Source: a virus
Taxonomy: Duplodnaviria > Heunggongvirae > Uroviricota > Caudoviricetes
Reading direction: 5' to 3' (one strand)
DNA length: 64,000 nt
Virus record (IMG/VR): IMGVR_UViG_3300032220_000751
Part shown: positions 1 to 64,000 of the stretch, piece after piece
Numbering within the stretch: position 1 is the first letter of the stretch
Layout of the letters: the number at the start of each line of letters is the position of its first letter
Position numbers and translations under genes: made by a program
Notes under the pieces: generated by a model
Seen by the model: the letters and a program-made list of their open reading frames with translations, nothing else
Database searches by the model: none
What the model was told of the DNA's origin: nothing

Positions 1-1
1 C

Positions 2-172
2 AGCATTCCACTTGTGGAAGAAATCAAGCGTAGAGTTGCTGATCGAGATCTCGATCCACACTTCGATACCTTTGAATATCCTTTCACTCTTAAGGCCCCA
101 ATGAATGTTAAGTTAGGAGATATCTTAAGATGCGGCTCTACCATGGGAGCGCGTTCAAGCACACCGAATTAA
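2..172 (+). CDS. C-terminal fragment of an upstream gene (truncated by window edge)
   Basis: Open frame from nt 2 (SIPLVEEIKRRVADRDLDPHFDTFEYPF...) to TAA at 170-172; overlaps next gene by 43 nt, frame choice uncertain. Confidence 0.3.
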   Translation, partial: SIPLVEEIKRRVADRDLDPHFDTFEYPFTLKAPMNVKLGDILRCGSTMGARSSTPN

Positions 173-615
173 AGCCCGGATTTGAGCATTCAGGAGTCGA
201 AGTCAATTGGGATCAAACTGAATCCAATCGATTCCTCTATGCTCAAGCTTCCAAGATAGAAACGCAACTGCTTGGCTTGGCAAGCGCAATTGAAAAGAAG
301 TATGCATTAGCCCGGTATCAATATCGAGGGAAGAACATCACCATCGAGATTGATGAAAATAAACCATTACCCACCATGTCAGGGATACAGGCGTTGGTGG
401 TTTGGCTCTACGAGATTGACAAACGAGATGAAGATGGATGGGTTAAAAGCGATAACCCACACAACAACATCCACAATGAGTGGAAAACTACGAAGACAAT
501 CAAAGACGCTATTCTTAGCGTTAATCAGATTGACATCAAAGAACTACTCAGTGACCGACATGTCGTGATTCGTCACGTCAAGCCGGGATATGTCAGCTGG
601 AGTGAACAAAAGTAA
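130..615 (+). CDS. Hypothetical protein, possible ADP-ribosyltransferase-like fold (N-terminal LYHGS motif)
   Basis: 161 aa ORF, AGGAG upstream; LYHGS...LYA pattern resembles the H-class ART strand-1 motif. Confidence 0.7.
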   Translation: MRLYHGSAFKHTELKPGFEHSGVEVNWDQTESNRFLYAQASKIETQLLGLASAIEKKYALARYQYRGKNITIEIDENKPLPTMSGIQALVVWLYEIDKRDEDGWVKSDNPHNNIHNEWKTTKTIKDAILSVNQIDIKELLSDRHVVIRHVKPGYVSWSEQK

Positions 616-629
616 TAGGGGATCGTTGG

Positions 630-962
630 ATGGCAATTCAAGACGTGAGTTTAGTGTCAGCTAATCGCTTCTACAATCGCTGGAAAACACTAAACAAGAT
701 GTTTACTAATCCTAACAGTAAACACTACGAAGACTACGGTGCTAAAGGGGTGACCTTTAGTGAAGAATGGTCAAGTACTAATCCGGAAGGATCTAGGAAC
801 TTTGTGAACTGGATGGAAGAACAGTTTGCTAAGAATCCAGAATTAGATCCACATAACTCTGCGGTCATACGTAAAGACTTCGAAGGTAACTTCGGACCTG
901 AAACGTGTGTAGTAGCTAATCGCAAAGATGTCCGGATGCTGTCAGTGTTGAAACATAAGTAG
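630..962 (+). CDS. Degenerate HNH endonuclease-like protein
   Basis: YNRWKTL..NPNSKHYEDYGAKGVTFSEEW...F..WM matches the YxxWxxMxxRCxNPNxxxYxxYGGRGI HNH family; the usual IDRIDxNGNYxPxNCRW is here VIRKDFEGNFGPETCVV. Confidence 0.65.
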   Translation: MAIQDVSLVSANRFYNRWKTLNKMFTNPNSKHYEDYGAKGVTFSEEWSSTNPEGSRNFVNWMEEQFAKNPELDPHNSAVIRKDFEGNFGPETCVVANRKDVRMLSVLKHK

Positions 963-1052
963 TACAAGTTCCCCATCTCTAGTAATGCACCGCGCGTCAC
1001 TAGGGATGGGCTTCTTACACCTATGTGTTTTGGACTCAAAATAAAATAACAT

Positions 1053-1063
1053 ACATATCACTA
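1053..1063 (+). promoter_or_regulatory. Putative phage early promoter core ACATATCACTA
   Basis: Motif recurs in 6 intergenic regions upstream of + strand genes; preceded by TCAAAATAAA; similar to phiKZ early consensus TATATTAC. Confidence 0.65.
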
Positions 1064-1154
1064 AATTGATAATCGATTGTCAAACACCCCACTCGACTAT
1101 CAAATCCACCGTGCTATTAATGCACCTTTATCATTTTCTTGTTCAGGAGAAGAA

Positions 1155-1631
1155 ATGAATGCAGTGACCCAAACTTTTATTGATCCCCGCTTTCTTAACA
1201 GTATTGTCATTAAGAGGGAAATAAAAGACGGTTATGGTAAGACCATCTTACGAGATGAGTTAGTGCAGCAATGGGGTCTCATTCCTGAAGGGATCTCGTG
1301 GCGTCTGCCTTTTGGTTGGTGTTTCCTGACATGTTCCAAAAAAGAAGGCAACTACACTTACTACATCTTAGATAAGAACGGTAATCGACGCGCTCGCGTG
1401 AGCTTTTGCCGTTACGGAGAGAAGGGTGTTCTCTTCGGTTTACTGACCGTGTTTCATCGTTTTGTCATCAAGCAGTCGCCTAGCGGGAATAAGTTCTTCT
1501 TTATCCTTGATTTGAAAAAGAGTTCGAGGCTAAAGAATAATGCATCTAGCCCCTGCGAAGCAACATTAAGGGACTGGCTCGAAAACCACGCGCCAGATTA
1601 CAAGAACGTCTTTGCATATTGGGATCTCTAA
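1155..1631 (+). CDS. Hypothetical protein
   Basis: ORF track 1077..1631; ATG at 1155 with AGGAGA RBS chosen as start. Confidence 0.75.
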   Translation: MNAVTQTFIDPRFLNSIVIKREIKDGYGKTILRDELVQQWGLIPEGISWRLPFGWCFLTCSKKEGNYTYYILDKNGNRRARVSFCRYGEKGVLFGLLTVFHRFVIKQSPSGNKFFFILDLKKSSRLKNNASSPCEATLRDWLENHAPDYKNVFAYWDL

Positions 1632-1647
1632 TCCGGGGAGAGGTAAC

Positions 1648-1782
1648 ATGGAATTTGACGCATACTACAAAGTAGCAGGTGGCTTGACTGGCATTGTTGT
1701 TGTCATGTTCCTGATGTGGAAGTTGATCGGCTGCGACGATTTCATCGACGCGATGTTTGACTGGGATGAGGAGCTGCTGTGA
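1648..1782 (+). CDS. Small membrane protein (44 aa, not in ORF track)
   Basis: GAGAGG RBS, MEFDAYYKVAGGLTGIVVVMFLMWKLIGCDDFIDAMFDWDEELL*, stop overlaps next start (GTGA). Confidence 0.65.
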   Translation: MEFDAYYKVAGGLTGIVVVMFLMWKLIGCDDFIDAMFDWDEELL

Positions 1783-2285
1783 ATAGCCTGATGAAAATCA
1801 TGGGCATGATGGCCATTGCAATGACTTGCATTGGCTTTATCATGTATTACAAGAAGCCTCAGTTTGATGAGGAGCCCAGGGAACGTAATCTGCATGGATT
1901 GATTGATGACATTGGATCTGGTCGTATTTTCAACAGTCATGAAGTTCAGTCCTATCACTTACTCGATCCACGGTCTGGCAAGTCCCACACGGTCTTAGTC
2001 GGTACAGAAGATCAGTTCCATAACACCAAACGATTCCGGATCGGTTATACCACGCTCAGGACTCCAATTGGTGTGGCAGTACTCCTACATAGTCGCGTCT
2101 ACGTCATGTATCAGACCAGTCACGACATGGAGCTACTGCTGCGCATGATCAGTAACAACAAAATCACCTACCTCCCCATGCAAGTGGTGGAGCGTGGGAT
2201 GATTTGCAATGGCGGGGTCTTTATGACCGAAGAAGAATTCGAGATCGAGTCCCGTGAAAATACTAATTACTCTAATTACGGATAG
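1779..2285 (+). CDS. Hypothetical protein with N-terminal transmembrane segment
   Basis: 168 aa ORF, hydrophobic residues ~6-23, coupled to upstream ORF. Confidence 0.75.
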   Translation: MNSLMKIMGMMAIAMTCIGFIMYYKKPQFDEEPRERNLHGLIDDIGSGRIFNSHEVQSYHLLDPRSGKSHTVLVGTEDQFHNTKRFRIGYTTLRTPIGVAVLLHSRVYVMYQTSHDMELLLRMISNNKITYLPMQVVERGMICNGGVFMTEEEFEIESRENTNYSNYG

Positions 2286-2293
2286 GACTACCC

Positions 2294-2896
2294 ATGAAGT
2301 TAAATGAAGATGTGGTGAGAACATTAGAACTACTTGCTACGATTGGCTTGATCGTCGTTAGCATCTACTTCGATTTCTCAGCACCGGGAGGTCCAGCTTG
2401 GAACACACTGGGGTTACTGGTTGGGGGTGTTTGTCTGGGATGGATTGTCAAGACCTTATCAGTCACCGCTGATGAAGCCACCAAGCTTACCGGTAAGGTG
2501 GAACGCATTATCTGGGCACGTCATCCGCGTGCTGAGATCTGGCGAGGGTATTATCATCAGTTTTTACAGCGACTGTGGGCTCCGGTCAATACCGACGAGA
2601 GCATCATGTTAGTTGCTATTAAGCACCATCCCTCTGGTGTGATCTTTGCTATCAATCGTCCAGGACGACATCATGACCTGGTTCGTTTGATGGATGAACT
2701 GGGTTACGGGATTAAAGACAATGATCACCGTGCCTATGAAGACCAAGGCTTTATCACATCGCGTGGTCGATATGTGAACCGTTACGAAGCAGCGGCTATT
2801 GCCAAACGGTGCAGGCAGATCCTCCCACGCGGTATGACTGGATCGGATGATGAGTTGTATTCAGAAGATCTGTTTGAAGGTGGTTTAGACGTATAG
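2294..2896 (+). CDS. Hypothetical membrane protein with a common phage C-terminal domain
   Basis: Two TM segments then RHHD...QGFITSRGRYVNRYEAAAIA...LYSEDL, a motif pattern frequent in phage hypotheticals. Confidence 0.75.
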   Translation: MKLNEDVVRTLELLATIGLIVVSIYFDFSAPGGPAWNTLGLLVGGVCLGWIVKTLSVTADEATKLTGKVERIIWARHPRAEIWRGYYHQFLQRLWAPVNTDESIMLVAIKHHPSGVIFAINRPGRHHDLVRLMDELGYGIKDNDHRAYEDQGFITSRGRYVNRYEAAAIAKRCRQILPRGMTGSDDELYSEDLFEGGLDV

Positions 2897-2914
2897 TTGT
2901 ACTTACCGCGTATC

Positions 2915-2943
2915 GTCCAGGATAATCCCTGGACTTTATGCCC
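2915..2943 (+). terminator. Hairpin-TTATG element
   Basis: GTCCAGG/CCTGGAC stem followed by TTTATGCCC. Confidence 0.55.
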
Positions 2944-2961
2944 TTACTTTAAGGAGCTAGC

Positions 2962-3222
2962 ATGTCCAGAAAGAAAACGGTCGAGCAAAAAGGAGCACTC
3001 GATCATCTCAACCAAGCCATGTCGAATATCAGTCAGACGTTGGAAGACGACTCGGTCCCCGTCTCCAGTGAACTGAAGACCATCCAGCGTGGCTTGCGGA
3101 ACATCAAGATCAAGTGGATGAAAGCCATGGGAGATCCGGTGACGATCATTGCCGAAGAGACCGGTGTCTCGATCCCCCATGTGTACCACGTTCTCAAACA
3201 ACTGAAAGAGCCGAACCAATGA
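2962..3222 (+). CDS. Small hypothetical protein, possible C-terminal HTH
   Basis: AAGGAG RBS; PVTIIAEETGVSIPHVYHVLKQ is HTH-like. Confidence 0.75.
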   Translation: MSRKKTVEQKGALDHLNQAMSNISQTLEDDSVPVSSELKTIQRGLRNIKIKWMKAMGDPVTIIAEETGVSIPHVYHVLKQLKEPNQ

Positions 3223-3398
3223 ACCAGAACGAAACCAAGCAAGAGTTCTACCTGAACCGGTTGAATGAACTCCTCTGGGATGCGCGTGCAGCCGGTGTGG
3301 AACTGAGTGTGGAACGCGTCCCGCGTGATCCGTCGGCACCCAAGATGGGCGACATGCAGTACAAGACGACAGTCTGGGATACCCGTAAGCCGTCCTAA
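3219..3398 (+). CDS. Small hypothetical protein
   Basis: ATGA overlap with upstream stop; MNQNETKQEFYLNRL... 59 aa. Confidence 0.65.
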   Translation: MNQNETKQEFYLNRLNELLWDARAAGVELSVERVPRDPSAPKMGDMQYKTTVWDTRKPS

Positions 3399-3494
3399 GG
3401 GTAATATTTACTGCTATGCCTCATCTTCTGTAAAGGAGGATGAGGCTGTGCCCTACGTTGATGGTGTTTCAGTAGTTAAAATAGGAGAGTAATT

Positions 3495-4067
3495 ATGTTT
3501 AAGCAATACATCGATGCACTACCCATGGTGCTGCAACTGTTGGGTGGTGGTTTTGCACTCTTGCTGATCTCAGTGGGTGCAGCAGTTGTTTTCAACAAGG
3601 TCTTTGTTTGGATCAAGACCAAAGAAATCAAACAAGGTAAGTATCTCCAACAGATGCTCATCGAGCATACCAAGAATAACATCGGCAAGAAGACCATCTT
3701 CGGTACTCTGCGCGATGACTGGGACGGCTGGGAACATCTGGACCTAATCGTCGGTGAAGATGGCTGGCCCAAGTTCCGGTCTCTTCCTGGTGGTTGGGTA
3801 CCACGTCGCAATGATGGTCGTGTTAAGCTGGGTCAGCTGGGTATACTGGTTGCATCTGGTGAAACTCATTTCACCAACATCGTCACCGTCTATGACGATC
3901 AAGGTCAGTTGCGTCTGGTTGCCTATAAGGCATCACGCGGCAATGCCTCGATGCACGGATACCACGCAGTCATCCAAGGTATGATCGAAGCCGAACCATC
4001 CTTCGACAAACCGCCTTCCAACCCCAACAAAGCAGGCATTCGTCAAACTGTCCTGCAAACTCAATAA
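3495..4067 (+). CDS. Hypothetical membrane-anchored protein
   Basis: AGGAG RBS, N-terminal hydrophobic helix, 190 aa. Confidence 0.75.
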   Translation: MFKQYIDALPMVLQLLGGGFALLLISVGAAVVFNKVFVWIKTKEIKQGKYLQQMLIEHTKNNIGKKTIFGTLRDDWDGWEHLDLIVGEDGWPKFRSLPGGWVPRRNDGRVKLGQLGILVASGETHFTNIVTVYDDQGQLRLVAYKASRGNASMHGYHAVIQGMIEAEPSFDKPPSNPNKAGIRQTVLQTQ

Positions 4068-4079
4068 GAGGTTTTACCC

Positions 4080-4985
4080 ATGACATTCCCCGCACTCGAT
4101 GATATCGTCATCGATCACCCGATCAAACATCCAGGTTTCATCCTGGCAGTTGAAGACGAAGCACTCGGCAAAGAAATCCTGTCGAACTACGGCCGCAAGT
4201 ACACGCACGTCAGCGACACCTTGTGGGCAGACGGTTCTTCCCAACAGATCGTGCATGTGAATGACTTCCAGCACTTCTTCCAGTTCCTGAGCGAGAACCT
4301 GATCATCGCTCAGCGCGCTCAACTGGAGAAGAACTTCAAGTATCGTCAGCTGCTGCCGTACGCTCCGGTGATCCGTAATGGTGCTCCCGACATTACCAAT
4401 CTCGATACCGTGGAAGTGCTGACCTACGCTCGTCTGAAGGGTGGTGGTGAACCCGGTCTGCATGACAAGGAATCCATCGGTTTCGGCGGACATCTGGATA
4501 TCTCTGACATCGTCTACAACGACGCTGGACGCAATGTCCCGAATCTGCTGGCTACCATCATGGCTAACTTGCGCCGTGAGGTTCTGTCGGAAGAACTGCG
4601 TCTGATCTATCCGGAAGGTTGCGAGGAAAATATCAACCTCGGCTTCACTGGCATGATCCTGCTGGAGCGCAATGAAGCCGTCGGTCTGGTGCACTTGGGT
4701 CTGGTCTTCATGGTGACCTGCCCGGCAAACATGGGCGCAGAAACCCCGGAAGTCAACCAGATCGGTCTGTTGGGCTGGAATACCTTCGAGCATCTGCAAG
4801 CCAATCATCCGAAGCTGGAAGGCTGGTCGCGTGCGCTCGTGGACTATCTGGGCAACAAAGCTCGTGTGGAACGTGAAGAACGTCTGAACAAGCCTCAGCC
4901 TGACGGCAACGATCCAGATCCCAAGGGTGAAAGTGATTTGCCGCGCAATTATGGCGGCAGTGGTGGTGCGGGTATTTCTGAGTAA
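4080..4985 (+). CDS. NUDIX-family phosphoesterase (COG4112/YmaB-like)
   Basis: RQLLPY...RLKGGGEPGLH..SIGFGGH...RREVLSEEL...NEAVGLVHLGLV signature. Confidence 0.8.
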   Translation: MTFPALDDIVIDHPIKHPGFILAVEDEALGKEILSNYGRKYTHVSDTLWADGSSQQIVHVNDFQHFFQFLSENLIIAQRAQLEKNFKYRQLLPYAPVIRNGAPDITNLDTVEVLTYARLKGGGEPGLHDKESIGFGGHLDISDIVYNDAGRNVPNLLATIMANLRREVLSEELRLIYPEGCEENINLGFTGMILLERNEAVGLVHLGLVFMVTCPANMGAETPEVNQIGLLGWNTFEHLQANHPKLEGWSRALVDYLGNKARVEREERLNKPQPDGNDPDPKGESDLPRNYGGSGGAGISE

Positions 4986-4997
4986 TCAGAAATAGGC

Positions 4998-5040
4998 GGC
5001 ATAGACGGGATGGGGTGATGCCCATCCCGTCGTTTTATGT
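4998..5040 (+). terminator. GGCATA-hairpin-TTATG terminator-like element
   Basis: 11-bp stem GACGGGATGGG/CCCATCCCGTC, then GTTTTATG. Confidence 0.7.
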
Positions 5041-5083
5041 TGCTTATTTTTTGAAGTACTCCATCACTTAAAGAGGTAATCTA

Positions 5084-5386
5084 ATGGCGATCCAACAAGT
5101 GCTGTCACTGCGCATCCATTTCACTGACGAATTGTTCAATGTGGATGAAAGTAAGATTACCCGAGAGATGAAGGTCCATGAAACCGTCATCAATCTGACT
5201 AAACTCGATATGCGTCCAGAGGCCATCAGTACTGAGAATGATGGTGCATTGGAAGACATCTCTGATGAATTAGCAGATGAGATAGACGGCGTGATACAGG
5301 CCCGCTTCTTTGTAACGAACCCTCTGTACTTTACAGATGAATTCGAGTTGGGAACCGAATATCTGGGAGTGCATACTCTCCATTAA
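5084..5386 (+). CDS. Acidic hypothetical protein
   Basis: GAGGT RBS, 100 aa. Confidence 0.75.
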   Translation: MAIQQVLSLRIHFTDELFNVDESKITREMKVHETVINLTKLDMRPEAISTENDGALEDISDELADEIDGVIQARFFVTNPLYFTDEFELGTEYLGVHTLH

Positions 5387-5396
5387 TGGGAAACGA

Positions 5397-6767
5397 ATGG
5401 AACATTCGAATAAATTAGTAGTACTGTATCACCGCAATTGTGCCGATGGTTTTGCAGCTGCCTGGGTAGCTTTGCAAGCTGAAGCTGTCTCGCGTGGGAT
5501 TGATACAGTAGAAGAGTTGATGGTCCCCGGTAGTTCTGTGATTGCTACTCCTGTTGAATACGACATTCATCAAGAGGATTTAATTGAGATCTGCCGGGAT
5601 GCACGTGTTTACGTTGTTGATTACTGCTTTGCACCTAGCCAGACTACTCAGATCGCTAAGGTAGCTAAGTCTGTAGTGGTGTTAGATCACCATAAGACTG
5701 CTATCGAAAAGATGGCTGGTTATAAGCACCCCAACGTCAAGCTGTATTTCGATCAGTCTTATTCAGGTGCTGGCCTGGCATGGAAACACTTCTTCGGTGA
5801 CCAGAAGATTCCAACCCTGTTGACATACTTGCAGGATTACGATCTGTGGACTAAACAGTATCCACAGTCGATGCCATTGGTACGTGGTATGCAGCACATG
5901 CGCATTCACGATCGTCAGGATTGGCGTGCCTTCGACGTCTTGACTCGTAATGAGGATGCGATTGCTGAAGTCATCATGACTGGCCAGACTGCATTGGAAG
6001 TCGAGCAAAGCATCATTGATGATGCTATTCGTGAATCCATGGTCACCGGTGTGAAGATCAATGGCGTTGAAGGTGGCGTCTTACTGAATCTGCCTTACCG
6101 TATGTCCAATATGGTAGGTGACACGTTAAACGGTAAGACCGATGAAATCAAATTCACCTGCGTCTACGATTATGTCAATCCGGAACCCAGTTACCCAGCT
6201 GGTTATATCCGACTGTCCTTCCGTTCGAAACGCGGTAGTGATATCGATCTGACCAAGATGCTGAAGAAGTTTGGTGGTGGTGGTCATGAGTCTTCATCTG
6301 GTCTGAAGATCTGTCGTATGCAGTACTACACGATCGAAGACTTCCTGCGCTTGAATAAGGAAGAGAAGATTAGCAATCGAAAGCATATCGGTAATCTGAA
6401 AGAGTTCTACCAATACGTGACCGATCAGATCTACCTCTTCCAAGAATCGGTGGCGACTCTTTTGTCTGACGGTATTCCTTACCAGAAGACCGCTGCAGAT
6501 ATCGCCAAGATGTATCAGCAAAATGTCGGCGTTCTTGAAAGTATGATGATGTTCCATACCGACAAGAACTGGAGCAAGTACGAACCACAAGTCACTAAGT
6601 TGATTAATGCATTATCCGTAATTTATACCGTACACACTCACTTGTATGTTGGTGTAAATGCAGCCAAAGGGATGGTGCAAAAAGCATCTGATTACTTCAA
6701 GAGTGATGAGTTCGATGACCTCTTAAAGAAGTTCTGGGTGGATGTACGGACGTGGGATAGTCCGTAA
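5397..6767 (+). CDS. DHH/DHHA1-family phosphoesterase with C-terminal helical extension
   Basis: YHRNCADG, VVDY, VLDHHKT, SGAGLAW, QDYDLW, SFRS, FGGGGH motifs; start set at ATG 5397. Confidence 0.85.
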   Translation: MEHSNKLVVLYHRNCADGFAAAWVALQAEAVSRGIDTVEELMVPGSSVIATPVEYDIHQEDLIEICRDARVYVVDYCFAPSQTTQIAKVAKSVVVLDHHKTAIEKMAGYKHPNVKLYFDQSYSGAGLAWKHFFGDQKIPTLLTYLQDYDLWTKQYPQSMPLVRGMQHMRIHDRQDWRAFDVLTRNEDAIAEVIMTGQTALEVEQSIIDDAIRESMVTGVKINGVEGGVLLNLPYRMSNMVGDTLNGKTDEIKFTCVYDYVNPEPSYPAGYIRLSFRSKRGSDIDLTKMLKKFGGGGHESSSGLKICRMQYYTIEDFLRLNKEEKISNRKHIGNLKEFYQYVTDQIYLFQESVATLLSDGIPYQKTAADIAKMYQQNVGVLESMMMFHTDKNWSKYEPQVTKLINALSVIYTVHTHLYVGVNAAKGMVQKASDYFKSDEFDDLLKKFWVDVRTWDSP

Positions 6768-6792
6768 ATCGCATTCAAAATAAAGTGAGATC

Positions 6793-6858
6793 CATATCAC
6801 TAGAGTGTAGTAGGTAGAAGAAAAGAATCTTCATCCAGCTACACTCTAGTGATTTTTT
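6793..6858 (+). promoter_or_regulatory. Early-promoter motif embedded in a 15-bp terminator-like hairpin
   Basis: CATATCACTA 6793-6802; ATCACTAGAGTGTAG (6796-6810) / CTACACTCTAGTGAT (6839-6853) followed by T-tract. Confidence 0.65.
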
Positions 6859-6938
6859 ACTGGGGCTCTACATCGTGTAGAGAGTAGGATCTCTATCAAG
6901 TATCAATTTTAAACTTCATAATCAAAAGGATAAGAAAC

Positions 6939-7595
6939 ATGGCTGTGCAAGAAATCTCCATCAACCGGGCTCTGACTACTGTCAAGAACCTGAAGAAAGA
7001 AATCGAAGAATACTTCAACGAGCCGCGCATCTTCGTGATCGCTCTGCAAGGTACGGAAGACCGCGTGGTCGCACACGGCTTCGACAAAGCGTACATGGAA
7101 AAGCAGATGCAATCGGACTACGACAGCTACATCAACAAGCTGGCGCGTTACGATGCACTGAAGGCCGCGATCGTCAAGTCCAACGCTGAAACCAAGGTCT
7201 CCATCAACGGCCAAGAATACACGGTTGCCGCTGCTGTCGAACTGAAGGCCACGGTCAAGTTCAAGGAAACCCTGCTGACGCACTGGAAGAAGCAGATGGC
7301 TACGATCTCCAAGGTCGTCTCCGATGCCAATGCCAAGCTGGAATCCACGCTCAAGACCGACATCGACAACATCAACAAGTCCAGGACCGAAGCCGACGGC
7401 GACTCTGCCCAGGAATACATCGCCGCCCTGACTCGTCTGAACACCGAGCGCTACACGGTCAAGGTGCACGACTACCTGCAGCTGGCAACCAAGATCAAGG
7501 AACTGGAAAACGAGATCCGCACCATCAACGAAGAACTGGACTGGGCACTGTCCGATTCGAACATGAAGACCCTGATCTCTGTCGATCTGGGTTAA
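6939..7595 (+). CDS. DIP1984/DUF6847-like all-helical protein
   Basis: ALTTVKNLKKEI...LKAAIVKSNAETKVSINGQEYTVAAAV...LENEIRTINEELDWALSDSNMKTLISV pattern recalled for this family; codon bias as strong as the capsid gene. Confidence 0.55.
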   Translation: MAVQEISINRALTTVKNLKKEIEEYFNEPRIFVIALQGTEDRVVAHGFDKAYMEKQMQSDYDSYINKLARYDALKAAIVKSNAETKVSINGQEYTVAAAVELKATVKFKETLLTHWKKQMATISKVVSDANAKLESTLKTDIDNINKSRTEADGDSAQEYIAALTRLNTERYTVKVHDYLQLATKIKELENEIRTINEELDWALSDSNMKTLISVDLG

Positions 7596-7720
7596 GTCTC
7601 ATCGCTTGAAATAATCCCTGTGAATTGGTGTGCATGAAGTTAGCAAACCTTATTCACCTATACGGCCTGTAGGTAAAGTAATCTGGCCAACCAACCAACT
7701 ATCTTTTGCGAAGATACTTG

Positions 7721-7793
7721 GTTCCATTAGCTCACTTGGTAGAGCAACAGACCAATAATCTGTAGGTCGCCGGTTCGATTCCGGTATGGAACC
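7721..7793 (+). tRNA. Atypical tRNA-like gene, anticodon AAT (nominally Ile), probably degenerate
   Basis: Acceptor GTTCCAT/ATGGAAC, D stem GCTC/GAGC, anticodon stem ACAGA/TCTGT with loop CCAATAA, T arm GCCGG-TTCGATT-CCGGT; C33, C15 and no encoded CCA. Confidence 0.7.
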
Positions 7794-7815
7794 CCTATAC
7801 TAGCAGTAACCCCTC

Positions 7816-7900
7816 AAAGGTTAAAGCTTTAAAGGTCAAGTTTCAAAGATCTAAAGTTCATCTACCTTAAAGCTCAATGGTTAAAGCTTGTAGTTAAAAG
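7816..7900 (+). repeat. AAAG heptad-like repeat array
   Basis: AAAG at 7816, 7823, 7831, 7845, 7853, 7869, 7883, 7897 plus in-register variants (CAAG, AATG, GTAG); period 7-8 nt. Confidence 0.8.
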
Positions 7901-7958
7901 CTCTTGTAAGTCCACATCAAAAGCGCGTTCGAAAGAACTAGGTGAGAGTAAGCACCGA

Positions 7959-8122
7959 GCTACGCGTGTGGCAATGTACAGCGAGTCACAGGGACTCCGA
8001 ATTCGTAGTAGCAGTAAACGTGCCGTGTATCACGTCTGCCTATCGGCAATACATGTTGGACCTGGTCCTGCGTCTGGGCGGCCTATCGGCAACGCAACGG
8101 GTGAGATCGAAAGGTCTCACCC
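7959..8122 (+). ncRNA. Unassigned structured RNA with pseudoknot, 12-nt direct repeat and GNRA hairpin
   Basis: ACGTG/CACGT stem whose loop CGTGTAT (8024-30) pairs with ATACATG (8049-55); GCCTATCGGCAA at 8038-49 and 8081-92; GGGTGAGATC-GAAA-GGTCTCACCC 8099-8122. Confidence 0.45.
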
Positions 8123-8134
8123 AATCCCCATATA

Positions 8135-8712
8135 GCCAGGGTGGTGAAATCGGTAGACACAGCGGACTTATCGTCATGATTAATTCATGATATTGAGCAC
8201 CTTCGAAAAATGAGTCAGTAGTCTAGTGAGACAGCTAGAGCAGCAGCTGGGCGTAACGACTCAATCGAAAGACGTTGGTGAATCCTTTCAAATTCGGCGA
8301 ACACTAAACTTGAATGAATTGTGCCTGTCCGGGAACAGGGGAACAACACTTTAGTCCATTGTAATAGATGGTAAAGGTGCCAAGCGAAAGCATCCCAATT
8401 CAAGCATGTCAACGCCGAGCCAAGCCTAAACAAGAGATTACAGACTAAGACACTCTTGGGATTGTGATGTGTGCCGAAGTCGTGAATGTTTACGAGTTAG
8501 GATAGGCATAATCCATGGAAGGTGTAGAGACTATACGGAAGGGATCTAAGTTTGGCGTCACACTCCTATGTCGGGGGCTTCGTTCAAATATGATCAAGAC
8601 ATAGTCCAGACCACAAACAGCGTAAGCTGGTAGTGAAAACTATAGTGGTAAGAAAATCCGCCGCGTCAGTCTAATAAACGGCGTACGGGTTCGAGTCCCG
8701 TGCCTGGCACCA
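8135..8712 (+). tRNA. trnL: tRNA-Leu(UAA) split by a group I intron (exons 8135-8169 and 8653-8712)
   Basis: 5' exon GCCAGGGTGGTGAAATCGGTAGACACAGCGGACTT, 3' exon AAAATCCGC...ACGGGTTCGAGTCCCGTGCCTGGCACCA; spliced anticodon loop CTTAAAA, long variable arm, encoded CCA. Confidence 0.9.
8170..8652 (+). mobile_element. ORF-less group I intron (trnL-type core)
   Basis: P1 GACTTA/TGAGTC with U8169.G8212 wobble; P3 CCTTTC/GGAAGG; P4 TTCGGCG/CGCCGAG; P7 GACTAT/ATAGTC (R GTAGAGACTATA, S AAGACATAGTCC); terminal G8652. Confidence 0.9.
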
Positions 8713-8734
8713 TGAATTGCAGTAGTAAAAAACA

Positions 8735-8809
8735 AGTTACTCATGCAAGGTTCGAGTCCTTGAATGTTCTGAACTTTAATCGGTCAGAAATCCATTGAGA
8801 TGAGTAACT
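8735..8809 (+). ncRNA. tRNA-like RNA with T arm first (permuted, YrlA-like topology)
   Basis: 10-bp terminal stem AGTTACTCAT/ATGAGTAACT, T arm CAAGG-TTCGAGT-CCTTG, second stem AATG.TTCTGA/TCAGAA.CATT; no clear D arm. Confidence 0.5.
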
Positions 8810-8979
8810 AACCTAGTTAAACTTGCGGTGTATATCTAGGAAACATGCTCCTCTGAGTTAAGGGTGTTGTAATCGCTAGGTTGGGTTTAATTTTCATGTT
8901 TATACCAATCGGTAATTACGAAACCGCCTGTTTTTTAACCGGTTTACTTTATTAGTGCACGCGCAACGTATCTACTCCA

Positions 8980-9250
8980 TGGATGTAAATAGATGGAGTT
9001 GGAGAAATTGCCTGGTAGTTTACAGCGAGGTTAGGTCTCAAGGAGGTAGATTCTTCCTGAGTACCTTGACATGAGGCACTAGATGAGCAGGGTCGACTTC
9101 TCCACGGAAGTTCCCTCTCGTGGGAATCTGTCATTAGACGTGCTGAACTAATAGAGTGAACTGTCATTGTGATGCTTACGGGGACATCGGTAAAAACCCC
9201 TGCAATTACCAAGTGAGGCTCGCATGAAGTAATTAGACCCGAAACATCCA
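8980..9250 (+). ncRNA. Unassigned structured RNA with hammerhead-like junction elements
   Basis: TGGATGT(A)/GAAACATCCA, GGGTC 9090-94/GACCC 9236-40 abutting GAAA; core strand noncanonical. Confidence 0.3.
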
Positions 9251-9329
9251 AACCAAACAGTTGTAGTTTTAACCATTTTTCTATTCTAGTCAAATAGTAA
9301 ACGTGGATACGTAAGAGCGAACGGGTACA

Positions 9330-9414
9330 GATCAATTAGCCGGACCGTCAATCCGGAGAGTCCTAATTGATCAACAAGGGGGAGGGTGATCCACTAACGC
9401 CGCTTCATCCTCCC
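9330..9414 (+). ncRNA. Two strong hairpins 5' of the hammerhead
   Basis: GATCAATTAG/CTAATTGATC (9330-39/9363-72) and GGGAGGGTGA/TCATCCTCCC (9380-89/9405-14). Confidence 0.45.
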
Positions 9415-9423
9415 ACTTCTAAA

Positions 9424-9499
9424 CATTACTGACGAGCCGTTCAAGTCGGCATCAATGGGTGAAAGGCCCACGAAATCACAGTAGCATCGTGATCTAATG
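9424..9499 (+). ncRNA. Type I hammerhead ribozyme with branched stem II
   Basis: Stem I CATTA/TAATG, CTGACGA 9429-35, G9436-C9471, GAAA 9472-75, stem III ATCAC/GTGAT, cleavage triplet AUC ending at 9494. Confidence 0.65.
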
Positions 9500-10063
9500 A
9501 AGGGTAAAGTCTTACCCTCTACTGACTGCGCTTAGGCGTGGAGGTCGGTGAAGTTCTTGGAGGAGCCGCGAGGACACTATTCGTGACTGGATAGTGAACT
9601 ACCCGGTAGCTTGCCAAGAATGGCTACGCGCGCTTTGAATTTAAGCCCTCTCTGATCAATTGGGTTTAATCCTCAGACCGCGAAGTTGTAAGCGAAAGAA
9701 TCCTTACTTAAGGGCCAACCGAAAGGAAGCCGCGATGGGTAGGAAACATGGAAGAGTCTCCTTACGGGAGGTGGCCCCTAAAGTAGTACCATGTTGTGGA
9801 ACGTGGTGTTACCGATTTTCTCTAAGCCTTGAGTGGCAAGTGCCATGAGGTAAAGCTTCCATGTTTTTGATTCTAGTAGTAAGCAGCCTATAGTTTGTCA
9901 TCGCTTGCGTTTTTCGATTGACGCGGGATCACGCCTCAGATGGGCAAGTGTTGGTTGAAGCACCTACCACTTGCTCATTTGCGGCCTGGCTACTCCCTGC
10001 TGGCATGTCTCGGTCTAGTCAACTGAGTCGTCCTAGTATAGTGACTGGATGGTAAACTATGGG
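9500..10063 (+). ncRNA. Large unassigned multi-domain structured RNA
   Basis: TTCTTGG/CCAAGAA 9554-9620; 11-bp 9744-54/9856-66; 16-bp 9887-9902/10048-63; 13-bp 9938-50/9968-80; no credible ORF. Confidence 0.55.
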
Positions 10064-10085
10064 ATGTTTATTTAATGCATATTAA

Positions 10086-10121
10086 CCACATGGGGCTAGT
10101 CCTCATGTGGGTTTTATGCCC
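10086..10121 (+). terminator. Terminator closing the RNA island
   Basis: CCACATG/CATGTGG stem then GTTTTATGCCC. Confidence 0.65.
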
Positions 10122-10150
10122 TTAGTTTTCTTTTTGTTAATAAAGGAAGT

Positions 10151-10573
10151 GTGATGGATAAGTCTAAGTTTCCTGATAACTTCGATTTGTTTACTACGAT
10201 TGGGACGGTACGTCATCCTCCCCAAAGTCGTACCTCAGTGCTGGTATATGGGTTAAATCGTGACATTAATGATGGGATAAAACTTATTGAATCCTTGGAT
10301 AGTAATGACATGGTTGCCAAAATCTTTAATGACAATGGCGCTTTAATCTGGGAAGTAACCTATAGCGATAAAGTGATCGACTGGGCTGTAGAGACGTTGA
10401 TTCACTTGAGGGTGGTTCTGGTCAGGTCGCAGAAGTACATTGATACTGCATTCCCAGTTCGTGAGCAAGTACTCATGGATATAGTGGACTTCTTAAGCCT
10501 GGTGGCGTTCCGACGCAAATTCAGTGTGGAGATCCACATCTGTAAACAAAGGAAGAATGATGTACGAGAATAA
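10151..10573 (+). CDS. Hypothetical protein
   Basis: AAGGA RBS, 140 aa. Confidence 0.7.
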   Translation: MMDKSKFPDNFDLFTTIGTVRHPPQSRTSVLVYGLNRDINDGIKLIESLDSNDMVAKIFNDNGALIWEVTYSDKVIDWAVETLIHLRVVLVRSQKYIDTAFPVREQVLMDIVDFLSLVAFRRKFSVEIHICKQRKNDVRE

Positions 10574-11153
10574 AGGAACTAATACAGAGTTACGCAACCA
10601 GTGGGTCAAGCCTAATAAGATCATGCCTGCATCGATCCTGATCGATCTGTCGGATGCAGTTGATGCGTTCAGAACGGCATGTTGCGATACTCAATTGGCG
10701 GACAACTGGGATAATCCAGTCAATGATGAGATCAAGTGGGTGATGCCATTTATCTCCAAGGCACCGGCCGAGATCGATAAACTCATTGAACGATATCAAC
10801 CTCTCCAAGATCTCTACATGGAGACGAAGAAAGCGTTTGCGGTATTGGGTGAGGAAACTGCCGATCTCATCGCTAAGGCTCATTATGAACTCGCTGTGGC
10901 GATTTCTGATATCTTCAAAGAGTTGGAGTGCCATGATGAAGATGGAAACCTGCCATATCTGTTCGAGCGTCGTGTAACATCTGACGCATACCTCTTCATC
11001 ACTCCGGTATCTGCGACATGGGATCCTTTGTTGAAGTGGCAGTTCAAAGTACCAACGATCCAAACACGCGGTCGTATTCAATACAGCATCGGTAATTTGA
11101 TCATCCCTAAGGCGGGTGACGAAGTTGCCAACGAACAATTAATCGGAGAGTAG
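10557..11153 (+). CDS. Hypothetical protein
   Basis: ORF track 10524..11153; ATG 10557 after AAGGAAG. Confidence 0.75.
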   Translation: MMYENKGTNTELRNQWVKPNKIMPASILIDLSDAVDAFRTACCDTQLADNWDNPVNDEIKWVMPFISKAPAEIDKLIERYQPLQDLYMETKKAFAVLGEETADLIAKAHYELAVAISDIFKELECHDEDGNLPYLFERRVTSDAYLFITPVSATWDPLLKWQFKVPTIQTRGRIQYSIGNLIIPKAGDEVANEQLIGE

Positions 11154-11154
11154 G

Positions 11155-12006
11155 ATGGCTGAACGAAAGATAGACAAAGTAGTTATGCTGGATCTGGTCA
11201 ACCTTCCTGTGGAAGAAATGAAGACTGTCTTGATCCGGGAGCCATTCCCGGCTTATGATGAGGCTCAGTGGTATAAGCGTGAAGAAGGTATTCAAGGTCG
11301 TTCGGTGTCAGTGTTATTTGACTTTCGAGAAGCTGTCAACGGCATCAATATCTCCTTGGCCCCCCTAGGCATTGCTGTCAAGCCATTTGAACTGATCCAG
11401 TACCTCGCGCAGTACTGCAACGTCTACGACATTGAGGTTGATGAAATCACCTACATGTTGAATGAAGACATCAAGGCTATTCTGCACCGTTCAGGTCTGT
11501 TGCCTGAGATCACTGAGACACTCTCGTTGGATGATTGTAACTATGCCAACAAGGTCTGGGAATACTTCAATGCGGTTCGTCTGCAGATGATGGATGCTCT
11601 TGAAGAACTGGATGTTTGGACTGAGTCTGGTTATAACCCATACATTCCTGTCAAAGAGTATCCTGGCGGCTTGTATCTCTTTACATTGATCCCTCATGCT
11701 GTGGTGTACAAGAAGGCTTACAAACATCATGCGATCATTTCCACATCGAAAGCTAAACAGGATCACCCTGAATACGCAAACAGCTACAATGTGATCGAGT
11801 ATCGTCTGGTGAAAGATTCTCCACGCGCTCGTATTGCGACGCTGAAGGCTGAAATTGAAATACTCAACCATGAGCAACGTAAGCTTGAGAAAGAAGCTCT
11901 CAACAAATACAACGCTTCACGTCCTACGATAGATCTGCGTGATCCTTCGACGTGGACAAAAGAAATGCTGGAGCGTTATCCTGCCCACTGGCATGCCCGA
12001 GTATAA
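11155..12006 (+). CDS. Hypothetical protein
   Basis: 283 aa ORF, coupled to upstream gene. Confidence 0.8.
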   Translation: MAERKIDKVVMLDLVNLPVEEMKTVLIREPFPAYDEAQWYKREEGIQGRSVSVLFDFREAVNGINISLAPLGIAVKPFELIQYLAQYCNVYDIEVDEITYMLNEDIKAILHRSGLLPEITETLSLDDCNYANKVWEYFNAVRLQMMDALEELDVWTESGYNPYIPVKEYPGGLYLFTLIPHAVVYKKAYKHHAIISTSKAKQDHPEYANSYNVIEYRLVKDSPRARIATLKAEIEILNHEQRKLEKEALNKYNASRPTIDLRDPSTWTKEMLERYPAHWHARV

Positions 12007-12021
12007 AGCGAAAGGAACATA

Positions 12022-12582
12022 ATGGAATTCCATAAGACCGGAGGTCCAGGTGATATTGACCGAATGTACAAAATGTTTGACGAACTGAAGAACAAGGAAA
12101 AAGCCATTGTCTTACAAGCTCGGCCTGACATCCTTGATGTTCCTTATCAGTTCACGGTTACATTCGGTCATGGTGAATTTGATTTGCCAGAGATCATCTG
12201 CACCAGTCCAATGGATACAGCAGCACATGTTCCGTTCTTGGAACACGCTTTAGAGCACTGGCGTAAGCATCCTGCGTTGGTTGGTAAATCCATCGATGCT
12301 CATGAACTGTTGGGTACTGAGTACGGCGTCAATGCCGATAGCGACAGTATCACATTCAAGTTTGTGGAGTTTGATCTGGATCCAGATCACCCAGTGGCGC
12401 ATGTTTGGCATCAAGTTTATGTAGCTTATCGCAAATACATCAAAGCAGATAGCCTGACCTTCGGCATTCCTCGTTTTATGCAGATGGTCTTTGGTATCAA
12501 CGATCGCTATCCAGGCGAAGTTGGTGGTCCTCGGAACCTTAACAAAGATGGTTCTGTGTACCAGCCGTTGTTGTACGAATAA
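12022..12582 (+). CDS. DUF4262-like protein
   Basis: YQFTVTFGHGEFDLPEII...FMQMVFGINDRYPGE resembles DUF4262 (YTVGL..PEL...LQLVWPDxxGRFPW). Confidence 0.55.
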   Translation: MEFHKTGGPGDIDRMYKMFDELKNKEKAIVLQARPDILDVPYQFTVTFGHGEFDLPEIICTSPMDTAAHVPFLEHALEHWRKHPALVGKSIDAHELLGTEYGVNADSDSITFKFVEFDLDPDHPVAHVWHQVYVAYRKYIKADSLTFGIPRFMQMVFGINDRYPGEVGGPRNLNKDGSVYQPLLYE

Positions 12583-12645
12583 GTAGCACCCCGTCCAGGT
12601 ACCGTTCGCCGTATCTGGTTTAGTAACCTCCCTAGGAGTAGGATC

Positions 12646-13245
12646 ATGGAAGGCAAGAAGTTAATCGTGGAAGTCACTGCACGTATGCGTGTGGTGGCGC
12701 AAGTTAAAGGCCACGTATTGTTGGAACCTGAAGTCTTCAAGTTCAGTTTCGATCTGATGGAACGTGATGCTAAGATTTTTGGTGACTTAGTCGTCACCGA
12801 TGAATCCCATCGTCGTGCTTACAACCAGATCGTCACTGCATTAGCTGAGACGGAAACACGCGCACGTTTTGTCCAAGTTGTAATCGACCGTGTTCGCACG
12901 GATGTGTGGACCAAACGTCGCATTGGTGGTACGCAATGGAGCGTGGATGTCATGGATCTTTCCCGGTCCATGCCGGGTGACCCTCTGCGTCTTCTGGTAA
13001 ACAAGAAGAACCAGAAGCTCAAGCGCATTTGCAATGGTCGATTGTTTGCGCATGAGTGTAAGGTCGATGTCATGAAGTCGTCGGGTGTTAATGCTTCTGG
13101 TTTCTGCCAGAAGTGTTACTTCCCCGGCATCGAAGAGAAATACAAGAAGTACAAAGAAGATCGCACCAACGGCTTGTCTAGCCGTGAAGCTGCACAAAAC
13201 AACGGTTTCATTCCGTACCCCTTCGTCACTAAGGAAACAGCATGA
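12646..13245 (+). CDS. Hypothetical protein with C-terminal CxxC
   Basis: 199 aa, GFCQKCYF. Confidence 0.75.
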   Translation: MEGKKLIVEVTARMRVVAQVKGHVLLEPEVFKFSFDLMERDAKIFGDLVVTDESHRRAYNQIVTALAETETRARFVQVVIDRVRTDVWTKRRIGGTQWSVDVMDLSRSMPGDPLRLLVNKKNQKLKRICNGRLFAHECKVDVMKSSGVNASGFCQKCYFPGIEEKYKKYKEDRTNGLSSREAAQNNGFIPYPFVTKETA

Positions 13246-13586
13246 TCAGTTTTACTCCCGATATCGTCGAACGTGATTTCACGCCGGTGGCTGCTATCTG
13301 GCAAAAGAGCATGAACACGAAGTTGATTGACAAGCTCTTGGAAAGCAAACGTGGTCTTTACTTCACGTTCGATAATCAGGATCGTCTGGTGTTTTACCGT
13401 AATCATAGTCGTAACGGTAATACCTTCGATATCGTTCATCTGAAGGCATTGAAGTTCGCCCAGAGCAAAGCAACGAACTGGGTGATCAACAATGAGCAAG
13501 TCTTTTCGCATAACGACTATTCGAAGGCTGCTGAAGTCTTTATCAAGCGGTTGAATTCAAGAGACCCTGCAGCACCTTTGCATTAA
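13242..13586 (+). CDS. Hypothetical protein
   Basis: ATGA overlap, 114 aa. Confidence 0.75.
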   Translation: MISFTPDIVERDFTPVAAIWQKSMNTKLIDKLLESKRGLYFTFDNQDRLVFYRNHSRNGNTFDIVHLKALKFAQSKATNWVINNEQVFSHNDYSKAAEVFIKRLNSRDPAAPLH

Positions 13587-13588
13587 AA

Positions 13589-13631
13589 GGTCATAAATCC
13601 CACTACCTTAAAAGGTAGTGGGTAATGATCC
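13589..13631 (+). terminator. CATA-hairpin terminator-like element
   Basis: GGTCATAA, CCCACTACCT/AGGTAGTGGG, downstream T-rich tract. Confidence 0.65.
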
Positions 13632-13671
13632 CGTTCTTTCTTTTTTGTTAAAATTCCAATTACTTTCACAA

Positions 13672-13683
13672 ACATATCATCTA
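13672..13683 (+). promoter_or_regulatory. Early-promoter variant ACATATCATCTA
   Basis: Near match to ACATATCACTA in AT-rich intergenic region. Confidence 0.5.
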
Positions 13684-13730
13684 TTGGAGTAACGGAGTCA
13701 TAGCCAACTTTAAATAATAAGGAAACGACC

Positions 13731-14252
13731 ATGTCCGACCCAATTGAAGAGACCACCGTCAGCAGTGACGTGGCTCAGATGCGTGAAGATATCACGCAAT
13801 CCAAATACATGACCTACCGTAGCGACTTAGATGATAATGTTTACTACACTGTGGGCTTATCTCGCTACCTCGGTTTTGAACTGCTCATCAGTTTCTGTCA
13901 CGACTACCGTAGCTGCTATCAGTTACTGAACCAGCTGGCTGACCGTGCGCTGTACTGGTCTGAAATCAAACGCCACATCAAAGAGGGTCGCGTCGAAGGT
14001 TTCTTTGAAACAACAGATGGAATGCAGCTAGACTATCGTCCAGTCTACTTCCAATCCGTTGATCGTGACCTGTTCGATTGCTTAGCGGATGGCCGTCATT
14101 CTGAAGCTATGCCCGGTTCCAAAGAGTTTAAAGTTTATCAGGTTATCCTGCAAAGCTTTAACAATCAACTATTCCCATGGGAGGGTGGACCTTTCATTCC
14201 ATGGGAACCTGAGCAGCAGTTGGTCACTACCCCACCCCATGTGATGCATTAA
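13731..14252 (+). CDS. DUF4262-like protein
   Basis: VYYTVGLSRYLGFELLI...LLNQLA...YQVILQSFNNQLFPWEG. Confidence 0.6.
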   Translation: MSDPIEETTVSSDVAQMREDITQSKYMTYRSDLDDNVYYTVGLSRYLGFELLISFCHDYRSCYQLLNQLADRALYWSEIKRHIKEGRVEGFFETTDGMQLDYRPVYFQSVDRDLFDCLADGRHSEAMPGSKEFKVYQVILQSFNNQLFPWEGGPFIPWEPEQQLVTTPPHVMH

Positions 14253-14303
14253 GAAGTAATTGCGTGACGCGCTCTTACTAACAGCAAAATAAGGAGTAGT
14301 ATC

Positions 14304-14744
14304 ATGTCAGCATCAACGCAATGGAATCCTAACCACATCGGTTGGATGGATCGACCCACAGAACGTGATGAAACGTACCAGCGTAACATCCCTGTGACCG
14401 AACACAAAATGATTCGCCACACCAGTTACATGGAAGTGGCTAACCTTCTGAAAACGTCCGGATGTTCCAAGGACGAACCTTACTGGGACTGGACGGTTCT
14501 GGGTGTGGTGGAAACCAACAAAGGCATCCTCGTGCTGTCTCCTGGTGATTGGTTCAATGAATTCGATGACGGCAGCGTCTCGGTTTCCAAAGAACCGGTC
14601 TTCAAGGCTGAAGGTCGCAAGAAGTTAAGGCTGTCCAAAGATCCACTGCTCACCCAAGAGCAGATCGTCGACATCATGCTGTTAGTCGACAAAGGTGACC
14701 GTGAAGCCATTCGCGATCATCTGTTGAAATTATCTCGTGACTAA
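14304..14744 (+). CDS. Hypothetical protein (PGDY-like motif)
   Basis: AAGGAG RBS; VETNKGILVLSPGDWFNE. Confidence 0.75.
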   Translation: MSASTQWNPNHIGWMDRPTERDETYQRNIPVTEHKMIRHTSYMEVANLLKTSGCSKDEPYWDWTVLGVVETNKGILVLSPGDWFNEFDDGSVSVSKEPVFKAEGRKKLRLSKDPLLTQEQIVDIMLLVDKGDREAIRDHLLKLSRD

Positions 14745-14798
14745 TATGAAGGCCGCAACGCCTAAATAAACAAATCACGAAGATAAGGGGGGAGTGTT

Positions 14799-15233
14799 AT
14801 GAGTTACGCACATGGCTTCATTAGTAATGCTAATCGGGAATTGAGGGATTCCCTGTTAAATGAGTTAGCTGGTTACACACGTATGGAACATGGCTGGGAT
14901 GGTCCTGGTTCATATGCGCCCAGCATGCAAGCGTATTTAGCAGCAAGGAGCTTTATCATGCTGTTAAATGAGACGACAATCCATGGGGTTGAACTCTCGC
15001 TCGAAAACAATGGGACGTTCTCATTCGAATGGGATTCGGATGGGGTAACATTCTCCCACGTTCAAATCGGTAAAGAACGTGCGACTGCCTATGTAAGGAT
15101 GGTGTGGGACCCATCGCCAAATAAAATCAAATACTTTGATTGTCACGCAACAGACAAGAATGGATTTAAATCTGTTCTTGATGCTGTTAAATTGTCGATC
15201 ACTCAACGGGTGATTACGGCTAAATCTATTTAA
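14799..15233 (+). CDS. Hypothetical protein
   Basis: GGAG RBS; LNEL..GWDGPGSYAPS...FSFEW pattern common in phage hypotheticals. Confidence 0.75.
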   Translation: MSYAHGFISNANRELRDSLLNELAGYTRMEHGWDGPGSYAPSMQAYLAARSFIMLLNETTIHGVELSLENNGTFSFEWDSDGVTFSHVQIGKERATAYVRMVWDPSPNKIKYFDCHATDKNGFKSVLDAVKLSITQRVITAKSI

Positions 15234-15248
15234 TCTGAAGGATCTATA

Positions 15249-16316
15249 ATGACAGTTTTGTCTGACAAGGAAATTCGCGCACTGTGTGAGAAACCGGTGG
15301 CTTCTTACATGTTCATGCGCGATGTCACCAAGCGTAAGACGCACCTGCCACGTCGCAGCGAAGTTCGTCACCTCTATGGCAATCTGTCCATTGATGAGCA
15401 GAACGACATCATCATGGAACAGAAGAACAAAGAGGAATGGGATCAACATGTGTTCGTGGGTCCCAATGAAAACTTCCTGCCGATGATCGATCCATACGAA
15501 CCTGGTCAAGTCCGTGCTGTCAAGCCGTCTTTGAAGGACTTCGACATCGACAGGCAACTGGACTACATCTACGAGGTCGTGGAATGGGTCAAGAAGATCA
15601 CCGGGTTCGATGTAGTTGGTAAACTGCATGGCAACCGTCACAACATCGCGCGCGTCAATGAGGTGATGGACCTAAGCAATTCGGACATGGATAAGCTCCA
15701 GTTCTCGTTGGATCGCATCGGCGATGTTGCCAAGAATGCATTCCGTCGTGCAGACGGTGTATACCGTAATGTGCAGGAATTCGTCGATTACATCTGGGAT
15801 AATGTAATTCCTCAAGATTACTTCGAAGACAACATCGCCAACTACAGGAAGATCGTGTCTTACGGTACTTCTTCCTACGGCTATGACGTGCGTTGCGCCA
15901 ATGAGTTCAAGATCTTCACCAACGTGAACTCGACCATCATCGACCCCAAGAACTTCGATGAGAAATCCTTCGTGGACTTCAAGGGCGATGTCTGTATCAT
16001 TCCACCGAACTCGTTCGCACTGGCTCGCACAGTTGAACACTTCCGCATTCCGCGTGATGTGATCACCGTGTGCCTGGGTAAATCCACTTATGCCCGTTGC
16101 GGTATCATCGTCAACGTCACCCCCTTCGAACCTGAATGGGAAGGCTATGTGACTCTGGAGTTCTCCAACACCACTCCGCTGCCTGCCAAGATCTACGCCA
16201 ACGAAGGTTGTGCGCAGGTGCTGTTCTTGCAAGGCAATCAACCACCGGCTGTGTCGTATGCAGATCGCAAAGGTAAGTACCAAAAGCAATCTGGCGTCGT
16301 CACTCCCCGCATCTAA
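15249..16316 (+). CDS. dcd: dCTP deaminase with two N-terminal insertions
   Basis: [86 protein letters not shown]. Confidence 0.95.
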
Positions 16317-16324
16317 GGAAAGCT

Positions 16325-16729
16325 ATGTCTAATAACAGTGAAAGCACTTTCGTCATCGATCAAGCAGTGCAACTGAAGTCTGGTGGTCCCAAGATGACGG
16401 TTTACGAAGTCTCTCTGGACAATGATCAGAAAGAAGTTGTACTGTGCCGGTGGCTGGACGACAACGGTGAGAAGGTCGCCGATATGTTCTACCCTGCAAC
16501 GCTGCAGGTCTATGACAAGGCGAAAGACACGACCTTGATCAATGGCCATCCCAAGTTCGCTATTGCTCGTTTGGTCGTGGATGTCGTCTACGAAGTCAAT
16601 GGTGTTGAAACGGCCGAACTGGGTGCGATGTTGATTCACCATGCCAATCGTGCACGTGAGGAAGGTCTTCTGACTGGCAGTACCGATGCTGAAGTCCTGC
16701 GTTTCAAAGCAGAGGTTACTGTTTCTTGA
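16325..16729 (+). CDS. YodC/DUF2158-domain protein with C-terminal extension
   Basis: VQLKSGGPKMTV...VLCRWLDDNG...F.PATL. Confidence 0.75.
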   Translation: MSNNSESTFVIDQAVQLKSGGPKMTVYEVSLDNDQKEVVLCRWLDDNGEKVADMFYPATLQVYDKAKDTTLINGHPKFAIARLVVDVVYEVNGVETAELGAMLIHHANRAREEGLLTGSTDAEVLRFKAEVTVS

Positions 16730-16730
16730 C

Positions 16731-17207
16731 ATGACTGATAAAACCATTTATCGTGAATCGGCCAAAGCTGTTAATCGTGGGTATGCAGCTGTAGCGCTCT
16801 TTAATCCAAAGAATCGCGATAACGTGGGTTCTGCACTACGAGCAGTGGGTTGCTATGATGCAGCTATGCTCGTAGTGCAGGGTAAGCGTTATGTGCGAAG
16901 TGTTCTGGATGTGAATGATCAGTGGAAGCACACTCCGTTGATCATGACTGAGAATGTCATGGATAATATCCCTCATGGATGTGTTCCTGTAGCAATTGAA
17001 TTCGTAGATACAGCCAAGTCATTGGTTGACTACGTCCATCCTGAACGTGCTTACTATATCTTTGGACCTGAAGACGGTTCTATCCCTAAAGAGGTCATGA
17101 AACTGTGCCGTGATGTAGTTTATGTTCCCACGTCGTTGTGCATGAATCTGGCCGCCACAGTCAATGTGGTGCTTTATGACCGTTTATCTAAAATGAAGAA
17201 GAAATAA
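16731..17207 (+). CDS. SpoU/TrmH(TrmL)-family SPOUT RNA methyltransferase
   Basis: NPKNRDNVGSALRA, YIFGPEDGSI, VYVPT..CMNLAATVNVVLYDR; minimal 158-aa SPOUT domain. Confidence 0.9.
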   Translation: MTDKTIYRESAKAVNRGYAAVALFNPKNRDNVGSALRAVGCYDAAMLVVQGKRYVRSVLDVNDQWKHTPLIMTENVMDNIPHGCVPVAIEFVDTAKSLVDYVHPERAYYIFGPEDGSIPKEVMKLCRDVVYVPTSLCMNLAATVNVVLYDRLSKMKKK

Positions 17208-17208
17208 C

Positions 17209-17568
17209 ATGTCAATTGAACTCGATGGTGCCTTCGAAGTCCCTGATTGGCTCACTGAAAAGGTGGAGAAGTTGGAAGCGCAGTGGCAGATTAGCCGTTA
17301 TAACTATCGGTTGGTGCCATATCACTCGTACAGCTCTTATGGTCCTGATGGCTGGCGTCTGGCAGTTGAGGACATCACTGATAAAGAGAAGCCTGTGCGT
17401 GTGGTCGAGCACATCACTGCATCCAAGGATCTCGATGGCCATACACTGATGTTGTTGCTGGAAGGTATGCGTAAGTCCTTCCAGTTCGGTGTACTGCACG
17501 GACAGAATAAAGCCGTGGATAACTTGGCTAAAGGTATGGCCAAGATCATCATGGAAACTCGTCCGTAA
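17209..17568 (+). CDS. Hypothetical protein
   Basis: 119 aa, coupled to upstream gene. Confidence 0.7.
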   Translation: MSIELDGAFEVPDWLTEKVEKLEAQWQISRYNYRLVPYHSYSSYGPDGWRLAVEDITDKEKPVRVVEHITASKDLDGHTLMLLLEGMRKSFQFGVLHGQNKAVDNLAKGMAKIIMETRP

Positions 17569-17617
17569 ATCATATGGAGTACCCGGTACTCCTTAACCTC
17601 ATCAAGAAAGGTAACAC

Positions 17618-18046
17618 ATGACTGTTTCTGTTGGCGATACCGTACAACTTCGTTTCGATGGCACTCCTCGCGGCATTCTCATCAGCGGCCCCCGGATGGT
17701 TGCTCAATCCGTGTCCAGCGATGGTACTGTCTTCTGCGTGACTCCCGGTATTTCGGGTGGTTCTGGCTTTTACGCAGGTACCTACAAGGATGGCGAAGTC
17801 GTCGTCGTCGATAACGCCATTCCTGACGGTATGGTGGAAGCTCTGCAAGAGATCCGTTCGCAGATTGATCCGGCAGGTCCCTATGCAGTTGAGATCTACA
17901 CGGTGCCTGCTGTTGGTAACTGGCAGTTCATCATCTACCAGAAACATAACCCGCAAAGCGTGCTGGATGGTTTCTTGTTCGGCACTCCGCTGGCCGATCC
18001 GACATTCATCGCTCGCATCGTTCAGAACCTGACCGAGCTGTTCTAA
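17618..18046 (+). CDS. Hypothetical protein with divergent DUF2158-like N-terminus
   Basis: VGDTVQL...SGPRMV...VFC resembles the gene at 16325. Confidence 0.7.
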   Translation: MTVSVGDTVQLRFDGTPRGILISGPRMVAQSVSSDGTVFCVTPGISGGSGFYAGTYKDGEVVVVDNAIPDGMVEALQEIRSQIDPAGPYAVEIYTVPAVGNWQFIIYQKHNPQSVLDGFLFGTPLADPTFIARIVQNLTELF

Positions 18047-18107
18047 GCCCCAGAAGGCCAAAGGATCGGTCTTCTTAATCCATTGAAGTGTAATCTATAG
18101 GAGCTAC

Positions 18108-18395
18108 ATGATGCTTAAGATTCGCCCCATCACTGGTAATCTGGAGAAGTCCATCCAATTAACCTCGGCTATTGAGCCTACTCTGACGGCTACCATCGAA
18201 TGGTTGCAGAAGATGGAACTCTGTGAGAAGGATTCCAAGTACATCAACTTGGAAGACTTCTCCTTCATCAAGCACGGTCATTCGAACGATGCTGAATGGG
18301 CTAATGGCTACATGATTCGTATCGGCGACATGCCGGTGGCGATGATCAGCCATGAGATCCCAGACCTGGAACATCAGATTGCCGTCTGGCACTGA
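18108..18395 (+). CDS. Hypothetical protein
   Basis: AGGAG RBS, 95 aa. Confidence 0.75.
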   Translation: MMLKIRPITGNLEKSIQLTSAIEPTLTATIEWLQKMELCEKDSKYINLEDFSFIKHGHSNDAEWANGYMIRIGDMPVAMISHEIPDLEHQIAVWH

Positions 18396-18400
18396 ACTAC

Positions 18401-18446
18401 GCGCATACACTGGCCTAGGGATATCATTCCCTAGGCTCTTATGCCC
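18401..18446 (+). terminator. GCATA-hairpin-TTATG element
   Basis: GCCTAGGGA/TCCCTAGGC then TTATGCCC. Confidence 0.6.
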
Positions 18447-18480
18447 TTAATTTCATTTTTGTATAAGAGAGACCTATTTA

Positions 18481-19152
18481 ATGACTACCATCCTCTACCA
18501 CAAAGGTATCCTGCTGGCTGACTCCCGTACCACGACACGTTCTCGTACTGGCGATGAACCTGAATGCGTCAAGTGCGGTCATTCCGGTGCTCGCAAGTCT
18601 GATGATACAACGAAACTCCATATCGGCGACTTCAAAAGCAATAAATTCCGTGGTGATCCTATCCTTGCAGTTGGTCAGGTCGGTAAGATAACAGTAGCCA
18701 TGGGTCTTTTGCGCATACTGCGCGCAGGTGAAGACCTCGAAGCCTATATTCGCATGGCTTCCATTGCAAAGCACCACCATCACATCACCTTCGGTTCCGG
18801 TGGTCTGGTTATTGTAGGTGAAAAGAAAGTTTACCACGTCAAGATGTTAAATGCTGACGAAGGTAACTTCAAGAATTCCTTTGATGTGAAGGAAGTCTCG
18901 CGCGCTGACACGCTGGCCGTGGGTAGTGGGGGTGACTATGCCATGGGTTATCTGAAAGCCATCGATGATCCATGGAGTGCTCTGCAAGCTGCAATTGAAC
19001 TGGATCCGTCCACTGGTGGTTTGATTCGCTTTATCGATTTCAAAGAAGACAATCTGCGCATTCAGGCATGTGAAGTCAGTAAGATGCCTGACATCAAACT
19101 TACTGCACTCGCTATCATTGAAATGAAAGATACCAAGAAAGTAGAATCTTGA
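18481..19152 (+). CDS. HslV/proteasome-beta-like Ntn hydrolase with CxxC insertion
   Basis: MTTILYHKGILLADSRTT, K in DDTTKL, AVGSGGDYAMG, DPSTGG; CVKC insert. Confidence 0.75.
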   Translation: MTTILYHKGILLADSRTTTRSRTGDEPECVKCGHSGARKSDDTTKLHIGDFKSNKFRGDPILAVGQVGKITVAMGLLRILRAGEDLEAYIRMASIAKHHHHITFGSGGLVIVGEKKVYHVKMLNADEGNFKNSFDVKEVSRADTLAVGSGGDYAMGYLKAIDDPWSALQAAIELDPSTGGLIRFIDFKEDNLRIQACEVSKMPDIKLTALAIIEMKDTKKVES

Positions 19153-19186
19153 GACTGAATTACTGCCTCTAATACAAGGAAAGATT

Positions 19187-19924
19187 ATGTTGAAACCGAA
19201 ATTCGGATTGGATAACCCAGTCCTTGCCCAAAGTGTGCTTGCTCTGGGCATTGCAGCGCAAATCGCTTTGTCCCATAATGACAAAGCTCGTAGTTTGCAG
19301 TACTACGAAGAAATGAAACGTCTCTTGGATGGAAATGTCCCTCCCAGCGATCAAGCTGAACTGCCTTTGGATAACGTCGAGTTGGATCGTCTTTCGACAC
19401 TTGCCCAAATGTCGCTGGACTACGCTAACAAAAGCAAGCGGGTCAGTGATCGAGCACTGACGGCTACGGTTATCAATACCCTGAAAGATAACGGCTACCC
19501 CAACGTCGGTAGTTTGATGATGGCGCGTGAACGTGATCTGAAACGTTTGGACGGTATCGGGTCGTCCAAGTATCACGACATCGTTCTCTTCATGAATAGC
19601 CTGGGTGTAAGGATCGGTCAACGGTTGCCAAAAGTGAAGTTGACCAAAGAACAACGGATGTATTGGATGTTCCATCCGATTGGTGAATTCCACGATGTCT
19701 ATAACCGGAATTATCGCACCTACTCCACATCCATCCCACCACTCGATACCCGTGCACTGAACTGCTTGCGTGCTGCGGAAATCGAGACCATGGGCCAACT
19801 GGTTTCTAAATCTGAAGAAGATCTGGAAAAGCTGGTGAACCTGGGTCGCGAGTCCGTGAACAAGATCGTTCATTGGTTGGGTGAAGCTGGCCTGTTCCTG
19901 AATACCGACATCGAAGCAGTCTAG
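19187..19924 (+). CDS. Protein with two tandem RNA polymerase alpha-CTD-like domains
   Basis: LDTRALNCLRAAEIETMGQLVSKSEEDLEKLVNLGRESVNKIVHWL aligns to RpoA CTD; a second copy at VINTLKDNGYPNVGSL..LKRLDGIGSS. Confidence 0.8.
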   Translation: MLKPKFGLDNPVLAQSVLALGIAAQIALSHNDKARSLQYYEEMKRLLDGNVPPSDQAELPLDNVELDRLSTLAQMSLDYANKSKRVSDRALTATVINTLKDNGYPNVGSLMMARERDLKRLDGIGSSKYHDIVLFMNSLGVRIGQRLPKVKLTKEQRMYWMFHPIGEFHDVYNRNYRTYSTSIPPLDTRALNCLRAAEIETMGQLVSKSEEDLEKLVNLGRESVNKIVHWLGEAGLFLNTDIEAV

Positions 19925-19931
19925 GAGATAT

Positions 19932-20450
19932 ATGCATCCCATCACATCTAAACGAGTTGATCGCTTGATAGCGATTGCTCAAGTCCGCGCTACACAAGCC
20001 AGTGTATTTACTGTTTCTCACCCGCAACTGGAGAACAATGCTTACATGAAGCTAAATGAGAAGCGAACCGGCTACATGAACATGGCGGATCAGGCATTGA
20101 AAGATGCTCAATACTTGCTGTCGGGTAATGTGGACAAATTCACCATCGAAGAAATCAAGAACCTTCCTCTCAACGGCATCCACAAACGTCTGCGAGATCA
20201 TTTCGGTGTGGAAATGGTTGCATACATCTACGACAATCAGTATCCAGAGAAACTTTATTTCAATGGTTACGAAACTGTCGGTTCCATACTCGGTAGCGAC
20301 TTCGAAATCCGCATATCTCATCGCTGCCCTGCGTTCAGAGACATGAGTGAAGCACGCTCCGCCATGGAGAAACTCACAACCATGTTCTTAGCTATCGAAC
20401 AGGCTTTCGGTGTCTGGTTGCCAGAATGGAAGCCTGTTTCCTCAGGGTAA
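19932..20450 (+). CDS. Hypothetical protein
   Basis: AGGAG RBS; LLSGNV..LPL segment echoes LLDGNV..LPL of the preceding gene. Confidence 0.75.
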   Translation: MHPITSKRVDRLIAIAQVRATQASVFTVSHPQLENNAYMKLNEKRTGYMNMADQALKDAQYLLSGNVDKFTIEEIKNLPLNGIHKRLRDHFGVEMVAYIYDNQYPEKLYFNGYETVGSILGSDFEIRISHRCPAFRDMSEARSAMEKLTTMFLAIEQAFGVWLPEWKPVSSG

Positions 20451-20453
20451 CAT

Positions 20454-20520
20454 CCTCAGTTGGTTAATTTTATGCGGAGCAGAGATTATCTGTAAAGCAT
20501 AACCCATTAACCAACTGAGG
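20454..20520 (+). promoter_or_regulatory. RBS-sequestering hairpin with internal TATG
   Basis: Perfect 15-bp CCTCAGTTGGTTAAT/ATTAACCAACTGAGG; GAGG RBS (20517-20) of the next gene lies in the 3' arm. Confidence 0.65.
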
Positions 20521-20528
20521 CATTAACC

Positions 20529-20807
20529 ATGGCAGCTGCACAAGAAATTGAATTCAAGAAGAATGATCGCGTCAAACTGGACAAGATCGATTCTGAGAAT
20601 GTCTTCTACAAGAACCTCTTCGGGGTGTTCTTCGAGAGTAAGATGAAAGAACTGAAATCGTTCATGACGACTGTAGGGGTCGTTCTGGGCACGGGTGAGT
20701 TTAATCTCGGCGACGTTGCCGAGCAAGTCGTGACAGCTGAATTCAAGAAGGACGGTCAGTCCTACTACCTGAATCTGCCTGCTTCCGACTTGGCTGCCGT
20801 GGTTTAA
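20529..20807 (+). CDS. Small hypothetical protein
   Basis: 92 aa, strong codon bias. Confidence 0.8.
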   Translation: MAAAQEIEFKKNDRVKLDKIDSENVFYKNLFGVFFESKMKELKSFMTTVGVVLGTGEFNLGDVAEQVVTAEFKKDGQSYYLNLPASDLAAVV

Positions 20808-21064
20808 TGGAAAGAGTAGCAGTAATCTACCGCAGGATGCATGGGTATGATCCCGTGCCTTCTGCGGTAATTACACTACCTGATAGTGAGATCATCACCG
20901 ACGAGGATGCGTATTTTACCCGGCGCATGCAAGAGGTGTCACAGCGTTTCTTTGATCGCTATGGGTACGATAATGTCGTTTGGTATTACAAGATTCGTGA
21001 TCTTGAAGCTGAACGCAAACAACGGTCGTTCTTAGTGAGAGCTAAGAAGTTGTTTAAGAAATAA
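20807..21064 (+). CDS. Hypothetical protein
   Basis: TAATG overlap, 85 aa. Confidence 0.7.
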   Translation: MERVAVIYRRMHGYDPVPSAVITLPDSEIITDEDAYFTRRMQEVSQRFFDRYGYDNVVWYYKIRDLEAERKQRSFLVRAKKLFKK

Positions 21065-21087
21065 TCATTCTAATCAAAGGAGTAGTT

Positions 21088-21627
21088 ATGAGTAATGAAG
21101 TCCCCAAGAAAGTGCCGAAGTTGTCGAAGGGTCTGACCAAGACCGTGACCAATAAACCGGTCTATGAGCCTGGTAAGGGTCTTAAGAAGAGTGCCAAGGG
21201 CAAGAGCACCGGTGGAGTCGTACATCGGACACTCCCGATGGAAACCAGGAATGCACTCCTGGACGAGCATACCAAGGTCAACCCCACTGATGCAGAAGTC
21301 CAGCAATGTGCTGATGAGCGTGCATTCATGTCGCAAAGTCAAGTGGGGGAACGTCAATACAACATGACCGGCTACCTGATTCGTCAGGTCAAAAACATGA
21401 GGCCATCGGTCGTTCACACCTACCGTGTACATGGTGTAACGACTTCGACCAATGACAAGGTCGTAAAAGCACTGCATGCACATCTGCAGAAGATGACCAA
21501 TTCGATCCATACAGCGTTGCGTATGTACTTGCCTGAACTCCAGGATGGTGAAACCACATACACCGCAATCGTCAGTGAAGATAGCAACGTCGTTACCATC
21601 GACGCCAAAGATCTGATCGACCTCTAA
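21088..21627 (+). CDS. Hypothetical protein with Lys-rich N-terminus
   Basis: AAGGAG RBS, 179 aa. Confidence 0.8.
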   Translation: MSNEVPKKVPKLSKGLTKTVTNKPVYEPGKGLKKSAKGKSTGGVVHRTLPMETRNALLDEHTKVNPTDAEVQQCADERAFMSQSQVGERQYNMTGYLIRQVKNMRPSVVHTYRVHGVTTSTNDKVVKALHAHLQKMTNSIHTALRMYLPELQDGETTYTAIVSEDSNVVTIDAKDLIDL

Positions 21628-21645
21628 TCACCTACAAGGAACATA

Positions 21646-22269
21646 ATGACAACTATTGTCTACCATGATGGTGTAATGGCGTGTGATCGCAGGGTTACTC
21701 TGGTCGGAGTAGCCAAAGGCGATCGCACTGTCTGTAATAGCTGCGGTGACCATACCCCTATCATCGAACAGACTGACGAGAAGATCGTCCTGTTTGACAG
21801 CGATTCGACATCTACGTTCATGAATGAAGAAGTTGTTGCTGTAGGGATGTCTGGTAACATGCATCTGGGTCAGCGGTTAATCACATCGCTGAAGAAAGGT
21901 CGGGACATTGAAGTAATGATCGATGATTACTACTTCCTTAACCCGACTGCATTGCCGTCCACCTTCCTTCTGATTGTAACGAAGGAACATGCTTATACCT
22001 TCGAGGTACAAAGCGATGGTACTGATATCCACCGGTTTTCATTGAAAGACGCGGTGGTCATTGGTAAAGGTGGTATGGCAGCAATGACAGCCATCAAGTT
22101 CATGAATGCTGACCCTGTGTCGGCAATCGTGGTGGCTTCCGAAATTGACCTCTATACGGGTAATGGAATCATGAAAGTTAACTTACGTGATCCCAATCCA
22201 AAAATAAAAAGAGTCACCCCTGAAGAGGTTATGCAACTCTCTCAAGGAAATAACGATGAAGTTAGTTGA
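21646..22269 (+). CDS. Second HslV/proteasome-beta-like Ntn hydrolase paralog with CxxC insertion
   Basis: MTTIVYHDGVMACDRRVT, CNSC, VIGKGGMAAM, EIDLYTG. Confidence 0.7.
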   Translation: MTTIVYHDGVMACDRRVTLVGVAKGDRTVCNSCGDHTPIIEQTDEKIVLFDSDSTSTFMNEEVVAVGMSGNMHLGQRLITSLKKGRDIEVMIDDYYFLNPTALPSTFLLIVTKEHAYTFEVQSDGTDIHRFSLKDAVVIGKGGMAAMTAIKFMNADPVSAIVVASEIDLYTGNGIMKVNLRDPNPKIKRVTPEEVMQLSQGNNDEVS

Positions 22270-22492
22270 TAATTTCAGCAAAGGATTGAATCCTGAGCTG
22301 TTTAAGCCCTCCCCTAAGACAGGTGTTCCCGTCTGTCGAGATCGTCGTCAGGTCAACGAGGATCTCACCCTGTTAAACATGATGGGTCTTGAACCCAGCA
22401 TGCTGACAGGTCCCAAGCATAACTTAACCGCAGCTCTTTTAAAAGAGATGGGTGAGTTCATCTCAACGCAGAATCTGAAAGGAACGACATGA
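22256..22492 (+). CDS. Small hypothetical protein
   Basis: AAGGA RBS, 78 aa. Confidence 0.65.
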   Translation: MKLVDNFSKGLNPELFKPSPKTGVPVCRDRRQVNEDLTLLNMMGLEPSMLTGPKHNLTAALLKEMGEFISTQNLKGTT

Positions 22493-22968
22493 ACTCAGCT
22501 GCTGAAATTGAAAGCATCCGCAAAGGCATTCAGCGGATTAACAACTTCGGACACTATGGTGCGCATGCTCCGCGTGTTGATTGGAGTCTGTATTCGAAAC
22601 CCAATCCGGTCGCCAGTGCAGTCTTGGCTACCAAACATCGGTTCAGTGGTCGGTCGGTTGTTCGTCCGTCTCTGACTACCCTGTGCAAGATGCCTCCGAT
22701 CGCACCAACTGGCTCGTGGTATCATGGCCATTATCCTGATCTCGGTGAATTGTCCCAAGTTGCACTGGATCAATCTCACCGCATCCATACTGCACCGTTC
22801 TTCGATTACCGTGAAGGCTACCCGCATCCGGTTTACGGTCGTCACTCGGATTACTTCCAGCTGACGACTGCTGGTTTGTTGCTTCGTCAGTTTCCTGAAC
22901 GTAAGCAGGTGCCCACTTTCCTGAACTGGTATCTCAATGCAATCAGTGGGTTGAAAGACTTTAGCTAA
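22489..22968 (+). CDS. Hypothetical protein
   Basis: ATGA overlap, 159 aa. Confidence 0.7.
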   Translation: MNSAAEIESIRKGIQRINNFGHYGAHAPRVDWSLYSKPNPVASAVLATKHRFSGRSVVRPSLTTLCKMPPIAPTGSWYHGHYPDLGELSQVALDQSHRIHTAPFFDYREGYPHPVYGRHSDYFQLTTAGLLLRQFPERKQVPTFLNWYLNAISGLKDFS

Positions 22969-22970
22969 TC

Positions 22971-23016
22971 TAAATGGATAGGAGAAATCCTATCCATTTA
23001 TGCCCACATATCACTA
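22971..23016 (+). promoter_or_regulatory. Hairpin-TTATG terminator immediately followed by early promoter ACATATCACTA
   Basis: 13-bp TAAATGGATAGGA/TCCTATCCATTTA; motif at 23006-16. Confidence 0.65.
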
Positions 23017-23044
23017 GAATACATTAACCCAAGGAGTCTACGTA

Positions 23045-24112
23045 ATGGAATTTGAAACCATCCAAGAAGAACAAGAAGCCATTCAAGAATCGATCAAGAT
23101 CATCCAGTCGCAGGAACTGTTCCCCATTTTCGATCCCAAGATCACGGGTCAATTGATCGGTGGATCGTATTTTGGTGGTCCTGAAATCCTGGAATGGATT
23201 GAACAGCAAGAGTTCGAGTTGAACGATCATGGTACCAAGTATGACAGCTTGATCACCATGATGGCACGGGTCATGGCCAAGTTGGAAGATCCTATCGAGA
23301 TCAACCCGGCGGACTATTACTCCATCAACATGGTCGCTTACAAGAACGGTGTGGAAGTCATGATCCACATCCATGAAGTGCGTCAGATGGCAGAAGAAGC
23401 CAATACCCAAGGCACGGAACTGCGTCTGAACCAACTGGAACGGTTGGTGGTACCCAAGGTAGCGGCGACGTTCTGGCTGTCTCGTGAGCAACGCAAGCTG
23501 GTGGAATGGAACATCCATCCGGCAGGTCATGCTGACATCCGCATGCCGTGGCCGTATAACTCTGAACTCGGTCGCAACCTGCCAACGATCGTCGATCTCT
23601 TCCGTATCGGTGCTGGCAACTCCGGCGACAATATGGTAGTCATCAACACTGAAGAAGCCTTCAAGGAAGACTTCCTGACCTGTGGCTGGCATGGTAGTGA
23701 GCTGGTTGGTTACGCTTATTTCGGCCCCTACCTGAAAGCACCGATGGCTGATGGTGCTCCAGTTCATATTTCCACGCCGACCAAATGGTCGCACGATCCT
23801 ATCTTCTTCATGGTCGGTCTTCCTGAAAAAGAAGACGGTGAAGGTGACTGGTTCATGTTCGACATCCTGGACCGCGTTCAAGATGCTCATGCTCGTGGGA
23901 TGTTCTTGTCCGACAAGCCACGCACAATCGAGATCCGCATCGGTAAGCGTATCTTCCACGTATTCATCAACAAGTGGGATACCGAGAAGGAGTATGAAAA
24001 CGAGGTGGACGTCGAAGTCAACAACCACCTCAAACAAGCTGTGGAAGAAAACGCACTCATTCCTGAAAAGGTCCGTGTGTATTCGATCGCAGCATTTGAT
24101 ATCCCCAAGTAA
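23045..24112 (+). CDS. Hypothetical protein with DUF4262-like C-terminal region
   Basis: 355 aa; GYAYFG...FFMVGLPE...FDILDRV. Confidence 0.75.
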   Translation: MEFETIQEEQEAIQESIKIIQSQELFPIFDPKITGQLIGGSYFGGPEILEWIEQQEFELNDHGTKYDSLITMMARVMAKLEDPIEINPADYYSINMVAYKNGVEVMIHIHEVRQMAEEANTQGTELRLNQLERLVVPKVAATFWLSREQRKLVEWNIHPAGHADIRMPWPYNSELGRNLPTIVDLFRIGAGNSGDNMVVINTEEAFKEDFLTCGWHGSELVGYAYFGPYLKAPMADGAPVHISTPTKWSHDPIFFMVGLPEKEDGEGDWFMFDILDRVQDAHARGMFLSDKPRTIEIRIGKRIFHVFINKWDTEKEYENEVDVEVNNHLKQAVEENALIPEKVRVYSIAAFDIPK

Positions 24113-24127
24113 CTGAAAGAAAGAAAC

Positions 24128-25135
24128 ATGAAAACACTACGTGATGTGTTGAAACAATGGGATGAACTCGACTCCAATGAAGTCATCGATCTGCTGGTCC
24201 ATGCTGGTCTGAAGATCGAGGAGTTGAACATCCCCAAGGGTACACTCTACACCCTGACCTATCCGTTGGTTAATGAGAGTGCCACGCATGTTCATCTGTG
24301 GCTGCATACCTACGACCGTATGGTTGGATCGCATTACCAGACCAACGATGAAGAAGCAAAACAACTCGGGGTCAGGAACTGCCAGACTGCCACTCTGAAT
24401 AGCCTGAACAACATGGCTTGGCGCATCGAAGTTCAGTTCTATTTGGACGACGTTCATGTGGTTAAGGTCGTTCAGGACCGTGATCAAGAATCGCCACTGC
24501 CCATGCACCGCTTTAACCCAGATGACGAGCAACAAGAAGTTAATCTGGATAAGTTCAACGTGGATGGTAGTGACATGGTCTTTGTCAGTGCGTGGATGTC
24601 GGGACTGCAACGCCATGCTGACTACACGATCCAGCTCTGCTTGTCCAAAGGAAGCTGGAACAAGATCGCTTACATCGATCGGAAGGATCGATATACCCGT
24701 GAGTGTCCTGTTATAATCGACGGACGTAGTAAATACATCCACGTTGCCAAGCTCCTCAACTACCCCATCAACCACAGTAAGGGTGTAGAGGTGTGTGGGA
24801 TGCTCTTTACCACCATGCCAGATCAAGGTGATCAGACCTTCACACCTGAGCAGCTTTTGAATGTGGCGCAGACCATACTGGAGAAGAGAGACCCTTGGGG
24901 TCATGATCCTGAACCGGATGTTGTTTATGCATTGGTGGAGATGAGTTTCCAAATCCACCGCATGCGCATCGAACGCACGGAACTGGGCGATGATGAAGTA
25001 TCTGAAGTATTGCGTGAAGCCGTTAACGACTATCCTGGTGAAATCTATCAGGTGATGTTGGCAGATGCGAATGGTCACTATCCGGTGCCGGGTAATGCTG
25101 ATTTCGATCCTCTGACTGGTTTCCATCAGTTCTAA
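24128..25135 (+). CDS. Hypothetical protein with DUF4262-like C-terminal region
   Basis: 335 aa; LLNVAQTIL...IYQVMLADANGHYPVPG. Confidence 0.75.
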   Translation: MKTLRDVLKQWDELDSNEVIDLLVHAGLKIEELNIPKGTLYTLTYPLVNESATHVHLWLHTYDRMVGSHYQTNDEEAKQLGVRNCQTATLNSLNNMAWRIEVQFYLDDVHVVKVVQDRDQESPLPMHRFNPDDEQQEVNLDKFNVDGSDMVFVSAWMSGLQRHADYTIQLCLSKGSWNKIAYIDRKDRYTRECPVIIDGRSKYIHVAKLLNYPINHSKGVEVCGMLFTTMPDQGDQTFTPEQLLNVAQTILEKRDPWGHDPEPDVVYALVEMSFQIHRMRIERTELGDDEVSEVLREAVNDYPGEIYQVMLADANGHYPVPGNADFDPLTGFHQF

Positions 25136-25180
25136 GCGCATAAAGGGACAGGGTATTTACCCTGTCCCTATGACCTTTTT
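25136..25180 (+). terminator. GCATA-hairpin-TATG terminator
   Basis: GGGACAGGGTA/TACCCTGTCCC, TATGACC, T-tract. Confidence 0.7.
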
Positions 25181-25222
25181 TACAAATACCTTCAATTGGG
25201 TGTACACCCTACGGAGCTTATA

Positions 25223-26560
25223 ATGCCCTCGACTCATCTGAATACCTCTGACATCAACATCGCTCTGTTCTTCTTGAACACTATCCAAGAACACACGGAG
25301 CCTCACTCCAAAGCTGAACGTGCCATCACCGCTCTCCAGAGCGTGATCAGTAGTGAACACACGCTTGGCCGGGTCAAGAGCGTTGCGATTCATATCAGCA
25401 ATGTCGCTCAGGAACAGCTGACGGTCGTCATCACGACGCCGCATCCATTCGAGAGCTTCCATGATGACGAACTGACTATCAAGTATCCATCGTACTCGAT
25501 CAGTTTGCGCAAGGAAGAAGGTTTCAATCCGGACTTCCTGGCTCCATCTGAACCACCAGCGCGTAACATCCGTCGCGATGAATCACATCAACATCAGTCA
25601 TCGCCTGATGAAGTGGATGATGCGGTCAGTGCCGAGACGGATACCGTCATAGAACCCGTGTATCCAAGTGCTCAAATCAATGAGCGTGCTAAGGTAAATG
25701 TGGATCACGGTCGTGCATGCATGATGATTCGTCGTCGACTGTATCCGATTGAAATCAACCTGCTGTCAGACGATTCTGTGGTTGAATCAAGTGGCAAACG
25801 CCATCCGAAGGATTCTCACACCATCGAAGTGGCGTGCTATTCCAGGAGTATGGTTGCTGACAAAATGACGATAACTAAACGAATGGAGTCGAAACATTTC
25901 AGCTTCGACGCCACCACCAAGATGAATGGGAAGATCATGGCGTCGCATCTTGGCAATGCAGGTTTCCTCAATTGCCCTGAAGCACTTAGCGCATATCTCG
26001 ACGCCATCGGTAAGTCTTTCTTTAGCAATGATCGTAGCGATGAAATCGTCATCGTGCTGTCGATGTTACATGAAACCTACCGTGGGCTTGCTACCACTGA
26101 CGATGGTCGCTGGGTCCGTCCATACCACCTGCCGGAATACATCTACGGCGATATCCAGTATCAAGTGCATCATGTTGCTGGCAAACGCTACCATCTGTCG
26201 CTGGTGATCGATCCTGAGAATGAGGGTGCCACATCCTTCGTTGTGAAAAATGTGGATGACATTGTCACTGTGGTAGATAGCGTGGCGATTCTGAATACCG
26301 ACATCCCGGAACTTATCAACTTCCAACGTCCAGCAGCGTACTTCTACGGCTATTCTGACAGATCGAAAGATGTCGATATCGGTGCTTGTAACGTCATCGC
26401 TTTACCCAATGAACTCAATGCCATCCTACTGAACCTGCTGGATCGTCGTCGTATTGACAACGCTCGTAGCGGACCATTCAACCTATCCCTCCATATGTCA
26501 TTGGAGATGTTCAATAAGTTAAACGTATCGGACTTTCTGCCGATTTGCACAAGGAGCTAA
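25223..26560 (+). CDS. Hypothetical protein
   Basis: ORF track 25196..26560; ATG 25223 after GGAG. Confidence 0.8.
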   Translation: MPSTHLNTSDINIALFFLNTIQEHTEPHSKAERAITALQSVISSEHTLGRVKSVAIHISNVAQEQLTVVITTPHPFESFHDDELTIKYPSYSISLRKEEGFNPDFLAPSEPPARNIRRDESHQHQSSPDEVDDAVSAETDTVIEPVYPSAQINERAKVNVDHGRACMMIRRRLYPIEINLLSDDSVVESSGKRHPKDSHTIEVACYSRSMVADKMTITKRMESKHFSFDATTKMNGKIMASHLGNAGFLNCPEALSAYLDAIGKSFFSNDRSDEIVIVLSMLHETYRGLATTDDGRWVRPYHLPEYIYGDIQYQVHHVAGKRYHLSLVIDPENEGATSFVVKNVDDIVTVVDSVAILNTDIPELINFQRPAAYFYGYSDRSKDVDIGACNVIALPNELNAILLNLLDRRRIDNARSGPFNLSLHMSLEMFNKLNVSDFLPICTRS

Positions 26561-26563
26561 ATT

Positions 26564-27016
26564 ATGCTCAGATATCGATATACACTAGAAGTGGATCCAG
26601 GTGGTTTCTTCCGAGGTCAGATGATTGATTTCCCTGACATCGAAACCGGCTGGGGTAAAATGAATCAGGTCATCACTGAACTGTCGCTGAAGTTGCGGCT
26701 TCATTTCAGCGAATTGATTCAAGAAGGTGAGGCTATTCCTATTTTCCCTCTGGAAGATCGTAATGCCCGCACCATCTACCTCCCGGCCGCTACCAGCTGG
26801 CGCGTTCAACTGTGGAATCTTTTCGTCAGTCGCAACATGACACTGGCGGACATCGCAAAGTCGCGCGACGCAATCCACTACACACCACCTGGCGTGACTA
26901 CGTTGGACCACGTTCGTCATGTATTTGACTTGCGTGAATCCACGAAGTATCGCAGCTTGATTCCTTTCTCCAAAATGCTGGGGGTTGAAATCCAAGCGCA
27001 GGTGGTACCCATCTGA
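26564..27016 (+). CDS. hicB: Orphan HicB-like antitoxin
   Basis: YTLEVDPGGFFRGQMIDFPD...EGEAIP...LP...RVQLWNLF..MTLADIA...VFDLRESTK...LGVEI parallels E. coli HicB along its full length. Confidence 0.75.
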   Translation: MLRYRYTLEVDPGGFFRGQMIDFPDIETGWGKMNQVITELSLKLRLHFSELIQEGEAIPIFPLEDRNARTIYLPAATSWRVQLWNLFVSRNMTLADIAKSRDAIHYTPPGVTTLDHVRHVFDLRESTKYRSLIPFSKMLGVEIQAQVVPI

Positions 27017-27039
27017 TGTGATTCAAACCTGATTTAAGT

Positions 27040-27050
27040 ACATATCACTA
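27040..27050 (+). promoter_or_regulatory. Putative early promoter ACATATCACTA
   Basis: Exact motif, flanked by inverted repeat TGATTCAA/TTGAATCA. Confidence 0.65.
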
Positions 27051-27082
27051 GCTTGAATCAGGTTAATTAAGGAGACTATTTC

Positions 27083-27421
27083 ATGTCTTTTGAAACAGAC
27101 AGAGAGGCTATTGGCACATACATCATCGGTGTCTGGGTCTTCCTGGTCTTTATCGGCAATATGCGTTTGTTCTTTGGGAGTCACAAGTCTCCAGAGTCTA
27201 AGTTGGCGCGTCTGTCGGCACTGATCAGGATGAAAGATTTCATCACCAGTCCCGGATTGATTCTCTTCTCAACGATGATTCATGGATTCTTGGCTAATTT
27301 AACATTTACGTTAGGATGGATACCGGCATTCAAATTGCTGATATTCAATTACGGTATGGCTCTGGTCACAGGGTTATACAGTAAGATCGTCCTAGACGAA
27401 GAGTCAAGAGGAAAGAAATGA
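27083..27421 (+). CDS. Multi-pass membrane protein
   Basis: AAGGAG RBS; three hydrophobic segments. Confidence 0.75.
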   Translation: MSFETDREAIGTYIIGVWVFLVFIGNMRLFFGSHKSPESKLARLSALIRMKDFITSPGLILFSTMIHGFLANLTFTLGWIPAFKLLIFNYGMALVTGLYSKIVLDEESRGKK

Positions 27422-27903
27422 AAAAGATCTACGAGTACGTGGGTAAATTCGTTGTTGCCAATGCTATCCGCAGCTTCTTGGATAATTGGTTGCATAAGAA
27501 GGAAATCATCAAGGTTCCCACAGGTATCGATACGTTACTCGGTGCGTGTGTTAATCAAGCCATGGGTAACGTGTACGACACCACAGCCAAGTGTTTGAAG
27601 GTTAAGGTGGAAGTGCATTTCCGTCATCGCTTCACTGATGAAGTCATCATCGGACCGATGACCCAAGAGCACGTGATGTTTCCACCATCCTGGATGAAGG
27701 ATGAGAAACTGTTACGTGAATACGCCATGAACTGCGCCCAGAACGACATCGTCATCAAGATGCGTAATGGTAGCATCTTCAAGACGAAGTACAACGCCAT
27801 TTCGCGGATGAAGATCGACATCAACATCCAAGAACTGAAACTGGAGTATCTCACCAAAGCTTTGCTTGGTCGTGAACCTCGTCTCGCTGAGTCGCCTGCA
27901 TAA
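27418..27903 (+). CDS. Hypothetical protein
   Basis: ATGA overlap, 161 aa. Confidence 0.75.
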   Translation: MKKIYEYVGKFVVANAIRSFLDNWLHKKEIIKVPTGIDTLLGACVNQAMGNVYDTTAKCLKVKVEVHFRHRFTDEVIIGPMTQEHVMFPPSWMKDEKLLREYAMNCAQNDIVIKMRNGSIFKTKYNAISRMKIDINIQELKLEYLTKALLGREPRLAESPA

Positions 27904-27992
27904 GGCTTCAATGGGATAGGTGCTTCGGTACCTATCCCAGATTTGATGTATTTTGTTTTGATCAAAAATAACACTACAAGGAATCCTACATT

Positions 27993-28511
27993 ATGGATAT
28001 CAAGCTTTGCGATACACATGAAGATGCATCTAGCTACGGTCGTCGTATCTGGATCACCCAAGCTGGTGAAGATCACAGCAATCTGATTAACTGGACTAAC
28101 ACGTTTACCCAGGTATACGCTGGACTGGGTTGCTTTCCGACTCTGGTACGTGTGGGTGGTCTGCATGGTCAGATGTGTCTTTACCTGCATGGCTCGGACT
28201 TCCAGTGCTACATGCTCAGAGAATGGATCGATCGCATGCGTGGGTCGGAGAATTACATAACAGATTCACGTCTGTACACCAGTGCTGAAAAGAACATCCG
28301 TTCTTACAACATCGGTTACGCCATCAAGATCGCCAAGAGTAACATCACTGAACAAGGTCTGCGTTTCCACATCGATACCACCAGCTGGCAAACGATGCCG
28401 GGTCAGATGGATCCGGAAACCAAGCAGTTGTTCTGTATGTACGAGATCAACCGCATCGTGGACTACCTGATGAAAGCCGCCCATTCGGACTTTCATCGTC
28501 GTCGTTTCTAA
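27993..28511 (+). CDS. Hypothetical protein
   Basis: AAGGA RBS, 172 aa. Confidence 0.8.
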   Translation: MDIKLCDTHEDASSYGRRIWITQAGEDHSNLINWTNTFTQVYAGLGCFPTLVRVGGLHGQMCLYLHGSDFQCYMLREWIDRMRGSENYITDSRLYTSAEKNIRSYNIGYAIKIAKSNITEQGLRFHIDTTSWQTMPGQMDPETKQLFCMYEINRIVDYLMKAAHSDFHRRRF

Positions 28512-28532
28512 TCAACAACAGGGAGCTATTTA

Positions 28533-28898
28533 ATGCCAACCTTGGCTGAACAATTGGGTATCACTGAAGATACCCCGAAGTATCCCAACGATGGTGTCAC
28601 TCGCCGGGTGTACTTGAACTGTCTGGCTTGCGTACTCGAAAAGGGTACCAAGAAGACGTTCATCGAAGAAGAACCCTTCGAAGTCATCATCATGCCAGAA
28701 CGAGAAGAACTCGATGATGGTTTCGCCATCGAGTCTCATGCTTTGTGGCGCGCTAAGCACATCTACCTGAATCAAGGTCAGATCTACAGCCGCATGCGCG
28801 AGAAAGGCGTCGAGCATTTGGACTGGTACGTGGACATGGTGATCCTGTGGCAATTCCCCATTCCGATTAACAAATTGAAGTTACACAACCTAGGATAA
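28533..28898 (+). CDS. Hypothetical protein
   Basis: GGAG RBS, 121 aa. Confidence 0.75.
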   Translation: MPTLAEQLGITEDTPKYPNDGVTRRVYLNCLACVLEKGTKKTFIEEEPFEVIIMPEREELDDGFAIESHALWRAKHIYLNQGQIYSRMREKGVEHLDWYVDMVILWQFPIPINKLKLHNLG

Positions 28899-28901
28899 GC
28901 G

Positions 28902-29288
28902 ATGCAGTTGAAATTCATCAAGATGTTGCAAAACGTCGACTATCAGGCTCTCATCGATCGCGCTATCGAAGAGGTCACGCCATACGCAATCGACATGCCA
29001 GACCAAAGTCCACATCTGGTGCGTAACGTGATCATCACCACGCACCTGGAAGACTATGAGTTGGGTGCTGGTCTGGAGGTCTCTTTTGAACTCCAGAATC
29101 CCGTACCCCGTTACGCAACTATCGAAGGTCGTAATCAAAAGATCTTCTATCGTCAGTTCGTGGCCTTCATTCCTCAAAAGGAAATCGTTTATCTGGATGA
29201 AGTCAAACTCACCAAGAAGGTCAAGCGTTCCATCACTGACATCATCCCGAAGTTTCTCGACAAGATCTATCGCAAGATTCCAGGCTAA
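28902..29288 (+). CDS. Hypothetical protein
   Basis: 128 aa in operon. Confidence 0.75.
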   Translation: MQLKFIKMLQNVDYQALIDRAIEEVTPYAIDMPDQSPHLVRNVIITTHLEDYELGAGLEVSFELQNPVPRYATIEGRNQKIFYRQFVAFIPQKEIVYLDEVKLTKKVKRSITDIIPKFLDKIYRKIPG

Positions 29289-29297
29289 GGAGTAACA

Positions 29298-29729
29298 ATG
29301 GAAGTCAATGAACACGATGGTGACCCGATCGTTTTCTACGATCCGGAAACCAAGATCAGTAAAGGTAAAGGATCACGTGGCTTTGGACTGTTTGAATTCA
29401 GGGACCTGCATAGCGCTGAATGTTCCCTGCAAGAAAGCAGTGCTGCGACCATGAACTGCATCTGGCTGGGTATTTCTGAACCCAAGCCTAAGATCATGAC
29501 CGGTGACGCAGAACAGCTCGGTATCAAACACACTGTGGTTGGTCCAGGATGGTCAACCGTTGACATTCCTCCGGAAGCATTCATTCAGGGACGTATGCAC
29601 TTGTCCCAAGCCATGGTCAAACAACTCCTGCCTTACCTCACCCACTTCGCTGAGACTGGCTCTCTTCCAGCTGAAGTTCTGGATAAGGTAGCACCACTGG
29701 AGTTGCCCGATGTCACCGTTAAGGAGTAG
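29298..29729 (+). CDS. Conserved phage hypothetical protein
   Basis: FRDLHSAECSLQESSAAT.NCIWLG...RMHLSQAMVKQLLPYLTHFAETG motif, widespread in phages. Confidence 0.8.
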   Translation: MEVNEHDGDPIVFYDPETKISKGKGSRGFGLFEFRDLHSAECSLQESSAATMNCIWLGISEPKPKIMTGDAEQLGIKHTVVGPGWSTVDIPPEAFIQGRMHLSQAMVKQLLPYLTHFAETGSLPAEVLDKVAPLELPDVTVKE

Positions 29730-29731
29730 CC

Positions 29732-30322
29732 ATGAGTATCCGTAAGATCAAGAAACATCACATCGCCACCATCATGCACATTCTTGCTGAGCGTAAGGCA
29801 GTGCAAAAGCGTGTGGATATGTACAACAATCTACCCGAGTCGTACTACAAGAAGATCGAGGATGAAGTCATGTCGACACCTGAAAAACCTGCACTGACGG
29901 TAACCCAGAAACTGGAAGCCGAACTGACCAGCGGTAACATTACGCTGAACCCTTTCCATCATCAAGGTAGTCGGATTGCACGTGAGATGTTCGCAAGCCA
30001 AGTACAGTTCATGAAGAACTTGGCGCCAGTTGATGACATTGCACTCATCACCACGGGACATGGCAATAAAGACAAACTCGTCCATGAGTTGGCTGACCAC
30101 TACGTCGATCATCTCGACAATACTCAGTTCGCTGACAATCCCGGCTCGATCAGGGCTCAGTTGCTGAAGTCGCGTCATCTCGACAGCACACCTCCTCAGC
30201 ATCCTCAGGGTATTTATGAGTACAATCACGGCAAGATGGTCGACGGTTCGCTGATCATCGAGAATCGTCCGTCCCACAAGATCGACCCCCTTCTGATTGA
30301 ACCGCTCAAAAAAGCTGATTAA
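29732..30322 (+). CDS. Hypothetical protein
   Basis: AAGGAG RBS, 196 aa. Confidence 0.75.
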   Translation: MSIRKIKKHHIATIMHILAERKAVQKRVDMYNNLPESYYKKIEDEVMSTPEKPALTVTQKLEAELTSGNITLNPFHHQGSRIAREMFASQVQFMKNLAPVDDIALITTGHGNKDKLVHELADHYVDHLDNTQFADNPGSIRAQLLKSRHLDSTPPQHPQGIYEYNHGKMVDGSLIIENRPSHKIDPLLIEPLKKAD

Positions 30323-30369
30323 TCAAGTATCATCTTTTCGTAAATTTACTTAATAATTGGAGAGAAGTT

Positions 30370-31020
30370 ATGCATCAAGAAAAATGTTTCGTCGCTAGCA
30401 TCGGTTACATGCCCAATAACCTGGACGAACACATCAAGACACTCGGACGTGTCCGTGCTGTCAAGTCTCCCTCTGGCAACGTCTACGCCATCATCGTGGC
30501 CAAAGACGATGTCCCAGCAAAAGAACAGATCAGCCAGATCGAACGCGTTCTGCTGACGGCGCAGCATACTCGGATGGTCGTGGCAGACGCAGTTGATCTG
30601 GTTGTCGACATCCGTGACGGTACTCTGTTCAAGAGCGCCATGTGGACAGGTCGTATGGAGACGCCCTACATGTCGATCTTCGGTATTGATCTGAACCAAG
30701 ACCGCAAACAGAATTCCGACATCTCTTTGCACAGCTACATTGCTCAACTGCTGAGCCGTCATGCCATGCGTGGCGGCATCCAACGGCTCAGTAATGAGAT
30801 GGAAGAGATCCTGGGTAAGCATCCGGAGATCTCCAACTTCAAGTGGGCGACCTTCGGCTTCATCAAGGAAGTCAGTATCATCTGGGGCAAAGGTACTTTG
30901 CAAGTGGACTTCTGCCGCAATGACAAACACGACAGTAACGGCTACGTGCTGGAACTGACGGTGAACGTCTGGGGTTTCATCGAAAAGGTGGAACTTGCAA
31001 TTAACGTCGTACCTGCATAA
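30370..31020 (+). CDS. Hypothetical protein
   Basis: GGAG RBS, 216 aa. Confidence 0.8.
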   Translation: MHQEKCFVASIGYMPNNLDEHIKTLGRVRAVKSPSGNVYAIIVAKDDVPAKEQISQIERVLLTAQHTRMVVADAVDLVVDIRDGTLFKSAMWTGRMETPYMSIFGIDLNQDRKQNSDISLHSYIAQLLSRHAMRGGIQRLSNEMEEILGKHPEISNFKWATFGFIKEVSIIWGKGTLQVDFCRNDKHDSNGYVLELTVNVWGFIEKVELAINVVPA

Positions 31021-31472
31021 TGACCTCCACGGTCTTTGTGCATCAAAACGTCCGTGTCGAGAGTGTAGATAGCATTATTCTCGATACGGGTGAGGCTGTC
31101 CGTGCACTCAAGAAGTTCTTAATTAACTTTCCTGATGGCAAGGATATTTTTGAACACACGCTTCTTCAAGTCTTCGAGTATGTTTACGAAATCGCCGATG
31201 CTAAAGCGATGATCAAGGAATTTTGTAATGAGTCCTGTGATATCGTATACAGCAGAGGTACCAATGAAGAAGCAAGAAGCGCCTTGTACGCAGCGTTGTA
31301 TGAATTCGCTACCGCCGTAGTGGATATCGCAATTGCTGCAGACTTGGTAGTTGATGGGGTGTTGTTTTATACCTATCAAAATTTGGTGGGGGATGATATT
31401 GTCGTCGGATACAATCCTGATCCGAAGATGACTATCGAACCTGGTTTACTTTCAAGGAGGTTTACATCATGA
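31020..31472 (+). CDS. Hypothetical protein
   Basis: TAATG overlap, 150 aa. Confidence 0.75.
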   Translation: MTSTVFVHQNVRVESVDSIILDTGEAVRALKKFLINFPDGKDIFEHTLLQVFEYVYEIADAKAMIKEFCNESCDIVYSRGTNEEARSALYAALYEFATAVVDIAIAADLVVDGVLFYTYQNLVGDDIVVGYNPDPKMTIEPGLLSRRFTS

Positions 31473-31579
31473 CCCAAATCAAAGCACTGCTGTTCTTCAT
31501 TGCAGTTTGTTTGATTTACAAACTCGTTGCTGGTCATTCCAACCCAACAGTCAAATGGACTCGCACTGACTGGAACTAA
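31469..31579 (+). CDS. Small membrane peptide (36 aa, not in ORF track)
   Basis: AGGAGG RBS; MTQIKALLFFIAVCLIYKLVAGHSNPTVKWTRTDWN*. Confidence 0.65.
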   Translation: MTQIKALLFFIAVCLIYKLVAGHSNPTVKWTRTDWN

Positions 31580-31592
31580 GGAAAGGACATCG

Positions 31593-31964
31593 ATGAAGAT
31601 GTTAAAGAATAGCTTGAAGCTACTGTTCATTATCACGGTCTTGTTCTGCTGGGTCATGTACCTGGCCATGAATCAAGCCCATGCTAGTGAGTACAAGAAA
31701 GCTCCTCCCACGAAGCCTCAACATAAGAAGGCTAAGGCGGAGAAGGTTCGGAAGAAAACAGTACCCAACTTTGTCGAAATGACAGAAGCGGATGCTGCAC
31801 TACAATTAGTATGTCACAAGGGTCTCTGCAAAGATGTCTGGACTGGCAAGGTAGTGGCGACTGGACCTGATGGCGTGTTCTTGGCATATTCCGATACGCC
31901 AGGCAATCGTGCTAAGGCGTCATTACTTGGTTCGCACGTGATGTTTGTGCAGCCAGCTAAATGA
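31593..31964 (+). CDS. Secreted or membrane-anchored hypothetical protein
   Basis: AAGGA RBS, signal-like N-terminus ending AHA, Lys/Pro-rich linker. Confidence 0.75.
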   Translation: MKMLKNSLKLLFIITVLFCWVMYLAMNQAHASEYKKAPPTKPQHKKAKAEKVRKKTVPNFVEMTEADAALQLVCHKGLCKDVWTGKVVATGPDGVFLAYSDTPGNRAKASLLGSHVMFVQPAK

Positions 31965-32283
31965 TGATAAAAAGCAACAGAAATATCCTTATCCTTATGT
32001 AGAGATATTTCTCTGGGGGCTGACTTACCGTGATAAGCACAAAACCCCAGATGTGTTAGTGAGTTTGTCGCGCCTGTGCGACGGGTTATTTCCTTTTAAC
32101 CAGCAGACCTCATTAACGAACGGTACGGGTGGCATTGAGCGTAGTCGCGCTCTGCGCCAAGCTGCTGCTATTGGAGTTTGCCTAGCCATGGGAACTTCAG
32201 TAAGTGTGCAACCGTTAGCATCCCACCTAATCTTGTTCCGGATGACGTGGTTTATTAATTATGCTAACGAGTGTGCATTTTGA
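31945..32283 (+). CDS. Hypothetical protein (start uncertain)
   Basis: Protein-like 112 aa frame but only a TTG start and no RBS. Confidence 0.45.
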   Translation: MCSQLNDDKKQQKYPYPYVEIFLWGLTYRDKHKTPDVLVSLSRLCDGLFPFNQQTSLTNGTGGIERSRALRQAAAIGVCLAMGTSVSVQPLASHLILFRMTWFINYANECAF

Positions 32284-32318
32284 GTAGCGAATGTAGACTT
32301 GAGGGGAAGGCAACTTTT

Positions 32319-32351
32319 GGAGAGGACTTCGGTCCTCTCCTTTTTATGCCG
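32319..32351 (+). terminator. UUCG hairpin terminator with TTATG
   Basis: GGAGAGGAC-TTCG-GTCCTCTCC-TTTTTATGCC. Confidence 0.75.
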
Positions 32352-32384
32352 TTACTTTTATGTGTTGACTATTTGGAGAATTTA

Positions 32385-33008
32385 ATGTCCAAGACTAAAA
32401 TCAAATTGGATAGTCTGGTGCAAGAACCCCAACGTCCTCGTACTTCGTTGGAGGTACAGCAAATCCTTAATCGCTATCTGAAAAGCGATTGCATGCAGTT
32501 CTATCTTTTCCAACTCGAACGGTTCAGTAAAGAACTGGATCAGGCACGTCTGAATGGCGAGCCTAAGTTCTACTTCGAGGAAGAGAAGAATGCAGCTTCT
32601 GAGAAGTATCGTCTGTACTTCTCAGTTGCAGCCTATTCCACTGAACCTGAGCCGCTTTTCCGTATCCAACTCTCGGCTGACACATCTGGTCAGCCTTATG
32701 CTGGCTGGCGTGCTGAAAACCTGCCGTGGACTGATGCCCCACAGTGCGTCTGGAAACATGGTCTCGACGGTCGTGCAGTAGCGGCCTATCTGACGACCTT
32801 GTCGTATTACATGACTCCCCTGAACGCACTCTTGGCCAGGAATACCGGTGAACATCTGTCGAAGTACTATGGTCGTGTGATGGCGGGTCATCCTGACACC
32901 ATACCCAACCAAGTGCACTTCAGTGTTTACACCAATGACTGTCATGTGCACGTCGAGACTTACCACGATGGTAAAGCTCGTGGCACGATTGACATCTTCG
33001 CCAATTAG
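32385..33008 (+). CDS. Hypothetical protein
   Basis: ORF track 32271..33008; ATG 32385 after GGAG. Confidence 0.8.
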   Translation: MSKTKIKLDSLVQEPQRPRTSLEVQQILNRYLKSDCMQFYLFQLERFSKELDQARLNGEPKFYFEEEKNAASEKYRLYFSVAAYSTEPEPLFRIQLSADTSGQPYAGWRAENLPWTDAPQCVWKHGLDGRAVAAYLTTLSYYMTPLNALLARNTGEHLSKYYGRVMAGHPDTIPNQVHFSVYTNDCHVHVETYHDGKARGTIDIFAN

Positions 33009-33015
33009 GAGTAAC

Positions 33016-33471
33016 ATGGTTAAGTATCTCATGATAGTTATCGCATTCCTGTTGGTTGGTTGCGATAACCGAATTCCATCTCATGGTCAGTATGGTAGTG
33101 CTGCTGATCGTGATCGGTTCCAAGCTGATTACGAAAAAGGTAGTCCCAAAGTCACACCGGGATTCGTAGAGGAATGGACAGCCAAAGCTACCTGGAAACC
33201 CAAGGCAGAATACCAAGCTCAACAACCACCTAAGACTCCAGAGTCAGTGTACAAGATCAAAGATTTGTTCACGCACAATGGATGTACGGTAACCAAGTTC
33301 TACGACGACGGTCGCTGGCGTTACTTCACCAATTGCAAAGGTGAGACAACGTTTGTTGAAAGATGTGGCAAAAGTTGTACCAATCATGTCACTATCCCGA
33401 CTAACATCACTGAACCCAAACCAGTGAAAGACCAAGAAGCAGATACCGTCCTTAACGTGGACAAGAAATAG
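33016..33471 (+). CDS. Lipoprotein with DUF4884-like C-terminal domain
   Basis: AGGAG RBS; lipobox LLVGC; LFTHNGCTVTKFYDDGRWRYFTNC. Confidence 0.75.
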   Translation: MVKYLMIVIAFLLVGCDNRIPSHGQYGSAADRDRFQADYEKGSPKVTPGFVEEWTAKATWKPKAEYQAQQPPKTPESVYKIKDLFTHNGCTVTKFYDDGRWRYFTNCKGETTFVERCGKSCTNHVTIPTNITEPKPVKDQEADTVLNVDKK

Positions 33472-33478
33472 AAGTAAC

Positions 33479-33515
33479 CATATCCCTCTACCTTCGGGTA
33501 GAGGGAGTTATGTCC
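33479..33515 (+). terminator. CATA-hairpin-TTATG terminator
   Basis: TCCCTCTACC-TTCG-GGTAGAGGGA, later long T-tract. Confidence 0.7.
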
Positions 33516-33605
33516 TTACTCTTTTTTTTTTTGATTATTCAAGTCTTAATAAACTAAGTAGAAGATTATTCGTCTATTATATGACTAAACTAAAAGGAGT
33601 TTATA

Positions 33606-34412
33606 ATGGTTGCTAGAAATCAAAGAATGGATCTTCCGGAGTCTGGTACGAATGGTGTATATCGAATCATTCTTTCGAGTGGTTATTTCTACATTGGTAG
33701 TTCCAGTAATATTCGTAGCCGTATTATCCATCATCTTGCTATGCTACGTGACAATCAGCATTTTAATAAGAAACTACAAGAACAGTTTAATTTACAAAAC
33801 GAATACTCGATAACGTATTTCGTATCCAATGATCGTAATTCTGCGTATCGTGAAGAGATGAATGAAATCGGTAATAATCTTGATAACTATTTCATGTGTA
33901 ATGAGATTTCTGATCATCGTCCGTTATGGGATCTCGGTCATAGTGACCAAGCTAATGAAAAACGTAATGCTACTGTTAGATCCGTTGAGTTTGTTGAAGC
34001 TAGGTCTAAAGGAACCAAGAATCAATGGGAAAATACGAATCTACGTGAGAAACGTATGGTTCATTTGAGTAAGCCGGAAGTACGTGCTCAGTTAATTAAA
34101 AATCTAACATCACTTGAATCCAGAGCTAAGAGTAAAGCGATTCTCAATAGCCCTGAAACTAAAGCTAAAGCTAGTGCATCTAAAAAGAAAATGTGGGAAG
34201 ATCCCAGTTATAGAGAAAAAGTCTTAACAGCTAGAGCCTCCCCTGAAGCATTGGCTAAACGCGCAGCTAAATCTAAGCCAGTAATCGTAAATGGTGTGGA
34301 GTATCAGAGCACTAGAATCGCATGTGAAACTCTGAACTTGAATATCAGTACGTTACAAAGTAAGTTAGCGAAAGGTACTGACCCCAATGTTCAATATAAA
34401 CCAAGGGAGTGA
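33606..34412 (+). mobile_element. Free-standing GIY-YIG homing endonuclease with NUMOD3-like repeats
   Basis: GVYRI...FYIGSSSNIRSRIIHH; S.E.RAK repeats; C-terminal VIVNGVEYQS..A HTH; visibly AT-rich DNA. Confidence 0.85.
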
Positions 34413-34783
34413 ACATGTTTAGAAAGATAGGACTGTTATTCGCGCCGGTATTTAAGGATATGTTAACGAATAAAGTCCAGCAATATGAACCCATTCGTGT
34501 GGTTGGTATTCCTAGCTTTGCATTAGGTGTGATTACGTACTTAAGTGCCACCATTGTAACTGTGTGGAAACAAGGTACGTTAAACTGGGTGGAGTGGTCT
34601 ACTGGCTTTACAGCGTTGATGACAGCAGTTATTGCATTAGCTGCCGCAATGCGAGTCAAAGAAAACACGGAAGTACAACCGCATGAATTACCAGGCGGTC
34701 CTCCAGCACCTACTCCAGATCCACCTCCAAATGAAGTTGTAGTTACAACGTCTACTACGGTTCAACCAAAAGTCGGACCGTGA
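34409..34783 (+). CDS. Two-TM membrane protein (holin-like), Pro-rich tail
   Basis: Two hydrophobic helices, charged then Pro-rich C-terminus; holin role is inference only. Confidence 0.6.
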   Translation: MNMFRKIGLLFAPVFKDMLTNKVQQYEPIRVVGIPSFALGVITYLSATIVTVWKQGTLNWVEWSTGFTALMTAVIALAAAMRVKENTEVQPHELPGGPPAPTPDPPPNEVVVTTSTTVQPKVGP

Positions 34784-34784
34784 C

Positions 34785-34825
34785 GGCATAAAGGCCAGAG
34801 CCCGAAGGCTCTGGCTCTTATGACC
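34785..34825. terminator. Bidirectional GGCATAA-hairpin-TTATG terminator between convergent genes
   Basis: GCCAGAGCC/GGCTCTGGC stem. Confidence 0.7.
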
Positions 34826-34829
34826 TTTG

Positions 34830-35897
34830 TTACTCCATACGGGTGATGGACTTCTTGCAGATCAGCATGATGGTCTGAAGCTGACCGAAGTACGCACCTT
34901 GTGCTTTGTAGAACGGTGTCATGTACTCATCGATCTCGTGATAGATGATATCGAGATACCTGGCGAGTTTCTCTTTGACGATGTTCTCCATGTCGGTGAC
35001 TTCAGGCGTACGCACGAACGACAGGTAGGTGTTAATCGCAGTCGATCCTTGCGAATAAAGACTACGAGTACCTGCAGATGTATCGATCGAGTGTGCGAAG
35101 TTGTCAGCAGAGTCCGCACATGCATCGAGTAACTGCATGACTTCCTTCGGCTGGAAACCAGGAATCGAATAGGACGATTTCGCCAGTTCGGTTGCCTTCT
35201 TAGCCCGGCCGATCCACAGAATCTGACGAGGCTTGCTAAACGTGGTTTGTTCGTACGACGTCAGCACCCAGCAGGCCGCCAGAATGTCCGAAGCCGCATT
35301 GAACTTAGCACCCGTGACCATCACTTGCGGGGAGTTCTTGATCAGCTTCTTAGCAGCCAGATTCGGATAAGCTGCCTTACAGAGTGATGCGTATGCAGCG
35401 TCAATCTGATTCACGTCCTTGATAATCATCTTGGAGGTGTCGATCAACACGCGCAGGAAGTTCTCGTAGTCCTTGACTGCTTGTTCAGCGACGATCTTGT
35501 AAAAGGCATTGCCTTGTTCGATCGTCTGCATGAATTCTTCGAACGTCTTAGGAGTACCCGCCTGCGTCGTCATCAAGACGATATCAGGCGACGTAAGACT
35601 GATCATGGGAGCACCGGTCTTCAGCTTAGTCTTCTTGCTGAGGAACTGCTTCAGGTTATCGCCTTCGGTACGGATCTTATTCAGACCCTTTTGGAAGTTC
35701 ACTTTTTGATCGTAGAACTCAGCGTCATTCTGGAACCATTCTTTCACACGGATGATGGTGTTGTCCAAAATGCCTTCATTTGCCACAGACAAGTCAGACG
35801 AATGCGGTGCACCTGATGCACCAATCGTCATGTCGCTGATCATGTCAAGGTTTTCAGCGATTTCTTCCACAGAAAGTTTGTATTTCTTAGTAGTCAT
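34830..35897 (-). CDS. Probable virion internal head protein
   Basis: N-terminal SVEE/ANEG prohead-protease-type motifs; adjacent to other head proteins. Confidence 0.65.
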   Translation of the reverse strand: MTTKKYKLSVEEIAENLDMISDMTIGASGAPHSSDLSVANEGILDNTIIRVKEWFQNDAEFYDQKVNFQKGLNKIRTEGDNLKQFLSKKTKLKTGAPMISLTSPDIVLMTTQAGTPKTFEEFMQTIEQGNAFYKIVAEQAVKDYENFLRVLIDTSKMIIKDVNQIDAAYASLCKAAYPNLAAKKLIKNSPQVMVTGAKFNAASDILAACWVLTSYEQTTFSKPRQILWIGRAKKATELAKSSYSIPGFQPKEVMQLLDACADSADNFAHSIDTSAGTRSLYSQGSTAINTYLSFVRTPEVTDMENIVKEKLARYLDIIYHEIDEYMTPFYKAQGAYFGQLQTIMLICKKSITRME

Positions 35898-35978
35898 GAT
35901 GGACCATAATGGTTAGGGTTGTTCAATGCTTCATACGAATATGGAAGTTATTCACATTGTCGCTTTGACATGATTGAC

Positions 35979-36017
35979 GGACATAAGTGAATAGGGAAGT
36001 TGCCTCCCCTATTCACT
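35979..36017 (-). terminator. Hairpin-TTATG element (minus strand)
   Basis: AGTGAATAGGG/CCCTATTCACT with GGACATAA flank. Confidence 0.6.
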
Positions 36018-36032
36018 CAGTTTACTACTGTA

Positions 36033-37775
36033 TTACTGACGGAAGGAACGCATGTTGCGAGCGGTGAACCAGCAATACTTGGCGCCCTTGATCGCACGAG
36101 CCAGTTCGGAAGCAGCCGGGTTCTGATAACCACGAACCAGGTTCTTACCGATCTGTGCAACTTGATCCATACCGGCAATGACTTGCTGATCCTTCAGTCC
36201 CTTGGCAACCACACCCAGCTTGGACATAGCGGCATCAATCGACTTCATGATGGCATTCAGTTCATCCTTGCGACGCAGGAACTCTTGAGCGTTGGCCAGG
36301 TAAGCCAAGCCAGCATCCGCTACTTGCATAGCTTCGCCATCTTTGATGACGATCTTCTTCGAAGTGGCCAGTTCGGTACCCATCAGATTACCGGAGACCT
36401 TGGCTGCACGATGCTTGCCACTGGAAACCATCTTCACTTCGGTAGCGGTCGCCAGCTGTGCCATCTTGGTGAATTCCACACCACCCACGGTGACCGGTTT
36501 ACGAGCCGAACCGTAATGCACTTCCAGACCCTTGACGTTCAGGAGAGGGAAGTTGTTCGAGATCAGCTGCTTGGGGAACAGAGCCGCCGGGGAAGACAGA
36601 GCTTCGACACGCTTGAACAGGGCAGCGAAACCTTCAGCGTTCTGAGGAACAGCCTTGACGATAGAATCAAACTTCTTCAGCAGTTCCATCACCTTGGCAG
36701 TATGCTCCACCAGGATAGCCTTGTCGGCAGCCACGTCTTGAACAGCAGCCGCACCCAGAGCATTCACCTGACCAGCACCAGTCGAGAAGAACTGCCAGGA
36801 ACCAGCCAGGTCGAATTTGGCATCACCAGTCTTTTCCTTACCGTTACCAGTCTTGGTCTGGATGTCAGCCTTGAGTTTGGCCAGTGCCTTTTCGTACTTG
36901 CCGATTTCACCAGCGGTAGAACGGAAACTATCCGCCAGACCATGCCAGATCTTCTCTTCAGCGGTCAGACGCCACTGAGCGTAGGTAGTCAGTGCCGAAC
37001 CGATGGATTCCAGAGCGATCTGGTGTTTCTGCTGGATGGACAGACGACCATATTGTTCCATGGACGGCTTGATCAGCACGATACCCAGAGCTTCCAGAGC
37101 CGGAGTCGCTGCTTCATCGATCAGTTTCAGAGTCTGTTCGGAACCGGTACCGCTGTCGACGATCTCTTGAACAGTAGCTTGCACCACTTCCAGAGTTTCA
37201 GCAGCAGCTTCGGCTTTCTGTTCTTGGTCGAAGTCGTAGTCGGCTTCCTTGATGGCCATCTCCAGTTCCATCTCCACATCCGGTTCAACGGACATGGCTT
37301 GGTTGATGACGATCTCATCATCAGGAGCACCGGTCGGAGCCTTGATCTCGGTGGACTTGCCAGGTTCACCGCTGGGTTCAGCAGGAGTACCTTCACCTTG
37401 AGCACCCACGCCACCGTTGGTGGTGGTTTCGTCGGATTCAGTCGAGGGGGTCACTTGACGGGGTTGTTCAGGCACGCCACCCTTGGCACCTTCCTTGGCG
37501 ACTTTGTCCACGCTGGGTACGCCAGGTGCGCCGGTGTTGTCTTCGCCCTTGGGAGCACCGACAGCAGTAGCGAAGGAGTTCTCATCCTTGGGCAGAGCCT
37601 TCGGATCAGTGACGATGCCATCTTCGCCCAGTTTCTCCACAGGCTTCTGACCGTCGATTTCCGTCACGTCTGACGGTTTGGTTTCGACAATCGGATCACC
37701 GTTGGGAGCTTGTTCAGGGCTGGAACCGTCGAGCGATTCAATGCTCATGGACAGCTTGTAGTTACGTTTATTCAT
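36033..37775 (-). CDS. Virion internal head (inner-body-type) protein with acidic propeptide
   Basis: SIES, SMEQ, ALES motifs; ~250-aa E/P/G-rich propeptide; strong codon bias; resembles phiKZ abundant head paralog families. Confidence 0.7.
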   Translation of the reverse strand: MNKRNYKLSMSIESLDGSSPEQAPNGDPIVETKPSDVTEIDGQKPVEKLGEDGIVTDPKALPKDENSFATAVGAPKGEDNTGAPGVPSVDKVAKEGAKGGVPEQPRQVTPSTESDETTTNGGVGAQGEGTPAEPSGEPGKSTEIKAPTGAPDDEIVINQAMSVEPDVEMELEMAIKEADYDFDQEQKAEAAAETLEVVQATVQEIVDSGTGSEQTLKLIDEAATPALEALGIVLIKPSMEQYGRLSIQQKHQIALESIGSALTTYAQWRLTAEEKIWHGLADSFRSTAGEIGKYEKALAKLKADIQTKTGNGKEKTGDAKFDLAGSWQFFSTGAGQVNALGAAAVQDVAADKAILVEHTAKVMELLKKFDSIVKAVPQNAEGFAALFKRVEALSSPAALFPKQLISNNFPLLNVKGLEVHYGSARKPVTVGGVEFTKMAQLATATEVKMVSSGKHRAAKVSGNLMGTELATSKKIVIKDGEAMQVADAGLAYLANAQEFLRRKDELNAIMKSIDAAMSKLGVVAKGLKDQQVIAGMDQVAQIGKNLVRGYQNPAASELARAIKGAKYCWFTARNMRSFRQ

Positions 37776-37874
37776 TCGAACACCTAGGTTTTAGAAGTTA
37801 GTAATACGGATAAGGGTACTTCAGCGCTGATACCTTTCACGGTAACACATGATTTAAGGTATCAGCGTTCAGTA

Positions 37875-39899
37875 TTAGAACCAAGACCGACGCATTAAGA
37901 GTGCTGATAAATCAGCTGCCTCTAAACTAACATCGGTAAAGCATTCCATCCCAATTTCCAGATCGTCGACAACTGGCTTGCCCATCAATGCAGCAACGGT
38001 ATCACGACTCCATGTCATGATGTCGATATTGCGTGTAGACAAGTTAGTCTCTTTACCTGTGTCCAGTGCATAGTCAAAGATACTGACTGAAGAATCTTGA
38101 CCTTGACGCCAGCAACGAGCAATCGCTTGTTGACGTTCATAGTCACGATAAGGTGCATTGAACATGAGGATGTTGTTAGCCATGATCATCGGCACGGCAG
38201 TAGAGAGCGACTTGTAAGTAGCGATGACTGGATTCAAGTCAACGTCTTCTTCAAATTGCTTCAAGAGCGTGGAGAGATCTTTGTTAGTCTCACCATAAAT
38301 GAGAATAGGCTTGTAACCCTTCTCAGTTAAGTAGTCACCCATCTTTTTGACGACACCTACGTAAGTCGAGAAGATGATAGTTTTCTTGGTAGCAGCATCG
38401 ATAAAGCTTTCTGCTTTCGAATATTCCACCATGTCAACGTGACACTGCTCTCGCAACCGCCCAAGAACGCGTCCTAAAGCCTCTCCTTGCACTTTTAAGA
38501 AGTAATACTTCACCACACTACGTGCATCCTTAAACTCTTCCCGTAGCGCCTGTGGTAAGGTCGGGACGATTTTCTTCAACTCGTAGAGGTTGCAGTACTT
38601 TACCTCTTCTTTATGTAGTTTTGGATCGTAGCCTTTTCGGATCATGTACACAAAGCGCTTGTACTTCTCAAAGTCTGCTGACTCGCTCTTACGAATGGAG
38701 GCTGCATAGATACGCAAGCACTCGTTATACAAGTCCAGATAACGAGGCATCTCTTCTTCGTAATACGCCATACGTGACATGATGAAGTCACGCATCTTTC
38801 CACGCACGACTTCTAAGGTGTAGTCATGACCATTAGGCATTTCCACCTTGACTTCAACTGGAGGCAATAAGACCGAGGAGATCTCTGACTTATCGACCTT
38901 AATCATGTTGTTGCCAAGACGAGCCGCCAAGATATCCAGACCACGATTACTGTTCTTACCAAAGATCTGTAAGAAGCGATACTTCGCATCTTCGTCGAAG
39001 AACGGGTCAATCGTGACCAGTAATGGAATAACTTCCTTACCAACGGCTTTAAACGGCGTGCCAGAGGCCCAAACGGTGTGCTTACATGAAATGGCCTTCA
39101 CCAAGTCAACGACGAGCTTAGAACGCGCCGTATCCATTTCATTCAGGTTATGGGATTCGTCTAGCCAGATCATCGGCATTCTGAAAACTTTACCTGTGAA
39201 GAAGAGAACAGCACGCTCTAGTTGTTCGTAATGGAACACGTAGTTCTTGTAACCTGGTGTTAAGTCCACATTGCTGTCAGAGAACCAGCAGGTCTCCGAC
39301 TTCTTCAACTCGTTCTCTAAGGTAGCACGCCAGACTCGATCTACCGAGTTCTTCGGGACGATGAAGATATTGACGTCAGTATTTAAACAAGCACCTAGGA
39401 GCAAACCTGCAATTGTCTTACCTGTGCCAGGTTCAGCTGCTAACATGAAACCGTTTAAACCAAACTTAGGTACGATGTCATTGTAAGCATGCAGGAACTT
39501 CATCTGGCTATCTAATGGCGTCTTCTTCAACCGATTGATCTGGGTGAAGTCTAAGATGTCATTAGACGGAGAGACTGTACGCTTTAACCACGTATGTTCG
39601 TAGAGCAGCTCTACTAACTGACGCAGCGCACGATAGTTGTATCCCTCAAAGCGTTTCTTGTTTTCACGTTCAGACAAAATACGCTGGAGAGTATAAGCAA
39701 AGTCAGGAGCGAAGAACTTGTTAAACTTTAAGCTACTCTTCTTTAACTCCGTAAACATGAAGCCGGTGATCTTTGAGGTTGACCAGATCTTGAGGATGTC
39801 TTTCTCCACGAGATCGGCTGGTAAACCTTCAATACGGATTTGGTCGCGATCCTCGATCACCTTGATGGCCCCGACCAAACGTCGTACGCCTGAGAACAT
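37875..39899 (-). CDS. SF2 (SNF2/DEAD-like) helicase
   Basis: AEPGTGKT (motif I), LDESHN (II), ASGTP (III), STAV (V), QAIARCWRQGQ (VI). Confidence 0.9.
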   Translation of the reverse strand: MFSGVRRLVGAIKVIEDRDQIRIEGLPADLVEKDILKIWSTSKITGFMFTELKKSSLKFNKFFAPDFAYTLQRILSERENKKRFEGYNYRALRQLVELLYEHTWLKRTVSPSNDILDFTQINRLKKTPLDSQMKFLHAYNDIVPKFGLNGFMLAAEPGTGKTIAGLLLGACLNTDVNIFIVPKNSVDRVWRATLENELKKSETCWFSDSNVDLTPGYKNYVFHYEQLERAVLFFTGKVFRMPMIWLDESHNLNEMDTARSKLVVDLVKAISCKHTVWASGTPFKAVGKEVIPLLVTIDPFFDEDAKYRFLQIFGKNSNRGLDILAARLGNNMIKVDKSEISSVLLPPVEVKVEMPNGHDYTLEVVRGKMRDFIMSRMAYYEEEMPRYLDLYNECLRIYAASIRKSESADFEKYKRFVYMIRKGYDPKLHKEEVKYCNLYELKKIVPTLPQALREEFKDARSVVKYYFLKVQGEALGRVLGRLREQCHVDMVEYSKAESFIDAATKKTIIFSTYVGVVKKMGDYLTEKGYKPILIYGETNKDLSTLLKQFEEDVDLNPVIATYKSLSTAVPMIMANNILMFNAPYRDYERQQAIARCWRQGQDSSVSIFDYALDTGKETNLSTRNIDIMTWSRDTVAALMGKPVVDDLEIGMECFTDVSLEAADLSALLMRRSWF

Positions 39900-39913
39900 G
39901 GATTATTCCTTGG

Positions 39914-40945
39914 TTATTGATATCGATAGAGTTCTTCCACGAGACCTTCCAAAGCAAAGGCAATGAATGCCCTGAAGCTAGGGTAGTGAATCGTTTGGTA
40001 ATTACGCGGGAAGTCATCATCGAAGTGAGCGGTCTTGACGATACATCCTTTATGCTTACCTTCGTACGGTGCAATCGCCCAGACAAGGCTATCGTTGCGA
40101 GCCACTGGGATGAATCCAACATGAGAGCTATCAGGAGTCGCTTTAGCCTTCTCATCAACCTGCTTCCAGTAATTGATCTCGTTGGCGATACCTTTCAATG
40201 AGAAAATCTCACCATATTCAAACAACGCCATCGGCAAGCGCTTACGATAACGTAAGTTGAAATCGCGGATGTCACCGTTACACAAACTCAGGAAAGACCT
40301 AACGTCCGCTGGTAAGTGAACATTAGTTGCTTCTGTGAATGCCTGGAAGTCTTCATCGCTGGCTTTCACCAGTTTAGACATCAGTGCATTATAAGTCGCT
40401 TCATCCAGATGTTTTAATGTCGACATCGCGCGATGCCATGACGCCGAGATGGTTGGTGGATTGTTCTTGTCGATGACTAACTTTGTATACGACTCTTTTG
40501 GTTTAGGTTCTTCCTTCGGTTTACCGAAACCCAAGAAACTCTCCGTTGAGACGACTTCACCAGTGCGACGCTCATGCAGACGACGAAGACGATCATGGAT
40601 GTCAGGTTTAGCTTCAGCCTTAAACTTCTCGCCCAATTCCTCCATCGCACTCTTGGGAACTTCAGCAGGTTTCTCGCCACGGAACTTAGCAGCCAGTTCT
40701 TCCATGGTTGGCAGTTGCGCAGCCATAGGCGACAGAGTTTCTCCTTCAGCTGTCGGAGCCATCAGATCTAAGCCCACGTCTTCAGCAGATGCAGTGACTT
40801 TTTTCTCACCATCGATTTCTTTGCGCTGTTTGTCTATCACTTTAGCAGGAGCAACCACTGCTGGAGTATCCAGATCTTCACGTAAGTCTTCGACCGATAC
40901 ATTCTTCGTTTGGGGTGCAGCGCCCCAAGTCTTCATCCATTCCAT
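39914..40945 (-). CDS. SMI1/KNR4 (SUKH) domain protein with N-terminal propeptide
   Basis: LPADVRSFLSLCNG...IFSL...FIPVA...G.IV...SFRAFI; SVED, SAED, SAME, STES motifs upstream. Confidence 0.7.
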   Translation of the reverse strand: MEWMKTWGAAPQTKNVSVEDLREDLDTPAVVAPAKVIDKQRKEIDGEKKVTASAEDVGLDLMAPTAEGETLSPMAAQLPTMEELAAKFRGEKPAEVPKSAMEELGEKFKAEAKPDIHDRLRRLHERRTGEVVSTESFLGFGKPKEEPKPKESYTKLVIDKNNPPTISASWHRAMSTLKHLDEATYNALMSKLVKASDEDFQAFTEATNVHLPADVRSFLSLCNGDIRDFNLRYRKRLPMALFEYGEIFSLKGIANEINYWKQVDEKAKATPDSSHVGFIPVARNDSLVWAIAPYEGKHKGCIVKTAHFDDDFPRNYQTIHYPSFRAFIAFALEGLVEELYRYQ

Positions 40946-40954
40946 AATCCGTCC

Positions 40955-41512
40955 TTAATTAATCGTAAATTCAATATCAAAGGGTGGTAGGATAACTACT
41001 TCATCCTGAGTTTGAAGGTTGGTTATTTTCCTGCGGTCGCAAATGATCTTACTGAGTTCAGGCGTGATTATTAAAGCTAATTGCTTACTTGGATCACACA
41101 CCGTGCTAACCAACGTTGTACCAAATCCTCGCGCTATGAAAATATTCGTGCTAAATGAAATAGCTTTCTCAGTACTAGCATATCGGAACACATCGCCTTT
41201 CTTGTACTTCTTTACCTTACTGAAGATTGGACCATTGGGATCTCTGAGATCCATGGTATCTTGGTAATTAAGGTGTGGACTAATGCCTCGATATAAAACC
41301 AGACTTTGAGAATGCTTGTTTAACCCATTAACGATGACAGCTAACTTTTTCAGATCTTCAATGAGTCGGCGATCCGGGTAGAGAATCCAGTCGTCCAAAA
41401 CCTTTATTAGATCTTGATGTTTTAGCAATACCTGTAATTTGTGAGGATCAATCTCTGATAGCTCTAATCGTCGAGATCCCCTAACTGCAGACCACTCTTT
41501 CATCCATTTCAT
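40955..41512 (-). CDS. R-S-E class mono-ADP-ribosyltransferase-like protein
   Basis: VLYRG, ISFST, QDEVVILP. Confidence 0.7.
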   Translation of the reverse strand: MKWMKEWSAVRGSRRLELSEIDPHKLQVLLKHQDLIKVLDDWILYPDRRLIEDLKKLAVIVNGLNKHSQSLVLYRGISPHLNYQDTMDLRDPNGPIFSKVKKYKKGDVFRYASTEKAISFSTNIFIARGFGTTLVSTVCDPSKQLALIITPELSKIICDRRKITNLQTQDEVVILPPFDIEFTIN

Positions 41513-41550
41513 GATAGAAGTATAATAAAGGTTGAACTATACGATTTAGC

Positions 41551-41593
41551 GGCATAAGAGGGAGAGGATAACACCTCTCCCTAGTCCTTATGC
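41551..41593 (-). terminator. GGCATAA-hairpin-TTATG element after dnaB
   Basis: GGGAGAGG/CCTCTCCC stem. Confidence 0.6.
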
Positions 41594-43132
41594 TGCTTCC
41601 ATACTCCACCAAGGATTTTCTTCCGTACTACCGATAGGACCACCACCAGGTTTCTTCAGTGTCGTATCTGCACCATGGATATCGTCCCGGATACCACCGA
41701 TAGGATCGAATGGTAAGACGCAGTACAGATCTTTCTCTGGAGTCTGTTTAATGACCCGATGCTTACCACGTTGAACACACAAGTAACTCCGTCCGTTTAC
41801 CTTGACGATGTGAATGTGCAGTTCCAAGTCCACTTCTTGGTCTAACTGACGCGAACCTTCGTAGTAACCCTTACCAGCGACTTCTTGTACCAGTGTATCG
41901 GCACGACCATCACGCACCAACTGCTTAGCCTCAGTCGACATCTGGTGAGGAGTAAACAGAGTAATGTCACGACGACTCATGAAGTTACGAGTACGACGCA
42001 GCAAGTCACGTTTATCCACACCATGCGGGCCTTGCATACAACCAGTGGTTGGTACCAGTGCCAGATAGTCCAACTGACACATGATGATTTCGTAGCCTTC
42101 GGCCTCCAACTTCAGAATCAGGTTTTGAATATCCCGATACGTCCAGTTGGTTGGGTCGACACGCTTGATCATGATTTCCCAACCATTGATCTTCATGCGT
42201 TCTACAACGTAGCTGGTAACTTCCTTCGGATCCAGTTCGTTGTAGTCTGGCACCATCTTCAACGTTTCGTTCTCGTACAAGGACTGGTACAGGAACTGCA
42301 TGTTGTTCTTGGCTGGGTCTTCGAACGACAGGCGTAAGAGCAATGGCTTCTTGGTCTTATCGTTCAAGAGATCTTGAGCATCGTTATACAGCGCAGTATG
42401 CTTAAAGATAGACAGACCGAAACCTGTCTTGTAGTTGTGTTGCAGTGCTGACAGAAGGATCGCTTCTCCACGACGTATCCCACCTTGCAGCATCCGGTTA
42501 AGACCTTGCCAGCCTAACTTGATGATCTTCTGACCTGTCTCTTGTTCCTTCAGGTCTGAGTACATCGCTTGGACTGACTCTAAATTAGAGAAGTCAATCT
42601 CATCAACTACCGACGGGTCCTCATAGTCGTTGTTGGTTTGATAAGGTTCCAATGCAGCGCAGACTTCAGCGGTAAACACACGCAAGTCAGGAATCTTATC
42701 TTGTTCGAAACGCAGCTTCTGTGCTGCCCTCCATGTAATCTCGGCTACCTTTTGGTAGTCCAGGTAATTGCGCAGTTGCTGGCGCAGGTTCAAACAAATG
42801 CGACGCAGAGCCGCTTCGTTTAGTTCAGTAGTGATGCCTTCTGATAGGCCATCGTATAGACGATCATCATCGTCGCAATTGACTCGGATGCGTAAGAGCA
42901 GTTCCGATAATTCGTATTTATGCGATGGGGGGTTTAGTGACATCGCCAGTGCAGTTTTCTTCAATGCGCTGACGATACTCTTATCGCTGTCGATACCAAT
43001 CGACGTCTCTGGTAGCTTGACGTAATCGATAACTTGCTTGACCAAGTCGGCACTGTTGTCGACTGGATCGGCAAACTGGCTTTCTCGATAGAGCAAGACG
43101 ATGCTATTAGTGAGGAGAAGTTTGTTATCCAT
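41588..43132 (-). CDS. dnaB: DnaB-like replicative helicase (phiKZ gp118-like)
   Basis: LGWQGLNRMLQGGIRRGE, ALQHNYKT, QLDYLAL, FTPHQMS, QLDQEVD, QRGKHR. Confidence 0.85.
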   Translation of the reverse strand: MDNKLLLTNSIVLLYRESQFADPVDNSADLVKQVIDYVKLPETSIGIDSDKSIVSALKKTALAMSLNPPSHKYELSELLLRIRVNCDDDDRLYDGLSEGITTELNEAALRRICLNLRQQLRNYLDYQKVAEITWRAAQKLRFEQDKIPDLRVFTAEVCAALEPYQTNNDYEDPSVVDEIDFSNLESVQAMYSDLKEQETGQKIIKLGWQGLNRMLQGGIRRGEAILLSALQHNYKTGFGLSIFKHTALYNDAQDLLNDKTKKPLLLRLSFEDPAKNNMQFLYQSLYENETLKMVPDYNELDPKEVTSYVVERMKINGWEIMIKRVDPTNWTYRDIQNLILKLEAEGYEIIMCQLDYLALVPTTGCMQGPHGVDKRDLLRRTRNFMSRRDITLFTPHQMSTEAKQLVRDGRADTLVQEVAGKGYYEGSRQLDQEVDLELHIHIVKVNGRSYLCVQRGKHRVIKQTPEKDLYCVLPFDPIGGIRDDIHGADTTLKKPGGGPIGSTEENPWWSMEAA

Positions 43133-43240
43133 TTCTGTGAGCGATTACGCTGTATGTTTATGATTGAAGCTTTATTCCTTTCAGTACATAGGGATAGTCT
43201 GCTTCATTATTTTTTTACACTTGATGCCTTAGGAGTATCC

Positions 43241-43888
43241 ATGATTTTTACGAGCCACAATGGCAAGTTGGTCAAAGGTGTCAACTTCATTCCCTTCTGG
43301 ATTGTTGAGGCTGTGCAAAGCCGCAGGCTTCCCTTGAAGACCGTCTTTGAAGCTGACAAGCTCATGGGGATCGTCCCCAAAGCTGACCTGTGCGGTTATC
43401 TTGCATTAGATAATGTGAAGTTCCAAGACCTCCTGTTTGGTGGTCCGCCGCCTTTGATGGTCGGCAGTAACATCCCACAAGACACCCTTGTTGTCTATAA
43501 TCCTTTGAACAACTACAACACGCTGTACGACAGCATGGCTGGTAAGGATGCAGCTCAAGGCAATGACTTCATGCTCAACATCGCTGGCGTTTGTCATGAC
43601 CAGTCTGTTCAAGACGAAGTGGAAGCACGACTTTTCACGGAGGGATGCCGAAACCAAGAGCATAAAAAACCATTTATTATTTATGACATTACACCAGAGC
43701 GTTTCGGTGTAGTCATTTACCCAGGGTTCTTCACTGGTGGAGTCGATACACTCCCCCTGCAGATGGAACTCATGGAAAGCCTCCAGAAGGAATTATATGT
43801 GCACGTACCGTACAACGATGTGTGCGCATCGCCTTTGTTCGGAAGGTATCTGGCGCGTATGGGATCGCAAGATCTTGTAGCAACCTAA
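43241..43888 (+). CDS. Conserved hypothetical protein upstream of the major capsid gene
   Basis: ATG 43241 after AGGAG; position matches the phiKZ-type gene between dnaB and capsid. Confidence 0.75.
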   Translation: MIFTSHNGKLVKGVNFIPFWIVEAVQSRRLPLKTVFEADKLMGIVPKADLCGYLALDNVKFQDLLFGGPPPLMVGSNIPQDTLVVYNPLNNYNTLYDSMAGKDAAQGNDFMLNIAGVCHDQSVQDEVEARLFTEGCRNQEHKKPFIIYDITPERFGVVIYPGFFTGGVDTLPLQMELMESLQKELYVHVPYNDVCASPLFGRYLARMGSQDLVAT

Positions 43889-43939
43889 CTGATTGCCCCA
43901 AAAGCAAACTTTTCTCAACTGCATTACAGGAAGACAAAA

Positions 43940-46183
43940 ATGTCGAAATCCGCAATTCAACTGAAACAAGGCAAGAACGCTGGTGCTGGTTCGAGCCGTC
44001 AATTTCAATCGGTTAGCGAGACCGCCTTCAATGAAATGAAGTCCCACCTGATTCGCTCGGGTACTGGCTTCGAACAAGGTGATGCACGCAAGACCATCAC
44101 CCTGGAAGGCATGGGCGAAACTGACTTCGTCCGCGTCAACAACGCTCTGGATGGCCTGAGCACCGCCCTGGGCACCATCGCTCAAGAAGCCTACACTCTG
44201 GGTCAACGCGTGGATGCCGAAGGCAAGCCCATCGAATCCAAGCACACCCAAGCTCAAGTCGACGCTGCTGCTCTGGCTCTGGCCTATGCATCGGACCCGG
44301 CTTCCTTCTTCAAGACCGCTGGCCGTCGCGCCGTGTCGATGGAAGAAGGCGAAGTCATGATGAAGTCGCCCATTCAGTCGCTGCCGCGTCTGAAGGAATC
44401 GATGGAAGCGTACGACGAGAAGGAAAACCGCAATGCGGCTCTGTACTCGGCTACCTTCAACATGATGGCCGCTCACCAAGACGAATTCGGCGAAGCTTTC
44501 TTCCCGACCGTCGTGGTTCCTGTCGACCAAGCTGGCTACACCATCGCTACCCGTATCACCCGCGTGATCAACGACATCCGTCGCGATCCCAATGGCGATC
44601 CGCAAAGCCTGAACGCCAAGAACATCGTCCAAGCTGTGATCGATGCCTCGATCCTGCGTAACGACATCACCATGCTGTACCCGGTGGTTCGTGACGACAG
44701 CGCCAAGTACTTCGTGGACGCTGGCGACGTGGCTCCGTACAACGTGGAACTGGACGGCAACCCGCTGCTGACCGCTCCGCTGAAGATGGGCGTTGAGTTC
44801 AGCCTGCTGAACATCTCGCAATCGGAAATCGAACTCGCCAAGGGCGTGCAAGATATCACCGACTCCGTCGATCCGGCCATGTACCTGAAGGCTCTGTACA
44901 TCAAGCTGGGTACCGGCAACAGCGCTGAAGTCATCAAGATCCTGACTCAAGATCTGCCGCTGTCCGCTTTCAACTACTCGGTCCAAGACAACTACCGCGA
45001 CGTGGTGCTGAACTTCAAGTCCAAGCGCCTGACCGTGAACTCGAAGACCAAGAAGGCCGACGGTACTGACTCGACCCTGCTGGCTCCGCTGGCTACTGGT
45101 GAACTGAACGTTCGTCTGGGTCTGCGTGTCAACGGTGACTTCAACACCCAAACCGGTAACGGTACTCTGTCGGCCACTCCGGTGACCGTGCAACTGGTGA
45201 CCAAGGCTGGCCAATCCCTGGCTCTGGACGCTGGTGAAGGCAAGACCGCTGCTGACATCTTCGCTGGCGCAACCGTCATCGGCTACGATCTGGACGCTCG
45301 TCGTACCAACAGCAACCTGCGTAACCGTGGTCAACTGCTGGATAACACCTGGCAGTACCAGACCTACCCGCTGCCCATCGGCGCACCGATCTCGATCCTG
45401 CACCCGATGAGCCAAAGCGATGCCAACGATGCAGCTGAACTGTCCTCGCTGATCACCGCCGCTCGTATCACCACCTCGAACCACGCTGTGACTGCACTGC
45501 TGCGCGCACGTGACGCCCTGGCTTCGTTCGTCGTGAATGACGATGGTTTCGATGACAACGAAAACAAGCCGCAGATCTTCGGCGCTGCTTCGCTGTTCGT
45601 CAAGCCGCACTTCAAGCAAGTTCCGTTCGACGCTGAAAAGGTCGTCGACTCGCTGAAGTCGCAAGAGCGTGCACGTGACGTGCAAGAAGCTCTGGTGAAC
45701 GTGCTGCGTTCGGAAATCTACCAAGCGTATCGTGACTCCGGCTACAAGGCCGCTGCTGATGCTCGTGCCGGTGGCCCTGCCCCGACCCCGACCGTCATCA
45801 TCGGTACTGACCCGGTGATCGCTCGCTGGCTGATGGTTACCGGTGACCTGCGTCTGATCGGTCCTGACTTCAATGTCAAGGTCGTGTCGACTCTGGACAC
45901 CCGCATGAAGGGCAAGATCTTCATGTCGTTCGGTAACTTCGACGGCACCAACCAAGGCGTGCCTGACTTCCTGCACTTCGGTAACATGGGCTGGCGTCCG
46001 GAGTTGGTCCTGACCCTGCCGATCAGCCGTAACAACCAGATCTCCAAGGAACTGGTTGTGCAGCCGTCGTTCCTGCACGTGCCGAACCTGCCGATCCTGA
46101 TCCAGGTCGATGTCACCAACATCGAAACTGTGGTTGAGAACAAGGTCTCGGTCAACACCGTGGACGTCACCCCGGCTCCGTAA
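43940..46183 (+). CDS. Major capsid protein (phiKZ gp120-like)
   Basis: 747 aa, extreme codon bias, SMEA cleavage-type motif before YDEKENR, QDEFGEAFFPTVV and C-terminal HVPNLPIL patterns, synteny. Confidence 0.85.
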   Translation: MSKSAIQLKQGKNAGAGSSRQFQSVSETAFNEMKSHLIRSGTGFEQGDARKTITLEGMGETDFVRVNNALDGLSTALGTIAQEAYTLGQRVDAEGKPIESKHTQAQVDAAALALAYASDPASFFKTAGRRAVSMEEGEVMMKSPIQSLPRLKESMEAYDEKENRNAALYSATFNMMAAHQDEFGEAFFPTVVVPVDQAGYTIATRITRVINDIRRDPNGDPQSLNAKNIVQAVIDASILRNDITMLYPVVRDDSAKYFVDAGDVAPYNVELDGNPLLTAPLKMGVEFSLLNISQSEIELAKGVQDITDSVDPAMYLKALYIKLGTGNSAEVIKILTQDLPLSAFNYSVQDNYRDVVLNFKSKRLTVNSKTKKADGTDSTLLAPLATGELNVRLGLRVNGDFNTQTGNGTLSATPVTVQLVTKAGQSLALDAGEGKTAADIFAGATVIGYDLDARRTNSNLRNRGQLLDNTWQYQTYPLPIGAPISILHPMSQSDANDAAELSSLITAARITTSNHAVTALLRARDALASFVVNDDGFDDNENKPQIFGAASLFVKPHFKQVPFDAEKVVDSLKSQERARDVQEALVNVLRSEIYQAYRDSGYKAAADARAGGPAPTPTVIIGTDPVIARWLMVTGDLRLIGPDFNVKVVSTLDTRMKGKIFMSFGNFDGTNQGVPDFLHFGNMGWRPELVLTLPISRNNQISKELVVQPSFLHVPNLPILIQVDVTNIETVVENKVSVNTVDVTPAP

Positions 46184-46365
46184 CTGACGGACCTGGTTAA
46201 GGTGACAGACCTGAATGGGTTCTATCCATTTTGACCCATTCAGGTGTCCTGCTGGACTCTTCGGAGACACAGGACCTTAAGTGGGCCAAAGGCAGTTGAA
46301 AAGCTTTGGGGCTTGGTAGCTACCACTGGGGCTTCGGCTCTGGTGGTAGCTATTTATGCCGTCAG
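46184..46365 (+). ncRNA. Multi-helix RNA element and terminator 3' of the capsid gene
   Basis: CTGACGG/CCGTCAG closing pair, 12-bp 46209-20/46234-45, GTCCTG/CAGGAC, TTAAGG/CCTTAA, 16-bp UUCG hairpin 46317-52. Confidence 0.55.
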
Positions 46366-46408
46366 CTTACTTTTTCCATTTATGCCTTTACTCAATAAAA
46401 ACACAGAC

Positions 46409-46419
46409 ACATATCACTA
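46409..46419 (+). promoter_or_regulatory. Putative early promoter ACATATCACTA
   Basis: Exact motif inside inverted repeat TACTCAATA/TATTGAGTA. Confidence 0.65.
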
Positions 46420-46473
46420 TTGAGTACATAGACAGAGTGTCCTTAAAGAGACATTGAATCCTGGAGAAGTAAA

Positions 46474-47709
46474 ATGAACCCGCTAGCACCCGTACCCAGC
46501 AAATCTTCCCCGTTCAACCCAAATGGACATAATTACGCACTTAGCAATCGGATTAACCAAGCTAAGTACAGAGAAGAGATTGAGTTCTACAATTGCTCGC
46601 GCGCTAAAGTAATGATCCGTCGTCGTGACGGTACCATTATCCCAATGCCTGAGGGCTCTAATGGCCAAGCATCTTATCCGGCCATTGTCGTACGCATCAA
46701 GAAGATCATTCACACGTACGAATTGCAAGGACTCCATGCGGCACTGCGGTCTATCGATACCGCCCGGACTCGTGACTACGCTGAGGTCATTGAGATGTTA
46801 CAAAAGACTGAGATGATGATCAATCATCCCAGCAGCTCGATGGTGAATACACAAGCACTAGACTTCGATTATGTCGTAACGATCGAAGACTTAGAGGCAG
46901 CAGGTGGTGCTCTGTATGTACCTGAGTTGGATATGGTGATTCAATTAACGGCTGACCCCGCCGAGATGAAGCATCATCCCTACTCGAAAGAAGTGGATTA
47001 CTTAAAGACGATCACGAACTTAACTCAGAACCGAGTCAGTAGTGCTCCAGTAGATAAAGCTGGTGGTGTATTTTATTACATCGTTGATAACTTCGGTAAG
47101 TATGGCCCTAAGTTCACTAACATCGATGGAATGGTAATTGCAGTTCCAGTGATGAAAGATGAAGTCAAGCAACAGGGTGTGTATCGTGTCATTGTCAACA
47201 AGTGTCAGTCGGGGCTGTCCATGAAGACATTGGACGAACACTATACATTCGAAGAAGCTGAAAAACATTTCAAGCTATTTAAAACTTTCCAAGAAGCTGC
47301 CAACTTCAAGGAAAATGAGAAAGCTGAATTAGAAAATAGGAATAAAGAACTGAGTAAGGAAATAGATCGACAGAAGGATGAGAATGCATTACTCAAAGCA
47401 GCCCATGAGAGTGACGCCATTCGACTGAAGAAGGAGTTGGAGGACACGAAGCATGCTAATGAAGTAGCTCGCTTGAAGTTGGAACGAGAGCATCGTGAGG
47501 CATCTGCCAATGAGAACAGGGAATTGGAAAGATTGACTCAGGAGACGCGCCGACTGAAGGAGGAGTTAGATAGAAAACAATCTTTACGAAAGGATCGATC
47601 CGACAATTGGAAATTTATATCTGCACTGATAATGACTATGTTGACTGCGGGGCTCTCAGTCAATAAGATCAAGCGCTTCTTTGCAAGCGATGATAGTCAA
47701 AACAGATAA
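46474..47709 (+). CDS. Conserved hypothetical protein with C-terminal coiled coil and hydrophobic tail
   Basis: 411 aa; E/K/R-rich heptads ~aa 290-375. Confidence 0.8.
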   Translation: MNPLAPVPSKSSPFNPNGHNYALSNRINQAKYREEIEFYNCSRAKVMIRRRDGTIIPMPEGSNGQASYPAIVVRIKKIIHTYELQGLHAALRSIDTARTRDYAEVIEMLQKTEMMINHPSSSMVNTQALDFDYVVTIEDLEAAGGALYVPELDMVIQLTADPAEMKHHPYSKEVDYLKTITNLTQNRVSSAPVDKAGGVFYYIVDNFGKYGPKFTNIDGMVIAVPVMKDEVKQQGVYRVIVNKCQSGLSMKTLDEHYTFEEAEKHFKLFKTFQEAANFKENEKAELENRNKELSKEIDRQKDENALLKAAHESDAIRLKKELEDTKHANEVARLKLEREHREASANENRELERLTQETRRLKEELDRKQSLRKDRSDNWKFISALIMTMLTAGLSVNKIKRFFASDDSQNR

Positions 47710-47726
47710 ACCATAAAGGAGTTGGG

Positions 47727-49361
47727 ATGGCTTATGATTCGGGAAGGTGCATGGATCCAGAACTGGCACGGTTAATGGATTCAGTCACTCCTAAGCTTAA
47801 TCCGATATTAGCTGATGGGTTGGCGGTCCATCAAATGAAAGACGTCGCAAAAGAAGTAGATGACATGCTTCGTGCTGCTGCGGCTAGTTTCCCTCCAGGC
47901 TTCCAATACGTGACGTATGCCCTTTGTACGCCTGAGGAAGAATTCGCTGAAGTAACTAAACGTAAGAACAAGCGCTTTTTGGATGTAGCAAGAAGCGACT
48001 TATTCTTAATCAAGTTGTTGTTCAAGTACCAAGGTGAGGATCTTGACCCTCGCTATCTGTATCTGCCCTTCGTGGAAGATGCTGCTGGCATTGTCTTGTC
48101 CGCCTCGCGTTTCTTCTTCATTCCTATTCTGACTGACCCTGGTCTGTCGGTAACTGAAAAGAATGTCTTTATGCGCTTCCTGCGCGATAAGGTCACATTC
48201 AAGCGTATGCCGCATCAGTTCTTGGTACATGGAGAAAAGCGCCTGTTCCGTGAGACTGTTCAGATCGTGTGGTCTAGCATTTACCACACTGCTGAGAAGA
48301 ATGCAAAGACTACGTTGATGCATTACTTGTTGGCTAAGTATGGCTTCAAAGAGACGTTCCGTCGTTTTGGCAAGTGTGATCCGGTGGTGGGGGATATGCA
48401 CAAAGTCAATGAACAGAACTTCCCGCTGGAAGACTGGGTTATCGTCAGTTCAGCAGCCATCAAAGATCCGCACAGCCGTAAGGTCCAAACCAATTATGTC
48501 ACTTCTACTTTGCGCATCGCTATTCCGCGCAATCAGTATACCCAGCAAGTGCGCAATATGCTGGGTGGCTTCTACTACGTGATCGACATGTTCCCGCAAC
48601 GTGTTACTGAAGAGTATATCAACCATACCCGTCTCTGGCAGCAACTGATGGGCACCATCCTGTTTACTGATTCCATCGGTGCAGGTAAGTTGATTGACAA
48701 TGTGTCCAACCACATTGAATCTCTGGATCAGTATCTGGACCATCTGGTACAGAAGAAGCTGAAGGACACAGGCATCGACGTTCAAGACGTCTATGAACTG
48801 TTTGGCATTGTGATCGAACGTTTCGATGAGTGGATTGTGACATCGAATAAGAACGTGGGTACGATGTACGACAAGGAGTTGAGTATCTTGCCGTTCGTCT
48901 TGGAAGAGATCAAGCAAGGTATCTTTAACTTCTACTTCCGTATCACGGCTGCAAATCGTAAGGATGGCAATATGCGTCCTGATCAGATTAAGGCCATGTT
49001 CAATCAAACCTTGCGTCCCGGATTGATTCACTTGATTCGTGCTGGTCACGGTGAAGTGCAAACGATCCTGTATCCTGGTGACAATAAGGTCTTCAAGATC
49101 ACATCGTCGCTGGTACCACAAGAAGCCTCCTCTGGCACCCGGAACAAGAATGACCGCAGTGTAATGGAAGATCCAGCCAAGTGTCTGCACGTGTCTCTGT
49201 CTGAGATTGGAGCGTATTCTGCTCTGAAGAAAGCCGCACCAGACGGACGCAGTAGCTTGAACTGCCATGCATTGCTGGACGAAAAGGGTCGTGTTCAACG
49301 TCACCCTGATCTGGTACCTATGCTTGATCGAGCACAGGAAGTCTTTATCCAGCATCAGTAA
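47727..49361 (+). CDS. Non-virion RNA polymerase beta-subunit N-terminal part (phiKZ gp123-like)
   Basis: 544 aa; YLYLPFV...FF.IP.L.D, LEEIKQ.IF, GDNKVFKITS..VPQE, LHVS..EIG; size and position after capsid gene. Confidence 0.75.
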   Translation: MAYDSGRCMDPELARLMDSVTPKLNPILADGLAVHQMKDVAKEVDDMLRAAAASFPPGFQYVTYALCTPEEEFAEVTKRKNKRFLDVARSDLFLIKLLFKYQGEDLDPRYLYLPFVEDAAGIVLSASRFFFIPILTDPGLSVTEKNVFMRFLRDKVTFKRMPHQFLVHGEKRLFRETVQIVWSSIYHTAEKNAKTTLMHYLLAKYGFKETFRRFGKCDPVVGDMHKVNEQNFPLEDWVIVSSAAIKDPHSRKVQTNYVTSTLRIAIPRNQYTQQVRNMLGGFYYVIDMFPQRVTEEYINHTRLWQQLMGTILFTDSIGAGKLIDNVSNHIESLDQYLDHLVQKKLKDTGIDVQDVYELFGIVIERFDEWIVTSNKNVGTMYDKELSILPFVLEEIKQGIFNFYFRITAANRKDGNMRPDQIKAMFNQTLRPGLIHLIRAGHGEVQTILYPGDNKVFKITSSLVPQEASSGTRNKNDRSVMEDPAKCLHVSLSEIGAYSALKKAAPDGRSSLNCHALLDEKGRVQRHPDLVPMLDRAQEVFIQHQ

Positions 49362-49384
49362 GTCAACATAGTAAAGGAAGATGT

Positions 49385-51412
49385 ATGTATAACGGAATGC
49401 AGCAGCAATTGGTAACATCGCATCTGATTCACCCCTACGTGAACTTGGATCCGAATGTTGCGCTGCCCGTCCCGCAGTTCGCCACCCCCGTACCACAGGT
49501 CGATGCGTACGGGTCGATGATGTTGTTTTGCTTGATCAACAACATTCAAGCGAATGCAGAACAGTCCAGCTTGCGGCGCCTGTTCTTCAATCGCACTGCG
49601 GTGAATGGCTTCAATAATGACTTCATGAACAACAAGGTGTACAAGTCAGCAATGGCTTGGTTGTCCGCCAAGTGTGCCATGGGTCAAGTGTTCAACGTCA
49701 ATGACTTGCGTAACGATGTACAGCAAGCTGCTGGTGAGATTGTCTCTGCGATGGCTGCCAATCAAATCAACGAGTTCCAAGGCTTGTTGAATGAAATCCC
49801 GCCACAGTATCATCAGGTGGTGTGGAGTGATGCACAGGGCTATGCAGAGATCAGTCAAGCGGTCAATGCACACATGCAGCAAGCTTACAATTCGGCAGCT
49901 GGCATCGGTTCAGATGGTCGCTATAGTGCAGCAGCGATGTTTGGTGGTGGCCAATCACCGCGACCTGTACAGCAAGCACCACAGACTGTCGCTTATGGCG
50001 GTCGTCCTGCGCAAAGCAGCATTTCGCAATATCGCCAAGCTCAGCAACCCCCCGGCGCGATTCAGTCCGGTGGTACTGCAGTTGGCAGTCGTTATACTGA
50101 TGGTTCCATGCCTGACCATCAACAGCAGCAGCAACAGGCACAACGACCCCCTCAACATCCGAACCCCTCTAGTCACCTGGCTGGCGCTGTCGGATCTAGC
50201 GACATCTTTAACGATGGTGTCAACAACATGAAGGAGAATCGCACAGTGGATCAACAGAACCCGAGTGAAGTTCTGGAAGACGGATGGATCATTGTCAAGG
50301 CCAGTGAATCCGACTATGTATGGAAGCCTTCTGAACAACAGCGCTACTTCCCGGCGTACGCTCCCTCCAAGAGTGAGCTGTACTTGAAGATCAACCCTCA
50401 AACTGGCGTAGTTATCGCCATGCCTCGCCCTATGGATTACGACGAACACAGCATCCCGAATCTGGCTCGTGTGACCGCGTCGTCCTTCGATGACAAGCGT
50501 GAGTTCCAACAAAACCTGCTGGATCCCCGCCTGGTCAATGATCAGCTGGAAGATGCCAATGAACGTGTAGCTCAGGATAGCAAGAACCACAAGGTTATCC
50601 AAGAGCTGACTGAAACTGGCGCTCAACAAACCACCGTGCACCGTAGCTTGGACCTGGTTGCACATACCGAAGATAGCGTCTGGCATAAGGCGGCTATCCT
50701 GCGTGCTCGTGTCAAAGACGCACCGAAGATCTTCCGTACCTATGCGGTGGTATCTGCTCCCATCGTGGGCGCTGAAGATCAGACCTTCATCGACGTCATC
50801 AGCAACAAGAAGACTTATGCAGAAGTGCGTCAAGTCATTCTGGACAACGCTGAATCGGTACATCCTGAAGTGCTGGCCATGGTCAATCGTTACATGACCC
50901 GCGTCATCAACGATGTCCTGAAGTGCGAACTGTCGCTGAAGGGCTGGAAGATGGACTCGTTCGTCACCGACTATCCGGAACTGGAAGAGAAGCTGCGCGC
51001 CATCAAGGGTGATGTGATTGCCAATGCATTTGCAGACGGCGCTTACGACACCATCGAAGCTGCATTCCAGGAAGTCAACGAAGAAACCAAGTCGGCTCTG
51101 ACGGCTGGTCTCTTGGGTGATACGGACGATGAAGTTGCAGTGACTTTCATCACACACATCCAATCGCTGACTCTGATCGATCTGCTGGCAGTGGAACTGG
51201 ATATTCAACTGTCGAATGAATTCCCGTCTCAACTGCGCTCCAGTGAGCATCCGCATCTGTACAAGCTCGTCAAGGATCTGTACCAAGACGAACGTGTGGA
51301 TGGTTACTCGGTATATCAGAACCTGATCCGTACCAAGGATGGCGTGATTCTGAAGCTGACTCGTGGCCTGCTGGGTAACGAGAGCTATCAGCTGACGATC
51401 GTCGAGAAGTAA
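49385..51412 (+). CDS. Conserved hypothetical protein with central Gln-rich disordered region
   Basis: 675 aa, AAGGA RBS; follows the RNAP subunit. Confidence 0.8.
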   Translation: MYNGMQQQLVTSHLIHPYVNLDPNVALPVPQFATPVPQVDAYGSMMLFCLINNIQANAEQSSLRRLFFNRTAVNGFNNDFMNNKVYKSAMAWLSAKCAMGQVFNVNDLRNDVQQAAGEIVSAMAANQINEFQGLLNEIPPQYHQVVWSDAQGYAEISQAVNAHMQQAYNSAAGIGSDGRYSAAAMFGGGQSPRPVQQAPQTVAYGGRPAQSSISQYRQAQQPPGAIQSGGTAVGSRYTDGSMPDHQQQQQQAQRPPQHPNPSSHLAGAVGSSDIFNDGVNNMKENRTVDQQNPSEVLEDGWIIVKASESDYVWKPSEQQRYFPAYAPSKSELYLKINPQTGVVIAMPRPMDYDEHSIPNLARVTASSFDDKREFQQNLLDPRLVNDQLEDANERVAQDSKNHKVIQELTETGAQQTTVHRSLDLVAHTEDSVWHKAAILRARVKDAPKIFRTYAVVSAPIVGAEDQTFIDVISNKKTYAEVRQVILDNAESVHPEVLAMVNRYMTRVINDVLKCELSLKGWKMDSFVTDYPELEEKLRAIKGDVIANAFADGAYDTIEAAFQEVNEETKSALTAGLLGDTDDEVAVTFITHIQSLTLIDLLAVELDIQLSNEFPSQLRSSEHPHLYKLVKDLYQDERVDGYSVYQNLIRTKDGVILKLTRGLLGNESYQLTIVEK

Positions 51413-51494
51413 GTAGTACAGCTGTAAAAGGAAATGGGCTACCTTCGGGTAGCCCTTGTAGCCCCTCAATCTCTGAATCAAAAAGGAAATAGTC

Positions 51495-51809
51495 ATGCCC
51501 AATAACATCGACATCAAGGTCACCGGCGACAACCCCGAAGTGGTCGAAGCGGTTTCGCACGTTGTTGCTTCCTCGCTGCAAGAAGCTGGTTTCCACAACA
51601 CTGCAGTGATGTCCACCAACACCGGTGAACCCGAGAACCCCAATCCCAGCCTGCTGGACCTGATGAAGCAAGGCAATCCGGAACTGTTCAACACCAACAT
51701 CGCCGTGACTCCCGTCTTCGATGCACCGGAATCGGATGCTGGTGAAGCACTGGAACCGGCTGGCTCCGATGATGCTGTCGTCGAAGCCGAAGAACTGCAA
51801 GTCGCCTAA
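51495..51809 (+). CDS. Small acidic protein
   Basis: AAGGA RBS, strong codon bias. Confidence 0.8.
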   Translation: MPNNIDIKVTGDNPEVVEAVSHVVASSLQEAGFHNTAVMSTNTGEPENPNPSLLDLMKQGNPELFNTNIAVTPVFDAPESDAGEALEPAGSDDAVVEAEELQVA

Positions 51810-51822
51810 GCCATAAGCTGAC

Positions 51823-51863
51823 GGCATAAGAGCCCACTCCCTTCGGGGAGTGGGCTTTATGAC
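51823..51863. terminator. Bidirectional GGCATAA-hairpin-TTATG terminator
   Basis: AGCCCACTCC-CTTCGG-GGAGTGGGCT between convergent genes. Confidence 0.75.
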
Positions 51864-51884
51864 ACTTGCTTTTTTTTTGGTTAA

Positions 51885-54833
51885 TTACTGAGGTTGCTCA
51901 GGATTGTTGTTCTCATCCTCAGGATTATTCTCCGGAGTCTCAGAAGGTAATGCTAAGTTCTGATCTTCCAGATCACCACCCGGAGGCTGATCATTCATCC
52001 CTAAATCACCACCGTCTGGAGAGTTGGGATCGCCAAGGCCATCACCTGTGTCTCCAAAGCCGCCACCAGTATCACCGAAACCACCATCACCACCGAAGCC
52101 ACCGCCACCGAATCCGCCAGGTGCTTGGATGCCCATCTCTTCTAACTTCTCATCGGTCTTGTCTTTAGACTTCTCAGTCTTCTTAAAGATGTCCAGAACG
52201 ATCTTATTGACGTTCTCAACGTGACGAGCATGTTCATCGATAAACATCTTAGCAGCATCATCGCCATTACCAGACGCTGCAGTCAGACGAGTCAGTTCAG
52301 GCAAGATGCCGTTCTCAGACAGGTATTGACGCAGGAAGTAATCACGGCAGGCATTCTTAATCGAATCAATTTGTGGCGAAGAGTCACCAGCAACTTGATC
52401 AGTGAAGGTTGCGCTGTCGAAGAAGGCATTGAGTGCTTCATCCAGAGCAGTCTTGTACTTACCATAAGACTCCATCTGACGGTCCAGAGAAACAGAAGTC
52501 GGACGGGGAAGAGTTGCTTCCATAGACGAGATAATCTCGTTTAAGAGTTTGTCGATGATGTTAGTCTTCGACTTCTCAAACATCTCATCTGTGTATTCGA
52601 TCTTCTTACCTTCCTTCTGTTGTTCACGCACCTTAGCGTAATCCACCAGATCCGAACGAATGAAACCACGTTGGATCAAGTCATCCCGGTTACGCAGATG
52701 TTTCTTCAGGTTGTCGAAGTTATCGAACAGGATTGCTGACAACTTACCGTACAGATTACCAGAGGAAACCACGATACGCTTTAAGAGTTCAGTTTCCTGT
52801 GCCATGAAGATCTCTTGAATCATCGTAGCACGCTTGGCCATAATCACGTTGTTCTCAGTGAAGATGGTAGCGAACTCTGGCTGGTAAGCCGAATCAACCA
52901 TTTCTGGAGTAACACCAGTTGCCATGATGGACTGCTTACGCAGGTTATCGCGCAGGTCTTGGTCAGGCTTAGGGAAGTTGGTGGACTTCTCAGTGAAAGT
53001 CACATCGTAATCAGGCAACCCAGGGTGACCTGTGACGTGAATCTCAATACCGGCGCGCATGATACCATCGACCATGTCTGCAATGCTGTTTGCACCCAGA
53101 GGGAACGACGATACACGACTACGAGCGATTTCATGGATGATAGTTTCTTTGGACTTACCCGGATCCGGATCTTCTGGGTCCAGTTTGACTTGGACATCAG
53201 TACGACCGATGGAGTTACGGATAGAGGCCATGGTATCAGCCATCTGAGTCATCACACGCATGGAGTTAACAATGCGAGCATCGTCTAACAAAGACTTACC
53301 CAGACCATCATCATCGTAATCGAATGCCATGTAGCTAGCGAATTCAATCGGGATGAATAACAGCTGAGTGTTTTGCTCTTGTAAAGAACGAGCTAACATG
53401 ATGCGGTAGACTTCAGTATTGCGGGCTAATGCGACACCGTTATCATACATGCCATTGCGCAGACGAGCGGTCAGATCACGCTCGATGTAATCGCCATAAG
53501 CTGCAGCGCAATAATCGAAGGTACGCGGTTGACCAAAGTCAAAGCCTTCTTGCTGTTGCTTGACCTTATTCATCATCGATGATGCAAAGGTCGTTGTCGA
53601 ATTCATGCGCATTTGCATGCGACGGAATTCATCAGGCGCCGATGCCTGAGACAGCGGATAACCTTCAGCGTCGAGAATGACGAACATGCCAATCTTCTCT
53701 TCAGGACGTCCTGGTACGTGAACCGGGATCACCGATTCAGACGGCAGGTGCAGAATCAGAGGCTCACCCACGGTATAGCGGGTTAACTGATTCTGTGTCT
53801 TTAAAGAGACCACAGGGTTGTGTTGGAAGCGACGGCCTTTGTAGAACAGCGAACGGATCTCACGATCGTTAGCGTCTTCAGCCATGGCTTTAATCACACC
53901 GTGTGGGCTATTGGCATCCCCATTGGGTTCGATTAACTGTACGCCCTCCATACTGGGGGAGCGAATGAAGTTATCGTTAGGTTCGTAGGTCTCGCCAGCA
54001 GTCATCAGCGTGCGAACTTTCTGTTCACGAGCACGTTGATACAACAGGGGTAACTTCATCGCAAAGATGTTGTCTGTCACTGTGACGTGAGTGTCAATAC
54101 CATTGTCAAAGTCTTGCTCCAGACGCAGATTGTGATCAATACGTTGTTGAGCAGACGATACACCTGTGAACGATTCAGTTGTGTAACGCAGTCCGTTATC
54201 GGCAGTAGGCTTACTCTTTAACACTGGACCCAAAATGTTCTTTTGAGTCAGGTATTGAGACTTACTGTCAATGAATTCAGAAATGCTTTCGGTACTGAGT
54301 GTACGAGTACCATTGATAATGGCATCGATGGTATTTTCAGGTAAGACAGCAACCGGATAACTACCAGTGCGGAACAGAATGTCCTTTAACTGGCGTGGCA
54401 GCTTGTCTTTTATTTTATAGGTCTGGTCGAAGTACTCCGATAATTCTCCGATGATCAGCGAACCAACATCCGAAGGAAGCAGGTCCTCACCAATCTGGTA
54501 ATTAATTTCCAGAGTGGTCATATCCTTTGGAGAAAGTACCATGCTGATCAGGATCTGCGACGCGACATCGATGTCGGGTAGCATCTGCATCGTCAACTTC
54601 GAGTCGATGATGTCTTGTGTTTTCTGATTACCGATGCTTCGGAAAGCATTGATATCTGGTGGCAGCACTTCCTGATTGCCCTTTTGATCGTAGCGTGGTG
54701 GCATTCGACCAGGAATCAACTTACTTACCGTTGCGGCAATCTCAGGTTGGCGGCGCGCAATGTTCAAAGCTGGGAAGGTCTCCCCTCCGCTTCGAGCTGC
54801 GATCGTCTTCTTGACGCCGGGACTTCTTCTCAT
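51885..54833 (-). CDS. Probable portal protein (phiKZ gp129-like)
   Basis: 982 aa; LHLPSESVIPVHVPG..G.FV.LD..G, G.GKSLL; S-x-E motifs; synteny; assignment from recall. Confidence 0.6.
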   Translation of the reverse strand: MRRSPGVKKTIAARSGGETFPALNIARRQPEIAATVSKLIPGRMPPRYDQKGNQEVLPPDINAFRSIGNQKTQDIIDSKLTMQMLPDIDVASQILISMVLSPKDMTTLEINYQIGEDLLPSDVGSLIIGELSEYFDQTYKIKDKLPRQLKDILFRTGSYPVAVLPENTIDAIINGTRTLSTESISEFIDSKSQYLTQKNILGPVLKSKPTADNGLRYTTESFTGVSSAQQRIDHNLRLEQDFDNGIDTHVTVTDNIFAMKLPLLYQRAREQKVRTLMTAGETYEPNDNFIRSPSMEGVQLIEPNGDANSPHGVIKAMAEDANDREIRSLFYKGRRFQHNPVVSLKTQNQLTRYTVGEPLILHLPSESVIPVHVPGRPEEKIGMFVILDAEGYPLSQASAPDEFRRMQMRMNSTTTFASSMMNKVKQQQEGFDFGQPRTFDYCAAAYGDYIERDLTARLRNGMYDNGVALARNTEVYRIMLARSLQEQNTQLLFIPIEFASYMAFDYDDDGLGKSLLDDARIVNSMRVMTQMADTMASIRNSIGRTDVQVKLDPEDPDPGKSKETIIHEIARSRVSSFPLGANSIADMVDGIMRAGIEIHVTGHPGLPDYDVTFTEKSTNFPKPDQDLRDNLRKQSIMATGVTPEMVDSAYQPEFATIFTENNVIMAKRATMIQEIFMAQETELLKRIVVSSGNLYGKLSAILFDNFDNLKKHLRNRDDLIQRGFIRSDLVDYAKVREQQKEGKKIEYTDEMFEKSKTNIIDKLLNEIISSMEATLPRPTSVSLDRQMESYGKYKTALDEALNAFFDSATFTDQVAGDSSPQIDSIKNACRDYFLRQYLSENGILPELTRLTAASGNGDDAAKMFIDEHARHVENVNKIVLDIFKKTEKSKDKTDEKLEEMGIQAPGGFGGGGFGGDGGFGDTGGGFGDTGDGLGDPNSPDGGDLGMNDQPPGGDLEDQNLALPSETPENNPEDENNNPEQPQ

Positions 54834-54876
54834 TACTTAACCTCATCAGTCTGGGTTATACGAAAGGTGTTTTGAT

Positions 54877-57156
54877 ATGTCAGTGTCTAACTACTTTGAC
54901 ATCTATCGAGAGTTAGTATTTCAGTTAGCGTCGACTATCGTCGTAAAATCCACTGAAACCGCAGCACTCAATAACAAATGGGTAGCCGCGCATGGTTATG
55001 CAGTGGATGAGACAGATCCAACGACGTGGAAATACTATTTGAATATCTGTGGCAGGTACCATGCATCGGATACAATGATGCGGGTCAAGTCCATGGATAC
55101 TCTCGAAGAGATTGACTTTACCATTGAGAACTTGGTAATTCACCGAGCTACTGCCCGTGGTTATGCTTACGGTACGCGTGGCTATAGTGAATTGGTCACG
55201 CTCTATCCGAAACAAGAACGCCTAATCAAAGGCATTCTGTTCCCGGCAGACATGAGTGAAGCCATTGCCGGTGACAATGGTAAAATCCTCTCCTATGCGC
55301 CTGGCTCTGTGGAAGATCAAGAGCGTAGCCTCATAGATAAACTGCAAAAATGGATTTATAACTGGCATGCTATTAATATCAACCCGAACTACGCTTACGT
55401 AGACGAGTTGTATTTACCCGTGCTGTTAGGCATGATGTACCAGCACATGGTGCCTGCCATCTTCAACTTCCGTTTAGAAGCATGCAAGACCATCGAAGCT
55501 CACAGCTTCCATATTCAGCAGTATTTGGCATCCCATGGCGGACTAGATTCGTACATGGGAAACATGACGCTGAATCAGAAGTTATACTTCTACCGCAACA
55601 TCGCCTATCTTGAACGCAACAGCGGCAAGAGTGAGATCTTCGACACGTTAGTCGAGCATACAATGACACAGCGTAATCTGCCAATTGCAGAATACACGAT
55701 GAAGCATGATGTCAGTAATCAGCCGGATAGTTTCTATCCGACCCCAACCTTCAGAATGAAGGCGCTGAATATCCAGACAACAGCTGCTGTGCCTGAAACC
55801 ATTGACTTAGATACCATGCTATCCAAAGAGCAGTTACTTGCTCGCGATAACATCGAGTATCAGGCTGATGCGTTAGAATCGATTAATGAAGAACTGATCA
55901 ATGCACCGTCGAACGTAGAACTGACTAAGGCGTTGGAGTCCGCAATGGTGGACTATACCAACTCGACACCGTACACCATGGAAGACATCTTGTTGAACCA
56001 TTGGTTACTGTGGGCCAGTTCTGGTAAGTATCGTGCTTACATCTCCTTTGATGATCCTGTTACTGGAGATCCGATTCAGTTGATTGCTAAAGATGCGTTT
56101 ACCTTCATGTGGTATTCGTTCTGCGCATCGATTGGATTTAAGCCGGACTACGTTCCTCTTCTGGTAGCATGGCGGGTACAACGTGATCCGTTACCGTCTA
56201 TTGACGACTTGATGTCTGTGGTACCAAGTAGCTTTAGCCGTAACTGGGCAACCCTCGCTATTCAGAACCAGCCTGTCATTGGGCAGATCATCTCCACAGA
56301 AGACTTTTGGAATACTTGTAAAGAAGTGTTCGTCGCAGCTAATCAGCAACGTCGATTAATTGCGTATCAAGAGACTTTCATGGATCGCGGTTACATGCAT
56401 AACTTGGTGTCTCGTATCTATTCAGATACGGTTTGCCGAGTCGAGCCTGATAACACCACTTACGATCAATGGTTCAAAGACCACAACATCAACATCTCTG
56501 ACTTCACCCAAGATCAGTTAGGTCAGGTCTACGTCAACATCGTTAAAGCTGCAACAGGTGCAAACCTGGTGACAACGAATTCGGTACGTAATCTCCAGAA
56601 GGCAATGGTCAGCATGATGACTAAGCTCTCTAGTTATTCCGTGCAGTTCATGTCGCTGATTAACGATAGTGACTTGCGTCCTATTGACTTACCTGTCATT
56701 CGACCCGATAACATGACCGGGAAGGGTGCGGAGCTGATTCAAGCTGAAGTCATTGTTGCTAATGTCAATCACGAACGCAGTGTTTTAAAACATCACATCT
56801 GGACCGGCTTGAACTGGCCTAATGTAGATAGTGATTTCCAATCGACTCAGCATCATCATTTAAAAGTCGATATCCCAGTACGTGCAATGGGAGATCGCCC
56901 TGTTACCGTTAAACGCATTCGTGTGGAATCTGCACGTATTCGTGCTCGCTACGCAGGTCCTCCATTAACGCTGAATGATCGTGACATCATTCCAGTACCG
57001 GGGATTAAAGAATATCTGGACTTACCTATTGCCGATAGTCAACGATTCAAAGATCGCAATGGGAACTTCTGGTTCTACTCTGTCCCGCAGAAGAGGAACT
57101 TGGCAGAAGCAATTGCCAACAACGTTCTGAACGGTATTAACTGGATTCCGATGTGA
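54877..57156 (+). CDS. Virion structural protein
   Basis: 759 aa; WKYYLNICGRYH..D..M.V.S.DT.E.I.FT pattern typical of phiKZ-like virion proteins. Confidence 0.7.
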   Translation: MSVSNYFDIYRELVFQLASTIVVKSTETAALNNKWVAAHGYAVDETDPTTWKYYLNICGRYHASDTMMRVKSMDTLEEIDFTIENLVIHRATARGYAYGTRGYSELVTLYPKQERLIKGILFPADMSEAIAGDNGKILSYAPGSVEDQERSLIDKLQKWIYNWHAININPNYAYVDELYLPVLLGMMYQHMVPAIFNFRLEACKTIEAHSFHIQQYLASHGGLDSYMGNMTLNQKLYFYRNIAYLERNSGKSEIFDTLVEHTMTQRNLPIAEYTMKHDVSNQPDSFYPTPTFRMKALNIQTTAAVPETIDLDTMLSKEQLLARDNIEYQADALESINEELINAPSNVELTKALESAMVDYTNSTPYTMEDILLNHWLLWASSGKYRAYISFDDPVTGDPIQLIAKDAFTFMWYSFCASIGFKPDYVPLLVAWRVQRDPLPSIDDLMSVVPSSFSRNWATLAIQNQPVIGQIISTEDFWNTCKEVFVAANQQRRLIAYQETFMDRGYMHNLVSRIYSDTVCRVEPDNTTYDQWFKDHNINISDFTQDQLGQVYVNIVKAATGANLVTTNSVRNLQKAMVSMMTKLSSYSVQFMSLINDSDLRPIDLPVIRPDNMTGKGAELIQAEVIVANVNHERSVLKHHIWTGLNWPNVDSDFQSTQHHHLKVDIPVRAMGDRPVTVKRIRVESARIRARYAGPPLTLNDRDIIPVPGIKEYLDLPIADSQRFKDRNGNFWFYSVPQKRNLAEAIANNVLNGINWIPM

Positions 57157-57263
57157 CGTAAATCACGTTCAATAGTGTGATTACGAGTTTGATCATCACT
57201 GTCTTAGAGTAGGGAGTGAAGCTCAAATTTACTCCCTACTTATTTAACTTTTAGGATGTTTTC

Positions 57264-58112
57264 ATGGAGAATATTACTCGGACTATCGGCAGTGCTTATT
57301 TGCAGACAGTTCAATGGATCGGTGCACGTTTCGTCATGAAACAAAACTCCACTCTTAACGAGAAGTGGAACATCCAAAGCGGTATTGCACCCGGTACCAA
57401 TGACATGCCCCGCATCAAAGCCTACGGTATCGGAAACGGTGGACATGATCTGATCGTGGTCAATGGCATTGCCAAACCGCGACCGACTCAGTTCAAGACT
57501 CGCAATGCTTCTCTGTACAAACACATGCCTTTCGTGCTGCGTTTACCAGAAGCAGATCTGACGGTGGATGAGCGTAGTAAATACGCCATGCGTCGAATCG
57601 AAGATCACAACGGTACGAACTACGTGGCGTACTACTTAAAGCGTATTGACTTCACCAACGTCGTTCCGGTGATCAATTACCACCAAGTCGTTGAAGGTGG
57701 CGATGAAGTCGTCACTGCCTTTAACTACACCACGGACGACCTGAACCCGGTCGCACCAGCACTGTCTCCCACTGGCACGAACATCGTCTCGGGCGATTAC
57801 CTGTCGGCCTCGGCTCCGGTGTCGATTGCACTGACCGCTGCTGATGTTGAAGAACTGATCAACGTAGCACAGATCATCTGGAACGATGCTGACTTAGCCA
57901 TCGTCTCGGAAATGTGTCTGGTCTCTGGTGTGGATAAGACTGTGGCGTCTCCTTCAGTGGGTAACTCGACGATTAACTTCGTTGAGCTGATTGCTGCCCA
58001 AGTGTGCACCATGATCAACGTGTTCTATCCGATGAACTTCAACAACCAAGGTGTGGATATCGCTCTGGACCTGGGTGCAACGGAACCTCTGTTCAGCTTA
58101 ACCAGCAGCTAA
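57264..58112 (+). CDS. Virion structural protein
   Basis: 282 aa; IGNGGH, MPFV.R, VAYYLKRI, SE..LVSGVD patterns; strong codon bias. Confidence 0.7.
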   Translation: MENITRTIGSAYLQTVQWIGARFVMKQNSTLNEKWNIQSGIAPGTNDMPRIKAYGIGNGGHDLIVVNGIAKPRPTQFKTRNASLYKHMPFVLRLPEADLTVDERSKYAMRRIEDHNGTNYVAYYLKRIDFTNVVPVINYHQVVEGGDEVVTAFNYTTDDLNPVAPALSPTGTNIVSGDYLSASAPVSIALTAADVEELINVAQIIWNDADLAIVSEMCLVSGVDKTVASPSVGNSTINFVELIAAQVCTMINVFYPMNFNNQGVDIALDLGATEPLFSLTSS

Positions 58113-58220
58113 CCTGTTTAGAACGGTTTTAAGGTACCTTAGAGCCGTTTTATCCACGGGGACGGAGAATTTAGCGTCTATGGGATTTAAACGTCCTATA
58201 GACGCTCCTAAGGATTGTCC

Positions 58221-58823
58221 ATGTTAAGAATCCCAGAAGAAAGTTCTCCCATCTTACCCATGATAGGCATAGACCCCGGCTCAATGAAGCTAGGTCTAGC
58301 CGTCTTGTGGTTCGATGTGACTACTATGACCATCGTGAAAACGGAATCCCGCACAGTTCGTGTGGATAAGATGGTTAAAGACAACCCACTGGTAGAAACC
58401 ATGGGTGAACTGTTTGCTCGTTTGTACAAGCTGCAGCACATGTTAACTGGATACTTCAATGCGATCCAGCCAGTGATGATTGCAACTGAAACACCGTACT
58501 ACAATCCACGTCGTCCATCTGCTTACGGTCCATTGGTGAAAGTCATCACCATGATCGAAGAAGCTGTAGTGAAATACAATCCTGAAATGGGATTGACGTA
58601 CATTGCTCCGTCTACCGTTAAGGCACGGGTCAATGCTAATACCTTGGTACGTGACAAGGATAACGTGATCGAATGTGTTCGTAACCTCCCTGACTTGTTC
58701 TACGATGGTGAGATCCCATTTGATCAGCTCGATGACAACGGCGCTGATGGACTCGCTATTGTTTATGGAGCGTTCCATAACCTCGTGAGGGAAAAGTGTT
58801 TGATAACGTCAAAAACTACTTAA
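58221..58823 (+). CDS. ruvC: RuvC-like Holliday junction resolvase
   Basis: IGIDPGS..LG, IATETPY, P..VK, DGLAI. Confidence 0.85.
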   Translation: MLRIPEESSPILPMIGIDPGSMKLGLAVLWFDVTTMTIVKTESRTVRVDKMVKDNPLVETMGELFARLYKLQHMLTGYFNAIQPVMIATETPYYNPRRPSAYGPLVKVITMIEEAVVKYNPEMGLTYIAPSTVKARVNANTLVRDKDNVIECVRNLPDLFYDGEIPFDQLDDNGADGLAIVYGAFHNLVREKCLITSKTT

Positions 58824-59269
58824 TCGCAGCACTGGTTGCTGCAGTAGCATTAGCCGGTCTTGGTTTGTGGTACTTCCAAAAAGAATCCAAGAAGGATGCT
58901 GCTACAATCGCCGTAGAGAAAGTACGCGGCGATACTGCTGAAGATGCTCAGCAAAAGGGAGAGCAGTCTTCGGAGGCTACTAACAAGTCTTCAGAGAAGT
59001 TAGCTGGGGATCAAGATAAAGTTGATGCAGATGCTACCAAGCAAAAGGACACGACTGAACAGAAACGCCGTGAGGCTGAAAGTCAGTACACACCTCCCAA
59101 GCAGACTGCACCGATTGATGGTACTGGGATGACCTTGAGTAATAAGAATCCTGACCAACCATTGATTGACCAAAAAAGCCAAATCGCTATGGATCAACTC
59201 TGGGGACAGTATTGCCAGAATTATCCCACTAATGACACCTGTGTCAAATTGAAAGGACAACAGAAATGA
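58796..59269 (+). CDS. Inner-membrane spanin (Rz-like)
   Basis: N-terminal TM then helical periplasmic domain with C-terminal CxxxYPTNxxC; upstream of lipoprotein. Confidence 0.65.
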   Translation: MFDNVKNYLIAALVAAVALAGLGLWYFQKESKKDAATIAVEKVRGDTAEDAQQKGEQSSEATNKSSEKLAGDQDKVDADATKQKDTTEQKRREAESQYTPPKQTAPIDGTGMTLSNKNPDQPLIDQKSQIAMDQLWGQYCQNYPTNDTCVKLKGQQK

Positions 59270-59604
59270 AGTCCAACCTTAAACTCGCATTTCTGTTTAC
59301 CTTTCTGTTCCTGTTAGCTGGTTGTTTGCAGGGATGCGGTACCCAGATTGTGACGGTGACGAAGTATCAGTTCGTTCCTGTACCTAAAGCCTATACTCTA
59401 CCCTGCGTGGATGTAGCACCTCCTGATCCATTCGAATTCTTGACGTTGCCAACTCATCGTCGTATTGACTTGTTATCTGATCGCAGTTTCAATCAGAGTG
59501 TTGTGATTGTGAAATGCAACAACAAGTTAAAGACCATCTCTGACTGGAGTGATGAACAGGAAACGATTTACAAGAACAAGTCAAGTCAGGAGCCCAGTAA
59601 ATGA
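59266..59604 (+). CDS. Outer-membrane lipoprotein spanin (Rz1-like)
   Basis: Lipobox LLAGC/LQGC, Pro-rich VPVP..LPC...PP, KCN; overlaps Rz-like stop. Confidence 0.7.
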   Translation: MKSNLKLAFLFTFLFLLAGCLQGCGTQIVTVTKYQFVPVPKAYTLPCVDVAPPDPFEFLTLPTHRRIDLLSDRSFNQSVVIVKCNNKLKTISDWSDEQETIYKNKSSQEPSK

Positions 59605-60077
59605 CCACCGCCACTGAAGTTCTCCACAAGTTACCAGATGGCGCTGAACTTGGTCCACTGGAGGCAAAAGATGAAGTTCTGTCTGAACTCATCGAGGCAT
59701 ATAACGACCGTGTAGAGATCCGGCGTAACTCCTGCAATGTCACGTTGAAGAAGTTAACCCCGGAATCTACTGGTGCTGACTTGAAGACGGAAATCACCAA
59801 GCTCCCGATTGAAGATCAGTTAGAACTGCTGCAAGCTTATAAAGAAGGTAAGAAGGATAAGACCTCTGAAGAAGAAGCAGCAAAGGAAGAACGACAGCAC
59901 AAATGGAAGATCATTGACAAGTTGACCGATCTGGGCATCACTGTCATCTTTCTGATTGTGGTGACTTATTGTTATCATGGTATCACCACTGGTAACTGGA
60001 ACAATGAAATCATTTCCAAACTGATTGATGTCAGCGTTGACTTGATCAAGTACTTCTCAGGAACTAACAACTCATGA
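59601..60077 (+). CDS. Hypothetical protein with C-terminal transmembrane segment
   Basis: ATGA overlap, 158 aa. Confidence 0.75.
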   Translation: MTTATEVLHKLPDGAELGPLEAKDEVLSELIEAYNDRVEIRRNSCNVTLKKLTPESTGADLKTEITKLPIEDQLELLQAYKEGKKDKTSEEEAAKEERQHKWKIIDKLTDLGITVIFLIVVTYCYHGITTGNWNNEIISKLIDVSVDLIKYFSGTNNS

Positions 60078-61885
60078 AACCCTCTCTGATCCGAAATGCT
60101 TTCGGTAAACGGCCAGTGAAGTTCTTACTGCCCACTCCGGAAACAAAATTCACGGTCTCTTTGGAAGAGATCGCCACTGGCGTAGCCGCACCTGAAGTAG
60201 AACACGTGATCTATGGCCGTCTGCTTGATCTGGGTCAGTTAGCTCGCGCTTCTCACATGGAAAAGCAAGAGCAATGGGAAGTCAAAGTCCCAAAGACCAA
60301 TGACAATGCCACACGCGGTACCATTCGTGTTCGCAAGACCATGATCGAAGGCAGTCCGGATGAATACACCCTCTGCGGTAAAACTCCCGCAGGCGATGCA
60401 TCCAATCCACTGGAGCGTAAGGAAGTTCCTATTCCCTGCACTCAAGACATGTTCGATGTCATCAAATCCATGGCGTCAGCCGGGATGCGTAAGGATCGTT
60501 ACTTCTTCCCGGCTACTGCCACGGGCGAAGTCATTCCTCACGATGCTGCTAATCTCGGTGATCCCATTCCTGAAGACCAAGCAACAGATGCAGCGCATGC
60601 TGAAGGCGACAAGTGGGTCATGCCTTTGAAAGATGCTGTTACTGAGCACAAAGATCTGGTCAATGCACTGGAGTCTCCCGATAAGTCTGACGATCAGAAA
60701 GAGATCGCAGAACAAGGCGGTGAACTCAAGCGCATGGAAGCTGCTGAAGCCGAACAAGAGAATGTGGCAACTGAAGGCGATACAGTTGACATGATCAATG
60801 CATCTTCTCACTGGTTGCCTGAACTCGACTTCACCAAACAACCTGGCGTCTTCAAGAAGCAAGAAGTGGTGGTGGAAGCCATCATCTGGACGGGTAAGAA
60901 TCTGGCTCAAGTCCAAGCTTTCTTGTCGGGTAATGCCAAAGCTGGTGAAGAAATTGTCATCAGTGAAGATGACGGCAATGCTGATACCGATGGTGAACTG
61001 CTGATCGATACACTGGAAGATGGTGAAGGTAAGCAAGTGCAGCACATTGCTTCTCCTGGCGATTACATCATCAAGGGCGTCAAGGGTGAGTTCTATCCGT
61101 GCAAGCCTGACATCTTTGCTGAGACGTACGCACAGACCAATCTGGTGACACTGGAAGAATTGCCTCCTGAAGGTGTGGAAGCAGAACCCACTGGTGAACC
61201 CAGTGAAGCACCCGCACAAGCGGCACAAGAACTCTCTACCAATGCATCGCCTCTGCAAAGCCCGCAAGCTGAGCCTGAAGGTCTGGTATGGGAAGTTGAC
61301 TTGTTCCTGAAGGAAGACGGTTCGTACTACGACTGGGTGAAGATTGATCTGGAAGTCGGTAAGGGTAATGAGAACATGCCACTACCCCCGCTGCCTCTGA
61401 ATCTGTCTGACATCATCGCAGCTCCGTATGGTCAGCGCACTGAAGCCGAGGAAGCGACTGTTTCCAATCTGTACTCCACGATCTTCGTAACCCGTAATCC
61501 TGGCGCTACACCTCTGTCGACTCAACCGACTCCGGCATTCGATCAGTCCAAGGTTGCAGAAGATGGCACTCCTGCTGAAGGTACTCCTGCTGACAGCAAT
61601 GGTACTGGTGCCGCACCGGAAGGTGTCAATGATGTTGAAGTAGATCCGGCTGCTAAGGAAACTACTGAGGAACCCACCGCTGGTGAACCTCCTGCTGAAG
61701 AGAATGCACCTGATGCAGAAGAACCACCTGTTGGTGAACCTCCGGAAGAAGCTACTCCTCCGGCGGAAGATGAAGCACAACCTGAGACTCAACCTGAAGA
61801 AGTTACTGAACCTACCGCTGAAGCTCCTAAGGGACGTCAGCAACAGTTCACTGACGATCTGAAGCAAGCTCTCGGTCAAGACTAA
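60074..61885 (+). CDS. Acidic virion-type protein: CYTH-like domain interrupted by a PGDY-type domain, E/P-rich tail
   Basis: EVEHVIY, IRVRKT, YTL.GK, RKE, KDRY.F ... WEVDLF, WVKIDLE; insert ASPGDYIIKGVKGEFYPCKPDIFAETY. Confidence 0.6.
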   Translation: MKPSLIRNAFGKRPVKFLLPTPETKFTVSLEEIATGVAAPEVEHVIYGRLLDLGQLARASHMEKQEQWEVKVPKTNDNATRGTIRVRKTMIEGSPDEYTLCGKTPAGDASNPLERKEVPIPCTQDMFDVIKSMASAGMRKDRYFFPATATGEVIPHDAANLGDPIPEDQATDAAHAEGDKWVMPLKDAVTEHKDLVNALESPDKSDDQKEIAEQGGELKRMEAAEAEQENVATEGDTVDMINASSHWLPELDFTKQPGVFKKQEVVVEAIIWTGKNLAQVQAFLSGNAKAGEEIVISEDDGNADTDGELLIDTLEDGEGKQVQHIASPGDYIIKGVKGEFYPCKPDIFAETYAQTNLVTLEELPPEGVEAEPTGEPSEAPAQAAQELSTNASPLQSPQAEPEGLVWEVDLFLKEDGSYYDWVKIDLEVGKGNENMPLPPLPLNLSDIIAAPYGQRTEAEEATVSNLYSTIFVTRNPGATPLSTQPTPAFDQSKVAEDGTPAEGTPADSNGTGAAPEGVNDVEVDPAAKETTEEPTAGEPPAEENAPDAEEPPVGEPPEEATPPAEDEAQPETQPEEVTEPTAEAPKGRQQQFTDDLKQALGQD

Positions 61886-61897
61886 CTGAAAAGTTAA

Positions 61898-61937
61898 GGT
61901 CATAAAGCCCCACTGCCTAGGCAGTGGGGTCTATGAC
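61898..61937. terminator. Bidirectional CATAA-hairpin-TATG terminator
   Basis: CCCCACTGC-CTAG-GCAGTGGGG between convergent genes. Confidence 0.7.
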
Positions 61938-61938
61938 G

Positions 61939-62574
61939 TCAGCCGCCGTGTCCGTGCAACATCTCTCTCACAATCGATACCGTAGTAGCTACCTTGGGAA
62001 TCGTCGAAAGTGCAAAACGATATTTACCAATGATGGCAGCTTTACGTAACTGCATGTACCGATATTTGGCGATGACTTGCCGGATACGATCTTCTACTAA
62101 CTCATCTGACAATGCGTTAGCATCCTCGGCAGTTGCATTCGGCTTTTGTTCACATGCCAGCATCAGTCGGAAGGGAAGAACTTTACCCTGCTGCGCCTGA
62201 ACTGCTTGCTGATAGGTGAATTCGAATACTTCTTGATCGAATGGATTGAAGATCTTATTGGTTTCATTCAGACGATCTACTTCTTCCTGATGCAGCCGTG
62301 CGTATTTCAGATGCAATGCACTAGCAATCATCTCAGGTGTGATCGATTCCAGCTTAGGGCCAGAAGTCCAACCACGACCATCGAAATAGATATCACCCAA
62401 ACTAGCACGTTCCAAGGGAGGTGCAAAGGTCGAGTAATACTTAGGTAACTCCGCCAGTCGAGACTGAGTGATGGATTCAGTATAAATACCGATTCCCTCT
62501 TTCTCATTCAGGATCCTGTAGAGATGCAGAGTTACCATGTTGCTGTCTGATACTTCTGCTAATTGTGCTGACAT
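61939..62574 (-). CDS. Hypothetical protein, possibly tail fibre assembly
   Basis: 211 aa downstream of tail-type gene; Y...G.Y...P.....FDG..W pattern. Confidence 0.65.
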   Translation of the reverse strand: MSAQLAEVSDSNMVTLHLYRILNEKEGIGIYTESITQSRLAELPKYYSTFAPPLERASLGDIYFDGRGWTSGPKLESITPEMIASALHLKYARLHQEEVDRLNETNKIFNPFDQEVFEFTYQQAVQAQQGKVLPFRLMLACEQKPNATAEDANALSDELVEDRIRQVIAKYRYMQLRKAAIIGKYRFALSTIPKVATTVSIVREMLHGHGG

Positions 62575-62592
62575 GGTTTTCCTTAATGAAGA

Positions 62593-63852
62593 TTACGCGC
62601 CCTTAGGAACCCATGCATATGTCAAGAAACGCCCAGGTGGACATGTTTCAGAATTATATCCACCGTCACCGAAGTCATAGGACTGCCACATGTTAGAGTA
62701 GATCGTAATCGATCCACCCGCTGGCACCTTATAAAGACCCTGAATGGACTTGTTATCAGAATCCGAACTTTGGGTGTTATATGCCAAACTGATCAAAGAT
62801 CCATTGACATACGCTTCTTGACAGACGCCTTGATTACCTTGACCTGCCATGGTGTTAGAAACCACCACAGCTTTACTGTAGGGGTTAGTCCAACTCCACG
62901 ATGAACGAGGTGTAGGGTTATCAGGGACCGTTGGATCTGGTCTACCTGGTGTTCCGCTGAACAAGTAAACCCACTGTCCATCTGAACCAGCAGATAAACG
63001 CTTAATAGCGTCTGCTAACTTCGCTTGGAATTCAGCAGTCGTGTAAGCATTGATCTGGCCAGGTGTAACTCCGTGTGGGTTGCTCTTGTTGCTATCGTGC
63101 GCGAGCATGGTGCTGATGATGCTATTACCCCGATTGGTGAACTCGGTGTAAAGCGCTGACAGAATGGCGTCTGTTTCCTGTTTGGTGTAGACGTTAATCT
63201 GACCTGCATACAGTTGGTGAGGATTGTTAAAATCGGAAACGTGTTGTTGGAGTAAGAGCTTCAACGCGGCGTTATGATCTAACTGAGACTGATACTCTCG
63301 ATCCAAGTCGGCACGGATCTTGTCGTAAGTTGCTTGACGACCCTGAGCCATACCCGCCATCACCCCGTCAAGCTGACGAGTGATGTATTCCCAACCGTAC
63401 GTGTCATCAGTATCATGCTGGTGAGGTCCAGGGTTCAAGAACCAAGGACGTGCAACTAAATCTTCGTACTTCACTGGACGGTCATCTAAGTCCATCGCAT
63501 CTAAAGCTGCGAAGATGTTCTTGCGGTTGTTACTGTAACCACCACCTAAGGCTTGGTAGTCTAAGATGATGTTGTTCGACACTGTCGTGTTGTAGATCAC
63601 AATGGATGCACAGATCTCCTTACCATACTCCCGCGTAGGAATGGGATAGAGATCTGCTGGGGAGTAATCTACTCCCTTCTGGAGAACGTATCCAGTTGCA
63701 GCATCAGTGATCTTCAACGACTCTGTGAAGAAAGCCCCAAAGTCAGGCACAGCGGTCCGTACTTGACGATTGACCAATGTCTGTGCCTCGCCTACGATCT
63801 TATTACTGGAGGCTTTACCAGTACGATCGAGTGGTTTTCTGAAGTCAGCCAT
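62593..63852 (-). CDS. Tail/baseplate-associated structural protein
   Basis: H.SD.NNPH.L.A.Q.N.YT..E repeats; phiKZ-like tail paralog N-terminus (QT.V..R..VPDFGAFF.ESL). Confidence 0.7.
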   Translation of the reverse strand: MADFRKPLDRTGKASSNKIVGEAQTLVNRQVRTAVPDFGAFFTESLKITDAATGYVLQKGVDYSPADLYPIPTREYGKEICASIVIYNTTVSNNIILDYQALGGGYSNNRKNIFAALDAMDLDDRPVKYEDLVARPWFLNPGPHQHDTDDTYGWEYITRQLDGVMAGMAQGRQATYDKIRADLDREYQSQLDHNAALKLLLQQHVSDFNNPHQLYAGQINVYTKQETDAILSALYTEFTNRGNSIISTMLAHDSNKSNPHGVTPGQINAYTTAEFQAKLADAIKRLSAGSDGQWVYLFSGTPGRPDPTVPDNPTPRSSWSWTNPYSKAVVVSNTMAGQGNQGVCQEAYVNGSLISLAYNTQSSDSDNKSIQGLYKVPAGGSITIYSNMWQSYDFGDGGYNSETCPPGRFLTYAWVPKGA

Positions 63853-63863
63853 GAAGATCCTCG

Positions 63864-64000
63864 TTAAGCTGTCGGTACAAACCGCAGGCCATAGATGGTA
63901 CCAGAACCACCAGATGGAGTACCGGTATAGATCGTAATCGTTCCACGACCAGGGACCATGATGTAAGTCTGTACGGATTTAATCCAGTTGGTGTGTTGAT
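63864..64000 (-). CDS. C-terminal fragment of a tail-associated paralog (truncated by window edge)
   Basis: ...YIMVPGRGTITIYTGTPSGGSGTIYGLRFVPTA*, similar to VPAGGSITIY in the downstream gene. Confidence 0.6.
   Translation of the reverse strand, partial: QHTNWIKSVQTYIMVPGRGTITIYTGTPSGGSGTIYGLRFVPTA

Follow-up and report, generated by a model that had tools for sequence, protein, structure and literature searches.

The DNA analysed here (64,000 nucleotides; the window) comes from a phage genome of 310 kb that is complete and has terminal repeats. A virion protein places the genome among the phiKZ-like jumbo phages, and the closest named relative is Burkholderia phage FLC9 (41% amino-acid identity). 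A 2.5-kb stretch of the window without credible open reading frames (ORFs) contains a tRNA-Ile gene, an intron-split tRNA-Leu gene, and, at 9424 to 9499 on the plus strand, a 76-nt element with the core of a hammerhead ribozyme (Table 1). The element reads CAUUA/CUGACGA/GCCG-UUCAAGU-CGGC/AUCAA/UGGGU-GAAAG-GCCCA/C/GAA/AUCAC-AGUAGCAUC-GUGAU/C/UAAUG. The nucleotides required of a hammerhead core, C3 U4 G5 A6 N7 G8 A9 and G12 A13 A14, are found at 9429 to 9435 and 9472 to 9474, and the pair A15.1-U16.1 (A9475-U9493) is followed by a nucleotide allowed at H17 (C9494). Further downstream, the sequence from 9495 to 10125 folds far better than its shuffles (z = -5.9), and a terminator-like hairpin at 10086 to 10110 is followed by a U-rich tail that extends to 10120. 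The next ORF begins at 10151.

Table 1. Parts of the hammerhead element and its predicted downstream product, in window coordinates
Feature	Position	Strand	Description
5' flank	9422-9423	+	A two bases before stem I; invariant in 10/10 relatives
Stem I, 5' strand	9424-9428	+	CAUUA (positions 2.5-2.1); pairs with 9495-9499; compensatory changes in 5/5 pairs
Catalytic core	9429-9435	+	C3 U4 G5 A6 C7 G8 A9; CTGANGA invariant in 10/10 sequences
Stem II (hairpin A)	9436-9450	+	4-bp stem, 9436-9439/9447-9450; loop UUCAAGU, 9440-9446
Variable linker, hairpin A to hairpin B	9451-9455	+	AUCAA; 3-63 nt in relatives, often with a hairpin of its own
Hairpin B	9456-9470	+	U-GGGU-GAAAG-GCCC-A; inserted between stem II and G12
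Invariant C between hairpin B and G12	9471	+	C in 10/10; no covariation with 10.1
Core G12 A13 A14	9472-9474	+	Invariant
Stem III	9475-9493	+	AUCAC/GUGAU; 9-nt loop, 9480-9488; A15.1-U16.1 invariant; 4/5 pairs covary
C17, predicted cleavage site	9494	+	Non-G in all relatives
Stem I, 3' strand	9495-9499	+	UAAUG (positions 1.1-1.5); pairs with 9424-9428
Predicted 3' cleavage product, structured noncoding RNA (~620 nt)	9495-10120	+	No ORF of at least 70 aa

The tRNA-Leu(UAA)-like gene occupies 8126 to 8712 (+) and is split after GGACUU by an intron of ~480 nt. The intron contains the group-I-like core strings CAACGCCGAGCCAAGC and GAAGGUGUAGAGACUA, and the 3' half of the gene ends in GGUUCGAGUCCCGUGCCUGGCACCA. 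This split tRNA is not reported by ARAGORN or by Rfam at gathering score. Part of the region (8588 to 8661) has 85 to 88% identity to intron-like DNA in Agrobacterium phage Atu_ph07 and in crAss-like phages. ARAGORN and the Rfam tRNA model RF00005 call no tRNA at the hammerhead element, and the only tRNA call in the window is at 7721 to 7795.

We searched the window with a hammerhead descriptor consisting of stem I, CTGANGA, any 6 to 60 nt, GAAA, a stem III hairpin, U-H, and the second strand of stem I. The element is the sole match with at least 5 bp in both stems. Among 150 random windows of the same size, generated with a first-order Markov model (same dinucleotide statistics) and scanned on both strands, there were 0 strict matches and, with stems relaxed to 4 bp and 3 bp, 0.16 matches per window. 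A complete core match set against 0 strict random matches is thus not expected by chance. A weaker descriptor match lies at 17639 to 17689 (-), with a 4-bp stem I, a 3-bp stem III, and CTGATGA...CGAAAC; about 0.16 such matches per window are expected by chance.

The hammerhead structure is close in energy to the minimum free energy (MFE) fold, at -15.9 versus -16.7 kcal/mol for the element and -43.7 versus -44.1 kcal/mol when flanks are included. For the isolated 84-nt segment, the nearest-neighbour MFE is a competing fold, and the fold z-score is -0.87. The loop III sequence AGUAG (9480 to 9486) can pair with UUACU (9426 to 9430), a segment that spans stem I and C3-U4. This pairing gives the competing MFE fold in the folding model and may represent an inactive alternative conformer.

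Relatives in other phages and their conservation

Related loci could not be found with two flanking proteins as queries, and DNA patterns were therefore used. Pattern scans and a covariance model together recovered 10 distinct relatives, from the jumbo phages PaBG, RSL2, RSF1, FLC6, and FLC9 and from uncultured contigs. A pattern combining the core with the T-loop hairpin (hairpin A) and requiring G at position 10.1 matched 101 loci, 100 of them chance or coding matches and one true, in a 258-kb contig that proved to be Pseudomonas phage PaBG (KF147891). The PaBG counterpart of the element lies at 121,565 to 121,641, with the predicted cut after A121,636. Patterns built on hairpin B plus CGAAA, and looser forms of these, found L103 (a 67-nt form, the same as L105, L106, and L222), L104, L224, L226 (the same as Paraburkholderia contig L235), and L230, which is Ralstonia phage RSL2. 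The FLC6/FLC4-type phages, RSF1, and FLC9 were added by blastn and covariance models. A metagenome scan gave 7 matches, 2 of them real (L222 and L224); in the others, an unrelated GGGTGAAAGGCCC hairpin came after a tRNA T arm or a piece of coding sequence. Relaxing the stems of hairpin B revealed no further members in viral contigs. Hairpin B is present in every sequence recovered with the T-loop, and the T-loop hairpin in every sequence recovered with hairpin B; the co-occurrence of hairpins A and B is therefore not an artefact of the query.

Every carrier genome has exactly one copy of the element, which is unannotated in cultured phages such as PaBG and RSL2. Model searches (R1 and R2) covered the gathered loci and 17 genomes. 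Model R2 was negative in RP31, Churi and phiHQ (both phiKZ-like), Eowyn, PCH45, and FLC1-1B, and the positive controls were found. A weak R1 match at window position 32465 to 32532 (-) is without the core and was judged to be due to chance. The blastn match in Sinorhizobium phage phiM12 is an unannotated tRNA-like T arm with no ribozyme. The tRNA-like sequence concerned (L234, 1450 to 1526; about 95,720 to 95,796 of the phiM12 record) lies between tRNA-Met and the next CDS and has a D arm, a CCA anticodon-like loop, the T arm GGTTCAAGTCC, and a terminal CCA.

Bacterial genomes yielded one match only, in a Paraburkholderia contig identical to viral contig L226. The ribozyme region of L226, a provirus-class contig of 172 kb, is identical in contig NZ_CAAJGK010000011.1 of Paraburkholderia sp. 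BCC1886 (L235). This identity points to a jumbo phage or prophage-like element inside the Paraburkholderia isolate assembly.

The element is always intergenic and on the strand of the flanking genes. It lies between protein genes, 1 to 3 nt past a stop codon, in FLC9 and L104, and upstream of tRNA clusters in PaBG and L103. Among the carrier phages there is no homology in the flanks of the element, whether in the downstream or upstream RNA or in the flanking proteins. We take this to mean that the ribozyme itself is the conserved unit, and that its general role would be the separation of transcripts and not service to one particular RNA. The RtcB ligase (PF01139) is absent from 6/6 carrier genomes searched.

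No variation is seen in 10/10 sequences at CUGANGA, at the C before G12, at GAA, or at A15.1-U16.1. At position 17, the relatives have C, A, C, U, C, C, U, U, and C and never G. Stem I has 5 bp in every member, with covariation at all pairs, and the base adjoining it never pairs with its 3' counterpart across the relatives, so that the helix is fixed at exactly 5 bp. For the five compact members, 95.7% of the cells are paired, compared with 68.5% in shuffled alignments, and 13/19 pairs show compensatory changes. None of 500 shuffles was as good, and controls with slid partners were 33 to 51% paired. In a table of seven sequences, 122 of the 126 cells are canonical (shuffle mean, 85; maximum, 100) and 13 of the 18 pairs are compensatory. 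The three helices (I, II, and III) of a hammerhead are thus present, each with covariation.

The members with the largest inserts are especially informative. In L104, RSL2, RSF1, and L226, a stem III helix of 9 to 10 bp (3 + 6 bp in L226) closes an insert of 146 to 202 nt, after which the U-H and the 5-nt partner of stem I come exactly as predicted. Closure of stems III and I across such distances argues that the hammerhead fold itself is selected. An unconstrained fold of the 289-nt RSL2 element reproduces the whole architecture. The topology is type I in all relatives, including those with a long stem III: the ends exit through stem I, and stems II and III are closed. We regard it as very probable, from the comparative sequence data, that a selected hammerhead fold is present at 9424 to 9499.

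The inserts themselves deserve comment. The RNA inside stem III of the RSL2 group (~170 to 200 nt; L233, 3020 to 3210; L236, L237, and L244) is almost 100% identical in RSL2, FLC6, and FLC4-11C. It is conserved although the neighbouring linker has been replaced. This insert and the otherwise unrelated insert of L104 (1863 to 2084, -) have in common the short motif GGCCGCCUCU...GCCGCC. The insert of the RSL2 group may be an undescribed RNA domain carried in the ribozyme. Among the large stem III inserts, we found no common fold beyond the RSL2/RSF1 pair.

The preliminary description of the element, made from the window sequence, had listed core strings that can all be read directly at 9424 to 9499. 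Its assignment to type I, with a predicted cleavage site after C9494, gains support from the conservation and compensatory changes in the 10 phage sequences, and the core, whose variation in homologs it had named as grounds for refutation, is invariant in 10/10. The search with hammerhead covariance models that it had proposed turned out differently. Scans of the window and of 7 related loci at gathering score matched none of the Rfam hammerhead families (clan of RF00163, RF00008, and RF02276), and with permissive filters on 8800 to 10400 neither a hammerhead nor any other family reached E <= 10 at the element.

The junction and its two hairpins

The relatives also decide which hairpin is stem II. 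Position 10.1 (G, G, A, C, G, G, and U across the relatives) changes in concert with the 3'-terminal nucleotide of the T-loop hairpin (C, C, U, G, A, C, and A), with 6/7 combinations canonical, whereas the C before G12 never changes. The G10.1-C11.1 closing pair of the preliminary description (9436/9471) is thereby rejected, and the T-loop hairpin, inside which 10.1 pairs, is identified as stem II. That description had stem II replaced by two hairpins, one of them T-arm-like; both hairpins are indeed conserved, but the notion of a branched stem II has to be given up, as the T-loop hairpin is itself stem II. Judged from these covariation patterns, hairpin B, the linker, and the invariant C are an insertion between 11.1 and G12, which would make the junction a four-way junction. 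The insertion separates 11.1 (9450) from G12 (9472) by 21 nt here and by up to about 80 nt in FLC9. In no member does 11.1 adjoin G12, as it does in a three-way junction. The linker can change independently: between RSL2 and FLC6 its hairpin has been replaced wholesale yet still pairs, and the rest is nearly identical.

Hairpin A has a 7-nt T-loop-like loop with an invariant closing G-C, and 3/4 of its stem pairs covary. TTCAAGT closed by G-C is a common sequence of tRNA T arms, present in tRNAs examined, and the identity with a tRNA T-loop claimed earlier is therefore correct. Across the relatives, the consensus of the loop is U-(U/G)-C-(A/G)-A-G-(U/G), and the G-C closure is constant, as in the tRNA T arm. 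The T-loop rule describes a pentad with U1 and A5 forming a reverse Hoogsteen pair, a purine at position 4, and a gap between positions 4 and 5 (PMC4810234). The letters of hairpin A match this pentad in 10/10 sequences (UUCAA, UUCGA, UGCAA).

In hairpin B, GGTGAAAGGCC is identical in 8/10 sequences, a figure that partly reflects ascertainment, as three members were found with the hairpin-B pattern. The exchanges seen are U-A/C-G in the outer pair and G-C/A-U in the second pair; otherwise, it is almost invariant. Hairpin B can alternatively be read as GGG-UGAAAGG-CCC, with a 7-nt loop having U1 and A5. Read in this way, the B loop, UGAAA(G/A)G, fits the T-loop pentad rule in 9/10 sequences, the exception being FLC9 (GUAAAG). 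The change of U to G at position 2 of the A loop coincides with an altered B loop in RSF1 and FLC9 (2/2, versus 0/8 among UUC loops), a weak hint of a loop-loop contact.

In ordinary natural hammerheads, tertiary stabilisation comes from loop II contacting a loop or bulge of stem I (PMC3088659). By analogy, the T-loop hairpin and hairpin B together most likely form a tertiary brace needed at cellular Mg2+ concentrations. A brace of this kind fits the constant lengths of the 5-bp and 4-bp stems and the invariance of the A that precedes stem I by two bases.

Predicted cleavage and alternative readings

We consider it likely that the element is a self-cleaving type I hammerhead with a distinct, conserved sub-architecture. 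The core would fold during transcription of the co-directional RNA or gene array, and G12 and G8 would assist the 2'-OH of C9494 in attacking the phosphate between 9494 and 9495. Cleavage between C9494 and U9495 is predicted to be constitutive and co-transcriptional. Its upstream product would carry a 2',3'-cyclic phosphate on C9494, and its downstream product would be a structured RNA of ~620 nt that starts with a 5'-OH at U9495 and ends at the terminator. The T-loop hairpin, hairpin B, and possibly the conserved A of the 5' flank would supply tertiary stabilisation. The cut, the chemistry of its ends (taken from the hammerhead class), and the function of the hairpins are inferences. As to the AUC cleavage site placed earlier at 9494, C17 is present as C9494 and is non-G in the relatives, and cleavage there is a prediction from the sequence. 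It is plausible that the predicted cleavage sets the 5'-OH end of the large downstream RNA. A point against the ribozyme assignment is the place of the insertion between 11.1 and G12, beside the general base, where it might interfere with the core; in the study by Perreault et al. (2011; PMC3088659), activity fell when the core had small insertions.

Cleavage might instead be conditional; the preliminary description had suggested that the insertion could make it depend on a ligand or protein. In this reading, the twin T-loop-type hairpins would be a putative platform that binds a phage protein, a tRNA-modifying enzyme, or the elbow of a tRNA, and the bound factor would switch cleavage. By their letters, both loops conform to the T-loop rule (U1, A5, and a purine at position 4), and T-loop pairs are a known RNA device for docking tRNA elbows (PMC4810234). 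Phage tRNA clusters contain or adjoin several of the elements. Sequence conservation of hairpin B, in its stem as well, goes far beyond what a simple helix demands, and in RSF1 and FLC9 position 2 of the A loop changes along with the B loop. However, the element of RSL2, FLC9, and L224 is flanked by protein genes and has no tRNA in its neighbourhood, the B loop of FLC9 (GUAAAG) breaks the T-loop rule, and an intramolecular tertiary contact explains the strong conservation equally well. We therefore regard a gated ribozyme as unlikely. The more specific proposal, that the twin hairpins are an elbow-like or elbow-docking platform through which a tRNA or an elbow-binding protein (e.g., a T-arm modification enzyme) gates self-cleavage, seems very unlikely to us. 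If true, it would provide a natural macromolecule-responsive hammerhead that couples the processing of a phage RNA island to the tRNA pool.

The fold might also be derived from a hammerhead without being able to cleave, keeping only the scaffold as a structural or protein-binding module. The position of the insertion next to G12 and the missing Rfam match are compatible with such a loss. Yet phages with unrelated flanks have retained the 11 core nucleotides, A15.1-U16.1, and a non-G at position 17 without exception, for which there would be little reason in the absence of catalysis, and stem I is held at 5 bp, a length that suits product release. We judge a non-cleaving module highly improbable. 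Chance resemblance within a generally structured RNA island, suggested by the hairpin-dense region and the z-score of only -0.87 for the isolated segment, has a negligible probability given 0 strict matches in 150 random windows and is refuted by the ten relatives, with their compensatory changes in all helices and their invariant core.

Relation to known RNAs and significance

The self-cleaving hammerhead that we favour resembles the type I hammerheads of bacteria, prophages, and phages (RF00163; PMC3088659) in its identical core, A15.1-U16.1, and NUH site. It also shares with them an open stem I, closed stems II and III, and an intergenic position in co-directional phage gene arrays. It differs in that an insertion of 20 to 80 nt (linker, hairpin B, and invariant C) parts stem II from G12, whereas Perreault et al. 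(2011) described core insertions of only 1 to 2 nt (A6a, U13a, and G2a/C2b; PMC3088659). Further differences are the loop II that looks like a T arm, a stem I that is a bare 5-bp helix without a loop, bulge, or obvious pseudoknot partner, and the failure of every Rfam hammerhead model to detect the element.

Two other groups of RNAs invite comparison. Hairpin A is like the tRNA T arm or T-loop (Zhang and Ferre-D'Amare 2016; PMC4810234) in its G-C closure and its 7-nt loop U-U-C-R-A-N-N, with U1, A5, and the purine at position 4 kept in all relatives; its stem has 4 bp and not 5, and the acceptor, D, and anticodon arms are lacking. The two neighbouring pentad-compatible loops, in an RNA in or near tRNA gene clusters, recall the interdigitated double T-loops of RNase P, T-box stem I, and the ribosomal L1 stalk (PMC4810234), although the B loop of FLC9 breaks the rule. 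The first likeness lies in the letters, and the second is a resemblance and not membership.

Martick et al. in 2008 reportedly described a discontinuous hammerhead in the 3'UTR of mammalian CLEC2 genes, with a very large insert in one stem. L104, RSL2, RSF1, and L226 are similar in that their halves lie 146 to 202 nt apart and are joined by a long-range helix. In contrast to the CLEC2 type, the insert is in stem III of a ribozyme from a bacterial virus, and the copy in the window is compact, with a 9-nt loop III.

Our literature search found no earlier account of ribozymes in PaBG, of a stem II resembling a T arm, or of a hairpin inserted at this point of the core. Because the junction differs from a three-way junction and the curated models do not score the site, we conclude that this is a variant of the hammerhead class with an apparently undescribed build and not a routine member.

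No small ribozymes have been studied better than hammerheads, whose natural forms have been described as one three-way-junction plan with idiosyncratic loop contacts. A four-way-junction form, with its hairpin beside G12 and its tRNA-style loop II, would mean that an additional helix can be tolerated, or even put to use, by the core, and the variant would give structural studies a new tertiary solution. Such a form would also explain why current covariance models miss such elements. In the phage genome studied here, the element predicts the exact 5' end of a large, highly structured phage RNA. The variant is carried by cultured phage-host pairs, namely, PaBG with Pseudomonas aeruginosa PAO1, RSL2 and RSF1 with Ralstonia, and FLC6 and FLC9 with Burkholderia glumae. 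These pairs make the old question of what hammerheads do in bacteria and phages directly testable.
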